From: a virus | Length of the DNA stretch: 64,000 nt | IMG/VR virus record: IMGVR_UViG_3300034283_001962 | Span: 32,001 to 96,000 of that record | Direction: 5' to 3' (one strand) | Part shown: one piece after another, positions 1 to 64,000 of the stretch | Layout: each line of letters begins with the position of its first letter | How positions within the stretch are numbered: the first letter of the stretch is position 1 | Notes under the pieces: generated by a model | Told to the model about the DNA's origin: nothing | The model's input: the letters and a program-made list of their open reading frames with translations, nothing else | Databases searched by the model: none | Program-made: the position numbers and the translations under genes

Positions 1-1028
1 CCTTCATTTAAACGTGATTCAGCTAATGCTCTTTCTTGTAAGATAACAGGATCATATACGTCATATTTTACACCTGCGATACCTACTTGAGGATTTGTAA
101 GATTAGATTCTCTTACATTAAGAAGGTTAAAATTATTTAGGTTGTTTCGCAGGTGATCTATTTCATCTTTATCTAAATCAAACTTATCAATAATTTCAGA
201 TAATTCCATTACATGTACTGTACCTACAGCATAAGATCCGTGTTCTTTATGTATGTATTTTTTATTAGGCGTAGAAAGATGCCAAAAGTTTGCTGGATTA
301 ATTACCTCAATACTAAAACCTACTTTTGAATTATCTTCATATATATGAAAGAACTCTCTTGATGAAATAAGAAGATCTCTAAATGCATCTTCGCTTTTTT
401 CTTTTATATTAAAGTAAGCATCTAATGCTTTTAACATGTGATTAGCCCAACTCTCTGCAAGAGTAGAATAATTAGCTAAGTTTTCCTCAACTTCTTCCAT
501 AGTAAGTTGTTGCTTTTCTTCTTCTTCTACTTCTATTCCTTTTTCTGCTAGTTGAGCATTAATCTTTTTGGTAGCCATTTGCATAATCAAACCCTCTACC
601 ATTGAAGTCTTATACTCAGCCTCTTCGCTTTTACTATCGTCATCAAATGCTTTTACAAAACGAGTATTAGGACGATTACTCATTTCTCCTATCATTGTAT
701 TTAATGGAGGATTCAGAATCGAGTAATGTTTAACATAAGAAGGTAATTCTAAGTCCTCAACCATTAAGTCTACAAAACTACGAACATCTTCTTTTTTAGT
801 TTGTTCATAGAAGTCTTCAGGTGTAAGAATACCTTTAACAAGATTATAGTTTTTTACAAACTTATCTCTATTCTTTGTATATTGTGAATAAGCAACATTA
901 GCAAAGTAATCAAGATTTTGTTTAATCCATTCATTCCCTTTCTTTTTCTTATCAGAAACAAATTGGTCAGGATATATATTCATATATGCTGCTCTAATAT
1001 CGTCCTGTTTTGTATATTTAATGATCAT
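1..1028 (-). CDS. Portal protein, N-terminal part (runs off the window)
   Basis: ORF starting MIIKYTKQDDIRAAYMNIYPDQFVSDKKKKGNEWIKQNLDYF, directly downstream of the terminase; resembles crAss-like portals; not in the ORF track because truncated. Confidence 0.75.
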   Translation of the reverse strand, partial: MIIKYTKQDDIRAAYMNIYPDQFVSDKKKKGNEWIKQNLDYFANVAYSQYTKNRDKFVKNYNLVKGILTPEDFYEQTKKEDVRSFVDLMVEDLELPSYVKHYSILNPPLNTMIGEMSNRPNTRFVKAFDDDSKSEEAEYKTSMVEGLIMQMATKKINAQLAEKGIEVEEEEKQQLTMEEVEENLANYSTLAESWANHMLKALDAYFNIKEKSEDAFRDLLISSREFFHIYEDNSKVGFSIEVINPANFWHLSTPNKKYIHKEHGSYAVGTVHVMELSEIIDKFDLDKDEIDHLRNNLNNFNLLNVRESNLTNPQVGIAGVKYDVYDPVILQERALAESRLNE

Positions 1029-1030
1029 GT

Positions 1031-3148
1031 TTATGATAAAATTTTAAGTGTTCTTTTTTTTCTATACTGACTAACAACTCTGGACTTATTATAATCAAGT
1101 ATAGATGATTTAACTCCTCTTTGAGTACCGTATAATGAATCTAATCTGCTATCTCCCCTATTATCAGATACTTTAATTTGAGGAGTCATATGTTCTGCTA
1201 AAGCAAGAGCACACTCTGCTGCAATAATTCGGTCAAAGTTTCCATCTTTATCATAGCGAACAATTTCTTCAAGTAACATAGGATCAAGAATTCGAGATAC
1301 ACCAATTACTTCACGTAATATTTTTCCTTCTTCATCTTTATCTATATATATAACTTCATCCAAATACTTCTTTAATATACCATCTAAGTAATCTCTAGTT
1401 TTACTAGAAGATCTTGAGATACCTTTCTTACGAGTTAGGGTTCTGGTATTGGGAACAATCTCTTTTAACCATCCTGGAGGATCTGCTAAATAGTGACCAT
1501 CTCCTTTATAAATCATGTAATTAATAAAGCTCATTTCATCATTCTCACAGAGTCCGTATGCATTATAATACTTGATAAGGTTTCGAGCGTTTTCATGCCA
1601 AGTATCTATATCTTTTGGTCGAGCTGAATATGAAGCAACAAACATCCATTGATATTTCTCTGCCATAATATCATGCTGTAACTTAAAGATATATACAGAA
1701 CCTAAAGAATCAGAAAAGCCACTATCACCGCTTTGGCGATAAGGATCAATTCCTGCCACGTACAATCCAAATGGAGGATTCTCAATAGGGAATTCGTAAA
1801 TAATAATAGGGGCATCCTTTGATTGTGTTTTTACTGGAAACTCTGTAATAGCTACTTTATCTGTAAATTTATGTGTTAGTTTTTGTCCATCATGGTATAT
1901 TTCAACAGGAGTACCTGTTCTACCTAAACCATTTAGTTTATCTTTTTGTAAACGTGCAGCTTCGATATTGAAATCATTACGAGCTAAACGTAGAAAAGAG
2001 TCAGAAGGTTTTAAAGGCCAGTAAGCTTTAAACTTAAGAATAGCTTTACTATTACCTGATTTTAACGCTTTATCATACTGTGGTTGCCACCATTCTTTAA
2101 GTGCTTTTTCCTCATTAGAAACTAAGATAGTTATCTTACTAAGTTGCTCATATCCTGGTTCATCTTCTTTAACATTCAGATATTCAGATAAAGCAATTGG
2201 CTCTTTATAAGCCATTTTAGCCATAGTAGCTGGGATAAATCTACCAATACGATTAACAGATCCAGGTTCTCTAGTATTCTCAAAGCTCAATAAGTTATAC
2301 GCATCAGCATTAAAGAATACTTCAGCTGCTTCTTCACCTACTTCCATGTCACCACCTGTACCTGCGTACATGGTTAAACAAGAAGGTTTATCACCATCAC
2401 CTGACCACCAACAACCATCAGAGTCTTTAATACATCCAATAAAATTTGGTAGTGCTCCAATTTCATCTATAAGATGAAATCCAGGACGAGTACCATTAGC
2501 AGCCATTGTTTTGTTACCATCTTCATAATTTCTAACTTTAATAGAAGACTTTGAAGACTTTTCGTGAGCAAGACCTGTTTTCTTATCCTTCCAGCCTGCA
2601 ACAATCTCTTTCTTCCAATCACTCATTAAACGCTGCTTTCTAAATGCAGGATGGATGTTAGTTAATCCATCTTCAATTTTATCAGTAGCTAGTTTAATAT
2701 AACTTGCAGCTCCAGCTGAAATAACTGCTTCTGATTGATCATAAAAGGTATATAAATATGCAGCACGAGAAGCTGCAATAATAGATTTACCAAAGTCACG
2801 AGACCCAACTAATCCATAAAATCTACCAAATTCTTCACATTTAAGAAAGTCATCTGATGTAATCCACTCAATATCTCGAAGAAAAGGAACTTTTACAAAC
2901 CTTGCTTTCTTTTTTGTTTTTGGATTTTCTATGTACATAGCAATTTTCCAATATACTGTATGGAAATATAACCATCCAGAAATAAAGATATTACCTATAT
3001 AAAATCCAGTAATACATCTTTCTTTTTCTTTTGCCCAGTATTCTTTAAATACTTCATATAGTACATGATTTTGTGGATCATATATAGGTTCAACCTGAGA
3101 AGGAAACCATATATTAACAGTGTCTTGCCTATATTTATTTGTATCCAT
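1031..3148 (-). CDS. terL: Terminase large subunit
   Basis: 705 aa; Walker A-like GSRDFGKS, Walker B LIDE, nuclease motifs AGIDPY and NFDRI. Confidence 0.92.
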   Translation of the reverse strand: MDTNKYRQDTVNIWFPSQVEPIYDPQNHVLYEVFKEYWAKEKERCITGFYIGNIFISGWLYFHTVYWKIAMYIENPKTKKKARFVKVPFLRDIEWITSDDFLKCEEFGRFYGLVGSRDFGKSIIAASRAAYLYTFYDQSEAVISAGAASYIKLATDKIEDGLTNIHPAFRKQRLMSDWKKEIVAGWKDKKTGLAHEKSSKSSIKVRNYEDGNKTMAANGTRPGFHLIDEIGALPNFIGCIKDSDGCWWSGDGDKPSCLTMYAGTGGDMEVGEEAAEVFFNADAYNLLSFENTREPGSVNRIGRFIPATMAKMAYKEPIALSEYLNVKEDEPGYEQLSKITILVSNEEKALKEWWQPQYDKALKSGNSKAILKFKAYWPLKPSDSFLRLARNDFNIEAARLQKDKLNGLGRTGTPVEIYHDGQKLTHKFTDKVAITEFPVKTQSKDAPIIIYEFPIENPPFGLYVAGIDPYRQSGDSGFSDSLGSVYIFKLQHDIMAEKYQWMFVASYSARPKDIDTWHENARNLIKYYNAYGLCENDEMSFINYMIYKGDGHYLADPPGWLKEIVPNTRTLTRKKGISRSSSKTRDYLDGILKKYLDEVIYIDKDEEGKILREVIGVSRILDPMLLEEIVRYDKDGNFDRIIAAECALALAEHMTPQIKVSDNRGDSRLDSLYGTQRGVKSSILDYNKSRVVSQYRKKRTLKILS

Positions 3149-3471
3149 TAGAACTCTCCTTGCTCAAAGGGACTAAGATCTGCGTCACCTCTAGTTAACA
3201 TCTTTTTCTGTTCTTCTTTTTCTCTAAGTTTAGCAATAGCTTCAACGATTAGTGCATAATCTTTTAAGGTATCCCTAATGTTTTTATGCTGTTGTTCAAT
3301 AGTGGCAACTACCATAGGTATTACTCCACCTCCCCTTGTTTCTCTATTCTGAATTCTATCTATTAAAGTAGATAAAGGGTTGCTATCTACATAAGAACGG
3401 AGTTCTTCGGCTTTCATTTCAAGCCACTCCAATTCCATGTCTATGTAGTTGTTTCTTTTACTTACTGCCAT
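3148..3471 (-). CDS. Hypothetical protein (terminase small subunit candidate)
   Basis: 107 aa helical ORF coupled to the terL start; position only. Confidence 0.4.
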   Translation of the reverse strand: MAVSKRNNYIDMELEWLEMKAEELRSYVDSNPLSTLIDRIQNRETRGGGVIPMVVATIEQQHKNIRDTLKDYALIVEAIAKLREKEEQKKMLTRGDADLSPFEQGEF

Positions 3472-4314
3472 AAATCATCATCCTCCTCTTCATTATCATT
3501 ATATAAATTAATCTTATCAATATTTTTTCCTTCTTCAATTATTTTCTCAAGTTCAGAATCATGAGTTGGAATAAAGTTTTCAATTTCCATATTAGCTTGA
3601 TATTTTTCTAATGCAAATACCAATTCTTTATTAGATAAACCCCATAGATCTTGTATTTTTCCATAATCAGAAAATGCTGTAGCTAAATGATTAGATATAG
3701 GTTGAGCAGGAAATTGCTTATTAAGTTCCTGTAATAAAGTAATAAATTGATTTAATTGATTTAATTTTTTAGACATAAATCTTATATTAGTTCAGAAAGA
3801 TTATTATTTTTATTTACTAATAAGTTATTAGTATTTAATTGTTTAGGATAAGTTTCAATTGGAGGTACACTAATTATTTTTACAGTATTTGTTTTATCAT
3901 CTAAAGTAATATTGATATATTTAGAATGTACTGATAAATCATTCAGCACTTTAAATATTTTATTAATCTCTACGTTATAAACAGTCATATATTATTCTTT
4001 TGCTTTAAAGATTCCCATTCAGCATCTTCCATAACTTTTAACCATTTCTTTTGGGGACATTCACAATCCAAACATCTAGTTTTTAAATGAATATTACATC
4101 CACAATCAGTACAATGATTATCAGGTCTATCTGTTAAATATCCTTTTGATATAGCATTAGTAGAAAAAGATGGACACTCTTTACATATTTCTGTTCTTTC
4201 TATTGCAATAGCTTCAACCCATTTTCTAACAAATATTGAGTTATAAGCTCCTTTAATAATACCTTTAACATCAATTTTTTTCCAGTTCATTAATTTTAGT
4301 TTTGGCATTTTCAA
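3462..4314 (-). CDS. Three small hypothetical proteins (3462-3776, 3782-3988, 3985-4314; the last is Cys-rich/Zn-binding)
   Basis: Tightly packed ORFs; CxxC motifs in 3985-4314. Confidence 0.6.
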
Positions 4315-4621
4315 TATACATTTGTAAGCTTTTAATAAAATTTAATATATTTTCAGAAGGGTTTTCAATTTTTTGAATCTCTAGTAACTTCTTTTCTTTT
4401 TTACGAATATCTATCTTTAGCTTTCGAACAGAAAATCTAAATACTCCAAACCCAGATAATTCTACAGTGGTACAAGAGTTAAATGCTTTAGTTGCATCTT
4501 TAAATATAAAGTTTATAACTTTATCTATTTCTATAGGTTTAATATCTAACTTAGAAGATAATCTATTAATTAATACTTCCTGAAGTTTATCTTTAGATAT
4601 AAGGTTATTTTCTAGATTCAT
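4271..4621 (-). CDS. HU/IHF-like DNA-binding protein
   Basis: VELSGFGVF motif and helical N-terminus typical of HU/IHF. Confidence 0.7.
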   Translation of the reverse strand: MNLENNLISKDKLQEVLINRLSSKLDIKPIEIDKVINFIFKDATKAFNSCTTVELSGFGVFRFSVRKLKIDIRKKEKKLLEIQKIENPSENILNFIKSLQMYIENAKTKINELEKN

Positions 4622-4625
4622 TTAA

Positions 4626-4976
4626 TTATAATTTTTTAATTAAACTTATATCTAAAGATATATCTCTATTTATAAAATCTAGGTTGATTTGGTGAACTAT
4701 TCTATATTTACCTTGAAATTTTTCTAATAAACCTATTTCTTTTAATTCAGATATCATATTATTGACAGAGTTAACTGAACTGTTATATTTAACAGAGAAG
4801 TCATTTTTGGCTGACAAAGAAGATATCGTACCTCTAATAGCCGTAAAAGCTAATAATTGAAGTTGTTTATTTGTTACTTTAATATTATTAACTAAACAGA
4901 TTATAGAATAATACTTTAGAGCTATATCTAAAGCTGATTCTTCTTGTTTTTTGATTTTTTGTACGATTAAAGTCAT
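4626..4976 (-). CDS. Winged-helix-like hypothetical protein
   Basis: SVNSVNNMISELKEIGLL...YRI pattern. Confidence 0.45.
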   Translation of the reverse strand: MTLIVQKIKKQEESALDIALKYYSIICLVNNIKVTNKQLQLLAFTAIRGTISSLSAKNDFSVKYNSSVNSVNNMISELKEIGLLEKFQGKYRIVHQINLDFINRDISLDISLIKKL

Positions 4977-5061
4977 CGTTCCTAATGTAATTAATTATGC
5001 AAAGATAGTGAAATTATAATATAAAGATATAGTTATATAATAACTTAATGCTATATTAAAC

Positions 5062-5090
5062 AAAAAAATCCTCCCTTTTGAGGAGGATTT
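5062..5090 (-). terminator. Intrinsic terminator closing tRNA operon 1
   Basis: AAATCCTCC/GGAGGATTT hairpin followed by a T-run on the minus strand. Confidence 0.75.
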
Positions 5091-5092
5091 AG

Positions 5093-5166
5093 AACACCTA
5101 GAAAGACTCGAACTTTCACTCTTTTGATCCGTAGTCAAAAGCTTTATCCAATTAAGCTATAGGTGC
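5093..5166 (-). tRNA. tRNA-Arg(ACG)
   Basis: Cloverleaf; anticodon arm TTTGA-CTACGGA-TCAAA. Confidence 0.9.
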
Positions 5167-5169
5167 AGA

Positions 5170-5243
5170 TGGGTGGAATTGGGATTCGAACCCAATCAAG
5201 TGATTCACAGTCACCCGTCAGAATCCAGTCTGAACGATTCCAC
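5170..5243 (-). tRNA. tRNA-His(GTG)
   Basis: Anticodon arm GGTGA-CTGTGAA-TCACT; G-1 and CCA encoded. Confidence 0.88.
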
Positions 5244-5245
5244 AG

Positions 5246-5317
5246 TTCCCTTATCTAGGCTCGAACTAGAACTACCAGAGTCAAAATCTGATGTGTTAAC
5301 CATTACACTATAAGGGA
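5246..5317 (-). tRNA. tRNA-Gln(TTG)
   Basis: Anticodon arm TCAGA-TTTTGAC-TCTGG. Confidence 0.9.
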
Positions 5318-5334
5318 ATAGCATACCATAAAAA

Positions 5335-5408
5335 TGGCACAGGTAGAGAGATTCGAACTCCCAACAGCAGTTTTGGAGACTGACATGATACCATTTCACC
5401 ATACCTGT
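5335..5408 (-). tRNA. tRNA-Trp(CCA)
   Basis: Anticodon loop CTCCAAA; CCA end encoded. Confidence 0.9.
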
Positions 5409-5413
5409 TTCTG

Positions 5414-5485
5414 TGGTAAGAAAGGGTAACGATCCCTTCTCCAAGGTTTTTCAGACCTTTGCTAATCCATCTCAGCTATCTTACC
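5414..5485 (-). tRNA. tRNA-Phe(GAA)
   Basis: Anticodon arm AAGGT-CTGAAAA-ACCTT; atypical T-loop ATCGTTA. Confidence 0.85.
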
Positions 5486-5494
5486 GTAATTTAA

Positions 5495-5568
5495 AGCATG
5501 TTGTACAAATTCTTCGTTTTCACATTGCAGGTGAATTAAGCCTATGTGTGCTGGCTGCGTAACATGTT
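5495..5568 (-). ncRNA. Putative small structured RNA with a Cys-type anticodon hairpin
   Basis: Terminal stem ACATGTT/AACATG, GCAGCCA motif, internal TTCAC-CTGCAAT-GTGAA hairpin; resembles units of the 26973-27398 array. Confidence 0.45.
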
Positions 5569-5598
5569 AAAAGCACTAACCAGATTCGAACTGGTGTG

Positions 5599-5668
5599 AA
5601 TCCAGTATGAGAATCGAACTCATTTCAATAGTTTTGCAGACTATTTGGCTTCCATAACCTCACTGGAT
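5599..5668 (-). tRNA. tRNA-Cys(GCA)
   Basis: Anticodon arm ATAGT-CTGCAAA-ACTAT. Confidence 0.85.
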
Positions 5669-5669
5669 A

Positions 5670-5772
5670 ATTTATACCAATTAAAATCTTTTGCCGTTTT
5701 TCTTCTATGACAATTTGCGCATCTTACATCACATTTTTCAATTTCATTTTTTACCTGATTTAAATCGGTCAT
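5670..5772 (-). pseudogene. HNH endonuclease C-terminal remnant
   Basis: Translates to MTDLNQVKNEIEKCDVRCANCHRRKTAKDFNWYK. Confidence 0.7.
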
Positions 5773-5783
5773 AGTGCTATTTG

Positions 5784-5855
5784 ATCCTCGTAAGGTACTC
5801 GAAACCTTTTCCCCAGTTTACAAGACTGGTGCATCACCATATATGCTTACAAGGA
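5784..5855 (-). tRNA. tRNA-Thr(TGT)
   Basis: Anticodon arm CCAGT-CTTGTAA-ACTGG. Confidence 0.88.
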
Positions 5856-5860
5856 ATATG

Positions 5861-5935
5861 TCGAGTAAACAGGAGTCGAACCTGCATGATGTCTTCACCC
5901 CAAATGAAGAGGCTTACCAGTTAGCCCATTACTCG
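5861..5935 (-). tRNA. tRNA-Pro(TGG)
   Basis: Anticodon arm CTTCA-TTTGGGG-TGAAG. Confidence 0.88.
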
Positions 5936-5947
5936 ATGCTATAAAAT

Positions 5948-5976
5948 AAAAAACCCCCGATTTTATGTCGGAGGGT
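5948..5976 (-). terminator. Attenuator terminator upstream of tRNA operon 1
   Basis: ACCCTCCGA-cataaaa-TCGGGGGT-TTTTT; its 5' arm can alternatively pair with GAGGGTGAA (6040-6048). Confidence 0.85.
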
Positions 5977-6012
5977 GAATAGACTTTTTTTAGTCCGTTA
6001 TGCACGAATAGT

Positions 6013-6105
6013 CTAATTTTTTATGACACATGTACATAGTTCACCCTCTCCACAGATACACTGCGGGGTAAAAGTAAACCACGTATGACGTACTATCTTT
6101 TTCAT
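6013..6105 (-). CDS. Leader peptide 1, MKKIVRHTWFTFTPQCICGEGELCTCVIKN
   Basis: 30-codon ORF between a promoter and a terminator; the sensor block matches the downstream tRNAs. Confidence 0.85.
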   Translation of the reverse strand: MKKIVRHTWFTFTPQCICGEGELCTCVIKN

Positions 6106-6109
6106 AACA

Positions 6110-6141
6110 CAAACATATGAAGAAATTCTGAAACTTCCAAA
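6110..6141 (-). promoter_or_regulatory. Bacteroidota primary-sigma promoter (TTTG-N20-TATGTTTG)
   Basis: Matches the TTTG-N19-21-TAnnTTTG consensus. Confidence 0.8.
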
Positions 6142-6154
6142 TTTATTTTTTTTG

Positions 6155-6225
6155 TTGGATAGGAGAGAATCGAACTCTCTTGCCTACGTTTTACAGACGT
6201 TGCTGGTTGCCCTGACCTCTACCCA
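6155..6225 (-). tRNA. tRNA-Tyr(GTA), short variable arm
   Basis: Anticodon arm ACGT-CTGTAAA-ACGT. Confidence 0.8.
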
Positions 6226-6230
6226 ATATG

Positions 6231-6319
6231 CGGAGAAAGTGAGACTCGAACTCACACTAGAGTTTTATCCCTAGAACAGTTTAGCAAACTGCTGCAGTAC
6301 CATTATGACTTATTCCTCC
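6231..6319 (-). tRNA. tRNA-Ser(GCT)
   Basis: Anticodon arm GCAGT-TTGCTAA-ACTGT; long variable arm. Confidence 0.9.
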
Positions 6320-6324
6320 AAATG

Positions 6325-6408
6325 CGGTGGTAACAGGAATCGAACCTGTATGGCTGTTACACCTTCAACGTTTTCAAGACGCATAAGCCCTCTCTATTGC
6401 GTACCACC
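6325..6408 (-). tRNA. tRNA-Ser(TGA)
   Basis: Anticodon loop CTTGAAA; long variable arm. Confidence 0.85.
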
Positions 6409-6413
6409 AATTG

Positions 6414-6487
6414 TAGCTCTGATGAGATTCGAACTCACACAAAACAGATTTTAAGTCTGCCGCCGTTACCAATTAGACCACAGAGCT
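6414..6487 (-). tRNA. tRNA-Leu(TAA), short variable arm
   Basis: Anticodon arm GCAGA-CTTAAAA-TCTGT. Confidence 0.87.
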
Positions 6488-6490
6488 ATG

Positions 6491-6566
6491 TACCCCTAGC
6501 GAGATTCGAACTCGCAAAACTCCTGATTCTAAGTCAGGCGACTTTACCTAATTTGCCCATAGAGGT
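6491..6566 (-). tRNA. tRNA-Leu(TAG), short variable arm
   Basis: Anticodon arm CCTGA-CTTAGAA-TCAGG. Confidence 0.87.
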
Positions 6567-6574
6567 ATATAAAT

Positions 6575-6604
6575 AAAAAAACCTAGCTCTTTTAGGAACT
6601 AGGC
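6575..6604 (-). terminator. Attenuator terminator upstream of tRNA operon 2
   Basis: GCCTAGTTC-ctaaaa-GAGCTAGGT-TTTTTT; 5' arm alternatively pairs with GGGAACAGG (6645-6653). Confidence 0.85.
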
Positions 6605-6629
6605 TTTAAGAAGTAGGTTAGAAAAAACC

Positions 6630-6707
6630 TTACTGTATATAATCCCTGTTCCCTTGATGAATCAAGAGCGATAAACTGGAATAATATGACAGTAATAGAT
6701 TTCTCAT
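6630..6707 (-). CDS. Leader peptide 2, MRNLLLSYYSSLSLLIHQGNRDYIQ
   Basis: 25-codon ORF with 12 consecutive Leu/Ser/Tyr codons ahead of the Leu/Ser/Tyr tRNAs. Confidence 0.85.
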   Translation of the reverse strand: MRNLLLSYYSSLSLLIHQGNRDYIQ

Positions 6708-6711
6708 TGGA

Positions 6712-7092
6712 TTATCCTTCTACAGAAGTTTCAGGTTCAGTTGGTTCTTCAACTGGATCTACTGGGGGTTCTACTACATCAGTAATAGTACCTTTAAGGT
6801 CAGCAATAGCTAGATCTAATTTATCAGCTACAGCTTGAATTTCTTGTGAAGTTACTGAACTAGCTAATTGAGCTTGAAGATCAGCTACTACAGCTTCAAG
6901 ATCAGTAATTACTTTTGCAATTTGTGCTTGTTCAGCATCAAGAGACAATTGAAGTTCATCTACTTTTGCTGAAAGTTCTTGAATAGTTGCCATTGTTTGT
7001 TTATTTTGTGATTGTATTAAAAATATTTTTTTTACTAAATATACAAGAAATCCTATTGTTAGACTTTGTAAGATTATTATAAATAATAGCAT
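6712..7092 (-). CDS. Coiled-coil protein with a possible N-terminal membrane anchor and acidic Pro-rich tail
   Basis: 126 aa; hydrophobic N-terminus; heptad pattern. Confidence 0.65.
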   Translation of the reverse strand: MLLFIIILQSLTIGFLVYLVKKIFLIQSQNKQTMATIQELSAKVDELQLSLDAEQAQIAKVITDLEAVVADLQAQLASSVTSQEIQAVADKLDLAIADLKGTITDVVEPPVDPVEEPTEPETSVEG

Positions 7093-7110
7093 AGTATATC
7101 TTTTCTACCA

Positions 7111-7142
7111 CAAATATAAACTTATAATTTGAAACTACCAAA
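7111..7142 (-). promoter_or_regulatory. Bacteroidota promoter (TTTG-N20-TATATTTG)
   Basis: Consensus match; drives the 126-aa ORF, leader 2 and tRNA operon 2. Confidence 0.8.
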
Positions 7143-7155
7143 TTAATTTAATATG

Positions 7156-7228
7156 TACTCCTTATTAGACTTGAACTAATAACTTCTTCCATGTAAGGGA
7201 AGCACTCTACCAATTGAGTTAAAGGAGC
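7156..7228 (-). tRNA. tRNA-Val(TAC)
   Basis: Anticodon arm CTTCC-CTTACAT-GGAAG. Confidence 0.9.
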
Positions 7229-7233
7229 AAAAG

Positions 7234-7307
7234 TGGAAGTCATGGGTATCGAACCCATCTCAGTTTGCTTGCAAAGCAATCTCGCCAGCCAAGGAACATG
7301 CACCCCC
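7234..7307 (-). tRNA. tRNA-Ala(TGC)
   Basis: Anticodon loop TTTGCAA; G-rich acceptor with a G.U pair; atypical D-arm. Confidence 0.8.
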
Positions 7308-7313
7308 AAAAAA

Positions 7314-7460
7314 TCAGGACTTTACGCCCTGATTAGTTAACTTAAAATAATCTGCTGCAGAAATCCGGTCTCGTACAAAAAGAGAAATAGGATTTGTACG
7401 AGCTGCAGCTTTTCTTTTCTTTTTGCCAAACTTACGTTGGCTTTTTACTTTCTGTGCCAT
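7314..7460 (-). CDS. Small basic protein MAQKVKSQRKFGKKKRKAAARTNPISLFVRDRISAADYFKLTNQGVKS
   Basis: 48-codon ORF inside the tRNA cluster, ending in a hairpin/T-run. Confidence 0.5.
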   Translation of the reverse strand: MAQKVKSQRKFGKKKRKAAARTNPISLFVRDRISAADYFKLTNQGVKS

Positions 7461-7536
7461 GTGAATACTTGGCTACTGTTTTGTCAGTAGTTACCGTATT
7501 CGGCTCATAGAATTCTTCATATTCATATTATTTAAG

Positions 7537-7609
7537 TTGGCATACTCAGACTCGAACTGAGGACTTCTGCAGTATCAGTGCAGTACTCTAACCACTGAGT
7601 TATACGCCA
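7537..7609 (-). tRNA. tRNA-Ile(GAT)
   Basis: Anticodon arm CTGCA-CTGATAC-TGCAG. Confidence 0.9.
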
Positions 7610-7614
7610 GTATG

Positions 7615-7689
7615 TTGACTCTATCGGATTCGAACCGATGACCTTAACGTTATGAGCGTTCTGCTACTAACCAACTGAGCTAAGAGTCA
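7615..7689 (-). tRNA. tRNA(CAT), probably Ile2 (lysidine) or elongator Met
   Basis: Anticodon loop CTCATAA. Confidence 0.85.
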
Positions 7690-7694
7690 AGAAG

Positions 7695-7767
7695 CCGAGA
7701 GTGGGAGGTTCGAACTCCGACCTTCACATCGACAGTGTGACATGCTCGCCATTACACTACACCCTCG
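7695..7767 (-). tRNA. tRNA-Asp(GTC)
   Basis: Anticodon arm TCACA-CTGTCGA-TGTGA. Confidence 0.88.
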
Positions 7768-7780
7768 TTTAAATTTATTG

Positions 7781-7853
7781 TACTCTCAACGGGGATTGAA
7801 CCCGTATTGACAGATTGAAAGTCTGTTATCCTGACCAATTAGATGATGAGAGC
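7781..7853 (-). tRNA. tRNA-Glu(TTC)
   Basis: Anticodon arm ACAGA-CTTTCAA-TCTGT. Confidence 0.9.
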
Positions 7854-7900
7854 AAAGCTCTTCACCCTCTTTTAGTGAATTTCTCATAATACTATTTTTG

Positions 7901-7974
7901 TGCAGTAAACAAGACTCGAACTTGCAACTTCCACCTTGGCAAGGTGGCACTCTAACCAATTGAGCTATTACTGC
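7901..7974 (-). tRNA. tRNA-Gly(GCC)
   Basis: Anticodon arm CCACC-TTGCCAA-GGTGG. Confidence 0.9.
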
Positions 7975-7975
7975 G

Positions 7976-8049
7976 TGGAGCAGGTAACCGGGATCGAACC
8001 GACATCAGAAGATTGGAAATCTCCTGCACTACCATTGTGCTATACCTGC
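7976..8049 (-). tRNA. tRNA-Gly(TCC)
   Basis: Anticodon arm GGAGA-TTTCCAA-TCTTC; CCA encoded. Confidence 0.9.
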
Positions 8050-8165
8050 ATTTCAGTTTTTCATGAGCCTTGTAGAACTGTAACTACCGCCGGACCTACT
8101 TTCTAGAATTTCCTCCGAACCCCTTTGCACCAGATTTTATATCTGGTGTGGTGCTACTGTTATCT

Positions 8166-8693
8166 TTAACCTACTTTCCTCAGTAATTCACTAAGTCTAA
8201 GTTCTGTGTAATCTTCTAATGGGATGACACTTAAAGCTTTCTTTCTGATAATGTGATCAGCTGCTTTTGTAGCTATCATTTGTCCACTTTTAAAGATCGG
8301 GACTTGGTTGATTCCTTTAGTCCATCCTTTAAAATCTTGTACCAGTTTTGATGACAGGGTTTTTTTGACATCTGCGAAATCAAACTCAAGCCCTTCAATA
8401 GAGATTGGTATCTCTCTACTGATAAGTTCTGATGTTTCGATTGTCTTAACCCCTTCTTCATATAATCTCAGGTACTCTGTTTTGTACCTTTTTTTCTCAT
8501 CATAATTGAATATATAATGAGCACCTCTTAAACCGTAACGGAAAACTACTACTGTAACAAACTTGGTAAGCTTGTAGTCCTGGGAGTCCGTACCTATCCT
8601 AATAGTCAAGTTGTTGTGTTCATTGACTTGTTCTAGAATATGATCTACCAGATTTACTATAGTACCATCCTCTTTTCTGAAGTACTTTTCCAT
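8166..8693 (-). CDS. RNase H-like YkuK/DUF458-family protein (likely start MEKYF at 8693)
   Basis: IGTDSQ...RLYEE...ATKAADH motifs; the annotated upstream start overlaps tRNA-Met. Confidence 0.75.
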   Translation of the reverse strand: MEKYFRKEDGTIVNLVDHILEQVNEHNNLTIRIGTDSQDYKLTKFVTVVVFRYGLRGAHYIFNYDEKKRYKTEYLRLYEEGVKTIETSELISREIPISIEGLEFDFADVKKTLSSKLVQDFKGWTKGINQVPIFKSGQMIATKAADHIIRKKALSVIPLEDYTELRLSELLRKVG

Positions 8694-8706
8694 AACGGTT
8701 TTGTTG

Positions 8707-8780
8707 ATGCAGGGGTGGGCCGACGATCCCACGTATTTCTAGGTTATGAGCCTAGCGAGTCACCTCTACTCTACCCTGCA
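8707..8780 (-). tRNA. tRNA-Met(CAT), possibly initiator-like; atypical T-loop
   Basis: Anticodon arm CTAGG-CTCATAA-CCTAG. Confidence 0.8.
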
Positions 8781-8790
8781 GTTTATAATG

Positions 8791-8862
8791 CGTTCCCACC
8801 AAGACTCGAACTTGGATCAAATGATTAACAGTCACCCGTACTAGCCTTTGTACTATAGGAAC
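8791..8862 (-). tRNA. tRNA-Asn(GTT)
   Basis: Anticodon arm GGTGA-CTGTTAA-TCATT. Confidence 0.9.
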
Positions 8863-8870
8863 ATTTAGTT

Positions 8871-8940
8871 GTAGCCCCAACAAGGATCGAACTCAGCAAT
8901 TGTTTTTTAAATTATAATGTAGTTTTCTATGACAATTACT
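8871..8940 (-). pseudogene. tRNA 3' fragment plus HNH remnant (CSNCHRKLHYN)
   Basis: Isolated GTTCGATCC T-arm half; CxNCH motif on the minus strand. Confidence 0.5.
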
Positions 8941-8941
8941 G

Positions 8942-9013
8942 CAGGGTTACGCAGAATCGAACTGCGACTGAAAGATTAGAAGTCTCTCGTTCTATCCATT
9001 AAACTATAACCCC
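8942..9013 (-). tRNA. tRNA-Arg(TCT)
   Basis: Anticodon arm AGAGA-CTTCTAA-TCTTT. Confidence 0.9.
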
Positions 9014-9071
9014 ATTATATTTAAATTCTCAATAACCTTTGTAAATACAACACATTATTTAATTAAACAAG

Positions 9072-9144
9072 TTCCCCCGCTGAGATTCGAACTCAGCCCC
9101 ATAGGTTAAAAGCCTATTGCCTACTACCAGTTTGCTACAGGGGA
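9072..9144 (-). tRNA. tRNA-Lys(TTT)
   Basis: Anticodon arm ATAGG-CTTTTAA-CCTAT. Confidence 0.9.
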
Positions 9145-9148
9145 TTAT

Positions 9149-9189
9149 AAAAACGAAAAACCCCTGTACCGTTTTACTGGCTCAGGGGT
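9149..9189 (-). terminator. Attenuator terminator upstream of tRNA operon 3
   Basis: ACCCCTG...CAGGGGT-TTTTCGTTTTT; 5' arm GACCCCTGAGCC alternatively pairs with GGCTCAGTGGGTC (9238-9250). Confidence 0.85.
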
Positions 9190-9220
9190 CTTAAAATTGC
9201 TATGTTAAAATTAACTTTTC

Positions 9221-9310
9221 TTAAGTTATAGCAAAAGGACCCACTGAGCCGAACTTCTCATTCGCTCTCCCGATATTATCTACTATAATATATGATGGTC
9301 TTGTTTGCAC
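9221..9310 (-). CDS. Leader peptide 3 (GTG start), MQTRPSYIIVDNIGRANEKFGSVGPFAIT
   Basis: 29-codon ORF; the block IIVDNIGRANEK matches the downstream tRNA set. Confidence 0.82.
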   Translation of the reverse strand: MQTRPSYIIVDNIGRANEKFGSVGPFAIT

Positions 9311-9327
9311 TTTAAAATTTTGAATCA

Positions 9328-9359
9328 CAATATTAAGAAATCTTTTTGATACTACCAAA
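9328..9359 (-). promoter_or_regulatory. Bacteroidota promoter (TTTG-N20-TAATATTG)
   Basis: One mismatch to TAnnTTTG; shares the TTTGGTAGT upstream box with the other promoters. Confidence 0.7.
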
Positions 9360-9363
9360 TTTT

Positions 9364-9828
9364 TTATTTTATTTCTTTTTCTGGTTCTGTTTTAAGCTGA
9401 TTTATATGAAAAATTTGTTCATAAACTGAGTCTGATCGCAATTTTGATAATTTTTTTACATGTTCATTAATCTTTTCTTTAAACATTTTCCTATTCCAAA
9501 TACACCAATATGTTTGAGCATCTCCTTTTATGTATATTTCAGTAAGATCAAATCCAAATTGTTCAATATCTTGAGCTTCTCTACCAGGTGTGTACCATTC
9601 TCCATAACCTATTATTGATTCATGAGGAAAAGAAACCATTCCTACTACTCTATCTATATCTTCGTCATCTTCTTCCTCATCATTAACTAAACCTAATTCT
9701 CTAAGTTTATTCTTACTTGCATCTTTCTTTTTACTAATAGATATTAATACTGGAAACTCAAATAGGTTATCTGTAAAATTAATATCAGGTTCGACAAGTA
9801 TTCCTTGTGGAGTTTTAGTTATGGACAT
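9364..9828 (-). CDS. Hypothetical protein
   Basis: 154-aa ORF. Confidence 0.6.
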   Translation of the reverse strand: MSITKTPQGILVEPDINFTDNLFEFPVLISISKKKDASKNKLRELGLVNDEEEDDEDIDRVVGMVSFPHESIIGYGEWYTPGREAQDIEQFGFDLTEIYIKGDAQTYWCIWNRKMFKEKINEHVKKLSKLRSDSVYEQIFHINQLKTEPEKEIK

Positions 9829-10414
9829 ATAAAACTTTTGGTATTTTAATTATATTTTCTTGTGGAAACTTTATTTTAAACTCCTCTACATATTCTCCAT
9901 CTGCTGCATAACTTGTATTTAATACAATCTGTTGAGCCAGATCATTTCTAGTCGCAAATGCTCCCATATCAATCTGATTAAATCCAGGTGAACATTTAAA
10001 GTAACTGTAATCATAATGACTATGTACCATATCCCAATAGATCATTCCTGGCTGTGTATAACTATTAATTGTTTTTTCAAATTCACTTACAAATGTAGGT
10101 ACATAGTAATTATCATCCCCACTCATAATTACATACTTTCCTCTACATTGTTGTTTACCTAATTCTCTAGGTGTATGTCCCCAATCATTATATCGCTTAT
10201 CCAAGTAAAGTACACGTATCCTTTTATCTATACCTTTTACTATATCAAAAAGCATACCTCTAAACTGATCTGAATAATCCAATCCATCCACTACCACCAG
10301 TGCTTCCCAATTCTCATTTGTCTGACATAATAAAGCACATAAAGTACTGCGTAATTCATTTATCCTATTATAAGTAGGTAACACAAAGCTTACCAATGGC
10401 TGATTATTTATCAT
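9815..10414 (-). CDS. GT2-family glycosyltransferase
   Basis: VSFVLPTYNR, VVVDG and GDDNY motifs. Confidence 0.85.
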   Translation of the reverse strand: MINNQPLVSFVLPTYNRINELRSTLCALLCQTNENWEALVVVDGLDYSDQFRGMLFDIVKGIDKRIRVLYLDKRYNDWGHTPRELGKQQCRGKYVIMSGDDNYYVPTFVSEFEKTINSYTQPGMIYWDMVHSHYDYSYFKCSPGFNQIDMGAFATRNDLAQQIVLNTSYAADGEYVEEFKIKFPQENIIKIPKVLYVHN

Positions 10415-10883
10415 AGTTCAGTCTTTTTACGATAAATAGTAACTTCTCTATAGTCATTAGTAACATTTGCAGGTGGTACATTTCTCAACATAAAACTAAT
10501 CTTCTTAATTCCCAATGTTTTACTAATAACCCTGTTGGCATCTGATACTTGCATCATATACTTACGTAAGTTCAGAAAGTCCACATCTTTATATGTAACT
10601 TCTCTTAAAGCAGGAGTATTGTCCAGTTTTCTAATAAGAGCCTGATACACCTTTTTACCTTGTTCTCTTGTACCTAAATTATTCATCTTAATGGAATTGA
10701 GGCGTTAAGTATAACTTCAACAGCATGACACATTTCTTCTCTTTTTGTTTCTATTGAAATATTAGAAATATATCCAGTTACTATTACATGTGTATTTTTA
10801 TTTTGGTAATCCTCTACGGCTTTCTTAATCAAAGATTCAAGTATCGCAAGATCATCTTTAGCTTCCCCAACTGTTACTGTCAT
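10411..10883 (-). CDS. Two small hypothetical proteins (10411-10686, 10683-10883)
   Basis: Coupled ORFs. Confidence 0.55.
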
Positions 10884-10886
10884 ATC

Positions 10887-11465
10887 TTAATATTTTGTAA
10901 TAGCAATTAGCTTATCATTACAGTGAAACTCAATTTTCTTAATATCAAAGCAGCCAACCTTCAGATTTTTAAACAAATCTATCGTTTTATGGCAATCTTT
11001 AGCGTGACAGTCCTCAATAAAATATACACCTCCACTATGAATAACTGGAAAAAGTGCAAAGAAACTGTTAATCTGAGCCTCAAATGTGTGAATACCATCA
11101 TCAATAATAAAGTCCCATGCTGGAATCTGATCCAATAATCTTATTAAATCTATCGGCTTTGTCTGATCAGCATAATGTAATGAACATCTTTTTCTATGAG
11201 CACTCTCAATATCCCGTAAGTTTTGATCAATATTAATATCAATTCCTGTATATGTAGATTCTTTACTTAACCATTCCAACCACATCAGCATTCCAGCACC
11301 CGGAAATCTAGGATCATTTATACCAATCTCCATCATATCAAAAACTACCTTATCCTCTCTTCTCATATAAGCTTCATAGACAGGAGTATAATTGTGCTTT
11401 TCATGGTGAAGATTACCTTTATCTGTACCGTACTTATTAGCTATATCAGTTAAGCTTTGTATCAT
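10887..11465 (-). CDS. Class I SAM-dependent methyltransferase (MycE-like)
   Basis: GTDK..H.Y, MEIGI, DFIIDDGIH and GGVYFIED motifs. Confidence 0.8.
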   Translation of the reverse strand: MIQSLTDIANKYGTDKGNLHHEKHNYTPVYEAYMRREDKVVFDMMEIGINDPRFPGAGMLMWLEWLSKESTYTGIDINIDQNLRDIESAHRKRCSLHYADQTKPIDLIRLLDQIPAWDFIIDDGIHTFEAQINSFFALFPVIHSGGVYFIEDCHAKDCHKTIDLFKNLKVGCFDIKKIEFHCNDKLIAITKY

Positions 11466-11617
11466 TTTAGCAAATTTAATAGTTTTTTCCGTAATAAACA
11501 AAAAAAGTGAAATTTTCCTATACTAGTAAGTATATATACTAACCTATATTCCTACTAACCTATATCTATATTTACAATATAACCTGCTACCCTTGAACCC
11601 TCCCCTCCCTCCACCCA

Positions 11618-11650
11618 CAAAGTTAGAGGGTTTTATCTATAACTTCCAAA
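11618..11650 (-). promoter_or_regulatory. Bacteroidota promoter (TTTG...TAACTTTG) at the head of the leftward arm
   Basis: Consensus match. Confidence 0.65.
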
Positions 11651-11799
11651 TTTCATTTTTAATTTTTTTTCCAAATTTCAAATTTGATGTATATATCTAG
11701 GAGTACTGACCCACCCTTTTGAATACCCCTACCTAAAAATTGCAGTTGGCGGTAGTCCCCGTCAACATTTATTACATACTTTAAACTAAAAACAGTTTT

Positions 11800-12201
11800 A
11801 TGAACATTCTACAGATTGCATCCCTCAGTGAAAGCGGTAAAGTTGGTTACAACACAGCTAACGAAAGTTTCTTTATTCCGGAAAGGCTCCGTGAAGATAT
11901 TAAACCTTTGTCCTATGCGCTGGTTGTTGACCAGAAAATTAACCTGGTCTACAAAAATGCTGCTGGTGATTACACCGACGCTAATGGTAACGTGCTTGAT
12001 GCTGATGCAGACCCAATCCAAACGGGTGAAACAGACATCAGGAAGACAATCAGCTTCGTCGGCTCATTTGCTGATTGCGTTAAAGCCAAGAATCAGCCTG
12101 CTATTCTTGCTAAAGCAGAAAGTAAGCTTATTGATAAGCTTGCTGATGACGCTATGGCTGAATTCGGCTTGACCGCAGAGCAAATGGATGCAACGATTTA
12201 A
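11800..12201 (+). CDS. Hypothetical protein, first gene of the rightward arm
   Basis: 133 aa, codon usage suggestive of high expression, followed by a terminator hairpin at ~12216-12250. Confidence 0.75.
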   Translation: MNILQIASLSESGKVGYNTANESFFIPERLREDIKPLSYALVVDQKINLVYKNAAGDYTDANGNVLDADADPIQTGETDIRKTISFVGSFADCVKAKNQPAILAKAESKLIDKLADDAMAEFGLTAEQMDATI

Positions 12202-12257
12202 TCGTTGTTTCTTTAGGAAGGGTGCATCAATTCGGTGCATCCTTCCTTTTATTTTTT

Positions 12258-12302
12258 ACTGGCAGGTGTTAAGGCCAGTGCGTTGCTTAATTGCAGGTCA
12301 CC
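12258..12302 (+). ncRNA. Pistol-ribozyme-like motif (lacks P1)
   Basis: ACTGGC a GGTG TTAAG GCCAGT GCG TTGC-loop-GCAG GT CACC parallels the pistol core. Confidence 0.45.
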
Positions 12303-12898
12303 ATGACATCCGAAGTTTTCGGTGTTATCATGAGCATTCAAGATGCTTGTGATTGGGATTTCAGGTAAATCCAGCACCAATACGAATTAGTAATACTGTA
12401 TTAGCTAAACGGCTAATACAGTATTTTTATATGTATGTATGTATATATGTATGTACATTTAGCTTAATTTCAATTGGTTTTCGTTGATTCATCTAATAAA
12501 TCCTCATTATATTAGATAATTTCTAAAGAGTGAAGTGTTTTCTCGGTGGTCAATTAGATAATATCTAATAAATGCTAGTTCTTATTGTAACTATTACCGA
12601 AGCTGGGATATATATGTATAATATATATTAATAAGGCAGGAGAACTAACATTTAGTACCACAACTAATTGATATTCAAGTAAATATATATTTATTTGTGT
12701 ATGCATTTGTGATGAGGTGGTTATACGATACAGAAACTGTCATTTATTGACTAACGATAAATATTTATCTTTTAATATACTAATATAGCATTATGGAACT
12801 ATTTATTAGTGATATACCATCTATTTATCACATAGATCCTTCTTTTCTTATTTTGATCCTCCAGATGATTATTAATTAATTTATTAAATAGTTTAAAA

Positions 12899-15800
12899 AT
12901 GAAAAAATTATCAGCTATTCTGTTTATTATTGCTATTACTCTGCTTATTTATGGCTTATGTATGATATTCTTTGTTGTTAAAGGAACAGATAAAGAGCTG
13001 TTATTGAGTATAATGGGATCATTCTTTATTGTTTCTTGTGGTCTATTTATTGATTCTTACAGTGATGTGTACCATTCAGCTGAGATGAAATATAAAAGAA
13101 AGATAAGAATAAAAAGTTCTATAATAGCTTGTGTTCTCTCATTTGGTACATTTGTTATAATATGGTTAAAGTATTAGAAAGATAAGAGCCTGAAATAGCT
13201 CTTTCTTTCGTAGAACTATTGTTCTATCTGATAATGGTGTAATTGAGCACCGAAACAGAAAACCCCAATTAATATAGCATTATGGCTACTAAAGGACTTA
13301 AATCATTGATATTTCCACCATTAGTAGATAATAAATATCATGTATCCTGGGGTACATCTAATGGCGTTGTTGGTGTAGTTGTTTCTATTGATACTGTTAA
13401 TAAGACAGTAGTAATGAAATCTCCACGTACTCATATACATTGGAAAAATCCTGTTAAATGGAGTGATCTTAGATATATTCGTAGAGAAGAACATAAACTA
13501 TTTAAAAAGTAAATATTCGGATGGTAAGACTATTAAAGAGCTTGAAATAGCTCTTTACACTTTTTTTCTAAATAATATATTATGAAAATATTACGTAGAC
13601 TTATACTTTGGGTATCTATTAGTAGTGTACCAACATGTGTAGTAATACTTGTTTGGTTGTTATCTTTTCAATCATTTGAATTGTTAGCTGTAGTAAGAGA
13701 TGAAGTAACTATTAAAATAAGTACCTTTTTTACTTTAGCAGGTTTGATTGCTGCTATAATATTACCTAATGAGATGATTGAAGATATGATATCTTAATTA
13801 AATAATATATATTAAAATATAAAAACTAATCTATGTACGGTTATAATTTTAGATATTACAATAGATAGAATAACTGATCTATTAAAATAAAAATTGATAT
13901 GGAATACAAAGTTCAAATAACCGATGAAGCTGGCAATGTTCAGCAATACGTTGTTAGCCGTAGTTCTTCTTCCGAAGATAAAAGTTTAAATGACTTCATT
14001 TTAGAAGCATTACGAATTTCAGAAGATAAACGAAAGCTACCATTAAAAACACAATGTCCAAACGGATTAGAGGTTTATCCTTCAATTAAAATGAAGTTTG
14101 AAAACTATGGCAGTCCGATACTTGGTGATAAGTTAGAAGCAATGTACATCACTTGGCGTGATTAGAATTACGGCTAACATTGTATAGCTGAAAAATGCTT
14201 CGCAGGTTGAGATGTACATTAGATCTGCGGTTATCTTGAATTAACAAGTATATTTTGGATTAAATAGTAAGTATTCAACTGAGTGCAGAAGAGGTAATAA
14301 TTGTAAAAATAAATAAATTATGAAAAACATATATGTTATATCAACAGATAAACCAAGTAGACTATACAAGACAAGGAATAAATTCTATTTAGAACCGTAC
14401 CCTGATAAATCCGTCATTGCTGGTAATCAAAATATCTACATCAGTAATGATGAAGAAATTAAAGAAGGGGATTATATAGGTTATCCAACTTTAAATAATT
14501 GGGTTCCTATTAAATATTTGGGTGGTGATTTAATAGGTAGTGAGAAAAAAATCATCCTAACAACAGACCAAGACCTTATCAAAGATGGTATTCAAGCTAT
14601 TGATGATGAGTTCTTAGAATGGTTTGCTAAGAATCCAAGTTGTGAATATGTTAAGATTGATAAGTTAGTTTTTTATGAGCATAAAAATTACAAAATCATC
14701 ATTCCAAAAAAAGAAGCTAAACAAGAAAATTGTTGTACTCCAATAGGTCAAATTAAAAGATATGTTGATTGTGTAGGATGTGACAGAAAACCTAAACAAG
14801 AAATAGTAGGATATAGACTAAATTCAAACATAAGTAGGGTAATGGTTGACAGAGTTTTACAATATTCAATGCCTAATTGGAATGATAAAGATAAATCTGT
14901 ATATTTTATTAGAGGTCATGTTGGAGGTTCTTTAGTTGCAAAGATGAAAGAATTAAAAGTTCTTGATTTATGGTTTACTCCTATTTACGAATCAGAAGAA
15001 GTTAAAAGTGATTGGATAAAAGAACATCATATTGACTATTACAAAAAAGAAGGTATGATGGCTGATAAACCTTTACAAGAAACACTTGAAGAAGTTGCTA
15101 AAAGATTATATGAATATCAATCTCAAAACCCACCCTACACAATTATTACACCAAAAGCTAAAATAGAAGGATTTATTGCAGGTGCTAAATGGCAAGCAGA
15201 GAGAAGTTATAGTGAGGAAGATTTAATTAGTTTTGCACACTTTTATTTTAAAGAAGAATTTAATTCAACAATGCAAACTTCTAAATCAACAGATGAAATC
15301 TTTAAAGAATGGTTTGAACAATTTAAAAAGAAATAGGATTATGAAAGCTTCTATACCGATAGTTGTAAAATTGAAAGAACAAATTAAAGTTCTTAAAAAA
15401 GAAAAAGCTCAATTTGAATCAATTAAACAAGTTTATAAAAAAGCTTATGAAGAATTAAATTGTTATTTTGACTCTATTTCAGATGAAGAACAACCTAAAG
15501 TTGCTAAAAAATTAGATAAAATCTTTAAAAATAATGGAAGCTTAAAGAATGAAAGAACTTAAACAAATTAAATGTTATTGTGGTCATACAATATATTGTG
15601 ATTATAGTTCTTTAAAATAACCTCAACCAGATGTTGATACATCAATTGAGGAGTATCATGGTCCTGAAAATTATCCTGCACCATAAAAGTATTAATCATG
15701 AAAGGTAAAAAAAAGAAATATAAAAAATGAAGAGTTTTTAATTGATAAAGAATTAGAAAAAGAAAAGAAAGAATTAGAAAAAAAAGAGTTTAAAGCACAG

Positions 15801-18800
15801 GTCAATCCTCTTAAAATAAAAATATTTACTGAATTATGTAATTCATTACATAAACATACATTTTTACACCAATATCATATTATCGGTTCTTTAATGAAAG
15901 ATCTAGAAGGAAAAATAAGTCCTAGAACAGGAGATGTTGACGATGATTATATAACTGATTTATATAATATTTTAGGTCATATTGATATTGCTTGTCAAGA
16001 TGAAAGTTTCTTTGGTAAGTGGATACAAGATCAATTAGAAATGATATTTGAGCTTTAATGGTCCTAAGAATTATCCTGCATCATAAAATGATTTAATATG
16101 AAAGTAGAGATACCTAATAAGATTTGTTCTCATTGTGGTAGTACTACTTGGAATAAAGTAAAAACATATAAAAGTTTATTTAATAAACCTTATAAATATA
16201 AATGTAATACATGTACAAATAGAAAAAGAAGAGAAAAAAGAATACCTATTCCTAGACTTCCTAGACTTAATTATAAAGTTTTAAGTGATGAAAAAACTTC
16301 ATTAAAACATCTATATAAAGATATTTTGACTGAAGAACAATTTAAAACATATATCAAATATAGGAGTGTACATTTTAAAAGATTGTTAGAAAGAAAAAAG
16401 AGAAAAATAGCATATTATAAAGCTTCAACTCAATTAAAAGGTACAGGTTTTCGTAAACTAGTAGCTAGATCATTAGGTATACATAGAACTGAAGTTACTA
16501 TTAATCAAGAAGAAAAATATCGTATTTATTTACAAACTTTAAGACAATGGAAAAAAATAATCAAACAATCACAACAGTCCCAGTAGATAAACTAAAAGTT
16601 ATTGAAGATAAGTCTTTTAATGTAGGTAACAAATGTATGGATATTTGGGAGAAAACTGGTGATAATAATACTTTAAGAATGGCTGTATCTACATTTCGTA
16701 CATCAATGCAAGCTATAAGAGATCAATCCAGATATAAATCAAATAAGTAATTATGAGTGATGTAATATATGCTTCAGGTATGTATGGCAAAGGTCGTGGT
16801 GTGTTAACTAGGTTACGCACCACGATAGCTGGTAATAAGTTCTGGTGGGATATAGCATGTTATAACAAACGATTTAATACCATACAAGAAGCAATATCTG
16901 AGATATCTGTAGACTTTGCACCATTTGAGTTAATATCTGATAAACCTCATCTGTTAATAGATAAAAGAAAAGAATTATGAGATTAGAACTGCCAGCAAAT
17001 AGAACCTTTTTTACCTCAGATCCTCATTTTCACCATACTAATATCTGTAAAGGTATTAGTAAATGGAGTGATAAGGAATCATGCCGTCCATATGCATCAT
17101 TAGATGAAATGAACAATGAATTAGTTAAAATGATGAATGTAGCTGATGTATATGATCATATTGTTTGTTTAGGTGATTGGTCATTTGGTGGTATTGAACA
17201 AATAACTAGGTTTAGAAATCAAATTAGATGTCAGAATATATATCTAGTTTTAGGTAACCATGACCATCATATTGCTAATACATCTAATACTGATATTAGA
17301 CAGCTATTTGCCACTATAGATAAAAGACTACATATAGTATTAGATAAACAAAATATTATATGTGATCATTATCCTATTATTTCTTGGGAAAATATGAATA
17401 AAGGATGGTGGCACTTACATGGTCATGTACATTTACCTCCAAAATATGCTTTAAACAAAGGTAAATCAATGGATGTAGGTGTTGATGGTTCTAGTATGAA
17501 TTTGTATACTTTTAAAATGTTACAAAGCATATTAGATAACCAACCTATTTCAATAAATGTATTAGCTAAAGATCATCATTTAAAAGAGGTAAACTACTAA
17601 ATCACTAAATAAAGTTATTATGAAACTTTCATCATCTGTCTTTGTAATTCTTTTTGTTATATTTTATATTTGTAGTTTAATTTGTATTTTAAGTAAATCA
17701 ACAACAGATAACTTTCTTTACATAAAAATATTAGAAGTATTAAGTATTATTTTATGTTTTATTACTATTTTTTGTGGATTTCAGTATAGATATGTAAAAA
17801 TGAAAGAAGAAAGAGATTTATATAGAAAAGCATTTATAAAAGAATGGCAAAAAAATTATATTCGTAGTATAATTAATGAAGAGACCGAAGCACATTTATA
17901 TGTAAATTAAAAGAATTAAAAATGAAAAGTAAAAAATTAGAAGTAATAGCAAGCAGCATATTAATGATTAGCTTTATTTCTATAATATGTTTATTATTAC
18001 ACTTACTTAAAAAATTAAACTAAATGGAAAAAAGTATTTCAATTCCAAGAACTGTTCTTGCTAAGTTGTATATGATGGCTAATGTATCAGTACATAATAA
18101 TTATAAGCAATACTGTTTTCGTATTAAAGAAATTATGGCAAATCATTCACCATTTGCAGATTTTTTTAATATACCTGAAAAAGAAATTAAAGAAGTAATG
18201 CTTTCTCCTAATATTTGTGAAGATGCAAAGATTCTTCTTGAAAAGTATATACCAAATAAAACCTTAGATAAGTATCATAGATTTAATGATGGTATATTAA
18301 GTGCAGATTGTGAAGGAATATTTATTGGAAAAGAAGCAGCACCTGTTGGTTTTATTCACAAATGTATTATATTTGAAACTTGTAATTATGAAATGATTGT
18401 TGAAAAAGAAAATAATTATACAATAATTAAGTTTAAAATTATTTAATTTTATAAAAATCTAAGTAAAATGAGAGTTTTAGTAGTTAAACAAAAAGAAAAG
18501 AAAGAGAATTTTGAAAAGACAGCTAAAGATCTTAAATTGAAAGACAAAAAGTATAATAAACAAAAAGCAAAAGTATTTAAAGAAACAATAATTAAGAAAG
18601 ATCGTCAAGGAAATCCTATTCTTTGGTATTGATCTTGTATTTTTTTAAAAAAACATAAGGGAAAAATGGCTGAATTATCAATTAAACAGATTCTAGAATC
18701 AGAGAGTTATAAACACCAAAAAGATATAGTAAAACGTGCTATCAATAAAAATGTTACACCTTTAAAAATAGATAATGGTTTATTTGCACCAGCAAGGTTG

Positions 18801-19484
18801 GCAGATTTAAGAAGAGTATTAAGTGTAGATTATAATACATTTAAGAAAACAGATAGCGAAAAAGCAGAATTAAGTACTTTAAAAGACAGTTATATTAAAA
18901 AAATGAAGAAAAGTTTTCCTGATTGGACTCAAAAAACGTCAGGTAAAATTAAATTCTTACAGTTTCATACTAAAAGTATATGGTAGTAAAAATAGAATTT
19001 GTTCCTAACAGAGATGGTATAACAACAACTATGTTAGTTAATAAAAATATAATTGATGAAGAAATTCCTTTTGTTCCACTTAAACTTATAGATTCAAGAG
19101 GAATTGCTTTATGGAAATTATGTAATGAAATGAATATAAAGTTTGAAACTGATATAGAATTTATTAACGAAACTTGGGATGAAAAAAGAGAATTGAAACG
19201 TTTATTTGATTACATGCTAAATCCTATTTATGTTCAGAGCTATATGCAACAAGTTGTTCAACCAAAAATTATCAAAAGATTTAATTTTGCTTGATAAGTT
19301 AGCAAATGGTAATTTAATTCAAATTATTAAAAAAAAGAATAAAAAAGGTATTAATGTTTATTTTATTCGAGTTAAATCAATAATTTACTGGCATGATGTA
19401 TCAGAACATAGTAATATTGAAGAAGCTTATGATGAAGTAAAAAGCATTGAACAAATTATTGCAGAATCATTTAATCAAAAATAA
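12899..19484 (+). CDS. Cluster of small early/accessory hypothetical ORFs, several with TM segments
   Basis: ORF track; no recognisable motifs except those listed separately. Confidence 0.55.
13203..13260 (+). ncRNA. Degenerate hammerhead-like motif
   Basis: stem I GTAGAAC/GTTCTAT, CTGATAA-T, stem II GGTG/CACC, GAAAC; G8 replaced by A. Confidence 0.3.
16977..17600 (+). CDS. Calcineurin-like metallophosphoesterase
   Basis: SDPHF.H, LGD, GNHD and HGHVH motifs. Confidence 0.9.
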   Translation: MRLELPANRTFFTSDPHFHHTNICKGISKWSDKESCRPYASLDEMNNELVKMMNVADVYDHIVCLGDWSFGGIEQITRFRNQIRCQNIYLVLGNHDHHIANTSNTDIRQLFATIDKRLHIVLDKQNIICDHYPIISWENMNKGWWHLHGHVHLPPKYALNKGKSMDVGVDGSSMNLYTFKMLQSILDNQPISINVLAKDHHLKEVNY

Positions 19485-19777
19485 AAATGAAAAGACAACA
19501 TACAAAGTTTTTTAAAGTAGCTAATAGTTATCTTGGAACATTTACTCACCGATTGTATAATAAGTTTCGTAGCAGGTATGTAATTTTACAATCTTGGTTT
19601 AGTTTAGGTGGTTTATATAAATATATGGAAATTTTATTTTGGTAATTTTTAAATGAAAGAAAAAGGGGGAGTAAAATCCCCCTTTTTTAATCTAAACTTG
19701 TACAAAATGTGTTTATTAGTCACTTTAACAAAGAATAAGTTAAATGAAAGAACAAAATCGTTAAAATTAGTTAAATA

Positions 19778-20662
19778 ATGGAATATATTATAAATCTTAT
19801 TCAAAACAGTCTTATTCCTTCAAGTTTAAATGTTGTTATATCTAAATTTCCAGATGGACAACAGAATGTATCTATTGATAACATTCCAATGAACTTATCA
19901 GCTAATGATAGTGTTATTATTCGCTCCAGATTAAATTCTTGGAAAGACTTGGAGCTAATTGTAGCTACTAATGCTGCAATTCGTAAATTTACTAAGAAAG
20001 TAACATTATATATTCCCTATCTATTAGGTGCACGTTCAGATAGACAATTTTCTAAATATGGTAATTCATATCTTGTTGATGTTTTAGCTCCACATATAAA
20101 TCTATGTGAATTTCAACAAGTAACTGTAGTGGATGTACATAGTGATGTAGCTGCAGCTTGCATTAAGAATCTTGATATTATTTCTAATAACTTCTTTGTT
20201 CAAGAAGCTATAGAAGATATATTTAGGAAGCCTATAAGTGACTTACAAGATGAAATTGTATTTGTTGCTCCTGATGCAGGTGCTGCAAAAAAGGTCTATA
20301 AGTTAGCTAAAGAAATAGGTTTTAAAGGTGATATAGTAGTGTGTTCTAAATATCGTGATGAGGAAGGAGAATTGTCTAATCTATCTATAAATTTAGATAT
20401 TCTTTCTAATTTACATAAAATGTTTATAATTATTGATGATATATGTGATGGAGGTCGTACCTTTATCAATATTTCTGAATATCTAAAAAAAGAATATGGT
20501 ATAGGATTATTTAATAAAGTATTGTTTGTAACACATGGTATATTCTCACAAGGATTTGATCAGTTGTTACAAGAATTTTCAACGATAGCCACTACTAATT
20601 CTTATCAAGACTTTCCTGAAATGGAAGAAAGCCCAAAATTTACACTAATTAATGTAATATAA
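19778..20662 (+). CDS. Ribose-phosphate pyrophosphokinase-like (Adps-like)
   Basis: KFPDG, PYLLGARSDR, DVHS, APDAGA and IIDDICDGGRTF motifs. Confidence 0.9.
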   Translation: MEYIINLIQNSLIPSSLNVVISKFPDGQQNVSIDNIPMNLSANDSVIIRSRLNSWKDLELIVATNAAIRKFTKKVTLYIPYLLGARSDRQFSKYGNSYLVDVLAPHINLCEFQQVTVVDVHSDVAAACIKNLDIISNNFFVQEAIEDIFRKPISDLQDEIVFVAPDAGAAKKVYKLAKEIGFKGDIVVCSKYRDEEGELSNLSINLDILSNLHKMFIIIDDICDGGRTFINISEYLKKEYGIGLFNKVLFVTHGIFSQGFDQLLQEFSTIATTNSYQDFPEMEESPKFTLINVI

Positions 20663-21210
20663 TGCTTGAAAAACAATCATTCATAAATAAAAATCCATTA
20701 ATGAATTATGATGAAATTGATGGTGATTTAATTGAACTAACAAAAGAAGGTAGATTTCAAATTATTGCACATGGATGTAATTGTTTCTGTCGTATGAAAA
20801 GAGGAATTGCTCCTCAAATGGCAGAAGCTTTTAAGTGTGATTATTTTGAATTAGAAGCTGATATGTATGAAGGAGATCCTAATAAATTGGGTCAAATTGA
20901 TTGGGAAACATTACATATTCGTGAAGATGGTTATGTAATTAGAACAAATAAAAGTTACCCTGATACATTAAAAATAGTTGTAATTAATGCCTATACACAA
21001 TATGAATATGATACTACAAAAAAACCATTTGATTACGAAGCATTTACATTATGTATGCGTAAGATAGCTCTTACATTTCCAGGTGGTCATATAGGATTAC
21101 CTAAAATAGGTTCTCATCTTGCTGGTGGTGATTGGAATCAAATCAAACAAATCATACAGAGAGAATTATGTCCTAAAATGCTAGTAACTGTAGTAAATTA
21201 TATATCATGA
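20662..21210 (+). CDS. Macrodomain (ADP-ribose processing) protein
   Basis: GDL, AHGCNC..M..GIA and LPKIGSHLAGGDW motifs. Confidence 0.85.
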   Translation: MLEKQSFINKNPLMNYDEIDGDLIELTKEGRFQIIAHGCNCFCRMKRGIAPQMAEAFKCDYFELEADMYEGDPNKLGQIDWETLHIREDGYVIRTNKSYPDTLKIVVINAYTQYEYDTTKKPFDYEAFTLCMRKIALTFPGGHIGLPKIGSHLAGGDWNQIKQIIQRELCPKMLVTVVNYIS

Positions 21211-21240
21211 ATTATTTAAATTTAAAATAATTTAAAACAA

Positions 21241-22897
21241 ATGAGAATCAATCCTCTTTTACAAACAGACTTTTATAAGGTAAATCATTATAACATGTAC
21301 CCAAAAAGTACAACTAAGATTTATTCTAATTTAACTCCTCGTAAATCGAGAGTTTCAGGAATAAATAAAATAGTTGTATTTGGTATCCAAGCTTTTATCT
21401 TAGATACATTAATAGAGCAATGGAGAGATAATTTCTTTCTAAGGCGTGAATCTATTACTGAGTATAAGCGTATGATGGATGCTACACTTGGTAAAGATGC
21501 TGTTAAAATTGATCATATAGAAGATCTTTGGGATTTAGGGTATCTTCCTTTGCATATCAAAGCTTTACCTGAAGGGTTAAAATAATGGCTCTTTTAAAAT
21601 CTATTTAATTGCTGGAACGTCTTAAAAATTAAGAAAATCAGCAGCTAAGATTTGTTTATTTAAATAATATATCTTATATTTGTATTATAAAATACTTTAT
21701 ATGGGATATAATATAGGAAAAAATCATCCGAAATTTATTGATTTAACAGGAAGAAAATTTGGAAAACTTACAGTTTTAGAATATACAGAAATCCAAGAAA
21801 AACATAGTAAAGTTTGGAAATGGAAATGTCAATGTGAATGTGGTAAAATTACATTCACAAGAACTAAAGAATTTCTAAAATTGAAGCCTGTACAGTCTTG
21901 TGCATCTTGTGGTAGAAAAAGAATGGGAATAAAAAGAACTCTTCCAGATAATTTAAGTTTAAAAAATAGAGTTTTTAGAGTTTACAAAAAAGGTGCTAGA
22001 AATAGAGGATATGATTTTAGTTTAACTTTTGAACAAGTTATGAATATTATAAATCAAAAATGTCATTATTGTAATAAATCTCCAGAAAATATTGAAGGAG
22101 AATTTACAAGAAATGGTATAGACAGAAAGGATAATAAACTTGGATACAGTATCGAAAATACAGTTCCTTGCTGCAAAACTTGTAACAAAATGAAAATGGA
22201 TATGGATTATAATGAATTTATAAAACATATTTCCGAAATTTATAAACAAATAAAGTTCAACGACTATCTCGAAAGAGAGTACACTATAAGCTAATGATAG
22301 TGGAAAAGGTAGACATCTTTTAAAAGATGAAGATATAGTCTAATCTACATAGTAATATGTAGCAGTTCATAAGAGAACGTGTATAAAAGTTGCGTTTTAT
22401 ACAGAATATAAATTGCATTATGTCCTATTGGTGTACCATGTTTAACAATTACCAATACTGTAGATCATGCATATTGGCTTGTAAACTATTTAGAAACTAT
22501 TATTTCAGCTTCAGTATGGCAACCGATAACAAGTGCTACTATAGCATTTGAGTACCGTAAATTGCTTAATAAGTACGCTCTGGAGACTACTGGTACAACA
22601 GATGGTGTACAATGGCAGGGTCATGATTTCTCAATGAGAGGTATGTCTTCTTTACAATCAGCATGTTCTAGTGGTGCAGGTCATTTACTTTCATTTACTG
22701 GAAGTGACACTGTACCTGCTATTTCATTTCTGGAAGAATTCTATAATGCTGATGTTGAGAAAGAATTGATAGGTGCTTCTATACCGGCAACAGAACACAG
22801 TGTAGCTTGTATGAGTAGTAATATAAATCAATATTCACAAGTTGAAGAAGAATTTGATGAATCAATAAATCAATGGAAAATTATCCGTTATTTTTAG
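21241..22897 (+). CDS. NAMPT/Namat-like N-terminal half; exons 21241-21577 and 22416-22897
   Basis: TDFYK motif; splicing restores LPEG-S-LCPIGVPCLTITNT; contains HDFSMRG and SIPATEHS. Confidence 0.88.
21578..22415 (+). mobile_element. Group I intron in NAMPT
   Basis: Exon ends in U, intron ends in G; IGS ATAATG-GCTCTT pairs with both exons; AATTGCTGGAA, AATCAGCAG, TTCAACGACTA and GATATAGTC core elements. Confidence 0.92.
21701..22294 (+). CDS. Intron-encoded HNH homing endonuclease
   Basis: DLTGRKFGKLTV, CHYC and GIDRKDN..GY...N.VPCC..CN motifs; own promoter TTTG(21651)-N20-TATATTTG. Confidence 0.88.
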   Translation: MGYNIGKNHPKFIDLTGRKFGKLTVLEYTEIQEKHSKVWKWKCQCECGKITFTRTKEFLKLKPVQSCASCGRKRMGIKRTLPDNLSLKNRVFRVYKKGARNRGYDFSLTFEQVMNIINQKCHYCNKSPENIEGEFTRNGIDRKDNKLGYSIENTVPCCKTCNKMKMDMDYNEFIKHISEIYKQIKFNDYLEREYTIS

Positions 22898-23510
22898 TTC
22901 TTGATAAATTATCTTTTGCCCAAAGAGGTCGTTGATTTGTATAATGAAAACATTTCTTTTGTTCTTCTGGATTAGTTAAATCAAAAGTAAAACACGGTTT
23001 AATATGGTCTATATGCCATTTACCATAGTTTTCCCAAGACATATCTTTATCCATGAGCTTAGAAATATAATCCTTAAAAAAATTAGGAGTACATCCAATA
23101 AGATTAAAGGTTTTATCAGCTTTTCTGTTTCCTTTTAAAGCATGATGAACTCTTCTTCTAAGATTTCTTTTAATTTTAAAAGTAGGATCATTTTTATGTA
23201 AACGTTCCCAATTTTTCTTATACTCTTTAATTTTCAAATTGTTAATATTACGATAATCTTTATCATAATTAGACTTTTCAGATTTATGAGATTTATAATA
23301 AGTTCTTTTAGCTAATCTGTGTTTTTCAATATTTTTTTGATAATGAGATTTGCGAGTTTTATTGAACAAATCAGTGTTATTCTCTCTGTAATTTTTATTA
23401 ATTAAATTAATACAAACTTTACAGATAGAATTATAACCTGATTTAAATCTTTTATTTTTAGGAAAATTATCTAATTCTTTTTCAATATGACATTTTGTAC
23501 ATAATTTCAT
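22881..23510 (-). CDS. Free-standing HNH homing endonuclease inserted antisense within NAMPT
   Basis: CxxC Zn motifs; WHIDHIKP...CFHYTNQRPLW.KDN; promoter at 23515-23546 on the minus strand. Confidence 0.85.
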   Translation of the reverse strand: MKLCTKCHIEKELDNFPKNKRFKSGYNSICKVCINLINKNYRENNTDLFNKTRKSHYQKNIEKHRLAKRTYYKSHKSEKSNYDKDYRNINNLKIKEYKKNWERLHKNDPTFKIKRNLRRRVHHALKGNRKADKTFNLIGCTPNFFKDYISKLMDKDMSWENYGKWHIDHIKPCFTFDLTNPEEQKKCFHYTNQRPLWAKDNLSRTKNNG

Positions 23511-23554
23511 TGTACAAAAATACACAATGTACACATAACTACCAAATTATTTTT

Positions 23555-24547
23555 ATGGTAAATTCAAAAAAAGTAAGAACTAGATCTATAACAAAAACAG
23601 AACAGTTATTTAAAGGTCAAAAAGATATGTTATTAAGACATTTTCAATTATATCCATCAGGTATTCTTGCTGAAGTTATGGATACTTGGAATCTTTGGCA
23701 AGTTCTTACAGAACTTCTTCCTGATCCTGAAATTAAAGCAGCAATTCTAGCTAGAGATGGTAAGTTAGTTATACGTCCTGATTCTGGTGATCCTGTTGAT
23801 ATTATTTGTGGTAAACCTATTCCAGAATTTAATACATTAGAAGAAGCAGAAAAACATTTTTATAAAAATGTTTTTGTAAATGGGAATATTCTTTTCAGGT
23901 TAAATGGAGAATTAAGACAAGTTATTACTCATTCTGGAAATACATTTATGAGTCAACTTCTTAAGCAATTTCCTCAAGATAAAGGTGTTATTGAATTGCT
24001 TTGGGATGTATTTGGTGGTACAGTAAACGAACAAGGTTATAAAGTACTTGATCCACACATAGGAGCTATTTACGGAGATTCAATTACATTAGGTAGAGCT
24101 ACTGAAATCTGTGAACGTTTAAAAGCTAAAGGGTTTGCAAGTACTAATATTGTATTAGGTATAGGTTCATTTACCTACCAGTACAATACTCGTGATACTT
24201 TTGGGTTTGCTGTTAAAGCTACTTATGGTGAAGTACTTCAAGAAACAGGTGTGATATTAACAACATATCCTTCTAAAAAAGAGATGAAACCTGTAGGTCG
24301 TGAAATCTTTAAAAATCCTATTACTGATGATGGTACTAAGAAATCAGCCAAAGGGTTACTTCGTGTAGATCATGTTGTAAAAGTTGATTCTTTAGGTGAT
24401 GTAGTAAGTCATGAGTATAAACTTGTTGACCAAGTATCTAAAGAAGAGGAAAAGCAAGGAGCATTAGAAACAGTATTTCTTAATGGAAAACTTGTTAAAT
24501 TGCAAAGTTTATCAGAAATTCGCAAAAGATTATCTAAAAACTTATAA
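23555..24547 (+). CDS. NAMPT/Namat-like C-terminal half (likely start MVNSKK)
   Basis: YPSGI...DTW, VIRPDSGDP, IYGDSIT, RDTFGFAVKAT and KKSAKG motifs. Confidence 0.88.
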   Translation: MVNSKKVRTRSITKTEQLFKGQKDMLLRHFQLYPSGILAEVMDTWNLWQVLTELLPDPEIKAAILARDGKLVIRPDSGDPVDIICGKPIPEFNTLEEAEKHFYKNVFVNGNILFRLNGELRQVITHSGNTFMSQLLKQFPQDKGVIELLWDVFGGTVNEQGYKVLDPHIGAIYGDSITLGRATEICERLKAKGFASTNIVLGIGSFTYQYNTRDTFGFAVKATYGEVLQETGVILTTYPSKKEMKPVGREIFKNPITDDGTKKSAKGLLRVDHVVKVDSLGDVVSHEYKLVDQVSKEEEKQGALETVFLNGKLVKLQSLSEIRKRLSKNL

Positions 24548-24549
24548 TT

Positions 24550-25194
24550 ATGGTTCCAGGAACAGTAACAATGTCATTGGCTGATATAGATAAACTTAGA
24601 AATGATGTCAAAGAAGCTCAAAATCAATTAAAAACAGTTGAAAAAGAAAAAGAAGAAATTAAAGCTGAGAAAAGAGTTTTAAAGATAACTATAACTAAGC
24701 ATTATAGTCAAAGTAATAAATATCTTATTGAAGAATTTATTAGATATGCTAGTGCAGAACATAGATTTGATAGTTTACAGTATGTTAAAGATTCTTTTTT
24801 TGCTCGTCACTTTAGATATTATAATAACTTTGGTTATGATTCAGCTAAAAATGCAGAAGATAAAACAGAAGAGTATATCAACTTTGATGATGCAATCTCT
24901 GATCTTCGTAAAGATGTGGAATACAAAGTGTTTACAGAGCTAGAAACTTTAAGAAAAGCTGAACAAACTTATTCACTAAAGTATGAAACATTAAAAGAGC
25001 AGTACAATAGTGATATAGTAGCCTTCATTAAAGAACATAATGATAGGTATTGTAAATTAATGAAGGAATATACTGATCTAAAAGAAGACAAGGATACTCG
25101 TAAAACTGAGGAAATTCTTAAAGAAAAGATCGCTAAACTCGAAAAAGATTTGTCTGAAGAAAAAGCAAAGAAATGGTATCATAAACTATTCTAA
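24550..25194 (+). CDS. Coiled-coil hypothetical protein
   Basis: 214 aa, heptad-rich. Confidence 0.65.
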   Translation: MVPGTVTMSLADIDKLRNDVKEAQNQLKTVEKEKEEIKAEKRVLKITITKHYSQSNKYLIEEFIRYASAEHRFDSLQYVKDSFFARHFRYYNNFGYDSAKNAEDKTEEYINFDDAISDLRKDVEYKVFTELETLRKAEQTYSLKYETLKEQYNSDIVAFIKEHNDRYCKLMKEYTDLKEDKDTRKTEEILKEKIAKLEKDLSEEKAKKWYHKLF

Positions 25195-25227
25195 AAATCT
25201 TTAAAAATCAAGTAAAAGAAACTAACA

Positions 25228-26916
25228 ATGTTTAAAACTAAGCAAAGTAACTTAATCGAAAAGAAAGAAAGTACTACCATTAAAGGTAAAAAGAATGCAT
25301 TTGTTGCAGCAGCTAATGAAAAAGCTGCAGTTACTATTAGTGGTAATGGTGCAATGAAGTACAGTACTACTGGTAATGATTTTGTTGATCAGTTTGGTAA
25401 ATGCTCTAATTACAAAGCTCCTCGTAGTTACAATGAAGTAAGTAAAGATATGAGTACGTTATGGGCGATTGATCCACAACAAGCATTTGCTTTTGCATTG
25501 TATATTAGAATGATTACCAGAACAGTATCTTTAATCAATGGTGTAAAAACAACCAGTGTACAAAGAGGACAAGGTTTAAAGCACGAAGGAATCATGAGAA
25601 TGATCTGGATTGCTGTAAATTATCCTAATGTATTCTGGAAAAATGCTCACTTGATTGTAGCAGTTGGTTCATGGAAAGATATCATTCAAATGCTCTCTTA
25701 TGATCTTCAGTATAATGGTTGGAAAGACCGTTTAATGAACTGGAATTATTTTGGAGATATGATTTTAGCTGGTCTGGAAAATCCAGCTCAGTCTAATTTA
25801 TTAAAGAAATACCTTCCTCAGATCAAAGCCAATTCTCGTTGTAAGACTATTGAGGCTCAAGCTGATAACCTAATTAGCAAGTGGATATGTTCACTACTTT
25901 TTGGTAGCAAAGAGAGTACATATAACTATAAGAAATACCGTCAATTAAAAACTAGCGGTACTGCACATGAATGGCAGAAGTTAATTTCAACAAAGAACTT
26001 AGTAAATATTAACTTTAGCACTATTCATGGTCGTGCATTAGCTATGATGGTATCTTCTAAGTTCTTGAAAAACAATGGTTTAGAAGCACGTTATGATCAA
26101 TGGCTGACTACACAACCTCTGGTGAAATATACAGGATTTGTGTATGAATTATGTGCAAAGATCAGTGCTATCAAAAAACCATATGAAGAACAAACAATCA
26201 ATAAGCAGTTCATGTCTTTGGTTGAAACAGCTAAAAAAGGAGCTAAGAAAGAAACTTCATTGATTGTAGTACGTGATACAAGTGGCTCTATGAGTTCAAA
26301 TGCAACAGGTACAAAAATATCATGTGGAGATGTAGCTAAATCTTTAGCTCTGTTCTTTAGTTACATGTTACCAGAAGGAGCATTTAACGATTCTTGGATC
26401 GAATTCCATAGCACAGCTCAAATGCGTACTTGGAAAGGTAAAACTCCAGTTGAACGTTGGAAGAATGATCATTCTTCGTATGTAGGAGATACAAATTTTG
26501 AAGGAGTAATTGACCTAATTTGTAATATTAAAAGAAAAGGAATTAGTGAAGAAGAGTTTCCAACAGGAATTCTTTGTGTATCCGATGGTGAATTTAATCC
26601 TGCTCAATTAGGTAAAACTAACGTTGAATCAGCTCGTATAAAGCTTAAAAAAGCTGGTTTCTCTGCTGAATATGTAAAGAATTTCCAGATAATTCTATGG
26701 AATTTAGGTAATTCTTACTACGGTAGAGGTAACTCTGGTAATAAGTTTGAAACTCATGGAGAAACTGAGAACGTGTTTTATTTCTCAGGTCTTGATGGAT
26801 CAGTTATAGCATTTCTTACAGGTTTAGAAGGTCAGAAAGCTGGTGTTCCTAAAACTGATGTAGAATTAATGCAAGCTGCATTAAATCAAGAGATCTTTGG
26901 AATGATCCAGATCTAA
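25228..26916 (+). CDS. TROVE-like + vWA protein (DUF2828 type, Ro60-like)
   Basis: Helical N-region with GSWKD; MIDAS DTSGSM, TNF and SDGEF; IILWNL. Confidence 0.8.
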   Translation: MFKTKQSNLIEKKESTTIKGKKNAFVAAANEKAAVTISGNGAMKYSTTGNDFVDQFGKCSNYKAPRSYNEVSKDMSTLWAIDPQQAFAFALYIRMITRTVSLINGVKTTSVQRGQGLKHEGIMRMIWIAVNYPNVFWKNAHLIVAVGSWKDIIQMLSYDLQYNGWKDRLMNWNYFGDMILAGLENPAQSNLLKKYLPQIKANSRCKTIEAQADNLISKWICSLLFGSKESTYNYKKYRQLKTSGTAHEWQKLISTKNLVNINFSTIHGRALAMMVSSKFLKNNGLEARYDQWLTTQPLVKYTGFVYELCAKISAIKKPYEEQTINKQFMSLVETAKKGAKKETSLIVVRDTSGSMSSNATGTKISCGDVAKSLALFFSYMLPEGAFNDSWIEFHSTAQMRTWKGKTPVERWKNDHSSYVGDTNFEGVIDLICNIKRKGISEEEFPTGILCVSDGEFNPAQLGKTNVESARIKLKKAGFSAEYVKNFQIILWNLGNSYYGRGNSGNKFETHGETENVFYFSGLDGSVIAFLTGLEGQKAGVPKTDVELMQAALNQEIFGMIQI

Positions 26917-26933
26917 AAATATACAAAGGTAAA

Positions 26934-26965
26934 TTTGGATATTTCGATATCCTTATTTACCTTTG
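26934..26965 (+). promoter_or_regulatory. Bacteroidota promoter (TTTG-N20-TACCTTTG) embedded in a long hairpin, driving the ncRNA array
   Basis: Exact consensus; predicted TSS near 26970-26973. Confidence 0.75.
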
Positions 26966-26972
26966 TTTTACA

Positions 26973-27398
26973 AGACTACAAACAGCAACACAAAAACAAA
27001 AATTCAAACTTGAAACTTGAACAAGGAAGTTCGAATCTTCCACCGTTATACCGAGGTAGTTGGTCTGGAAAATCGGTAGTAGTCTGAACAAAGTCGCTTA
27101 CAGCAACTAAAGCAATCCCTTTGTAATGGAAAAAAGCAAAAAGCGACTTGAAATAAGAACTCTAACAGCAATATATAATGATTGAGGATCAACTGGTCAG
27201 TGGTTCGAGTCCACTCATTAGAGAAATCTAATGTAGCTCAGCTGGTAGAGCAGTTTAAAAATGAGTTCTGAAAAGGTTATCAACCGCAAACCATAATAAT
27301 TTTCACTTTTACTGAAAAAAACAAATGGTAACCTGTATAAGAATAGCAACAGCAACTAATAAAATTTCAATTGGTGAAAAAAAACAAATGCTATTCTG
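26973..27398 (+). ncRNA. Array of five Y-RNA-like units (26973-27086, 27091-27150, 27156-27270, 27274-27335, 27340-27398)
   Basis: Each unit: 7-8 bp terminal stem + AC(A/C)GCAA + internal hairpin + A-rich strand + stem + G; unit 3 has a permuted T-arm/acceptor/D-arm as in YrlA. Confidence 0.75.
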
Positions 27399-27777
27399 AT
27401 TTTTTTAAATGGGGCAGACCGGATTTGACAGCGAAGGATCGGTAATTACACATGTAGGCAAAGCAAGAACGCCTTAAAACACTTGCAAAACAACAAACGA
27501 CACTTCTAAAGAAGCACGTATTGCAGAAGGTGGAGCGGTTATCCGTTCAATCTTCAACAAGGTAGCAGTAGCTGCCTAAGCAATTGGGGGAGTTATCCCT
27601 TATTACCCAAAATAGCAATTGTTTTCTTTGTTTTCTCAAAACAAAGTGGTGGTAGCTCTAACCTTGGTTAGTTCCCTTTACGGTGCAGAAAGTAATTGAA
27701 TGGGTAAACCAGATAATGAAATTAGTACTAAACATGTGAAACGTTGTAATTATTGAAATTTTGTTTGGACGTGGGTT

Positions 27778-28441
27778 TAAAGTCGGACCCGCTATATAGG
27801 AATATATAGGCAATAATTGGGAGAATTGCTGGAACGCTAAGGATTTATATCTATGCTAATCAGCAGCCGAGCTTCAAGGAAGTTTGAAGAAGGTTCAGAG
27901 ACTAGGGATACTACGGTAAGCCCATAGCACCCAACATCCAGAACGGATGATGATATAGTCCAACATCTATTGAAAAATAGAGAGTTAAAAGTTTGGAGAT
28001 GTAGTATATTTACCCTATCTTCGTATTAAATAATACGTATGAACTGGGATTATATTACAGGTTTTTTTGATGCAGATGGTTCTATTAGTTTAGTTCGACA
28101 GAACAAAAATAGAGAACGTGCACCTCAAATTTCATTTCATAATAATGAACTGAATATTCTAGAAAATATTCAAAGTTTTATTAAAAAAGAATTGAATATT
28201 ATAGGTCATATTTCTAAGAAAAAGAAAGCTAAAGAACATCATGGTCAACAATATGATTTAAAGTATCACGGTTTTCCAAAATGTATTGTAATTGGAAGTA
28301 AATTAAGAAGTATTCATCAAAAGAAAATTAAAAGAATACTTTTAAGTGAACTTATTCATAAGATAACTCCTAGAAACGGTAAATATAGTGAACAAACACT
28401 TAAAACCAGATCAGAGTTAGAACTCAAATTTTTAAATTAAG
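27778..28441 (+). mobile_element. Group I intron in the tmRNA T-loop
   Basis: P1 GTGGGTT/GACCCGC; AATTGCTGGAA, AATCAGCAG, TTCAGAGACTA and GATATAGTC; terminal G. Confidence 0.9.
28039..28440 (+). CDS. Intron-encoded single-motif LAGLIDADG endonuclease
   Basis: YITGFFDADGSI motif. Confidence 0.9.
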   Translation: MNWDYITGFFDADGSISLVRQNKNRERAPQISFHNNELNILENIQSFIKKELNIIGHISKKKKAKEHHGQQYDLKYHGFPKCIVIGSKLRSIHQKKIKRILLSELIHKITPRNGKYSEQTLKTRSELELKFLN

Positions 28442-28529
28442 CGACTCCCACCTGCTCCACTTTTTTTAATGCGTAAAAAAGTCGCCCGGTATTTTCTAAT
28501 ACTGGGCTTTTTTATTTAAATTTGTTCCT

Positions 28530-30560
28530 ATGTATAATGTTAGAATATATGACATTGAGACTCTGAAAGAGTATTTTCTGGTGTGTGTTTATGACCCTAA
28601 TACAAATGAATGGATAGATTTTTCTATTAACAAAAATGTTGATGAGGGGTATAAAATGATTAATTACTTTGAATCACTTAAATGTGATTTTGTAGTTGGT
28701 TATAACAATGTAAACTTTGATGGTCAGATTATAGAATATGTCATCAGAAATTACCACAAATGGACAGATTTAAATAGGCTTGAAATATGTTACAAAATAT
28801 GGCAATATGCTCAAGATGTAATTGATGATATTAATAATGGTTTATTTGCTCCATTCAGAGAAGAACACTTAACAAACCGACAATTAGATCTTTTAAGAGT
28901 TCATCACTTTGACAATGAAGCTAAGAGAACAAGTCTTAAGTGGCTTGAGTTCATGATGGATCTGGAAAATATTCAAGATATGCCAATAGCTCATGATGCA
29001 ACTAATCTTACAGATAAAGATTTAGAAGAGGTTATTATTTATTGTAGAAATGACGTATTAGCTACACATAAGTTTTATAAATATACTATTGGTAATGTTG
29101 AAGATGATTGGGTATTTGCTAATTTATATCAAGGAAAGAATAAAATTCAAGATAGATTAGACTTAATTGAAGAATTTACATTTCCTGCAATAGCTATTAA
29201 CTGGTCAGATGTACGAATAGGTGATGAGATTAATTTAAAAGGGTACTCCTTACGTACAGGTAGAGATAGAAGTGAAGTATATAAGCTCAAGAAACAGCGC
29301 AAACCTACCCGTAAAATCACATTTGGAGAATGTATTCCTGATTACGTACAGTTTGAAACTCCTGAGTTTAAAGCATTTTATAATAGTATTAAGAATGTCA
29401 GGCTTACCTACATGGATAAACAAGAGTTTTTGTTTACTTATAATGGAACAAGATATAATATTGCTAAGGGAGGAATACACTCAACTGAAAAGAAAAGAGC
29501 AATTACTGTTACAGAAAATGAGATACTTAGAGATGCAGATGTAGGTTCACAATACCCTAATGCCATCAAAAAGCGTAAACTGTTTCCTTCTCACTTAGGA
29601 AAAGAATGGTTAGTTAACTACGAAAATACCATTACAAAAAGGATTGAATATAAACATATTGGTACAGCTAAATATAAAGGTTTATCTGATATGCTTAAGC
29701 TTGCTCTAAATGGTGGTGGTTTTGGTAAAACTAATGAAAATACATCTTGGCAATATGATCCTGTAGTTACATTTTATTGTACTATTGGTAATCAGTTTGA
29801 GATTTTAATGCTTATTGAAAGGCTTGAAATGGTTGGAATACATTGTGTATCTGCTAATACAGACGGTATTGTATGTAAATTTCATAAAGAACAGGAAGAA
29901 AAATACAATGAAGTATGTAAATGGTGGGAAGAAACAGTAGGTAATTCTGATCAAGGTAAGCTTGAATATGCTGATTTTAAAGCAATTTATCAAACATCTG
30001 TTAATCATTATATTGCTATTAAAGCTGATGGTTCAACTAAAAAGAAAGGTCAATTTGCTACTGATTTTGAATTTAACAAGAATAAATCAGGAAGAGTTAT
30101 ACCTTTAGCACTTGAAACATATTATAAAGATGGAACAGATCCTATAGAATATTTAAAGAATCATACTAATATTTTTGATTTCTGTATTGGTGTAAAAGGT
30201 AACAAAAAGTATTATTATCGTACTCAAAATTCTGATAATCATCAAACTCTAGATTACTTTGATAAAGTACTTAGATATATTATTACTACAAAAGGTGAAA
30301 TATTATTTAAAGTAAAGAAAAAAGTATATGAATGGGATGGAGGTAATGATATTATGCATTGTGAAGCTCCAGATTCATTTACTGGTAAACAACCTTTAGT
30401 AACAATCTGTAATACAATTGATAAATCTAAAAGTATTAATGAATATAACATTGATTATGATTATTATTTAAAAGAAATAAATACTTTAATCGAACAGATT
30501 AATCGTCAAGGATCTAAGAAAAAAGGTTATAATAATCCTAATCAAATAACTTTATTTTAA
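28530..30560 (+). CDS. Family B DNA polymerase (crAss-like)
   Basis: Exonuclease DIET and YNNVNFD; polymerase DVGSQYP, KLALNGG.FGK and NTDG motifs. Confidence 0.9.
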   Translation: MYNVRIYDIETLKEYFLVCVYDPNTNEWIDFSINKNVDEGYKMINYFESLKCDFVVGYNNVNFDGQIIEYVIRNYHKWTDLNRLEICYKIWQYAQDVIDDINNGLFAPFREEHLTNRQLDLLRVHHFDNEAKRTSLKWLEFMMDLENIQDMPIAHDATNLTDKDLEEVIIYCRNDVLATHKFYKYTIGNVEDDWVFANLYQGKNKIQDRLDLIEEFTFPAIAINWSDVRIGDEINLKGYSLRTGRDRSEVYKLKKQRKPTRKITFGECIPDYVQFETPEFKAFYNSIKNVRLTYMDKQEFLFTYNGTRYNIAKGGIHSTEKKRAITVTENEILRDADVGSQYPNAIKKRKLFPSHLGKEWLVNYENTITKRIEYKHIGTAKYKGLSDMLKLALNGGGFGKTNENTSWQYDPVVTFYCTIGNQFEILMLIERLEMVGIHCVSANTDGIVCKFHKEQEEKYNEVCKWWEETVGNSDQGKLEYADFKAIYQTSVNHYIAIKADGSTKKKGQFATDFEFNKNKSGRVIPLALETYYKDGTDPIEYLKNHTNIFDFCIGVKGNKKYYYRTQNSDNHQTLDYFDKVLRYIITTKGEILFKVKKKVYEWDGGNDIMHCEAPDSFTGKQPLVTICNTIDKSKSINEYNIDYDYYLKEINTLIEQINRQGSKKKGYNNPNQITLF

Positions 30561-30573
30561 AAATTAAGGAAAT

Positions 30574-33500
30574 ATGAAAACAGCAATGCAGGAACTGATA
30601 GAATTATTGGAAGACTTTAAAGGTGAACTAAAAGATACGTACGATGGTAACCCTTGGATAACCCGTGGAGTACTTATCTCTATTGCCGAGGCTAAGAAAC
30701 TATTGCGTAAAGAACGCGAACAGATCGAGAAGGCGTTTTTTGATGGGGACGAAGACGGAAGATCGGAATATTATAAAAAATTTGTAGGCTCACAAGATTA
30801 CTACAATAAAACATACAGCTAATGAACAACTTACAAACCAAACTCAAAGAATTAGAAGCCTGTGATGGCCCTGATGGTGCTATTGAATGGGCCAAAGACT
30901 ACGACACCCTTCAAGATGCTTGGGATAATTGCCAAAGAGGGGATTGGATGATTTGGCTCATTGATAAGATGGGCTGGAGCAATGATAAGGATCTAAGACT
31001 GATGTCTGTTGCGTTTGCAAGGCAAGTGCAGCATCTCATGAAAGATCAGAGGTCAATCAATGCCCTTGATGTTGCGGAAAGATACGCAAATGGGGAGGCT
31101 ACTGTTGACGAATTACGGGAGGCAAGGGCGGCAGCAAGGGCGGCAGATACGGCATGGGCGGCAGCATGGGCGGCAGATGCGGCAGATGCGGCAGAGGCGG
31201 CAGCAGATGCGGCAGGGGGGGCAGTAAGGGCTGATCAGGCTAATATAATTAGACAGTATTTGCCAACGGTAACATTCTAAAACATACAGCCAATGAACAC
31301 TGAAAAAATAAAAGCAGCACGATCTGCCTATACCGCAGGAATTAATTACGCAGCTGCCAATTTACTAAAATTTGATAAATACGGGTGGGAGTGGGGAGGT
31401 CGGTGGACCAACTTCAAGGATATGCCACACTTCCAGAAAACATTCGGCAAGACAACAAAAACAGCAAAGATGAAACTAAAACAAATCGACTTTAACGCGG
31501 AACTAATCGGCAAGGATGGCATCGTAGTGAAAACAATGGATGGCATAGAAGTCAAGCAGCTTACTTTTTTTAAGTGCGATGTTTCCTACAAAGTTGTAGG
31601 AACTATGGATGGAGTGCTACAAACTTGGAATAGTATTGGAAATTATATTTTTTCAATTACTTCGGATGGTAATTGTGTAATTGCCAGACACTCCACATTA
31701 AACCTAATAATGTACAAAGAAGTCAAGGTTATGACGGTGGACGAGTTTTATCAACGTTATTATAGTACAATAGGTGCTTACGACTTCGCCCACAAACTTG
31801 CCGCTGCTGTAAAGGCTGGGGAGGTGGAGTAAGATCATAATATGAAACATTAAGGCGGGAAAATATCTTTGAAATAGTTTGCATAATCAAAATAAGGTTG
31901 TATATTTGTAAGACAAAAGCAAACAAAATGACACTAACCGAAAAAATCAACAGCAATCCTTACTTAAAAGTAAGCAACTGCACAGACATTGCAGACCTTG
32001 AAGCAGCAATGGATGACCTTAGAAAACTTGATGCAGAGTTTGGAGATGACAACAAAACGCTATTAAAACTTTGGGCAAAGTTCTTAGGTAAAAAGAAAAA
32101 ACTTGAATTATGGAAGCGGAAATAAAAGTTAGGAAACCAAGCAAGCTAAGAATATTGGCAAAGAAAATACTGGGGAATTACGCCCTGTATTATACAAAAG
32201 AATTTGAGTGGCAAATGAAGTTGCCGAAAAATGGTGATCAAATAAAAATAACATGGTTTCCGGACAACAGAGGAGCAACAAACGCTTATATTGGGATGTC
32301 TGGAGTAGTTGAAAATATGAATATTAACGATGGTCATTTTATATTGAATTGTGGAAATTGTATACTTATTTGTAGTGGCGATTTTAATTACATTAGATTA
32401 TGAAACAGGGCGGCAAACGTGAGGGGGCAGGCAGACCAAAGAAACATGGTGAACCAACCACTACAATCGCTTTCCGCTGCCCTGTATCTAAAGTTGATGA
32501 ATTGAAAAAAATAATTAACACAAAACTGGCCAAGTGGGCAATAAAAAAATGAACAGACAACAAAAAATTGCAGAGCTGAAAGCTCAGATAGCTGAACTTG
32601 AAAAGATCACACCGGAAGAAAGGTTTTTAGAGTTGATCGACGGCATGACCGTGAAAATTGACAAAGACAATTACCCGAATTCGACTTTCTTTTTTAAGGG
32701 TGATACGTGTTATTTAGAACTTGAAAAATCAAGATTATGGGTTAGATATGCTGAAATCTGGCAGGTTTTTAAAGTTGAATTTGGGATGCAGTATGATGAA
32801 ATCCAGTCGTTTATAAAAGATCAGATGGAACAACACTTCAAAATGATGGGGGGAGTAACACCCGACCGAATGACATGGACGGATCAAATGTGATGGAACA
32901 ACACTTCAAAATGATGGGGGGAGTAACACCTGAAGTAATAAACTGGGTAGTAGCTTTGCTGGTGGAACAACACTTTAAAAAATGAACAAATGGCCTTTTT
33001 ACAAAGCGATTGGTAGGACTTGGAAATTCGAAGCTGCTAAATATTACAACCGGGGTAAACTTATGCGTAAAATTAAAACTGAAAAGACATGGAAAAGAAA
33101 CTGACAGCGGTAGAGTGGTTTTTAAATGAACTACAAAGGATGCAATACTTTATTGGCAATGATATGTTACAAGCCTATAACCAAGCCATCGCAATGGAGA
33201 AGGAGCAGCACGAAAAAACAGCTTTACATTTTTCAGAAAAGGTACTTGACCACATTCAAGATGATAAAGGGTGGGAAGGCGGAGATTTTGAGTTTAAAAA
33301 TTACTACAATAAAACCTACGGCAAATGACAAAAGAATCTATTGTTGAGTTACAAAAAATAGACTGTAACTGCAATGACTGTATCCATATGAACAGAGATA
33401 TTGCTAAGTATGAATCTTTTAACTCTCTGTATAGGGGGACTAACCCATCACACCGGGTACTTTATGGACACTGTTCTCTAAAAAATATACAAGTGTCTTT

Positions 33501-36384
33501 TATAGCCAATACTTGTCAGATACATACTCAATCTTGCTTTAAGCATAGAAGGGATTAAAATAAAAACCCCTTCCAGATTATGAAAGGGGTCGGTCGACAT
33601 CCCCGGCCTGCTGATTGAAAAGGTATCCATAACAAAAGTAATGATTTAAAATAACTTAATCAATGAATTACGCAGAAAAAATGGCAGAGAGGGAGTTCCC
33701 AAAAGAGATGCAATGGCTTAATTACGGGGGTGGCAGTAATGACGAATACGTTGATATGAACGAGGGCAGCCGCACCGCATACGTCAAGGGCTATGAGGCC
33801 GACAAGTGGATAAGGGTGGAGGATGAGTTGCCAGAACTAAAACTGGCTGAACATATACAGGTGTGGCATACAGAGTGGGAAAGACCTTATTACTTAAAGA
33901 CGGTTTATTTTTTAAAGCCGACAGTTTACAAAAGGTATTCACATTGGCAATATTTATCACCACCTAAAACAAAATAGATGGAAAACGAAAATATAAACGA
34001 AGCAGAAAAACCGCAAATGAATATAGGTGATGTTAGCAGTAGTGCTTTACCTGATGCGCTGTTAGATTGGAACACGCTTTCACTTGATCAAATGGTAGAA
34101 AACTTGCGACAAAAATATATGTTTAGTAGTAGCGGAGATGCAAAGTGTATTCACCATTTGATAGGGTTTTATGATAAGCACAAATAACTAACTAAAAAAG
34201 TAATGGCAACATTCAGAATACCCAACGGGAATACAGTAACATTTAAAATTGAACCATGAGTAAAAAACAAAAAAACACAAGCATAGCCGCTATTGTCTAC
34301 ATCATTACTTGTATGTGGATAATTCAAGGTGAGACGATCAGTAGTTTCGGCAGATTTTTAATAGCAATTTTCTTTTTTACAGTTATAGGATCAACATATG
34401 ATTTAACAAAAAATGATAACCATGAGTAAAATATTATTACAGACAGAAAAGCAAATGATAAAGGACGTTATTGTAGAGTTGGCATCAAGACTTATAAAAG
34501 ACACAGAGGATAGTTCTGAAAAGCATGGCATGATAGAGGTAGGTGCAAGATGGGTGAAACAGCTTGATGAAAAACTGTTTGAACTTGACCAAATTGAAAG
34601 ACAAATAAATCTTACCACTTAAAAAGTAATATGGAAAGAAAACTTAGCATGACTAAATTTCGAGAACTTATAAACCTGCATTACAAAGGAAAGATAAGCA
34701 TAAGCAAGTTTCTTGAAGAAATTAATAACCATTTTATTACACCTATTGAGCATTATTCATCAGCATCGGAAAAGTGGGCAACTACATCAATAAAGTGTTG
34801 TTTATGTGGCCATTATTGGCAGGCGGTGTATCCCGTTCAAGTTGTAGTCATATTGGGCGAAGAAAACATTAGATACCCAGAATTAGAGTGTCCGAATTGT
34901 GAATACAAAAACATAGTTAAACCATGAGTAAAACCCCTGAACAGATAGCAGCGGAGTTGTACCCTACTATCCCAACTGCAATAGTGCATTATGATTATAA
35001 TGATATAGTTGAATACCAACGTGCCGCATGGCTATCAAGGCAACCGGAAGTGGATGAACTGAAAAGGCAGGTGGAGGAGTTGATGGCATTTAACGAAACG
35101 TGTTTGCAAAACAACAAATCATTGACAGCCGCTAAAGAGAAGGAGTTGGAAGAGCTGAAGGAACAATTAGGCTATAACAAGTTCGGGGTAGGAAAGCTAA
35201 TTGAACAAAACGCCAAGTTGAAAGCCACCCACGATGCTGAGATGTGTGCTTTTGCGGAGTGGATTGATGAAAATGAATTAGTACGAATAATTAAATACGG
35301 AGATGTCAAGTGGTACTCTAACAAAATAGGAGATGCAGGAGTTTTTGAAAAGCCACATACTACTATTGAACTACTAACTAAATTTAGAGAACGATGAAAT
35401 TAGGAGAGCAAATTATACCAATGGAATATTCTGAACAAGAGCTTATAAAAATTGCTGAAAAAGGTGAATCAGATTTGAAGGCAAAAATGGCTATGTACTT
35501 ACTAAGAGAAAATTATGACTCTACATATGGCTGGTGTAATGATTGCGATTTCTTAGTATGCAAGAAAAGAGATTGTTGTTTAAATAGAATTGATAACAAA
35601 ACTGAAACGAACCGTCAAGATTTACTTGACAGTTGAAAAAACAGAGGTATGATAAGCTTAATAGCAATATTGTCTTTAGCGTTAATATCTTATTTGCTTT
35701 TATGTATTTATCTGAAGCTACAGGATATTCAAAATGAAATTTTCCATAATACACAGGAACTTAAAAAACAGAACCATGAAAGAACTAATTGAGTGGATGG
35801 AGCAAGAATTAAAAGGACATGAACTAATAGGCTCAGACTACGGACTTGGCTTAAGAAGCGGCATCAGCAGATGCATAGCCAAAGCCAAGGAACTTGAAGC
35901 CGCAAATTGCGACCACAAAAATTGTCTCAATTATAGCAAAGATTTGCGACAGAACCATTCCGAGGATACGCTCGATATGCGTGATCCACTTGCTGAAGCA
36001 TGGGACAGTGAAGAAGACAAGATATGGGACACGCTCGATATGCATACCTTCAAAGTAGGTGACAGGGTGAGGGTGGTAAGCAATCAGGCCAGTATGGCTA
36101 ATGAAAATTGTGGCCGACATGAATTTGAAATAGGGGCTGTTGTAGAGTTAAGGTATTGGAGTGATGGCTCTAAAAGTTGGGAAGCTAAAAATAAAAGTGA
36201 CTGTTGGAATATTGACCCCGCAGACATTGAACCATGCCAAAAGGAATTTAGATGGGAGGAGAAACTGAACAACCTACTTGCAACTAAATCAAAAGCTGAA
36301 TTGCTTGAGGTCTGGGATCGAGTCAATAAAGAAAGAAAAAAGGGTCCAGCTTTAAGTGACTATTTTGAGAAACTTGAGGAATGA
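30574..36384 (+). CDS. Higher-GC mosaic of short accessory ORFs
   Basis: Visible compositional shift; many 60-200 aa ORFs, fragments and internal repeats. Confidence 0.55.
31116..31232 (+). repeat. GCGGCA-based low-complexity repeat encoding an Ala-rich tract
   Basis: AARAADTAWAAAWAADAADAA within ORF 30822-31280. Confidence 0.8.
32400..32552 (+). CDS. Small DNA-binding protein (GGKREGAGRPK + RHH-like)
   Basis: MKQGGKREGAGRPKKHGEPTTTIAFRCPVSKVDELKKII. Confidence 0.65.
   Translation: MKQGGKREGAGRPKKHGEPTTTIAFRCPVSKVDELKKIINTKLAKWAIKK
32824..32982 (+). repeat. Repeat-spacer triplet (GATGGAACAACACTTCAAAATGATGGGGGGAGTAACACC x2 plus a partial copy)
   Basis: Period 68/69 nt with unrelated ~30-nt spacers. 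Confidence 0.8.
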
Positions 36385-36580
36385 GAAACAATTAATCAAA
36401 AAAGCACACCTGAGTAAGTCAATATATTATGATTTATATAATATGAAAAAGCTAAAAGAAAAAGAATGATAGAAGATTATGAAAGAATTTATCTAACAGA
36501 TAAGATTTTTATTAAAGAAGATGAACTTTTTTTTTTCCAAGAATTGTTACACGATGAAAAAAAGATTAAATTTGTAAATA

Positions 36581-37264
36581 ATGACTCAAAACAATCTAGA
36601 ATCTTTAAAAGAACCAATGTTCAATCTGTCTTTAAAACAAATAAAAATTTGTCTAGAGGAAAAAATAGATTTAAACAGTTTATTTTTACTAGAAGCATTA
36701 GAGGAGGAAAAAGACTTGGCAGAATATTTAAAAACTCCTCAATTAGATTCTTGGAAACAAACTCTAGTTCGCAAAAGTTTAATAAACGAAAAAGGAATAC
36801 TTCTAACTAGAGGTAAAGCATTATTAGATAATATTCGTAAAGGAATCAATTGCAAAAAAGAAAAATTAGATAAAAATGTTTCTAATGAAGAAACATCATT
36901 TGATATATGGTGGAGACATTATCCAGGTACTAATAATTTTGAGATAAATGGTAAAAGATTTAAAGGTACTAGAACTTTTAGAGTAGAAAAAGATACTTGT
37001 AGATTACTTTATAATGCAATTCTTACATCAGGAGATTATTCACATGAAGAAATGATTGAAGCTATTAAATTAGAGACAGAAAATCGTAAAGAAGAATCTT
37101 ATCGAACAGGTGAAGATAAACTTAAATATTTACAAAACTCTGCAACCTATCTTAGACAATACTCTTTTGATCCATATATTGAATTAGTTAGAACTGGATT
37201 AAAATCACAAAATTCAAATCAAAAAACAACAGAAACAGATTACATTGGAGGAATTAATATATGA
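36581..37264 (+). CDS. Hypothetical protein, possible replication initiator
   Basis: FDIWW..YP and YLQNSATYL patterns resemble phage replisome organisers. Confidence 0.45.
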   Translation: MTQNNLESLKEPMFNLSLKQIKICLEEKIDLNSLFLLEALEEEKDLAEYLKTPQLDSWKQTLVRKSLINEKGILLTRGKALLDNIRKGINCKKEKLDKNVSNEETSFDIWWRHYPGTNNFEINGKRFKGTRTFRVEKDTCRLLYNAILTSGDYSHEEMIEAIKLETENRKEESYRTGEDKLKYLQNSATYLRQYSFDPYIELVRTGLKSQNSNQKTTETDYIGGINI

Positions 37265-37929
37265 TAACAATAAAAAACTTTCCAGAAATTTATATTACTG
37301 GCTTTCTTATAAGTAGCTTAATATTTATTTTTAGAGCAATTAAAGGTAAACCAGCACAAGAACCTGGTTGGTTAGATGTCTTTATGTGGTTATTTGCTTG
37401 GTGGTTCTTACTACCTATTTTCATTGTACGTTGGATTAAATATAAAATAAAAGGAGAAAATATATGATACAAGAATCTATAAAATTTCACACTGCAGATA
37501 ACAAAACTGTTGAATTAAGATTAAGAGATGGTAAGTTTTCAGCAACTCTATGGAATGGTTCATCAGGTAGAGGTTCAGATTCTTTAACTGAGTTTTTTGA
37601 TTTGTTAGCTAGTAAATATCCTTCTTTACATTTTACTGCAATAAGTTGCAGTCGTACTACTGAAACTGATTTCAAAATGTTCTTTGAAAAGTCAAATAAA
37701 TCATGAACAAGATACCAACAGCTGAAGAATTTGCAAAAAGCTTTACTACAGGTAAGGCTGAAGAAACAACAAGAGAATATGTATGTGCCATGCTTATAGA
37801 GTTTACTAAATTACATGTAAAAGCTGCTTTAGAAGCAGCTGCTGATCAGTTCAGTTATTCAGGTGTAAATGGTGTTTACACTTGTATATTAAAAGCTTAT
37901 TCACTTGAGAATATCAAGTAAATATTAAT

Positions 37930-38160
37930 AAACAACTACTGTATTAATACTGAACAGTAACCAACTCTTGTGAACAGAGTTAAGCCCAGTGTTCATAGTT
38001 CGGAATACAGGGAATAGGGACAAGAATACCTGTATGGTTACCTCACAGTCTAAGATGTGAGTGGTTCGGGTTGGTGTACAAGAAACTCAGTTACCCAATT
38101 ACACTGGGAGTGTATCGTGAGATGAGTAATTGTACCCACTTAGAGGGACAGTAGTTGTTT
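37930..38160 (+). ncRNA. Unidentified ~230-nt structured RNA
   Basis: 13-bp closing stem AAACAACTACTGT/ACAGTAGTTGTTT plus several internal stems; no ORF. Confidence 0.6.
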
Positions 38161-38167
38161 TTAATAT

Positions 38168-38286
38168 AGTCAGGTGGCGGAATGGTAGACGCTGTGTACG
38201 CCCGATTAGACACCAGTACGAGGCAGTGAAAAGCCTGCACGTAGAGCTTAGAAAACTGGTTACAGGTTCAAATCCTGTCCTGACTA
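38168..38286 (+). ncRNA. tRNA-like element with an expanded anticodon region
   Basis: AGTCAGG/CCTGACT acceptor, TGGCGGAATGGTAGACGC D-arm, ACAGG-TTCAAAT-CCTGT T-arm; no canonical anticodon arm. Confidence 0.65.
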
Positions 38287-38449
38287 CAAAAAATTGAAAA
38301 TATGAAACCTATTGTAAATAAAAAGAAAGAAATCAAAAAGGCAAGATATAAATATCCTTGGTATAAGGCATTTATTAAATTACTTAGAAATCAAAAACAA
38401 AAGGACTTTAGGAATGAACAAACTATCCATATGTCCTAAAAAACAATAT

Positions 38450-38591
38450 AGTCAGGTGGCGGAAAGAACTGTAATTGCAATAACAGTTCATGGCAGACGC
38501 AGTGTATAGTGTGGCTGATGTAGATAGGCCACTGGTCACGCAGCGAGATAGCGTACACTTTCTATTACAGGTTCGAATCCTGTTCTGACTA
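38450..38591 (+). ncRNA. Second tRNA-like element with a D-loop insertion and a branched anticodon region
   Basis: Same acceptor and T-arm; GAACTGT/ACAGTTC hairpin inserted in the D-loop; AGTGTA/TACACT stem enclosing two hairpins. Confidence 0.65.
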
Positions 38592-38605
38592 CTGAAATAA
38601 AAAAT

Positions 38606-39226
38606 ATGAAACTGAATTGTAATATTCCTAGCTTTAAAGCATTAGTAAAAAAATCTTATTTTACAAAAAACATAAATGATAGTCAAGAATATTATAACGT
38701 TTATGTTTTTGCTATTCAATCAGTATCTGGTAAGATAGTTACATTTCATGTAATAACTGATTCTGGTATGTTAAGAAGCAGAGTTCCATTGTCTGAAATA
38801 TATACTAAAATACCTACAAAAGATGTACCATTTAACTATAAACAGTTATGGGATTGTTTTAGTGAGAATGTATGTGTAATTGAATACAGTTTTTTAGCAT
38901 TTCATAAAGCTCAAGTAGTATTAAGAGATGGTAGTAAAGTATGGGGTACATATATTTTTACTATTGATTGGTATGATAATCCGTATAGTAATGAACCATC
39001 AGATTACAAATGTGGTCATGTATTAGAATCAGATGATGGATATTTATTATGTATGCCTAATAATAGAATTTTTTGGAAAGATTCTAACTGGGTAACAAAA
39101 AATTTACCTGAAGATTTAAAACAATTTAAAGTAGATGATGAACTTTTTTCTGTAGAAAATCAATCAGATAAATGGATAGCAGAAGACAGTAATGCATTTT
39201 ATTACGATATAATAAAACAAAAGTAG
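38606..39226 (+). CDS. Conserved-looking phage hypothetical protein
   Basis: 206 aa; QLWDCFS, YIFTIDW and PNNRI motifs. Confidence 0.65.
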   Translation: MKLNCNIPSFKALVKKSYFTKNINDSQEYYNVYVFAIQSVSGKIVTFHVITDSGMLRSRVPLSEIYTKIPTKDVPFNYKQLWDCFSENVCVIEYSFLAFHKAQVVLRDGSKVWGTYIFTIDWYDNPYSNEPSDYKCGHVLESDDGYLLCMPNNRIFWKDSNWVTKNLPEDLKQFKVDDELFSVENQSDKWIAEDSNAFYYDIIKQK

Positions 39227-39903
39227 CAATATGGAAATAAAACTATTCATGTAATTGTAAAAAATAAAAGATGGAAAAGTATTTTGTAAAAAATATAGAA
39301 AATAAGTTAATACTGTGTAGTAGAAATATACAGGTAGGTGATGATTTTCAAGATGAAAATGGAAATAAATTTGTTTGCACAAGTATAGATAAAGTTTACC
39401 CTCATAAAAGTATATATTCTGAAGGAAAATGGGAAAAAGATTGGCATGATAAAACAAAATGTTTTAAAGTTATTGGAGAAATATCACCTGATGCTACATG
39501 GGTAACAGAAGGAATGGAGTTTGAAGAGGCTGAGGTAAAACGGATAGCTATTGGTATTAGTAATCCCATAGGTTCAAAATATCATATATACCAAATTAAA
39601 GGTCCATGTGGACATTTTCATTAAACCAATTATTATGACACAATACCCTCACTACAAACTTTATACTGTACAAGCAGGTTCTTTAAAGAAAAATATTCAT
39701 CACAGTTATGAATTTGAATCAATTAAACAAGTTTATGATTTTTTACTAAATTTCTATAATAGAAATAAAAGTTCAAGTTATAAAGCTAAACCTGAAAACC
39801 AATATTGTATACAACAATATACTATGCCTTATAAAGCAGAAATAGTACAGGTATTTAAAGTAATTAAATTCTCAGACTATTATATAATAAATAAGAAAAG
39901 AAT

Positions 39904-40980
39904 ATGACTGAATTTGATGATCTTCTACAACATTATACAGATGGACAACAAGGTAAAAATGCAGGTTTACCAATGGGTTTTGAGAGACTTAATAAATTTA
40001 TAGGAATTCGTAAGAGTATCTATACATTGATTTTTGGAGCAACTGGATCTGGTAAATCTGCATTTTTACATGATGCTTATATACTCAATCCTATTGATTG
40101 GTATGTACAAAACCCTAACACTGGAGTAAAACTCAAGATTATTCTCTTCTCAATGGAGAGAAAGAAAGCATATATTCTATCTAAATGGTTAAGTAGAAGG
40201 ATATTTCTTGATTATGGAGTACTAATTCCTATTCAAAAAATGCTTGGTTGGTGGCGTAATAATCCACTAACAAAAGATGAAATAGAAATTATACATCAAT
40301 ATCGAGATTATGTTGAGTTTATTACAAATGATATTATAAGCATTTATGAAGGAGCTAGGAGTCCATCTGATATTTATCGAATAGTCAAGAGTTACGCAGA
40401 AGAAAATGGCAAGGAAGAGCCTCTAAATGAGTTTAAGAAGGTATATATACCTAATAACCCACATGAGATCGTAATGCCAATGGCTGACCACTTAGGTCTT
40501 GCAAAGTTAACCAAGGATTATTCGGTAAAGAAGGAAGCTATTGATAAGATTTCTGAACATTTTCAGTATTTTCGAGACCATTTAGGGTATTCTCCTATAG
40601 CCGTTTCTCAGATTACAAGAGATTTAGGTAACGTAATGTATCAGAAAATGGATAGTTTTGAACCTACTTTAGATCATGTTAAAGAATCAGGTAGACCTGG
40701 TGAAGATGCTGACGTAGTTATCAGTCTTTTTGACCCTTTGAGGTACAATACAGATGACAAGTCATACAGAGCAGGTCGGTTTATCAATCCATTAACAGGA
40801 GCTAAACACTTTAGAAGCATCAAAATCCTGAAGAATACTTATGGTGAAGATGACATCAAAGTAGGTATGGCTTTTTGGGGTGCTTGTGGTGTTTTTAAAG
40901 AACTTCCAAAACCTGGAGCTGACATGGAAACCTTTGATTATCAACAAGTTATAGAAGGAAATTACTTTAAATTACCTTAA
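39904..40980 (+). CDS. DnaB-like replicative helicase
   Basis: GATGSGKS, FSME, DHLGL, SQITR and EDADVV motifs. Confidence 0.88.
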   Translation: MTEFDDLLQHYTDGQQGKNAGLPMGFERLNKFIGIRKSIYTLIFGATGSGKSAFLHDAYILNPIDWYVQNPNTGVKLKIILFSMERKKAYILSKWLSRRIFLDYGVLIPIQKMLGWWRNNPLTKDEIEIIHQYRDYVEFITNDIISIYEGARSPSDIYRIVKSYAEENGKEEPLNEFKKVYIPNNPHEIVMPMADHLGLAKLTKDYSVKKEAIDKISEHFQYFRDHLGYSPIAVSQITRDLGNVMYQKMDSFEPTLDHVKESGRPGEDADVVISLFDPLRYNTDDKSYRAGRFINPLTGAKHFRSIKILKNTYGEDDIKVGMAFWGACGVFKELPKPGADMETFDYQQVIEGNYFKLP

Positions 40981-41038
40981 TTATTTCTTGGAAAAAACAC
41001 ATTTTATGCTTAACTTTAATGTCTCATAATTTTAAAAA

Positions 41039-41728
41039 ATGAATACACAAACAGCAAAAGAAATGGAAAAAACTAATGAAAACAGAATTCCACGAGAAGT
41101 TTATAAGGTTCTTCTTGTTGGACAATCAGGTAAAGGTAAAACGTACTCATTCCGAAATATGAATGAAATCAGTACAGGATTTATTAATACTGAACTAAAA
41201 CCTTTACCTTTCCGTAAAAATTTTAAGTATCATGCTAAACCCAAGAAATTTGTTGGTTTAATGAAAGCACTTGAAGACTTTGAGAAAAATGAAGAAATCA
41301 AAGTTATTGTAATTGATTCACTTTCAGCAGCATTTGAGAGTCTGGTTGAAGAAGCCAGGAGCTTGTATACTAACTGGGATGTCTGGAACTACTACAATAA
41401 GAAGATTGGCGAATTTATGAAGAAAGTAAAAGAGATCAATAAAGAGATCTTTATTACTGCTCATTATGAAGTACTTAATGTAGAAGGTGCACCTGAAAAA
41501 AGAGTTAAAGCAAAAGGTAAAGAATGGGAAGGAGTTATTGAGAAGGAATTTACTATCGTTCTGTATGCAGAAGATAAGTGGAAATCTGATACACCTGAGT
41601 ATTTCTATCGTCTTGCTGGTGAAGGAATGAGTGCAAAATGTCCTCCGGATATGTTTAAGGATAACCCTATACGTATTCCAAATGATGCAAACGAAGTTTA
41701 TAAAGCAATTCTAAATTACACAGCATGA
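41039..41728 (+). CDS. AAA_24/Sak4-like ATPase
   Basis: GQSGKGKT, VIDSLS and ITAH motifs. Confidence 0.8.
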   Translation: MNTQTAKEMEKTNENRIPREVYKVLLVGQSGKGKTYSFRNMNEISTGFINTELKPLPFRKNFKYHAKPKKFVGLMKALEDFEKNEEIKVIVIDSLSAAFESLVEEARSLYTNWDVWNYYNKKIGEFMKKVKEINKEIFITAHYEVLNVEGAPEKRVKAKGKEWEGVIEKEFTIVLYAEDKWKSDTPEYFYRLAGEGMSAKCPPDMFKDNPIRIPNDANEVYKAILNYTA

Positions 41729-42016
41729 CAGAGTTAGAAAAATATGAAGCAGTAAACAAAACTGAAACAGTTGAAGAACTACAAAATGTAATTTTATCCT
41801 TAGCTGATGAGCAAGGAATGGTTATGGGTAGAACTCGACCTTTTCATGCTGCTCAACAAGCAAAGAATTTAGAAATTGTAATGGAAGGTTACCCTGCTAA
41901 CTTATTAACTCGTTCATACGGAATAAGGCAACAAGCTTTGTATATAGCTTATTATAAAAGCATAGATAAACTGGATAATAACAGAGCACAAGTATTTATA
42001 AACAAAAATAAAGAAA

Positions 42017-42943
42017 ATGAAAGGTAACAAAAAAGAACAGAAAGATTTTGCAAAAGAAATTGGTCTATTTGAAGCTAAAGTTGTAGCAATTAATCCAGAT
42101 CGAGAAGAACTGGAAAAACTACTTGGAACAGAATTAGAAAAAGATCCTGAGTATGTAGAAAAACGTAAAGTAAAAGACTCTCAAAACGTTGAGACAGGAG
42201 AAGAAGTTGATTCTGTACGGATTTCTGTATGGACTGAAGATGTAAAAAGTAAGCGTCTTAGAAATATTAGTTTTTATCTTGAGGATCGTCCAAGATTTAA
42301 TAAAGATCAAACTAAAGTACAGTATATCAACTCTGTTGGTACTACAACTTGGGCTTTAATTGAAGATGGTACTTCTACTTTTCCAAGCTGGTTTACGAAC
42401 TTCTTAAGTAAAGATAAGAGCATTATTGGTAATAAAGAATACCGTCAAGCTATTGTAGGTGAAGAAGAGTTAATGACTTTTGTAAAGAATTGGGCAAAGT
42501 TTGATCTCTTTGATGTAGATACTAATATCTTACTTGATACTAAAAAGCTATTTAGAGGTAATGTTAAAGAGCTTTCTGAAGAGATTAATGGTGATATGGT
42601 AGAAACTATTGTAGCAATGGCAACTGTTCGTATCAGTGAAAAAGTAGTAAATGAAGATAGTGGAGAAAAAGAAACTGTTGTTTATCAAAGTGTTTATAAC
42701 AAAGACTTTCTTCCTGGCTTTAGTATGAAATACTTCCGGAATATTGAATTTGATGCTCAACGTGTCAACCAGCTTCGTTCAAAAAGTAAGCTTGTTGGGT
42801 TTGAGAAATTTATTGTAAATATCTCAGATAAAGAATATGGTTGTAAAACTCCTATCTTTATTGGTGAAGTAAAAGATTTTGTTCAAGGTGAACATATTAC
42901 TGCAAATGATGCAGTTCTAGAACAAGACGACGCTAAATACTAG
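42017..42943 (+). CDS. Putative ssDNA-binding protein (crAss-like)
   Basis: AKVVAINP N-terminus; position between the AAA ATPase and primase; acidic tail. Confidence 0.5.
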   Translation: MKGNKKEQKDFAKEIGLFEAKVVAINPDREELEKLLGTELEKDPEYVEKRKVKDSQNVETGEEVDSVRISVWTEDVKSKRLRNISFYLEDRPRFNKDQTKVQYINSVGTTTWALIEDGTSTFPSWFTNFLSKDKSIIGNKEYRQAIVGEEELMTFVKNWAKFDLFDVDTNILLDTKKLFRGNVKELSEEINGDMVETIVAMATVRISEKVVNEDSGEKETVVYQSVYNKDFLPGFSMKYFRNIEFDAQRVNQLRSKSKLVGFEKFIVNISDKEYGCKTPIFIGEVKDFVQGEHITANDAVLEQDDAKY

Positions 42944-43013
42944 GCAAGATTTGAAATTTTATAAGTTAAGCCCGGTGTATTTACATCGGGCTTTTTATTT
43001 ATCTTTGTTTTGC

Positions 43014-44015
43014 ATGAAAGGTATAAAAAAACAACTCTTAACAGAAGAAACTATTCTTCAGAAGGTTTCCGAATATGATATTTATCGTTTCTATCTTGGT
43101 CGTGATTTTAAACTTAATAGACCTATGCATTCTCCAATGCCAGGTAGAAAAGATGATAATCCTTCATTTGTAATAGGTAATAAGCACGGGTTTTTGTATC
43201 ACATAGATTTTGGTGACTCTTCTTATAGAGGAAGATGTGTAGATTTTGTGAAGCAAATGAACAGTCTAACAGATTATCATGATACATTACTTAAAATAGA
43301 TGAAGATTTTGGATTAGGTATAAGCAATCGTACAGATATAAAAGATTATAAACAAATTGTGGCAGAGTATAAACCTGATAAGTCTATTCCTAAAGAATAT
43401 TCTCTTATTCAATGTAAAGTAAGAAGGATATTTCATACAGACGAACTGTTGTATTGGAAACAATATTTTCAAACCGAACAGGATTTGCGAGCAGAGAATG
43501 TATATCCTATTACTGAGTTGTGGATAGATAAATTACGTAAAGGTATCTCTAAAACAGAAATGGTATTTGGTTACCTATATGATGATAAATGGAAAATTTA
43601 CCGTCCATTCAGTTCCAATAAAAAGGATAAATGGCGAACTAATGTTCCAATAGATCTTATGGATGGCTTAGAAAACATAAAAAACTGTAATAATGCTTTA
43701 GTCACTAAATCTAAAAAAGATAAGATGGTTATTAAAAAGATATTACCATGTGTTGCATCAGTACAAAATGAAAGCGTAGTAGCTATTAACGAGGAGAATT
43801 TAAACTACCTCAAAGCTAACTCCAATATACAATGGATCAATTTTGATTCTGATGCACCAGGTAAAAAGAATTCTTGGCATTATACTACAGAATTTGGTTT
43901 TCGGCATATCAATGTACCAGATCAGTTATTTCCTGTAAAAGACTTTGCAGATATGGCAAAAGAATACGGATTAAAAGCTGTAGAAGAACACTTTAAAACA
44001 AAAGGATTAATATGA
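43014..44015 (+). CDS. DNA primase (Toprim)
   Basis: SP..R.DDNPSF, TKSKKD, FDSD..G and KDFAD motifs; likely start MKGIKK. Confidence 0.8.
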   Translation: MKGIKKQLLTEETILQKVSEYDIYRFYLGRDFKLNRPMHSPMPGRKDDNPSFVIGNKHGFLYHIDFGDSSYRGRCVDFVKQMNSLTDYHDTLLKIDEDFGLGISNRTDIKDYKQIVAEYKPDKSIPKEYSLIQCKVRRIFHTDELLYWKQYFQTEQDLRAENVYPITELWIDKLRKGISKTEMVFGYLYDDKWKIYRPFSSNKKDKWRTNVPIDLMDGLENIKNCNNALVTKSKKDKMVIKKILPCVASVQNESVVAINEENLNYLKANSNIQWINFDSDAPGKKNSWHYTTEFGFRHINVPDQLFPVKDFADMAKEYGLKAVEEHFKTKGLI

Positions 44016-44202
44016 ATGTAATAACTGTTGTAGTTATAGTAGAAGGAGGAAATGTTCAAAGTATTTACTCAGATGAAAATGAAAAACATTTTAATGTGAT
44101 AATGTTGGATTATGATAATTTCAAAGCAGGTCAGAAGAAAGATAAGATACACTTACTTGCAGAAGAAATGATTGAAAATAAACAATTAAATTGTATTTAC
44201 TG

Positions 44203-44919
44203 ATGAATTTTGAAAAATTTGAACCTCTTTTAGGAGATTGGGCTTATAAAATAAAGCCATTTATAGAAAGTGAGGAATGCGATAAAATCTATGCACGGTT
44301 AAAAGCTGATTCATCTAGAGGTAAAAGAATATGTCCAGATTCTCAGAATACCTTTAGAGTGTTTAAGGAAACACCTTATAAGAAGTTGAAGGTCATATTT
44401 CTAATGTACGACCCTTACCCTTGGATTAAGGATGGTGTCACTGTAGCTGATGGTATTGCTCTTAGTTGTAGTAATACAAAAAAGTTTCAGCCATCTTTAG
44501 AACAATTTTATCATGCTATAGAGAGAGATACTAATTTAAAATTAGCTGGCATTAAAGATTGGGATTTAACTCCACTTTGTAATCAAGGAATAATGATGTT
44601 AAATACTGCACTTACAGTAGAAGAAGGAAAAGTGGGTTCTCATTATGATTTATGGAAACCTTTTACTACATACTTATTTGAGGAAGTTCTTGCAAAACAC
44701 AATAGAGGACTTATCTTTGTTTTATGTGGAAAAGAATCACAGTATTATGAAAGATTTATCAATCCTTTACAGCATTATATATTTAAATTAGAGCATCCTG
44801 CAGCAGCAGAATGGGGATCAAGAGAATGGAAACATGATGGAATCTTTAATACTATTAACAAACTGGTTAAAGAGAATAATAACGAGGAGATAATTTGGAT
44901 TGACGATCTCCCTTTCTGA
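44203..44919 (+). CDS. ung: Uracil-DNA glycosylase (family 1)
   Basis: YDPYP, ADGIALS, QGIMMLNTALTV and HPAA motifs. Confidence 0.88.
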   Translation: MNFEKFEPLLGDWAYKIKPFIESEECDKIYARLKADSSRGKRICPDSQNTFRVFKETPYKKLKVIFLMYDPYPWIKDGVTVADGIALSCSNTKKFQPSLEQFYHAIERDTNLKLAGIKDWDLTPLCNQGIMMLNTALTVEEGKVGSHYDLWKPFTTYLFEEVLAKHNRGLIFVLCGKESQYYERFINPLQHYIFKLEHPAAAEWGSREWKHDGIFNTINKLVKENNNEEIIWIDDLPF

Positions 44920-45398
44920 TGTATAATATGAAAACTAGATGGATACAGCGGGATCTGGAAGAACAGATTGCCGAAGAGTATAAAAATCAAGGAAAAGAAT
45001 ATCAATTTTTAAATCAAAAAAAAGAAAAAATGGCACAAGAGCTTAAAATCTCAGAAATCTTGACGCTTCTTAAACAAGGGTATAAGCGTTGGACAAAAGA
45101 AGAGAATGAAGAAGGAAAAAGTATTCAGACTCACTATGGTCTTACATTTAGTGAATGTAAAGAGATCTTTAAACATCCGAAAATCAAAGGTCTAAAAAGC
45201 AAAAAACTTTCTGTGAAACTAATAGATGACACAGAAATTAATCGCTCTATAGTTCAAGCTGAAACAACTACTTGGACTGAAGCAGAAGTGGTTGCAGAAC
45301 AACCTACAACACCAGTAGAACAAACTCTGGAAGAAAAGTTTGAAAATCTCTTTAACTAATCAATTTAATTAAAAACAAAAATTTAAATTTCAATTATT

Positions 45399-45911
45399 AT
45401 GGTAAAAGTATCAGTTTACAGCGGAACAGGTAGTATTAAACAAGTCGAATTTGTAGGTGCAAAATGGTCAGAACTCCAACAAACACTTGCTCAAAATGGA
45501 ATTTCTTATAATTCCAATGGAATGATAGCAGTAATTGGTGAAACCGAACTTACTTTGCAATCTAATGATGCAATTATTCCTACAACTGATTTTACTCTGT
45601 TTCTACTTCCTCAAAAAGTAAAGAGTGGTTCTGATGATGAGGATAGCTACGATGAGAGTTATGATGAGAGCTATGATGACAGTGACGATGATGATGACAA
45701 TGAAATTGTACCAGCAGTGAACCCTTCAGGAGTTCCTGCTGATGTTACCAGCTGGACAAAAGAACATGCTTTGATTGCAATTAATCTAATTAGCACTAAA
45801 ACAAATGAGATTAATACTTTGGGAAACCAAATCAGGCAGTATGTTACTAATATGTCTGTTAGTCCTTTGGATGATAAAGCCAAAGAGCTGATGAACAAAC
45901 TCTTTAAGTAA
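45399..45911 (+). CDS. Ubiquitin-like (beta-grasp) protein with an acidic C-terminal extension
   Basis: beta-beta-alpha-beta-beta-beta pattern ending FTLFLLPQKVKSG, then an acidic linker. Confidence 0.6.
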   Translation: MVKVSVYSGTGSIKQVEFVGAKWSELQQTLAQNGISYNSNGMIAVIGETELTLQSNDAIIPTTDFTLFLLPQKVKSGSDDEDSYDESYDESYDDSDDDDDNEIVPAVNPSGVPADVTSWTKEHALIAINLISTKTNEINTLGNQIRQYVTNMSVSPLDDKAKELMNKLFK

Positions 45912-45974
45912 CTAAAACTAGGGGTATCGTAATAATGCGATACCCCTTTTTTCTTTAAACAATAAAATATTAAT

Positions 45975-47375
45975 ATGGCAACAATCTTAACAATTGAAGA
46001 AAAACTAAAAAAGAACGCAGAAGTATTGATACACGGAATAGATTTATCTCCAATAGTAAAAATGAAAAATGCTCTTAATGAAGTTTTTGGAGAAGAAAGA
46101 AATCAAATAGTAAGTCTTTTTGAAAAAGAAAGTTATCTTAAATTTTCACAAGTAAAAGATTTCTCAGGAGATGTAAAAAATTATAAAAAATATGTAATAG
46201 ATAATTATTTTTTTGATATAATAATTCACTTTCCTGAAATAACAATTAAAAACTCAAAAGGAAAGTCTAGAAAAATATATGATTTATATGTTAAGTTTAA
46301 TGTTGGTTTAGACTTTAAGATTAAAGAAAATTTAATGGGTATAGCAACTACTTTTGAAGAAGATGCTTTAAATAGTAGTTACCATCACTCACATCTTCCA
46401 TCAGGTAAATATACTGACTTTAAATCATTCTGTTTAGGTTCAGATACACCAATAAATCTTTTGTTTCACAAAATGAAAAGTAACGCTTTTGATGAAGGAA
46501 CTTTTAAAATGTTGTTGTATACTATTAGAGAGTATGTTTCTTGGGAATCACTAGAAGGTGGACCACATGTTAGGATGAGTAATGTTAATGTAAATAATGT
46601 AGGAGCAGGATTTAATTGGTTAACTGCGTCTTATACAACTGAGAATTTATTAAGTGCTGATTCAATATTAAATTTTCCATCTAAAGCATTTTCTGAAATA
46701 TCTCTCTGTTATATACTTAAAGAAGCTATAACAGAAGATGCTAGAAACATTATTATAAATAACTGTTTTACTTATAGATTAGAAGGCACTGAAGTAATTC
46801 TGCAACCAACTGATTTTTTAAGTAAAAAAATTGCAATGTTTTGGTTAGAACTGTGGAATGTACTAAAAATTAATTACAGAACATCTACACGTAGTTACAA
46901 AGAAGATAAAGTTAGAGTATACTTAGCAGAAAAAGCATCATTTAATTATACTGCAAGAGGAAGTTTTCAGGTATATCATTTTTGTAATGACCTAGCTTAT
47001 AGAACTTTATTTAAAAAAAATGATCAAGGTAAATTTATTATTGACGCTAAATTATACGAAGAAACAACAGGAAGTACATTTCCTATATCAACAAATACTT
47101 CGATTTATACTAACGGAAAAAAGTTATTTAAATTTAAAGGTAATGATGTAACAATTCGCATTATAATACCTGAAGATAAAACTAAAGTTCAACTAACCAA
47201 AGAAGAATTAGAAACATTTTATATTCATCCAAAAATACTAAATTATGTCACAAACTATTTTGCAGATAAACTCAATTCCCAAATCATTACCACTTGTACA
47301 GGCACAAGGGAAGATACCACTAATAATTTCGCAGAAGCTCCAACGACAGATATTTTGGCTTTGCTCCAAGATTAA
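45975..47375 (+). CDS. Prokaryotic E2-like domain protein
   Basis: HSHLP...FCLG motif resembling the E2 active site; flanked by Ubl and JAB genes. Confidence 0.55.
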   Translation: MATILTIEEKLKKNAEVLIHGIDLSPIVKMKNALNEVFGEERNQIVSLFEKESYLKFSQVKDFSGDVKNYKKYVIDNYFFDIIIHFPEITIKNSKGKSRKIYDLYVKFNVGLDFKIKENLMGIATTFEEDALNSSYHHSHLPSGKYTDFKSFCLGSDTPINLLFHKMKSNAFDEGTFKMLLYTIREYVSWESLEGGPHVRMSNVNVNNVGAGFNWLTASYTTENLLSADSILNFPSKAFSEISLCYILKEAITEDARNIIINNCFTYRLEGTEVILQPTDFLSKKIAMFWLELWNVLKINYRTSTRSYKEDKVRVYLAEKASFNYTARGSFQVYHFCNDLAYRTLFKKNDQGKFIIDAKLYEETTGSTFPISTNTSIYTNGKKLFKFKGNDVTIRIIIPEDKTKVQLTKEELETFYIHPKILNYVTNYFADKLNSQIITTCTGTREDTTNNFAEAPTTDILALLQD

Positions 47376-48591
47376 TGCTGTTGAGTGGTCAGGTACACTG
47401 TTTTACCAAGTTGAAGGTCAATTTGGTAACAAAAACTTTAAGATTACTGCTAAAGAAGTGTATCTTCAAGATATTGGTACATCAGGATACACAGAATATG
47501 AGTTCGATATGGACTTTATACGGTTAATAATGAAAGATTCCGCATTGCGAGATTTAAAAAGAGGTCACATTCACTCTCATAATACAATGAATGTCTTTTT
47601 TTCAGGTACAGATAATTCAGAGCTTGTTGATAATGCTCCAAATTACAATTATTACCTTTCTCTTATTGTTAACAACCGAAATGAAATGACAGCAAGAGTT
47701 GCATTTGTAACTACTATTAAGTCATCAGATAAGCGTACTTATATCTTTAAAGGTAACGAAGGAGAAGATCTTAGTTTAGAAGTAGGAGATGAAGTAAAAG
47801 AAGAACAAAAAGTACTCTATTACGATTGTGATATTGAAATAGAAAAAGATGAAATTGAACAAACTATGCTGAGTAGATATACTGAGATAAAAGAAAAAGT
47901 AAAAGTTGTTCCTGCAACTTCTAAAATTACATCTTATGAAGAAGCAATGAATAAGTTTGGTTCTACAAAATCTTGGAATAGTGAAAGTAATTTCGTTCAG
48001 GGAGGTAACGCTTGTCAAGGGAGTTTTTTTCAGGAACAAGAGGAAAGAGCAAAAAGCAACAGAAGCGAGAAAACAAACTACTACGAAGAAAAGAGCAGAT
48101 GGAATCAAAACAGAGAAAGAAAAAAAGAAAGCAACAATTCAAGTGATTTCTGGGGAAGTGATTACTGGGAAGGTGAGGAGCAACCCAATTCGAGATATGA
48201 TAAACAGTCTACTGGAAACGTAATTATAGATGATGATACATTTAATTCTGATGAGGATTTATATGAAGAGAACCTGGAAAAATTTGTTTGTCAGTATATC
48301 TTAAATGATTTTAGTGGAAATATAGTGAATAGGTTTAGCGATGTTGAACAAGTTATTGAACATCTTGCTGAAAACAGAGATAAAATGAGTAAACGTGAGT
48401 GGATTAAGTATTGTGATAATCTATCAAAAGGATTTGATAAACTTTACAGTAGCTTTTGGAATGATGTAAATGGTGAAAATACTGAAGCTGTTATATCTGA
48501 TAGTATTAGTATATTACTTAGTAATGCTCCAATTGGTACACAAAATTGTGTTGATGACCTTGCTAAATCACTTCAGGAAGCTGTAGTTTAA
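47245..48591 (+). CDS. JAB/MPN metallopeptidase domain protein
   Basis: VEWSG and GHIHSHNTMNVFFSGTD motifs. Confidence 0.85.
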   Translation: MSQTILQINSIPKSLPLVQAQGKIPLIISQKLQRQIFWLCSKINAVEWSGTLFYQVEGQFGNKNFKITAKEVYLQDIGTSGYTEYEFDMDFIRLIMKDSALRDLKRGHIHSHNTMNVFFSGTDNSELVDNAPNYNYYLSLIVNNRNEMTARVAFVTTIKSSDKRTYIFKGNEGEDLSLEVGDEVKEEQKVLYYDCDIEIEKDEIEQTMLSRYTEIKEKVKVVPATSKITSYEEAMNKFGSTKSWNSESNFVQGGNACQGSFFQEQEERAKSNRSEKTNYYEEKSRWNQNRERKKESNNSSDFWGSDYWEGEEQPNSRYDKQSTGNVIIDDDTFNSDEDLYEENLEKFVCQYILNDFSGNIVNRFSDVEQVIEHLAENRDKMSKREWIKYCDNLSKGFDKLYSSFWNDVNGENTEAVISDSISILLSNAPIGTQNCVDDLAKSLQEAVV

Positions 48592-48602
48592 AACAAAAAA
48601 AT

Positions 48603-49343
48603 ATGTTGTTATATACTGAAACAGAAGACGGAAATAAAGAGCTGATTACAGAAGCTCAATATACAAGATTAAAGGGAGCCGATTGGTTTCCTTTATCTTA
48701 TAAAAAGCCTATTATGATACTTGGTCAAGGAGGAATTGGTTCATGGGCTAGCATATTTTATTCACGAATTGGTTGTATCATTCACAGTTATGATATGGAT
48801 AACTTTGAAGATCATAATATGACTGGTCAATTTGTTATGAATAAAGATACAGGAAAAGCTAAAGTTGAAGCTGTAGCTAATTTAGTAAAAGATTTCTCTC
48901 CAGATGCAGAAATCTATGCAAATAATACTGCATATACAACTGATTCTCCAACATCAGATATAGTTATATGTGGGTTTGACAATATGAAAGCTCGTAAATT
49001 AGCTTTTTTAAAATGGGTAGATTATGTAATGAATAAAGCTCCAGATAAATCTAAGTGTTTTTTTCAAGATGGAAGACTACTTGCTGAAACACTGCAGATT
49101 TTTAATATTTCAGGAAATGATCTTGAGAAGATCAAAATGTATTATAATGAGCATTTGTTTGATGATGCTGAAGTAGAAGAAGCTGACTGTACATTCAAAC
49201 AAACCTCTCATTGTGCTGGAATGATAGCTTCTCATATGGTAGGATTTTTCACAAACTGGCTCTCAAAGAGTTATACAGGAGTATTTCGAACTGTACCTTT
49301 TTTGTATCAATATGTTATACCTTTAAATAGACATGAATCATGA
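48603..49343 (+). CDS. ThiF/E1-like adenylyltransferase
   Basis: GQGGIGSW, D.DNFEDHN..GQ, GKAKVEA, DNMKAR and DGR motifs; C-terminal Cys. Confidence 0.88.
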   Translation: MLLYTETEDGNKELITEAQYTRLKGADWFPLSYKKPIMILGQGGIGSWASIFYSRIGCIIHSYDMDNFEDHNMTGQFVMNKDTGKAKVEAVANLVKDFSPDAEIYANNTAYTTDSPTSDIVICGFDNMKARKLAFLKWVDYVMNKAPDKSKCFFQDGRLLAETLQIFNISGNDLEKIKMYYNEHLFDDAEVEEADCTFKQTSHCAGMIASHMVGFFTNWLSKSYTGVFRTVPFLYQYVIPLNRHES

Positions 49344-49978
49344 GAATTAATTTTGAGTTTTTTAATAGAATTACAAATGAACCATATACAAGTAATAATA
49401 GTTTAATAATAGATCGAGATTCAATAGAATTTACTAATTTAAGATTTATTCCTAGCAAAATAACTGAAATTCCATTAGTATTAATACCCGTTTTAGAAAA
49501 TGCTATACTTAAAGAGAATGACGAAGTTATAAAATTACGATATCTTACTAATATGCAATTTAGAGGAAGAAAGCTTAAATCAGCTCAGCTTGCTGGAATT
49601 ATTGGTAATTTATGTGAATGTTTTAAAGACTGTAATTCCTCTTTGATTTTTGGTAAAGGGTTTATTGCTGTAAATCGTGGTACATACTTAGAGTATTTAT
49701 TCATGATTACAACAACTGTAGAAAAAGGAGTAGTAGAAAAGAATATAAATAAGTGCAAAATTTATATTTCTCCTAAACTAAAATCAGAATTTAGGACTAT
49801 AAATTCAATTATAGAGAAATATTTTCTAAAAGATTTCAATGGAGACATAATTATTACTAATGCTATGAGTAAATATTTTGGTGTTAAAGTTAAATTGCCT
49901 AAATTTGATACTGTTGCTGAGCAGCAAGACTTTATTAAGCAAATGTTTGCTCAATTTGTAATTCAATTAGCAGCTTAA
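49340..49978 (+). CDS. Hypothetical protein
   Basis: 212-aa ORF coupled to the E1 gene. Confidence 0.6.
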   Translation: MRINFEFFNRITNEPYTSNNSLIIDRDSIEFTNLRFIPSKITEIPLVLIPVLENAILKENDEVIKLRYLTNMQFRGRKLKSAQLAGIIGNLCECFKDCNSSLIFGKGFIAVNRGTYLEYLFMITTTVEKGVVEKNINKCKIYISPKLKSEFRTINSIIEKYFLKDFNGDIIITNAMSKYFGVKVKLPKFDTVAEQQDFIKQMFAQFVIQLAA

Positions 49979-49980
49979 TT

Positions 49981-50640
49981 ATGACAAGAAATAAAGTTAC
50001 CCGTAAAAAAAATAATACTTCTTCCAAAACTAAAATAGTTATAAAACCTAAAGGAACCAAAATGAAAAACACAACTGGTTCTTATAAAAATATAGCTTAT
50101 GATAGTTTAGAAGAATTAGCATTTTTACAATGGGCATCAGAATTACAGAAAGCTGGGTATATACACTCTATTCAGCGTTCTCCCAGCTTTCTGCTTTCTG
50201 ATAGTTTATCTAAAGACTATGTAATCCAAAAACTTACTAGTAGCAAACCAGCTATCCAAAACCTTCTACAAGGTCACAGTTATACTCCAGAATTTTATAT
50301 TATCTGGAATAAAATAGCAAAGGATAAATTTGTATGGACAATGGATGACACTTGTAAGTTTGAAAAGTTATTTGTAGGCGACGAAATGGCTAACGGTACT
50401 TATCAAACCTATATAGAAATTAAACCTATTTGGGATCAAAACAATATGGAAAGATTATTTAAGCTTAATCAAAAATGGATGTGGCAAAAACACTCTATTT
50501 TTGTTAATCTTATAAAGTGTCCAGAGTTGTTTTCTGAGAGTTTTACTCCAAATGAATATAGAACTACTAAAACAGGTAGAACTAGAACAATTAAATGGGA
50601 AATTAAAACATTGAGTCAATTTATAAATATAAAAAAATGA
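49981..50640 (+). CDS. PD-(D/E)XK-like endonuclease
   Basis: YDSLEE, YTPEF and YIEIK motifs. Confidence 0.6.
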   Translation: MTRNKVTRKKNNTSSKTKIVIKPKGTKMKNTTGSYKNIAYDSLEELAFLQWASELQKAGYIHSIQRSPSFLLSDSLSKDYVIQKLTSSKPAIQNLLQGHSYTPEFYIIWNKIAKDKFVWTMDDTCKFEKLFVGDEMANGTYQTYIEIKPIWDQNNMERLFKLNQKWMWQKHSIFVNLIKCPELFSESFTPNEYRTTKTGRTRTIKWEIKTLSQFINIKK

Positions 50641-51467
50641 AAATGATATTATTTGGCTCTCGTGCTATTAAACATCATTATCCTGATTTTTATAGAGAGT
50701 GTAAAGATTGGGATTTTTTAGTTGAGAAAGATTTTAGACATTTAAAGTCTAATATAAAAGAAATAGAATACAAATACATTGAACCATTATGGGATTCTAT
50801 GACAAAAATAGAACATGAAACTCATGTGTTATATCCTTATAAAATACTTACTTTAAAGATATCTCATTTGTTTTATGATAACAACTGGGAAAAACACATA
50901 AAAGATGTACAGTTTTTGTATAATAAAGGTGTAAGATATGACATAAAGTTATTAGAAAAGTTGATTATATGGTGGAAAAAAGTCTTACCTAAACAGAGAA
51001 GAAGTAATTTAACTTTAAACAAAGAAGAATTCTTTAAAAATAAGATTAATTATACTATTGATCATGATTTTATTCATACTTTAATTAATCCAATACCTGC
51101 TTATTTGAGTATTTTAAAAAATGACTCTGAAGTAGAACCTTCTGAAGTTAAATGGATTAGACAACCAAGAATTATAAAAGACAGGATTGTAAGAGAAGAA
51201 ATATACGTAATGGCTTGGGAAAGAAATTTTAAACATAATAGAAATTATATTGAAGCTTATCAATGGATGTTAAAGAATTTTATTCAAAGACATGCTCCTG
51301 TTTGGGAGATGCTGTATATAATAGAAAACTATGAAAGGTTAAAAGTACCTGAATTTGATTACATAAAACATATAAATGATGGATTATTTAGAAAAGGAAT
51401 TAGTTACGAAACAAATGACAGAGAGAGAATACAGAAGTTTAAACAAGAAAAGTTACAGCTCGCTTAA
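50637..51467 (+). CDS. Phage protein with a nucleotidyltransferase-like N-terminus
   Basis: GSRA...KDWD, TLKISH and DHDFIH motifs. Confidence 0.55.
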   Translation: MKMILFGSRAIKHHYPDFYRECKDWDFLVEKDFRHLKSNIKEIEYKYIEPLWDSMTKIEHETHVLYPYKILTLKISHLFYDNNWEKHIKDVQFLYNKGVRYDIKLLEKLIIWWKKVLPKQRRSNLTLNKEEFFKNKINYTIDHDFIHTLINPIPAYLSILKNDSEVEPSEVKWIRQPRIIKDRIVREEIYVMAWERNFKHNRNYIEAYQWMLKNFIQRHAPVWEMLYIIENYERLKVPEFDYIKHINDGLFRKGISYETNDRERIQKFKQEKLQLA

Positions 51468-52482
51468 AACTTTTGCTGATGATCGAAAAAAGTACTATAA
51501 AAAGTATATACTTTTAGAAGATACTAGTGATGAAGACTTAAAAAACCGTGCAACTTTAATTGGTTCAATGGTAGATTGTTTACTATTATCTCCAAATGAA
51601 TTTGATAATAAGTTTTATATTAGTACTTGTAATGAAGTTCCTACTGGACTTATGTTACAGTTTGTTGAAGCTTTATATAAAAGAGTAAGAGACTGTGTTG
51701 ATATAGAAGGAAAGTTAACTCGACCATTTGCTGATTTATCGTTAGAAGCATATAATGATGTCAAGTTTGATAGAGACGGTAACATTGTTGCATTTAAAAG
51801 AGATAGTTTTGAAAAAGTTGTAGAAAAGTTTACTGAAAACGTTAAAGCATATTTTGATGAAATTTGCCAAGTTCGACCAAATGGATTAATGGTAATTACT
51901 ACATCAGATATTGAAACTGCAGAAAAAGTTAAAACTGAACTTAGATCTAATTCAATAACTTCTCAAGTTATCAATCTTAAATCAAATACTCGTTTTGAAG
52001 TTTATGAGTCTTATCCAATTATTTATTCTTATAAAAGTTTTGAATTTAAATCTTTATTAGATAAATTAGTAATAGATCATGATGAAAAAACTATTCAACC
52101 TTATGATTTAAAAGTAACTTGGGACGTAGAAAATTTTTATGAAGGATATTTCCTTTACAGAAAAAGCTATATTCAAGTAGGTCTTTATCATTTAGGTACT
52201 ATGCTTGTATTTAAAAAGCAAGAGAAATATAAAGAATATAAGATTTTACCAATGAAGTTTATTGTAGCAGATCCTAATAATTATACTTCTCCTTTAATTT
52301 ACAGTATATCTGAATCAGTACTTATGAATTCATTTAAAGGATTTGAATATAAATGGAGAAACTATAAAGGAATTGATGCACTTATTGACGATCTTAAATG
52401 GCACGAAGAAACTGGTATATGGAACATATCAAAAGAAAATTATGAGAATAAAGGAGTAGTTATAATAAAAGAGGAGGGATAA
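51376..52482 (+). CDS. PD-(D/E)XK exonuclease (RecE/Cas4-like)
   Basis: SYSSLK, GSMVD, KSLLD, DLK and Y.Q..LY motifs. Confidence 0.75.
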   Translation: MMDYLEKELVTKQMTEREYRSLNKKSYSSLKTFADDRKKYYKKYILLEDTSDEDLKNRATLIGSMVDCLLLSPNEFDNKFYISTCNEVPTGLMLQFVEALYKRVRDCVDIEGKLTRPFADLSLEAYNDVKFDRDGNIVAFKRDSFEKVVEKFTENVKAYFDEICQVRPNGLMVITTSDIETAEKVKTELRSNSITSQVINLKSNTRFEVYESYPIIYSYKSFEFKSLLDKLVIDHDEKTIQPYDLKVTWDVENFYEGYFLYRKSYIQVGLYHLGTMLVFKKQEKYKEYKILPMKFIVADPNNYTSPLIYSISESVLMNSFKGFEYKWRNYKGIDALIDDLKWHEETGIWNISKENYENKGVVIIKEEG

Positions 52483-54024
52483 ATGTCAAAATTAATGAAT
52501 TATTCAAGAACTTGTGCTACTGTGTTTTTAATTAGACCATTAGGATTATGTTCAAAAACTGAATCTTTAAACCCTAAAGATCCAAATGCAGCAAAAATTA
52601 TTAAAAAATATGGATTTATTGAAGCGTATTTATATGATGAAAATCGTACAAGTACATCTTCAAGAGTAGTATATTGTTTGTTTAAACCTCCTAACTTTCA
52701 AGAATTTGAAGAATTCGTAAAAATGGAAATAGAAGATAAAGTAGATATTGTTGACGAATATGACTATCCAAATGGACATGTTATATTAGTTTATAAATTT
52801 CCAGAAATTTATAATAACGATTATGATTTAATATTACAAGGTAAATATTCAAAATGCTCTGATGCATTTAAATCATTATTTCCAATTACAAAATCAAAAA
52901 CTGAATTAACTATTTATGCACTTGTTTTTTATCATGAATCTAAACTTAAATCTGCTGTTGAAGACGATTTAAATGTCAAATTTGATAAAGATATGGAGTT
53001 TTGGTACATTCCTGATGTTACAAAAGAAACTTTAACTTACAATAAAATAAAAAAACTATAAATAATGTTGGAAAAACGCAGATTCACACAGTTAAATCCT
53101 ACAGAAATATTGCAACCTCTTCCTAAAAGTTATAACAAACTTTTAGAATGGTTACCTGTAGATGTAAAAACAACAGATGAACGTAATCAAATTGCTCATC
53201 AGATGTTAATGTATACTCCTAGATTCTTATTTGATTTCTTTGATGATCAAAAGTTATATATTAACATTGAATCAGATTTTGAATTCAAAGGATTTATATG
53301 GTATATTAATGATAATGGTATTACTGGAACAGATACACGAATTGATGCAGAAGAAGCAGCATTTAAAGAAGCATTTAAACTATTGGAGGAATTATTATGA
53401 ATCAGGTATTTAAATTATCGGGCAGTCTAATTACTATTGAAATTGAACCCCATTCAGACAAGAAAAATGTAAGTTTTCGTATGGTTTATGGAGCAAACTT
53501 ACCTGGACAGCGAAAGGAAATTAATACTATGTTTTCTTTAGAGGAATTAAGAACAATTGTTGAAGTAATGCAAAATAGCATTACACATTGCGATATGGCA
53601 AAAACATCTTCTATTTCACTTTTAGACAATGCAACTTTAACTGCTTTTAGCCAAGGTTTAAATGATAAACTATAGCAATTTCCAGAAATATCTAAAACAT
53701 TAAATTATGAGTAAAGAAGAAAAACAAGAAAATAAGTTGTTTTTTGATTATAAAGTTACATCTTGGAGAAGGATTTATTTAAGTGATGAATCTAAAAAAG
53801 AGGAAATCTTAAAAATACTGGAAGAAAACAAAAGTAAAATCTTAGAATCAAATAATCTTGCTGAATACATTCCAGATTTTTACGACAAGCACTTTGTACA
53901 AGATGAGTTACTTTACGAAATAAGTGAAGATATGACTCCTAATATGAATGAAGGAGAAGCCACTATAGAATTTTGTGAAGAAATCAGTAATAGAACAGAC
54001 ATATTATGGACAAATAAACTTTAA
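52483..54024 (+). CDS. Four hypothetical proteins
   Basis: ORF track 52483-53061, 53065-53400, 53397-53675, 53707-54024. Confidence 0.55.
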
Positions 54025-54027
54025 CAA

Positions 54028-54463
54028 TATGATATTTGATTATAAAGAAGAAGAAGAAGAAAAAAAAGGCAGAGCTGATCGGTTTAATGATAGTAAACGT
54101 CAATGGAACTTGATGCATTTACCTTCATTCGAACCTATGGTTCAAGTTCTGGAGTATGGTGCTAAGAAGTATAGTCCTAATCAATGGAAAAAAGGGTTTC
54201 CTATTACTGAAATCTATGATTCTCTAATGCGTCACATGATTGCTTTTATGAATGGTGAAGACAATGATCCAGAATCAGGACTTCCTCACATTGGACATAT
54301 ACAGTGCAATATCATGTTTATGGCTTATGTAAAAGAAAATCATCCTAAGTTTGATGATAGACTTACAGTTATAAATTTTACACCATTAGTAAATATAAAT
54401 AATAGCATTTCACTAAATGGAATAACTTTAGAAAATGTAAATATTTCTAATGGTATAGATTAA
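54028..54463 (+). CDS. dATP/dGTP diphosphohydrolase-domain protein (DUF5664-like)
   Basis: VLEYGAKKY...W.KG, SLMRH and DPESGLPHIGH motifs. Confidence 0.8.
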
Positions 54464-54557
54464 TAATAATCAAAAAGATTACTAATAATAATTTTTTTGA
54501 TTAGAAAAAAGAGGGTATATTTGCAACCCTCTTTTTTTATAAAATTCAGTTTAACAT

Positions 54558-56300
54558 ATGGCAAGTAAATTTTTTAGAACAGACTTTAGTGAGTCTATAT
54601 TTAATCTTAAATATAAACACGAAGGAGCTGAAACCTGGGATGAATTATCCCGTACTCTTATTGAAGATGTATGCAGAAATTATCTTTCACAAGAAGAAAA
54701 GGACGAATTAATAGAGATGCATACAAATATGGAATTTATTGCCGGTGGTAGATATCTCTACTATGCTGGACGTGACAATAAGTTCTTTAATAATTGCTAT
54801 TTGTTAAAGAGTTTAGAAGATAGTCGTCAAGACTGGGCTAATCTATCTTGGAAAGGCGAGTCCTGTTTAATGACAGGTGGTGGTATTGGTAACGATTACA
54901 GTATTTACAGACCTAAAGGAACTCCTATTGCTCGTACTGGTGGTCTTGCATCTGGACCTATACCTAAAATGATGATGATAAACGAGATAGGTAGAAATGT
55001 TATGCAAGGCGGAAGTAGAAGATCTGCTATTTACGCATCTCTTAACTGGTTACATGCTGACGCAGGTGAATTTCTACACTGTAAAGACTGGTATAATATG
55101 CCAGTATCAGGTGCTTATGATGAAAATGGTAAAAATCTAACTGTTGGTTTACTTAAGGAGAAAGACTTTAACTATCCTGCTCCTTTGGATATGACAAATA
55201 TCTCTTTAAATTATGACAATAAGTTTTTAGAAGAGATTTACGGTTTATCATTTGAAGTTCTACTTTCTATCTATAAAGAAGGAGGAAAACATGCTATTTT
55301 CAACTTACCAATTGTCAGGATACCTATTACATTCCTAGAGAACTGTCGTCAAGCTCTTAAAACAGGTGAACCTGGGTTCTCCTTCAATTTCTTTGAGAAG
55401 GTGCTAGAAACGCTTAGAAATGCTTGTACAGAGGTTACTTCAGAAGATGATAGTGATGTGTGTAACTTAGCTAGTGTAAACTTAGCTAACATTTCAACAA
55501 TAGAGAGAGCTAAGAGGGTATTTTATCTTGTTGGTAAGTTCTTGTTATGTGGCACTATGGTAGCTGATTTACCTTATGACAAGGTTAAAGAAGTTAGAGA
55601 ACAGAACAGGAGACTCGGTATGGGTATTATGGGTGTTCATGAATGGCTTCTGAAAAGAAACTATAAGTATGAAGTTACCTCAGAATTACATGAATGGTTG
55701 GCTGCTTATCGTGTAGGATCAGAAATTGGTGCTAACGAATTAGCTGATCTTTTACGTATAAATAGACCAAAAGCTTACCGCGCTATTGCTCCAACAGGTA
55801 CTATAGGTATTATGGCTGGTACAACAACAGGTATTGAACCTTTATTTGCTGTAGCTTATAAAAGAAGGTATCTGAAAGGAGATAAAGAATGGCATTTTCA
55901 GTATGTAATAGATGGTACAGCTAAAATACTCATTAACCAATATAAAGTTGATCCTTACAATATTGAAACTGCTTTATCTTTAGCTAAAGACTATGAGCGT
56001 AGGATTAAATTCCAAGCTGATGTTCAAGATTACGTTGATATGTCTATTTCATCTACAATCAATCTACCAGAATGGGGAACTGAATTAAACAACGATACCA
56101 GAGTTAAGGACTTTGCAAAAGTTTTAGCTAAGTACGCTGTTAGACTTAGAGGATTTACTTGCTATCCAGACGGAAGCAGAGGAGGTCAACCTTTAACTCT
56201 TGTAGATTACCATGAAGCTCAAAAACAAGAAGGTCAGGAATTTAAAGAAGAATTCTTTGATGTTTGTGATTTGACTAAAGGTGGAACTTGTGGAGTATAA
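54558..56300 (+). CDS. Ribonucleotide reductase, probably class II (B12-dependent)
   Basis: GGR, NCY, RRSA, NACTE, CNL and APTGT motifs; C-terminal Cys pair; no beta subunit nearby. Confidence 0.85.
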   Translation: MASKFFRTDFSESIFNLKYKHEGAETWDELSRTLIEDVCRNYLSQEEKDELIEMHTNMEFIAGGRYLYYAGRDNKFFNNCYLLKSLEDSRQDWANLSWKGESCLMTGGGIGNDYSIYRPKGTPIARTGGLASGPIPKMMMINEIGRNVMQGGSRRSAIYASLNWLHADAGEFLHCKDWYNMPVSGAYDENGKNLTVGLLKEKDFNYPAPLDMTNISLNYDNKFLEEIYGLSFEVLLSIYKEGGKHAIFNLPIVRIPITFLENCRQALKTGEPGFSFNFFEKVLETLRNACTEVTSEDDSDVCNLASVNLANISTIERAKRVFYLVGKFLLCGTMVADLPYDKVKEVREQNRRLGMGIMGVHEWLLKRNYKYEVTSELHEWLAAYRVGSEIGANELADLLRINRPKAYRAIAPTGTIGIMAGTTTGIEPLFAVAYKRRYLKGDKEWHFQYVIDGTAKILINQYKVDPYNIETALSLAKDYERRIKFQADVQDYVDMSISSTINLPEWGTELNNDTRVKDFAKVLAKYAVRLRGFTCYPDGSRGGQPLTLVDYHEAQKQEGQEFKEEFFDVCDLTKGGTCGV

Positions 56301-56380
56301 ATTTTTATTGTTTAAAGTTAAACGGGCGAATATTTCTATATTTGCCCTTTTTTTATTATCTTTACTAAAATATAATCAAT

Positions 56381-57487
56381 ATGGCAAGAACATCAAAAAG
56401 TACTGAGAATCAAGCAGGTAAGTCAAAGCTTGATGAATCACTAGCTCGATTAAATAAAGAATATGGACAAGGTTCTGTTTTTAGAATTGGAGACAATCCT
56501 TCAATAGAAGTAACTGATTTTATTAGTACAGGCAGTTTAAATCTAGACAGAGCTGTAGGAGTAAATGGATTACCAACTGGTAGAATTGTTGAAATTTATG
56601 GTCCTGAATCTTCAGGTAAAACAACTATCTGTTTACATGTTATAAAAGAAGCACAGAAAAAGAGTAAAAAAGCTGCATTTGTAGATATGGAAAATGCACT
56701 TGATTTAAAGTATGCTTCAGATATTGGGGTAGATGTTAAGAATCTTATCTTTGCACAACCTAATTATGGTGAAGAAGCTTTAAATATAGTAAAAGAATTA
56801 TGTTTATCAGGTGAAGTTGGAGTAATTATAATAGATTCTGTTGCAGCTCTTGTTCCTAAAACAGAAGCAGATGGCGAAGTAGGTGATAGTAATGTAGGAA
56901 AACAAGCTAGAATGATTTCTCAAGCTATGCGTATTCTTACTCCTATTGTACATAAAAGTGGAACATTAGTTATTTTTACTAACCAAATTAGAATGAAAAT
57001 TGGTGTAATGTTTGGGTCACCAGAAACTACTGCAGGTGGTGAAGCACTTAAGTTTTTTGCATCTGTACGTCTTGATGTACGTAAATCTGTACAACGAGAA
57101 GACGGTGTAGCAACTTCTAATAAAATAAAAGTAAAAGTTGTAAAAAATAAAGTAAGTATACCATTTAGAGAAGCAGAATTTTTTATTATTTATGGAAAAG
57201 GTATTGATAAATTGCAAGAAATTATAGATATTGCAGTTGAATCTAATATTATTCAAAAATCAGGTAGTTGGTATGCTTATGGAAACGATAAGTTAGGACA
57301 AGGTGAAGATAGTATAAAACAACTAATGATTGATAATGAAGACTTTTATAATGAAATTGAAAAAAAAGTACAGGAGGTATTAAATGGGAAGAAAGAAGAA
57401 AATAGACTTGCAAGCGTTGGAGAAAGTGGAGATACAGAAACCATTGGAATCAAACTCACTGACGATGAAGACAGCATTATATCTTGA
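56381..57487 (+). CDS. recA: RecA recombinase
   Basis: GPESSGKTT, DSVAAL and NQIRMKIGVMFGSPETT motifs. Confidence 0.95.
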   Translation: MARTSKSTENQAGKSKLDESLARLNKEYGQGSVFRIGDNPSIEVTDFISTGSLNLDRAVGVNGLPTGRIVEIYGPESSGKTTICLHVIKEAQKKSKKAAFVDMENALDLKYASDIGVDVKNLIFAQPNYGEEALNIVKELCLSGEVGVIIIDSVAALVPKTEADGEVGDSNVGKQARMISQAMRILTPIVHKSGTLVIFTNQIRMKIGVMFGSPETTAGGEALKFFASVRLDVRKSVQREDGVATSNKIKVKVVKNKVSIPFREAEFFIIYGKGIDKLQEIIDIAVESNIIQKSGSWYAYGNDKLGQGEDSIKQLMIDNEDFYNEIEKKVQEVLNGKKEENRLASVGESGDTETIGIKLTDDEDSIIS

Positions 57488-57929
57488 TGATATAAGAACA
57501 CCTATTGAAACTCCTGAAGGATATGAATGGGTAATAGTAAGATCATATGACGAATTTGTAAATTATTTAACAGAATTTTACAGGAGTAAAAGAAAACTTC
57601 CAGAAATGATCTTTTTTGATCATGATTTAAGCGAAGAACATATGAACTTTTATTATAATAATCCTAAGTTTAGTCTTATTCGTTATGAAGAATTTAAAGA
57701 AAAAACAGGATTACATTGTGCTAAATGGTTAACTTTGTTATGTGAAAAAAATAAAATTGATTTGCGAGAATCAAAATTATATGTACATTCACATAATCCT
57801 ATTGGAGCTAATAATATACAACATTGGTTAAACTATTATCTAAAATTACAATACGGTGGTGAGTTTTCATCATGTGTAATTCATAAAGTAAAATTTAAAA
57901 TAGACAATACAAATGACAGTAAAATTTAA
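57384..57929 (+). CDS. Cyclic-phosphate-processing receiver-like domain protein
   Basis: LYLDDIR, FDHDL, TG..CAKWL and VHSHNP.G..NI motifs. Confidence 0.7.
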   Translation: MGRKKKIDLQALEKVEIQKPLESNSLTMKTALYLDDIRTPIETPEGYEWVIVRSYDEFVNYLTEFYRSKRKLPEMIFFDHDLSEEHMNFYYNNPKFSLIRYEEFKEKTGLHCAKWLTLLCEKNKIDLRESKLYVHSHNPIGANNIQHWLNYYLKLQYGGEFSSCVIHKVKFKIDNTNDSKI

Positions 57930-58347
57930 AAAATTAGTTCCAACAGCAATTATTCCTAGTTATCAAACAAAAAGATCAGCAGGATTAGATTTGTGTACAA
58001 TAGAAAAATTTACTATTTTAGCAAATGGAGGAACTTATACAGTAAATACTGGTTTGTCAGTAGAAATGCCTGATGTTTATGAAATGCAAATAAGACCAAG
58101 AAGTGGTCTTGCAGCTAAAAATCAGATAACTGTACTTAATACTCCAGGTACTATTGATAGTGACTATAGAGGAGAAATCAAAATTCTATTAAAAAACTTT
58201 GGTCCTTATACTGTAACTTTTAATGCTGGAGATAGAATTGCTCAAGGAGTAATAGCTAGAGTTGAGAAACCAATTATATTAGAAGTAGAAGATCTTTCAG
58301 AAACTGAAAGAGGAGAAGGTGGATTTGGCAGCACAGGAATCAAGTAA
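57913..58347 (+). CDS. dut: dUTPase (trimeric)
   Basis: AGLDL, RPRSG, GTIDSDYRGE, RIAQ and RGEGGFGSTG motifs. Confidence 0.95.
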   Translation: MTVKFKKLVPTAIIPSYQTKRSAGLDLCTIEKFTILANGGTYTVNTGLSVEMPDVYEMQIRPRSGLAAKNQITVLNTPGTIDSDYRGEIKILLKNFGPYTVTFNAGDRIAQGVIARVEKPIILEVEDLSETERGEGGFGSTGIK

Positions 58348-58435
58348 TCAATTTAACGTATGAAGAGTCATAAAAAGAATCCAAAAAAAAGTCCAGAATT
58401 TCTGGAACTAAATACAAACCAATAAAACGTAGAAA

Positions 58436-58603
58436 ATGGCAACAAAGATCAAACAACCTAAGAGGTACTACAAGACAACTTCAGGAACTTACCGTGCACG
58501 ACTTACTCGTAATGGTAATTTGACTAGCAAAAACTTCATGACTGCTACAGCAGCTAAAAACTGGCTAAAAGAGCAGCTTGAAGAAAGTGTTGGAAGAAGA
58601 TAA
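58436..58603 (+). CDS. Small AP2/Arm-like DNA-binding protein
   Basis: SGTYRARLTRNG..TSKNF.T...AKNWL. Confidence 0.55.
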   Translation: MATKIKQPKRYYKTTSGTYRARLTRNGNLTSKNFMTATAAKNWLKEQLEESVGRR

Positions 58604-58642
58604 CTAACAAGGGGGGTGTAACAACCCCCTAATTTTTAACGT

Positions 58643-59749
58643 ATGAGAAATAGAAAAATTGTTTATAATGCTATTCGTACTCCTGATGGAACTATTATAG
58701 AAAGTAAAAATAGGCATGATTATGTTGAACATTTAGATAAAAATGGTAAAACCTATATGGTAGATGGAGGTCATGATTACCTTCGTCGTAGTGCTTTTTC
58801 TGATGCAGAAGATTTAACTTTATATAACGATGATCCTTTTGAAATAGTACGTGAGCATATAACTAGGTATAATATTTTTAAGTCTGAAGATGTAAAATTA
58901 TGTAACATGTCAGATCAATGGTTAGATAACCTTCTTGATATGTTACTTGATATGTCAAACATGATACCAGAAATGCTTTCTTGGTACACTGTTTTAATCA
59001 TCAAAGAAAAACAGTACAGAGTTGAAAACGAAATATCAATAACAGAAGATGAAGAAATCCTCATTAAAGCGAATAAGCTCAAAGAAATTATTGCAAAAAG
59101 ACCAAGATATTGAGAAGACTAAAGAAATGCAGCAGTTTTTTATGACTATTTGGAATAGTTTACCTCCTTATAGAAAAAGGTGTTACGAAACTGGAGAAGC
59201 TCTTAAAAATCCACCATTATCTACTTATTTTCATCATGTATTACCTAAATCTAAGTATCCAGAATATAGGTTATGTGATTGGAATATTGTACTTTTGAAA
59301 CCTGAAGTTCACGAACAGGCCGAATTAAATATTAATAAGACTCCTAAAGTCAAAGAATACAAACAAAGATTATTAAACCAAATTACAAAACTATGATGCA
59401 ATTTTTTTATGACAGAGAAGAAGTAGTAGGTAAATCAGAAGATAAGACTACTGATTTAACAGAAACCAGAAAAGATAGCTTTAACCCTGAAATGGTTATA
59501 AGAAGCTATGAGTACGTTAAAGGAAAAATTACTATCATACTATCAGATGGACACGAAGAGGCTCAAGAAGTACCTCAAATGAACTCTAAACGTCAAATTA
59601 CTGGTTATAAAAGAGAAAGAAGCTGGGTAACTAGTCAAATTTTCTTAAATGAAAATGATACTAAGAGATATCGTGAGTATTTTGACATTGAACCTCATAT
59701 GCTTTTGCAGAAAGGAAAGTATTTGCTTGAGGATTATAGTCAGCTGTAA
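58643..59749 (+). CDS. Three ORFs (58643-59113 hypothetical; 59049-59396 HNH/NinG-like; 59393-59749 hypothetical)
   Basis: CYETG...FHHVLPK...NIVLL..H in the middle ORF. Confidence 0.55.
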
Positions 59750-59822
59750 TATTAGTATTTGGAGCATTCATTGGTACTTCAGGTACAGTATATTTTAAAA
59801 AGCGTAAAAAAAGTTGATAAAA

Positions 59823-59851
59823 TAAAAAAACCCCTTAATTGGGGTTTTTTA
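59823..59851. terminator. Bidirectional terminator at the convergence of the two arms
   Basis: AAAAAAACCCC-ttaatt-GGGGTTTTTT. Confidence 0.75.
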
Positions 59852-60828
59852 ATACGCTTATCTTTCCTTCTTCTACACCTTTTATCATTTTTTGATCTAA
59901 GGCTTTTTTAAGTTCATGAATTGCTACAATTCTTTGAGCTTCTACATTATTCAAAACTGAATTACAGTAGTTTAACATTAATTCAAGTTCTTTTCCTGTA
60001 AGTTCAAATACTTCTTCTGGTTTCCAGTTGTAACCAACTTCAATTTGTTGTTGATCTTTTTCCATATTTATTGGTTTATGTTAAAATTTATATTTGCTCC
60101 AAGTTTCATAGACTTTGAAAATTCTACTCGAATTCTATATAAGTTATGAAAATCTTTAATTTTTTGTATTAGAACATCTAAATATTTAGAATGTGAAGGT
60201 GCTATACGTACATTAATACTGCCGTTTAACTTCTTAGTTATTTGAACTGTACAATTAACATCAATAGACTCTAAGTATCCAGTTAACCAAGATATATATG
60301 ATGTTTCATTATCAGCTATAATCTTAGGAAAGTTAACCTTTAAAATTTTCATAAAGATACTTTAAAGAATATCCTTTTACAAATTTAATATTAGGATTTC
60401 TATACAAAAAAATAAATTAACTTTTAAGGAATAACTACAAATACAGGATTTAAACAGCTACTAGCTGATACAAATGTAATACTATTATTTGCAACAAGAG
60501 TAAAACTTCCAAAATTACCAAATAATGTATTTAATTGAGTTACAAGATTAGTACGTCTAGCATTTTCATCAGCTCCAGTTGTAGTAATTAATACACCTGA
60601 AGTAAATAATGCTCCACAACCTACATTAATTGTTACTGTTGCATCAGTTAATAAAGCTAACGATGCAATATTAGCTACAACTGTACCACCTGCTCCACAG
60701 CAAGTATTAGCATCAATTTCAAACCAGTTACCGTTTTTAGGCTTAGATTTTCTAAGTACTAAGCTGGCAGGTACGACCCTCTTGCTAGCATCAATTCTAA
60801 CAAAAGCTTTTAATAAATTAGCTCCCAT
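59835..60828 (-). CDS. Three hypothetical proteins (the last is a possible structural protein)
   Basis: ORF track 59835-60065, 60068-60352, 60424-60828. Confidence 0.55.
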
Positions 60829-60833
60829 GTTTT

Positions 60834-61874
60834 TTAGACTTTTAAATTGTTAAATGTTTGTTTACTATCTAATAGTTCTTCTACATATTTAGAAGAACAC
60901 ATATTTAAATTAATTTTATTATAATCTACTCCTAAATCAAAAGGAGTAGTTGTATTATTTCTAAAAAGCATTTTATCAAAACATCCTTCTATAGCTCCTG
61001 CATCGTGATAAATATACTTATTTTTCCAATCTTTTATTGGAGTAGTAGCCCAAGCAAAATCCATACATGTAGGTGTACTTGTTTCTTGACCTCTTTTCCA
61101 CAGATTCCATAATAGTGACCACATATCAGCACACCATACTTGAAACCCTTTATCTTCACTTTCAAAAAATTGATTATTAACATTAGTTAAATGTACTCTA
61201 AGCATCATACAACCATCTAATACATCTGCCCAAAACTTTGCATCAATTCCTTTTAGTAGATATTGTGCTCCTCCTGTATTAAATTCATTTTTTTCACAGA
61301 TTTCTCTACTGATACCAAAACTACTTATGCTTTCTGCAAGTATATCTCGTTTTTTATATGTATCAATCTTTCTTGGAATAACATCTTTTATTTTACTATC
61401 AAAATAACTAGCTGATATATAACTTCTTGTATCTGATAAATAATTTATATTATCATTTAGTAATCCTTCTATAAAATCAGGATATTTAGTAAAAATAACG
61501 TCAGAATCTAAATAAAAAACACATTTATCACTTAATTCTGGATGAACTGTAAAGTATTCTTGTAAACACCAAGGTCTAAGTAATGGTATATAATTAAAAG
61601 TTTTAATTAAATGCCAACATTTTCCTTCTTTACTATCATCAAAATATATAAATTTAACTTCCGGATACCTTTTTTCTAATGCAAAAAAGAGAGGGTGTAT
61701 CTCTCTTTTTGGTGACGTATATAACAAAACGTGATAACGATTTGATATTCCCAGTCTGCTAAAATTATGTAGTTGAATATTAAGTTGCCAAGCAAAGAAT
61801 AGATCTGTCGGTTGTACCGATATTAAAATCCATTCTTTCATAATATTAATTTTATTAAGATAAAGAAATCTCAA
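60834..61874 (-). CDS. GT-A fold glycosyltransferase-like protein
   Basis: YLDSDVIF DxD motif, GGAQYL, W.ADMW and YHDAG. Confidence 0.6.
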   Translation of the reverse strand: MRFLYLNKINIMKEWILISVQPTDLFFAWQLNIQLHNFSRLGISNRYHVLLYTSPKREIHPLFFALEKRYPEVKFIYFDDSKEGKCWHLIKTFNYIPLLRPWCLQEYFTVHPELSDKCVFYLDSDVIFTKYPDFIEGLLNDNINYLSDTRSYISASYFDSKIKDVIPRKIDTYKKRDILAESISSFGISREICEKNEFNTGGAQYLLKGIDAKFWADVLDGCMMLRVHLTNVNNQFFESEDKGFQVWCADMWSLLWNLWKRGQETSTPTCMDFAWATTPIKDWKNKYIYHDAGAIEGCFDKMLFRNNTTTPFDLGVDYNKINLNMCSSKYVEELLDSKQTFNNLKV

Positions 61875-62313
61875 TTAATTTGAAAAAAATTGGATAGGTT
61901 TCTTCAGTTTGTAAGTTTTCAAAATCATCAATACTGAAAGCATAAACTTCAATATCTTTTTCCTCTTTTAATAATTTATCAAGTTCAGTATTAAATTCAA
62001 TAAACTTAGGATTTAATTTTTGAACATCTTGATTTTCTTCATTCTTTTCTGTAATATTAAGAGGTAGACTAACATTTCCTTTATCATCTTTTTCACCATG
62101 TTTAGTAATAAATTCATCACGAAGTTTATCTATTAACTCTACATTTTGAGAAGTGGTAGTTTTAAGTTTATTCAACCAATATTTAACTTTTAAGTTAAGT
62201 GATTGACTTAAAAGACCTTTTGTAATTTTTGTACCATTTTCACGATTAACTGATCCTGAAAGTTCAGAATCTAACTGATAAACTTCTAAAAGTGTTAATT
62301 TAGCTTTGTTCAT
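61855..62313 (-). CDS. Hypothetical helical protein (DUF1617-like)
   Basis: 152 aa, LKVKYWL...LLKEE pattern. Confidence 0.5.
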   Translation of the reverse strand: MNKAKLTLLEVYQLDSELSGSVNRENGTKITKGLLSQSLNLKVKYWLNKLKTTTSQNVELIDKLRDEFITKHGEKDDKGNVSLPLNITEKNEENQDVQKLNPKFIEFNTELDKLLKEEKDIEVYAFSIDDFENLQTEETYPIFFKLIEISLS

Positions 62314-62367
62314 ATTATGATTTTTTTAAAACGCAAATATAGTGTTTTTTAACTAAAAAACAAAATT

Positions 62368-64000
62368 TTATTTCCAAGTACCGCTAACTTTTATATTAGG
62401 CGTTGCGGTTTTCCACACACCCGATACTTTGATATGAACAGTTGCTTGCTTCCATACACCGCCCACCTTTAGCCATGCTAATGTGGTGGACGGTGGAGTT
62501 GATACGCTCTCAATCGGCACTTGTCCAATCTCAATCGTTGCACCATCATATAACCTCCTTGTTGCCATTTTATACTTCTCCTAAAATTAATGCACCTGTT
62601 ATTCCAAAATTTACTACTGTAACAGCACTAAAAGTTAAACAAGCATCAGGATGAATTTCACAAAGTGAATTAATTATGCAACCTGTACTAACTGCATCTA
62701 ATGGCATTGCACCTGTTGCACTTTCCAATGAAATCATTGCCAACGGTTTAAACATACACACCCCAAAGTTTCCTGCCGATCCTGTTGTTCCCGCAAGAGT
62801 TACTGACTCAATACTTCTAAATCCTTTATCTGATCCTTGTAAAGGAATAGGAATAAGGATACCTACTTCTCGATAAAACCCTCCACCGATTATTGTAGCA
62901 GTAGATATTCTACCACTCACGCCTGCTGAATTTGTGTAGCTTATTGTTACCGTTGTTTGTGTTGTGCCAATAATGCCATATACTACAATTCCTGCCATAA
63001 CTCCCTCACCCGATGTATATCTTGTTAATGCTGCGGTTGGAAGATTAGTTGTTTGAGGTGTTGTTAAAGTTCCATTCAGTCCTCCGCTAACATTTAACAA
63101 ATCAACAACCATCATTGATGCTGCACCATAATTTGTAGTGCTAATCCTTGCCCCTAACATTGTCAATCTACCTGTTGATACAGCAGGTATAGGGCCCATT
63201 GATTGAGCAGAATTTTTGTCTAATGCAACGCTTGTCGTTGGTGTAGCAGGAGCAGGGTTAAAGTATTGCCAACTTGCATTTGGTCTTAATATTCTTATTG
63301 TGCTGGTGCTAAAATCAGCGACCCTGTTTTCTTTTAGCTTGTCTACGTATTCGTCAAAGTCAGTTAGTGCCATATTATTTTTCTATTGTTGCTATTGAAC
63401 CGAATAATTCAGGTGCAGTTCCTGAACCAGGGATAAACATTAGTGCTAAACAAGCATTAGGGTCAATAACGGGTATGCCGGGCAATCCTGTTGTGTAATC
63501 TCTCCAACCCATTGTACCTGCTGCACCAACTGGAATCCATGCCAAAGGTTGTGCAATGGTTATACCAAAGTTGCCTGCCGTACCCGTAGTAGCCGTTAAT
63601 TGTATTTGCTCAATAGCTCGAATACCTGAATCACCTGCTGCTAAAGGTATGCGTTGCATACGGGTAGCCTCTCTAAAACCCGTTGCGCCTATATTGATTG
63701 TTGATGTTCTTGAACCCGTCCCTGCTTGATTTGTGTAGGTCATTGTAAGGGTTGTAGATGTTGTTCCTATTATTGTATAAATCTCATAAAACGCTATGTT
63801 TCCTGCACCGCCCGTATTACGGGTTAAAGCAGGAGTTGGAGTTGACCCTTGTATTGTTTGAGCAGATGTTGAAGTTCCTGATAATCCACCCTCGTGAAAT
63901 AACCTATCATAAAGTAAATACACGCCTGGGGTTATTGGTGTAATACTTGCCCCAATTAAGTGTTTATCTCTACCACCACCGGGAGCAGTAAAAGGTATTG
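62368..64000 (-). CDS. Probable virion/tail-associated proteins (62368-62568; 62570-63373; 63375->64000)
   Basis: Thr/Gly-rich beta proteins; the two larger ORFs are paralogous (TYTNxAG.xxR.ST, IPL.xxD.G.R.IE, GNFG). Confidence 0.55.

Follow-up and report, generated by a model that had tools for sequence, protein, structure and literature searches.

The Nampt-family gene at positions 21241-24547 of the window (the whole 64,000-nt stretch of viral DNA that we analysed) consists of three pieces according to the ORF list and alignments, and at the second of its two interruptions it appears to be split, without splicing, into two polypeptides that are each translated. The split is real and the enzyme probably functional, and the explanation that we favour as a whole, and consider reasonably likely, is a two-chain Namat with a cassette-supplied tail and head. 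The plus strand of the cassette supplies an acidic tail of 21-27 residues with a stop codon, then a start codon with a basic head of 16-20 residues, and the opposite strand carries an HNH/EndoVII-type homing endonuclease gene. Under this explanation, splicing of an upstream group I intron would give a 272-residue N-half, the read-through transcript would also bear the C-half, translated from its own ATG, and the two chains would refold into the normal Nampt barrel without RNA or protein splicing. Whether the tail hairpin docks with the head strand, aided by opposite charge, is an evenly balanced call; such docking would stabilise assembly or activity, like the insert-derived tails of Aeh1 NrdA-a/NrdA-b. 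Because tail and head would travel with the cassette, the insertion would be nearly harmless to the phage, and the two-chain enzyme would persist beyond loss of the endonuclease gene.

Layout of the locus and its two interruptions

The elements of the second interruption lie where the first-pass annotation of this DNA had placed them: a tail on the N-half, an antisense endonuclease gene and a basic extension on the C-half (Table 1). Exon 1 comprises 112 codons and the first base of a Ser codon. The N-half frame runs through ...SIPATEHSVACM and 27 more residues to a TAG stop at 22895-22897. The C-half opens with an ATG at 23555 (MVNSKKVRTRSITKTE...) and ends at 24547; its native part begins at the helix ...MLLRHFQLYPSG and carries the RPDSG, YGDS and GIGS motifs. 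The intron-borne ORF also has a weak Pfam HNH match (E 0.028), and the 182-aa ORF upstream of the gene has no Pfam match at E<=0.01.

Table 1. Features of the split Nampt-family gene and of the two genes before it, in window coordinates.
Feature	Position	Strand	Basis or remark
Prs-like gene, candidate Adps	19778-20662	+	Pfam Pribosyltran, Pribosyltran_N, Pribosyl_synth
182-aa ORF, phosphatase-like, candidate NARP1-associated phosphatase	20662-21210	+	phrog_335 'phosphatase' E 2e-37
Exon 1, Nampt-family gene	21241-21577	+	Pfam NAMPT_N E 1e-12
Group I intron, first interruption	21578-22415	+	Rfam Intron_gpI
Intron-borne HNH-type endonuclease ORF	21680-22294	+	phrog_1035 E 1e-17, phrog_374 'HNH endonuclease' E 2e-16
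Exon 2, native N-half part	22416-22813	+	Pfam NAPRTase; ends ...ATEHSVACM (catalytic His motif)
Acidic C-terminal tail of N-half	22814-22897	+	27 codons + TAG; conserved 21-residue core 22832-22894
Free-standing HNH/EndoVII-type homing endonuclease gene	22881-23534	-	phrog_1035, tblastn relatives
Basic N-terminal head of C-half	23555-23614	+	20 codons, net +5, R-x-R-x-I-T motif
Native C-half part	23615-24547	+	Pfam NAPRTase E 1e-21, alignment, PDB matches

The first insertion, implied in the annotation by its mention of a second, is a real group I intron, as seen from its core match, its splice-site bases and its in-frame junction. An initial Rfam scan of 20500-25500 returned no matches, the true first intron included, and short stretches were therefore rescanned. 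Intron_gpI then matched 22285-22362 (35.8 bits, E 4e-8, model positions 147-253), which falls short of the gathering score of 50 since the match is truncated at its 5' side, where the ORF splits the core; the 5' half of the intron matched weakly on 21568-21700 (12.9 bits, E 0.28). Positions 22332-22382 are 92% identical to the part of a T4-type nrdB intron just 3' of I-TevIII. The base before the 5' splice site is U, the intron ends in G, and joining T21577 to CA22416-7 gives ...ALPEG-S-LCPIGVP..., an exact match to the sequence of relative L086, which is uninterrupted at this first junction.

The second break (~22814-23614) comprises an antisense HNH-type endonuclease gene, the 27-residue acidic tail and the 20-residue basic head. 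The mobile cassette spans ~800 nt, and its insertion point is precisely where the strand with the catalytic His (...EHSVACM) gives way to the helix that follows. No native residue was lost at the break in alignments with 53 uninterrupted relatives, and at most 2-5 residues around N/G-Q possibly occur on both of its sides. We had also considered whether the tail arose by duplication and divergence of the native helix that comes next, and dropped this after trimmed alignments and comparisons with locus L198 and protein P0027.

The endonuclease ORF has 217 codons and overlaps the 3' end of the N-half by 17 nt. Its best PHROG match was phrog_1035 'endonuclease VII' (E 4e-17), with HNH families weaker, and it had no Pfam match; its tblastn relatives are annotated as HNH endonuclease or endonuclease VII. 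It is single-copy in the 118-kb genome, and relatives in L086 (62% identity) and L198 (56%) occupy the same antisense position in other split Nampt-family genes. Contigs from four other lake runs (2020-2024) span both junctions with 0-1 differences. The DNA contigs of X4-X7 contained no joined allele, so an endonuclease-free allele of this phage was not seen among them. None of the 23 runs listed for the stretch was an RNA run. A promoter scan gave 24 sites against 23.2 expected, and 0 terminator-like sites.

Conservation, spread and modelled structure of the tail and head

Nine tails of equal length share the motif Y-S/T-Q-V/I-E-E-x-F/W-D/N-E-x4-W-x3-R/K-Y/C-F-stop. This conservation of aromatic and hydrophobic positions, length and stop position counts against a rather unlikely alternative, in which the two-chain enzyme is functional and assembles by the native Nampt interface alone, with tail and head as passengers, cassette DNA that is translated by chance ahead of the stop and behind the start. 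The constancy of charge sign argues the same way. The last 21 tail residues and the 20-residue head carry net charges of -3 and +5 in the window, tails range from -2 to -4 (9/9) and heads from +1 to +5 (25/25), and the unrelated type-2, type-3 and CB7 tail/head pairs have the same charge sign as the window pair. Substitution patterns point in both directions. Over the 21 tail codons, pS exceeded pN in 5 of 6 pairs (e.g. 0.64/0.19 and 0.81/0.25), as passenger DNA would not lead one to expect, but in the closest DNA pair, window and L086, pS was 0.33-0.37 and pN 0.30-0.36 over ~11-13 synonymous sites, as under neutral drift, and evolution is faster in the tail than in the enzyme body (pN 0.26 and 0.09, respectively, for L198 versus L199).

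The annotation had proposed a search for the same tails elsewhere, and our searches yielded the nine tails and ~20 head clusters in split Nampt-family genes. The head motif M-K-T-R-I-R-x-I/L-T-x-x-E-K occurs on C-halves of many lineages; among the 150 best-scoring cluster representatives, 19 have its M-K-T-R-I-R start, ~20 protein clusters, and the window head matches the consensus at only 5 of 15 positions. The tail is confined to split genes in our sample: it was found in 0 of 65 uninterrupted Nampt proteins of 460-2000 aa. The EHS-to-YPxG spacing was 25 or 28 in the 56 of these long proteins where the pattern caught both motifs, no insert was seen in the corresponding stretches of the remaining 9, and trimmed alignments agreed with this. 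Across 80 IMG/VR loci, the two sides of the break were contiguous wherever both were visible, except in L047 and L062, which are also split. L197 and L199 have no endonuclease but keep the N-half intact, tail included, as well as a C-half bearing the head; tblastn with two endonucleases gave matches only in the window, L198 and L086. Retention of both peptides after loss of the endonuclease again speaks against passenger DNA.

Three unrelated endonuclease families occupy the same Nampt site, each with its own tails. An AU test against a single clade, with 14 R-x-R-head C-halves set against 69 others, gave a delta lnL of 205 (p 2.3e-5); head-bearing C-halves are thus not one clade, which suggests that the module moves between enzyme lineages. 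We relied on the AU test alone for this because the quick tree had little resolution, with stars on 9 of its 80 inner branches. A metagenome scan with the head alignment found one locus, with an uninterrupted gene, and of 28 loci found with the L047 endonuclease, the only one in a Nampt gene was L047's own contig. In a rough stop-to-stop survey beside 46 of the 80 relatives of the window endonuclease, which omitted 34 as duplicates or partial matches, L086 alone had a convergent ORF with a similar tail. None of the 40 matches listed for the head-bearing C-half P0093 in a tblastn against GenBank phages, with 1853 further rows beyond them, began at residue 1, the lowest being 3.

We tentatively propose, as an idea somewhat more doubtful than not, that the acidic hairpin tail and basic R-x-R head form a portable two-piece docking module of the endonuclease cassette rather than of the enzyme, an 'antidote' to the cut that the cassette would bring wherever it homes into a Nampt/Namat gene, and which would have spread among ~40-55% identical enzyme lineages and been kept as a subunit joint after endonuclease decay. 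If true, this would be a natural, transferable, splicing-free protein-complementation tag.

The annotation had pictured the tails as a beta-sheet clasp. In support of part of this picture, AlphaFold2 predicted the tail of the exon-2 piece as a beta hairpin (E142-147/E152-158, block pLDDT 81 and 78) within a poor overall fold (mean pLDDT 61), and the tail of the L047 N-half as a hairpin too (E257-262/E268-275, mean pLDDT 86). That the predicted hairpins have the highest local confidence is a further point against passenger DNA. The annotation had also suggested multimer modelling of the halves, and a three-chain complex model scored 0.87 against 0.44 for the best of 3 controls, although it used custom alignments and three chains, unlike the calibration set, in which 116 of the 157 solved complexes attained the mark for this score, as did 2 of the 215 mismatched pairs. 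Runs agreed in at least 96% of contacts, with partner pLDDT of at least 82. The high score may reflect solved Nampt structures that the predictor had memorised. Tail residues 133-134, 137, 139-146, 153, 155-156 and 158 and head residues 6-12 and 16-18 all lie at the confidently modelled interface; the output does not give residue-to-residue contacts, so tail-head pairing, and with it the clasp, stays a prediction. With ~375 contacts, the modelled native interface is very large, as would suit assembly without help from the tails.

The enzyme body and its probable function

The Pfam NAPRTase profile is divided between the halves, exon 2 matching profile positions 2-72 and the C-half 64-201, and PDB Nampt chains align to exon-2 residues 2-134 as well as to the C-half. 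Exon 2 is 65-71% identical to the uninterrupted relatives L004-L008. As the annotation had stated, both halves keep their catalytic motifs: the invariant columns HDFSxRG, EHS, RPDSG, YGDS and GxG are all retained in alignments of 63 and 59 rows. It is thus very improbable that the insertion inactivated the gene and left both ORFs as decaying remnants. The bodies of split alleles are under strong purifying selection (pS 0.79 and pN 0.235 for exon 2 of window versus L086; pS 0.44 and pN 0.09 for the N-half body of L198 versus L199), an outcome opposite to the pseudogenisation that a dN/dS comparison had been proposed to reveal, and dozens of diverged split alleles have open frames, while the sequence was unchanged across the lake runs. 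Decay would be easier to accept in an accessory anti-defence gene, often dispensable to a phage, and one database protein, P0001, is the window C-half with its C-terminus altered after residue ~246, perhaps by a frameshift in that allele, perhaps through faulty assembly.

The annotation called the enzyme NAMPT, whereas gene context favours the Namat of the NAD+ reconstitution pathway NARP1, of which the Nampt-family enzyme is most likely the second enzyme. NARP1 pairs a Prs-like with a Nampt-like gene (Adps and Namat) in phages, and Namat prefers ADPR-pyrophosphate over PRPP, according to the accessible text of the original report (bioRxiv 10.1101/2024.02.11.579819); extended operons include a phosphatase (bioRxiv 10.64898/2026.01.28.702374, accessible text). 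As in NARP1, a Prs-like gene (19778-20662) lies near the Nampt-like gene, two genes upstream, and the genome lacks a detectable NMNAT: PF01467 was not found in the 118-kb genome and was positive in all 14 control genomes. Exon 2 shares 65% identity with the SPbetaL1 region, and the Namat of that phage is the one that was purified. Unlike the Namat genes in the published portions available, which are single ORFs, the candidate Namat gene here is split. The enzyme is probably an anti-defence enzyme, and the family would then show selfish elements tolerated inside a strongly selected gene.

Splicing signals and previously described split genes

A focused Rfam scan of 22790-23640 gave no Intron_gpI match at E<=10, under a lax setting that, as a control, recovered the 3' half of the first intron at E 4e-8. 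Reading frames cover all of the second insert but two stretches of 67 nt and 20 nt. In a split intein, the N- and C-pieces together make a HINT domain of at least ~130 residues, with Cys or Ser as its first residue and, at the C-junction, both His-Asn and a Cys/Ser/Thr nucleophile. Here the tail has 27 aa and the head 20 aa without His-Asn, the Cys of ...VACM is native, being present in uninterrupted relatives, and NAPRTase and NAMPT_N alone, with no intein family, were matched by Pfam on the gene pieces. The annotation had seen neither a group I core nor intein termini at the second insertion, and both searches were blank. Its splicing-free split is supported because intron-core and intein features are absent, tail and head are conserved and the split outlasts the endonuclease; this was the part of its overall interpretation that stood.

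The least probable reading is that one chain is restored because the insert is itself an intron of unrecognised type, with its ORF antisense, or an unusual protein-splicing element. In its favour, the sequence allows a plausible in-frame junction, with U after ...AGT and G before TTA at 23603-5, and even the first intron escaped the Rfam scan of the whole 5-kb region. Against it, the focused scan was blank, the non-coding RNA is too short, a HINT fold needs far more residues than tail and head provide, the tail shows conservation at the protein level and its stop is fixed, the heads of all relatives start with Met, three unrelated endonuclease families with differing tails share the one site, and the CB7 insert at that site is unspliced (PMC7344957, available portions).

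The favoured two-chain reading resembles Aeh1 nrdA-a/mobE/nrdA-b, a ribonucleotide reductase described as 'genes in pieces' (Friedrich 2007 via PMC2988022; Crona 2011, PMC3045599; accessible text of both). In each case the break in the enzyme gene is due to a free-standing homing endonuclease of HNH type and lies next to active-site residues and between alpha/beta barrel elements, neither RNA nor protein splicing is involved (here judged from sequence alone), and unique, oppositely charged C- and N-terminal tails at the break are missing in uninterrupted homologues. The window differs in its enzyme, in an endonuclease on the opposite strand that overlaps the N-half tail-to-tail, in the charges (an acidic N-half tail and basic C-half head, against a basic NrdA-a and acidic NrdA-b tail) and in a tail/head family, known from database and metagenome sequences, that is found on many enzyme lineages and outlives the endonuclease. 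In the accessible sections of PMC3045599, the Aeh1 tails are required for activity and for dimerising heterodimers, which weighs against the tail as a passenger, but not for joining the halves, which weighs for it. The same sections propose that the tails arrived with the endonuclease, describe this one case of endonuclease-borne tails rescuing a fragmented enzyme, and predict that such tails are general yet hard to find.

The principle of insert-derived, oppositely charged tails is thus already published, and the annotation's idea is not new. The locus leaves that principle unchanged and adds one more instance of a strategy that another phage enzyme had already been shown to use. It belongs to a sizeable natural family (nine tails, ~20 head clusters, three endonuclease families and endonuclease-free descendants), in which tails are conserved enough for recognition, modelling and co-variation tests, and the tail/head is a short natural peptide pair that is a candidate for split-protein assembly.

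Our literature search found no split Nampt besides that of Pectobacterium phage vB_PatM_CB7, with CB7_244, the HNH gene CB7_245 and CB7_246, a nicotinamide phosphoribosyl transferase (PMC7344957; KY514263); PMC5587285, PMC5618024 and PMC3728262 contained nothing pertinent. In the available portions of that paper, RT-PCR showed no splicing of this same-site HNH split and the authors suggested an Aeh1-like two-peptide enzyme; the non-splicing 'intron' is mentioned in passing there and the tails are undiscussed. CB7 shares the enzyme family and the identical split site, a few residues past ...ASEHSV, an acidic tail (net -3) with a weakly basic head (net +2), and a Prs-like gene upstream, but its HNH gene lies on the same strand as the enzyme gene, and neither its tail nor its head is related in sequence to the window's.

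Split-intein 'fractured genes' are also similar in involving a phage enzyme gene, an endonuclease gene between the halves, stop and start codons supplied by the element, one locus without the endonuclease, and charge-driven docking of added peptides. There, however, true split inteins ligate the halves and all three genes lie on one strand, whereas the window's added peptides are 47 residues without intein motifs, so that its halves must stay separate chains.

A Nampt-family gene interrupted twice

The window's phage is found in lake-water metagenomes, and its source record, a 118,407-bp virus, is rated 100% complete. Across that whole genome the plus-strand gene at 21241-24547 is the sole Nampt-family copy, and the ORF listing and the sequence resolve it into three pieces.

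Layout of the split Nampt-family gene and nearby features (window positions)
Feature	Position	Strand	Remarks
Prs-like gene	19778-20662		upstream of split gene
182-aa ORF	20662-21210		between Prs-like and split genes; phrog_335 'phosphatase', E 2e-37
Exon 1	21241-21577	+	Pfam NAMPT_N
Group I intron	21578-22415		
Intron-borne HNH-type ORF	21680-22294		within 21578-22415
Exon 2, stop included	22416-22897	+	Pfam NAPRTase, profile positions 2-72
217-codon endonuclease ORF	22881-23534	-	overlaps N-half by 17 nt
Third ORF (C-half)	23555-24547	+	Pfam NAPRTase, profile positions 64-201
LAGLIDADG endonuclease ORF	28039-28440		3.5 kb downstream; Pfam LAGLIDADG_3 and LAGLIDADG_1, E about 1e-7

The first interruption is a group I intron with an HNH-type ORF inside. 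Joining the exons after T21577 and G22415 yields ...ALPEG-S-LCPIGVP..., identical letter by letter to the uninterrupted IMG/VR relative L086. A focused Rfam scan placed Intron_gpI at 22285-22362 (35.8 bits, E 4e-8, model positions 147-253), the 5′ half of the model matching weakly (E 0.28). By megablast, phage matches were confined to this first insert: T4-type nrdB introns are 92% identical to 22332-22382 and crAss-like phages about 80% identical to 22252-22409. The counterpart of the matched stretch lies inside nrdB, just 3′ of I-TevIII, in RB3, and in an HNH insert splitting a DNA polymerase gene in cr53_1. The database protein P0007 begins exactly at the intron site, indicating that the site is occupied in another relative too. 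The LAGLIDADG ORF downstream is a further homing endonuclease of this genome.

At the second interruption, the first-pass annotation had described a NAMPT gene split by an antisense homing endonuclease, with extensions on both halves and catalytic motifs intact. The frame of the upstream product (N-half) continues past ...SIPATEHSVACM for 27 more residues, an acidic tail with a 21-residue core, before TAG (22895-22897). For the minus-strand ORF, phrog_1035 'endonuclease VII' gives a match at E 4e-17 and HNH families give weaker ones; Pfam gives none, and the ORF's phage relatives are annotated as HNH endonuclease or endonuclease VII. The C-half starts at ATG 23555, 20 nt beyond the endonuclease start codon, and opens with a 20-residue basic head, native sequence returning from G21 onward (...GQKDMLLRHFQLYPSG). 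When 53 uninterrupted relatives were aligned and the alignments cut at the break, no native residue proved missing and the invariant motif columns were retained, so that description is confirmed, and the locus is a real, well-supported split gene. Contigs of four other lake runs (2020, 2023, 2024) bridged both the N-half/endonuclease and the endonuclease/C-half junctions with 0-1 differences, and none contained a joint lacking the insert.

Two kinds of divergent sequence match this locus. Contigs from lake runs X4, X5 and X7 match the window up to 22861, inside the tail, with unrelated sequence beyond, and may come from a related phage in which the same tail start leads into something different. 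P0001, a 270-aa version of the C-half, differs after ...SKKEMKP and is either a frameshifted population allele or an assembly error.

Splicing, charge and predicted assembly

The sequence shows no sign of splicing at the second insertion. The lax Rfam setting that detects the first intron picked up no group I intron across 22790-23640 even at E<=10, where just 67 nt and 20 nt of the insert fall outside reading frames. A HINT domain is far longer than the 47 residues of tail and head together, and inteins end in His-Asn, which is absent from the window's head; the Cys of ...VACM is also native in uninterrupted relatives. This agrees with the first-pass annotation, which saw no group I core or intein termini here. 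The split gene most likely gives rise to a functional enzyme made of two chains.

The proposed charge complementarity was borne out, with net charges of -2 to -4 in all nine tails and +1 to +5 in all 25 heads; tail/head values are -13/+6 for the split relative L047, -2/+1 for the split relative L062 and -3/+2 for Pectobacterium phage CB7. AlphaFold2 modelled the exon-2 piece poorly overall (mean pLDDT 61), with the tail as a hairpin (E142-147, E152-158) forming its best-scoring blocks (81, 78), and gave the L047 N-half a good fold (mean pLDDT 86), likewise with a hairpin at its end. For a three-chain complex of exon 1, exon 2 plus tail, and the C-half as partner, the scores were 0.87, 0.87 and 0.86 against 0.44 for the best control, using self-built alignments and three chains, unlike the calibration, in which 116 of 157 solved complexes and 2 of 215 mismatched pairs attained the mark. 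Contact agreement between runs was at least 96% and partner pLDDT at least 82. The confident interface list, which gives residues at the interface rather than residue-residue pairs, includes tail residues 133-134, 137, 139-146, 153, 155-156 and 158 and head residues 6-12 and 16-18. Since Nampt structures are already solved, this pass may reflect the predictor's prior exposure to the fold. Of the beta-sheet clasp suggested earlier, the tail hairpin and the placement of both extensions at the interface are thus features of the models, and the clasp function itself stays a prediction.

A tail/head family on varied enzyme bodies

Scanning IMG/VR with the C-half gave 80 loci (best 56% identical). 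In two of these, L047 and L062, the gene is interrupted at the window's split site by an antisense endonuclease from another family (phrog_655 HNH+NUMOD3; phrog_314), and each has a tail and head of its own type. Among 80 loci found with the endonuclease, one, L086 (62% identical endonuclease, at a contig end), is antisense against a Nampt-family N-half, which lacks the first intron and bears a tail as long as the window's. Protein searches found the window-type tail on four further N-halves (P0005-P0008), the window-type head on three further C-halves (P0002-P0004) and the L047-type tail on two N-halves (P0013 and P0023); none of 65 longer Nampt proteins (460-2000 aa) contained the tail. A head-region profile gave 375 hits in a set of 1.84 billion cluster representatives, and 19 of the best 150 align from their own first residues, sharing M-K-T-R-I-R-x-I/L-T-x-x-E-K on widely differing enzyme bodies. 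The head pattern also occurs at four IMG/VR loci (L197-L200): L198 combines the same tail, an antisense endonuclease (56% identical) and a head-bearing C-half, and at L197 and L199 the tail and head are present and both frames are open, with no endonuclease.

These loci carry further peculiarities. A 122-aa plus-strand ORF (L198:3136-3504, L199:3136-3504; 91% identical between loci, no Pfam match, no counterpart in the window) sits downstream of the endonuclease position and overlaps the start of the C-half by 4 nt. In the L199 C-half (3501-4490), about 76 additional residues separate ...AIMDR from GKLVIRPDSG, and the C-terminus is altered close to the locus end. L200:662-2050, a head-bearing C-half of a cyanophage-like lineage, has an apparent intein in the conserved ...LVIRPD/SGDP motif (slash, insertion point), beginning with Cys and ending ...VCGN before SGDP; Nampt/Namat genes thus appear to have been invaded by intron, endonuclease cassette and intein at three different conserved sites. 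Five proteins (P0106, P0152, P0198, P0202, P0225) start at the Met of ...EHSV-M-CAGG and may stem from genes split slightly further upstream, by a few residues, or from gene prediction on broken contigs.

Between the window and L086, pS/pN was 0.75/0.35 for exon 1, 0.79/0.235 for exon 2 and 0.55/0.27 for the endonuclease. In the 21-codon tail core, the window, L086, L198 and L199 give six pairwise comparisons, and in five of them pS was well above pN (0.64/0.19, 0.81/0.25, 0.67/0.28, 0.92/0.36, 0.66/0.26), the exception being window-L086 (0.33/0.30); with about 11 synonymous sites and non-independent pairs, these values are supportive, not proof. Most conserved tail positions carry aromatic or hydrophobic residues (Y, V/I, F/W, W, V/I, Y, F), joined by an E-E pair, a pattern as expected if the tail were a folded peptide.

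We compared 14 C-halves bearing an R-x-R head with 69 others over 236 columns downstream of the break, excluding head and helix. A single head-bearing clade was rejected (AU test, delta lnL 205, p 2.3e-5), the group having been fixed by head motif before the tree and a quick tree viewed before the test. In that tree (LG+G4, weak resolution, long branches), starred clades unite split and uninterrupted forms, e.g. P0090-93 and L198 with Lbo-JY46 and L071. The window and L198 share 13 of 21 tail-core residues, with N-half bodies 42-43% identical. Together these comparisons argue that the tail/head module moves relative to the enzyme body, presumably via homing or gene conversion.

Precedents and enzyme context

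The docking tails follow a published principle. Crona et al. report that mobE insertion created oppositely charged tails essential for the split NrdA of Aeromonas phage Aeh1, and put forward insertion-made tails as a general mechanism (PMC3045599). Dassa et al. describe same-strand endonucleases between split inteins and model invasion of intein-less genes (PMC2677866), and Buttimer et al. report that the nicotinamide phosphoribosyl transferase gene of CB7 carries an unspliced HNH insert, suggesting an Aeh1-like enzyme (PMC7344957). On the CB7 sequence the split site is the same as the window's, but the HNH gene lies on the enzyme gene's strand rather than antisense, and the tails are unrelated. 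No description of the tail/head family or antisense arrangement was found in the openly accessible literature; the antisense layout, the recognisable, mobile tail/head family and the descendants without endonuclease are new.

The gene context fits NARP1, a phage NAD+ reconstitution pathway in which Adps and Namat regenerate NAD+ out of ADP-ribose and nicotinamide (bioRxiv 10.1101/2024.02.11.579819), because the neighbours are Prs-like and phosphatase-like, NMNAT (PF01467) was not found in the window's genome and exon 2 shares 65% identity with the SPbetaL1 region. A NARP1 version extended by a phosphatase has been described (bioRxiv 10.64898/2026.01.28.702374), and the window's operon may be of this kind, with the 182-aa ORF, which has no Pfam family, as candidate phosphatase.
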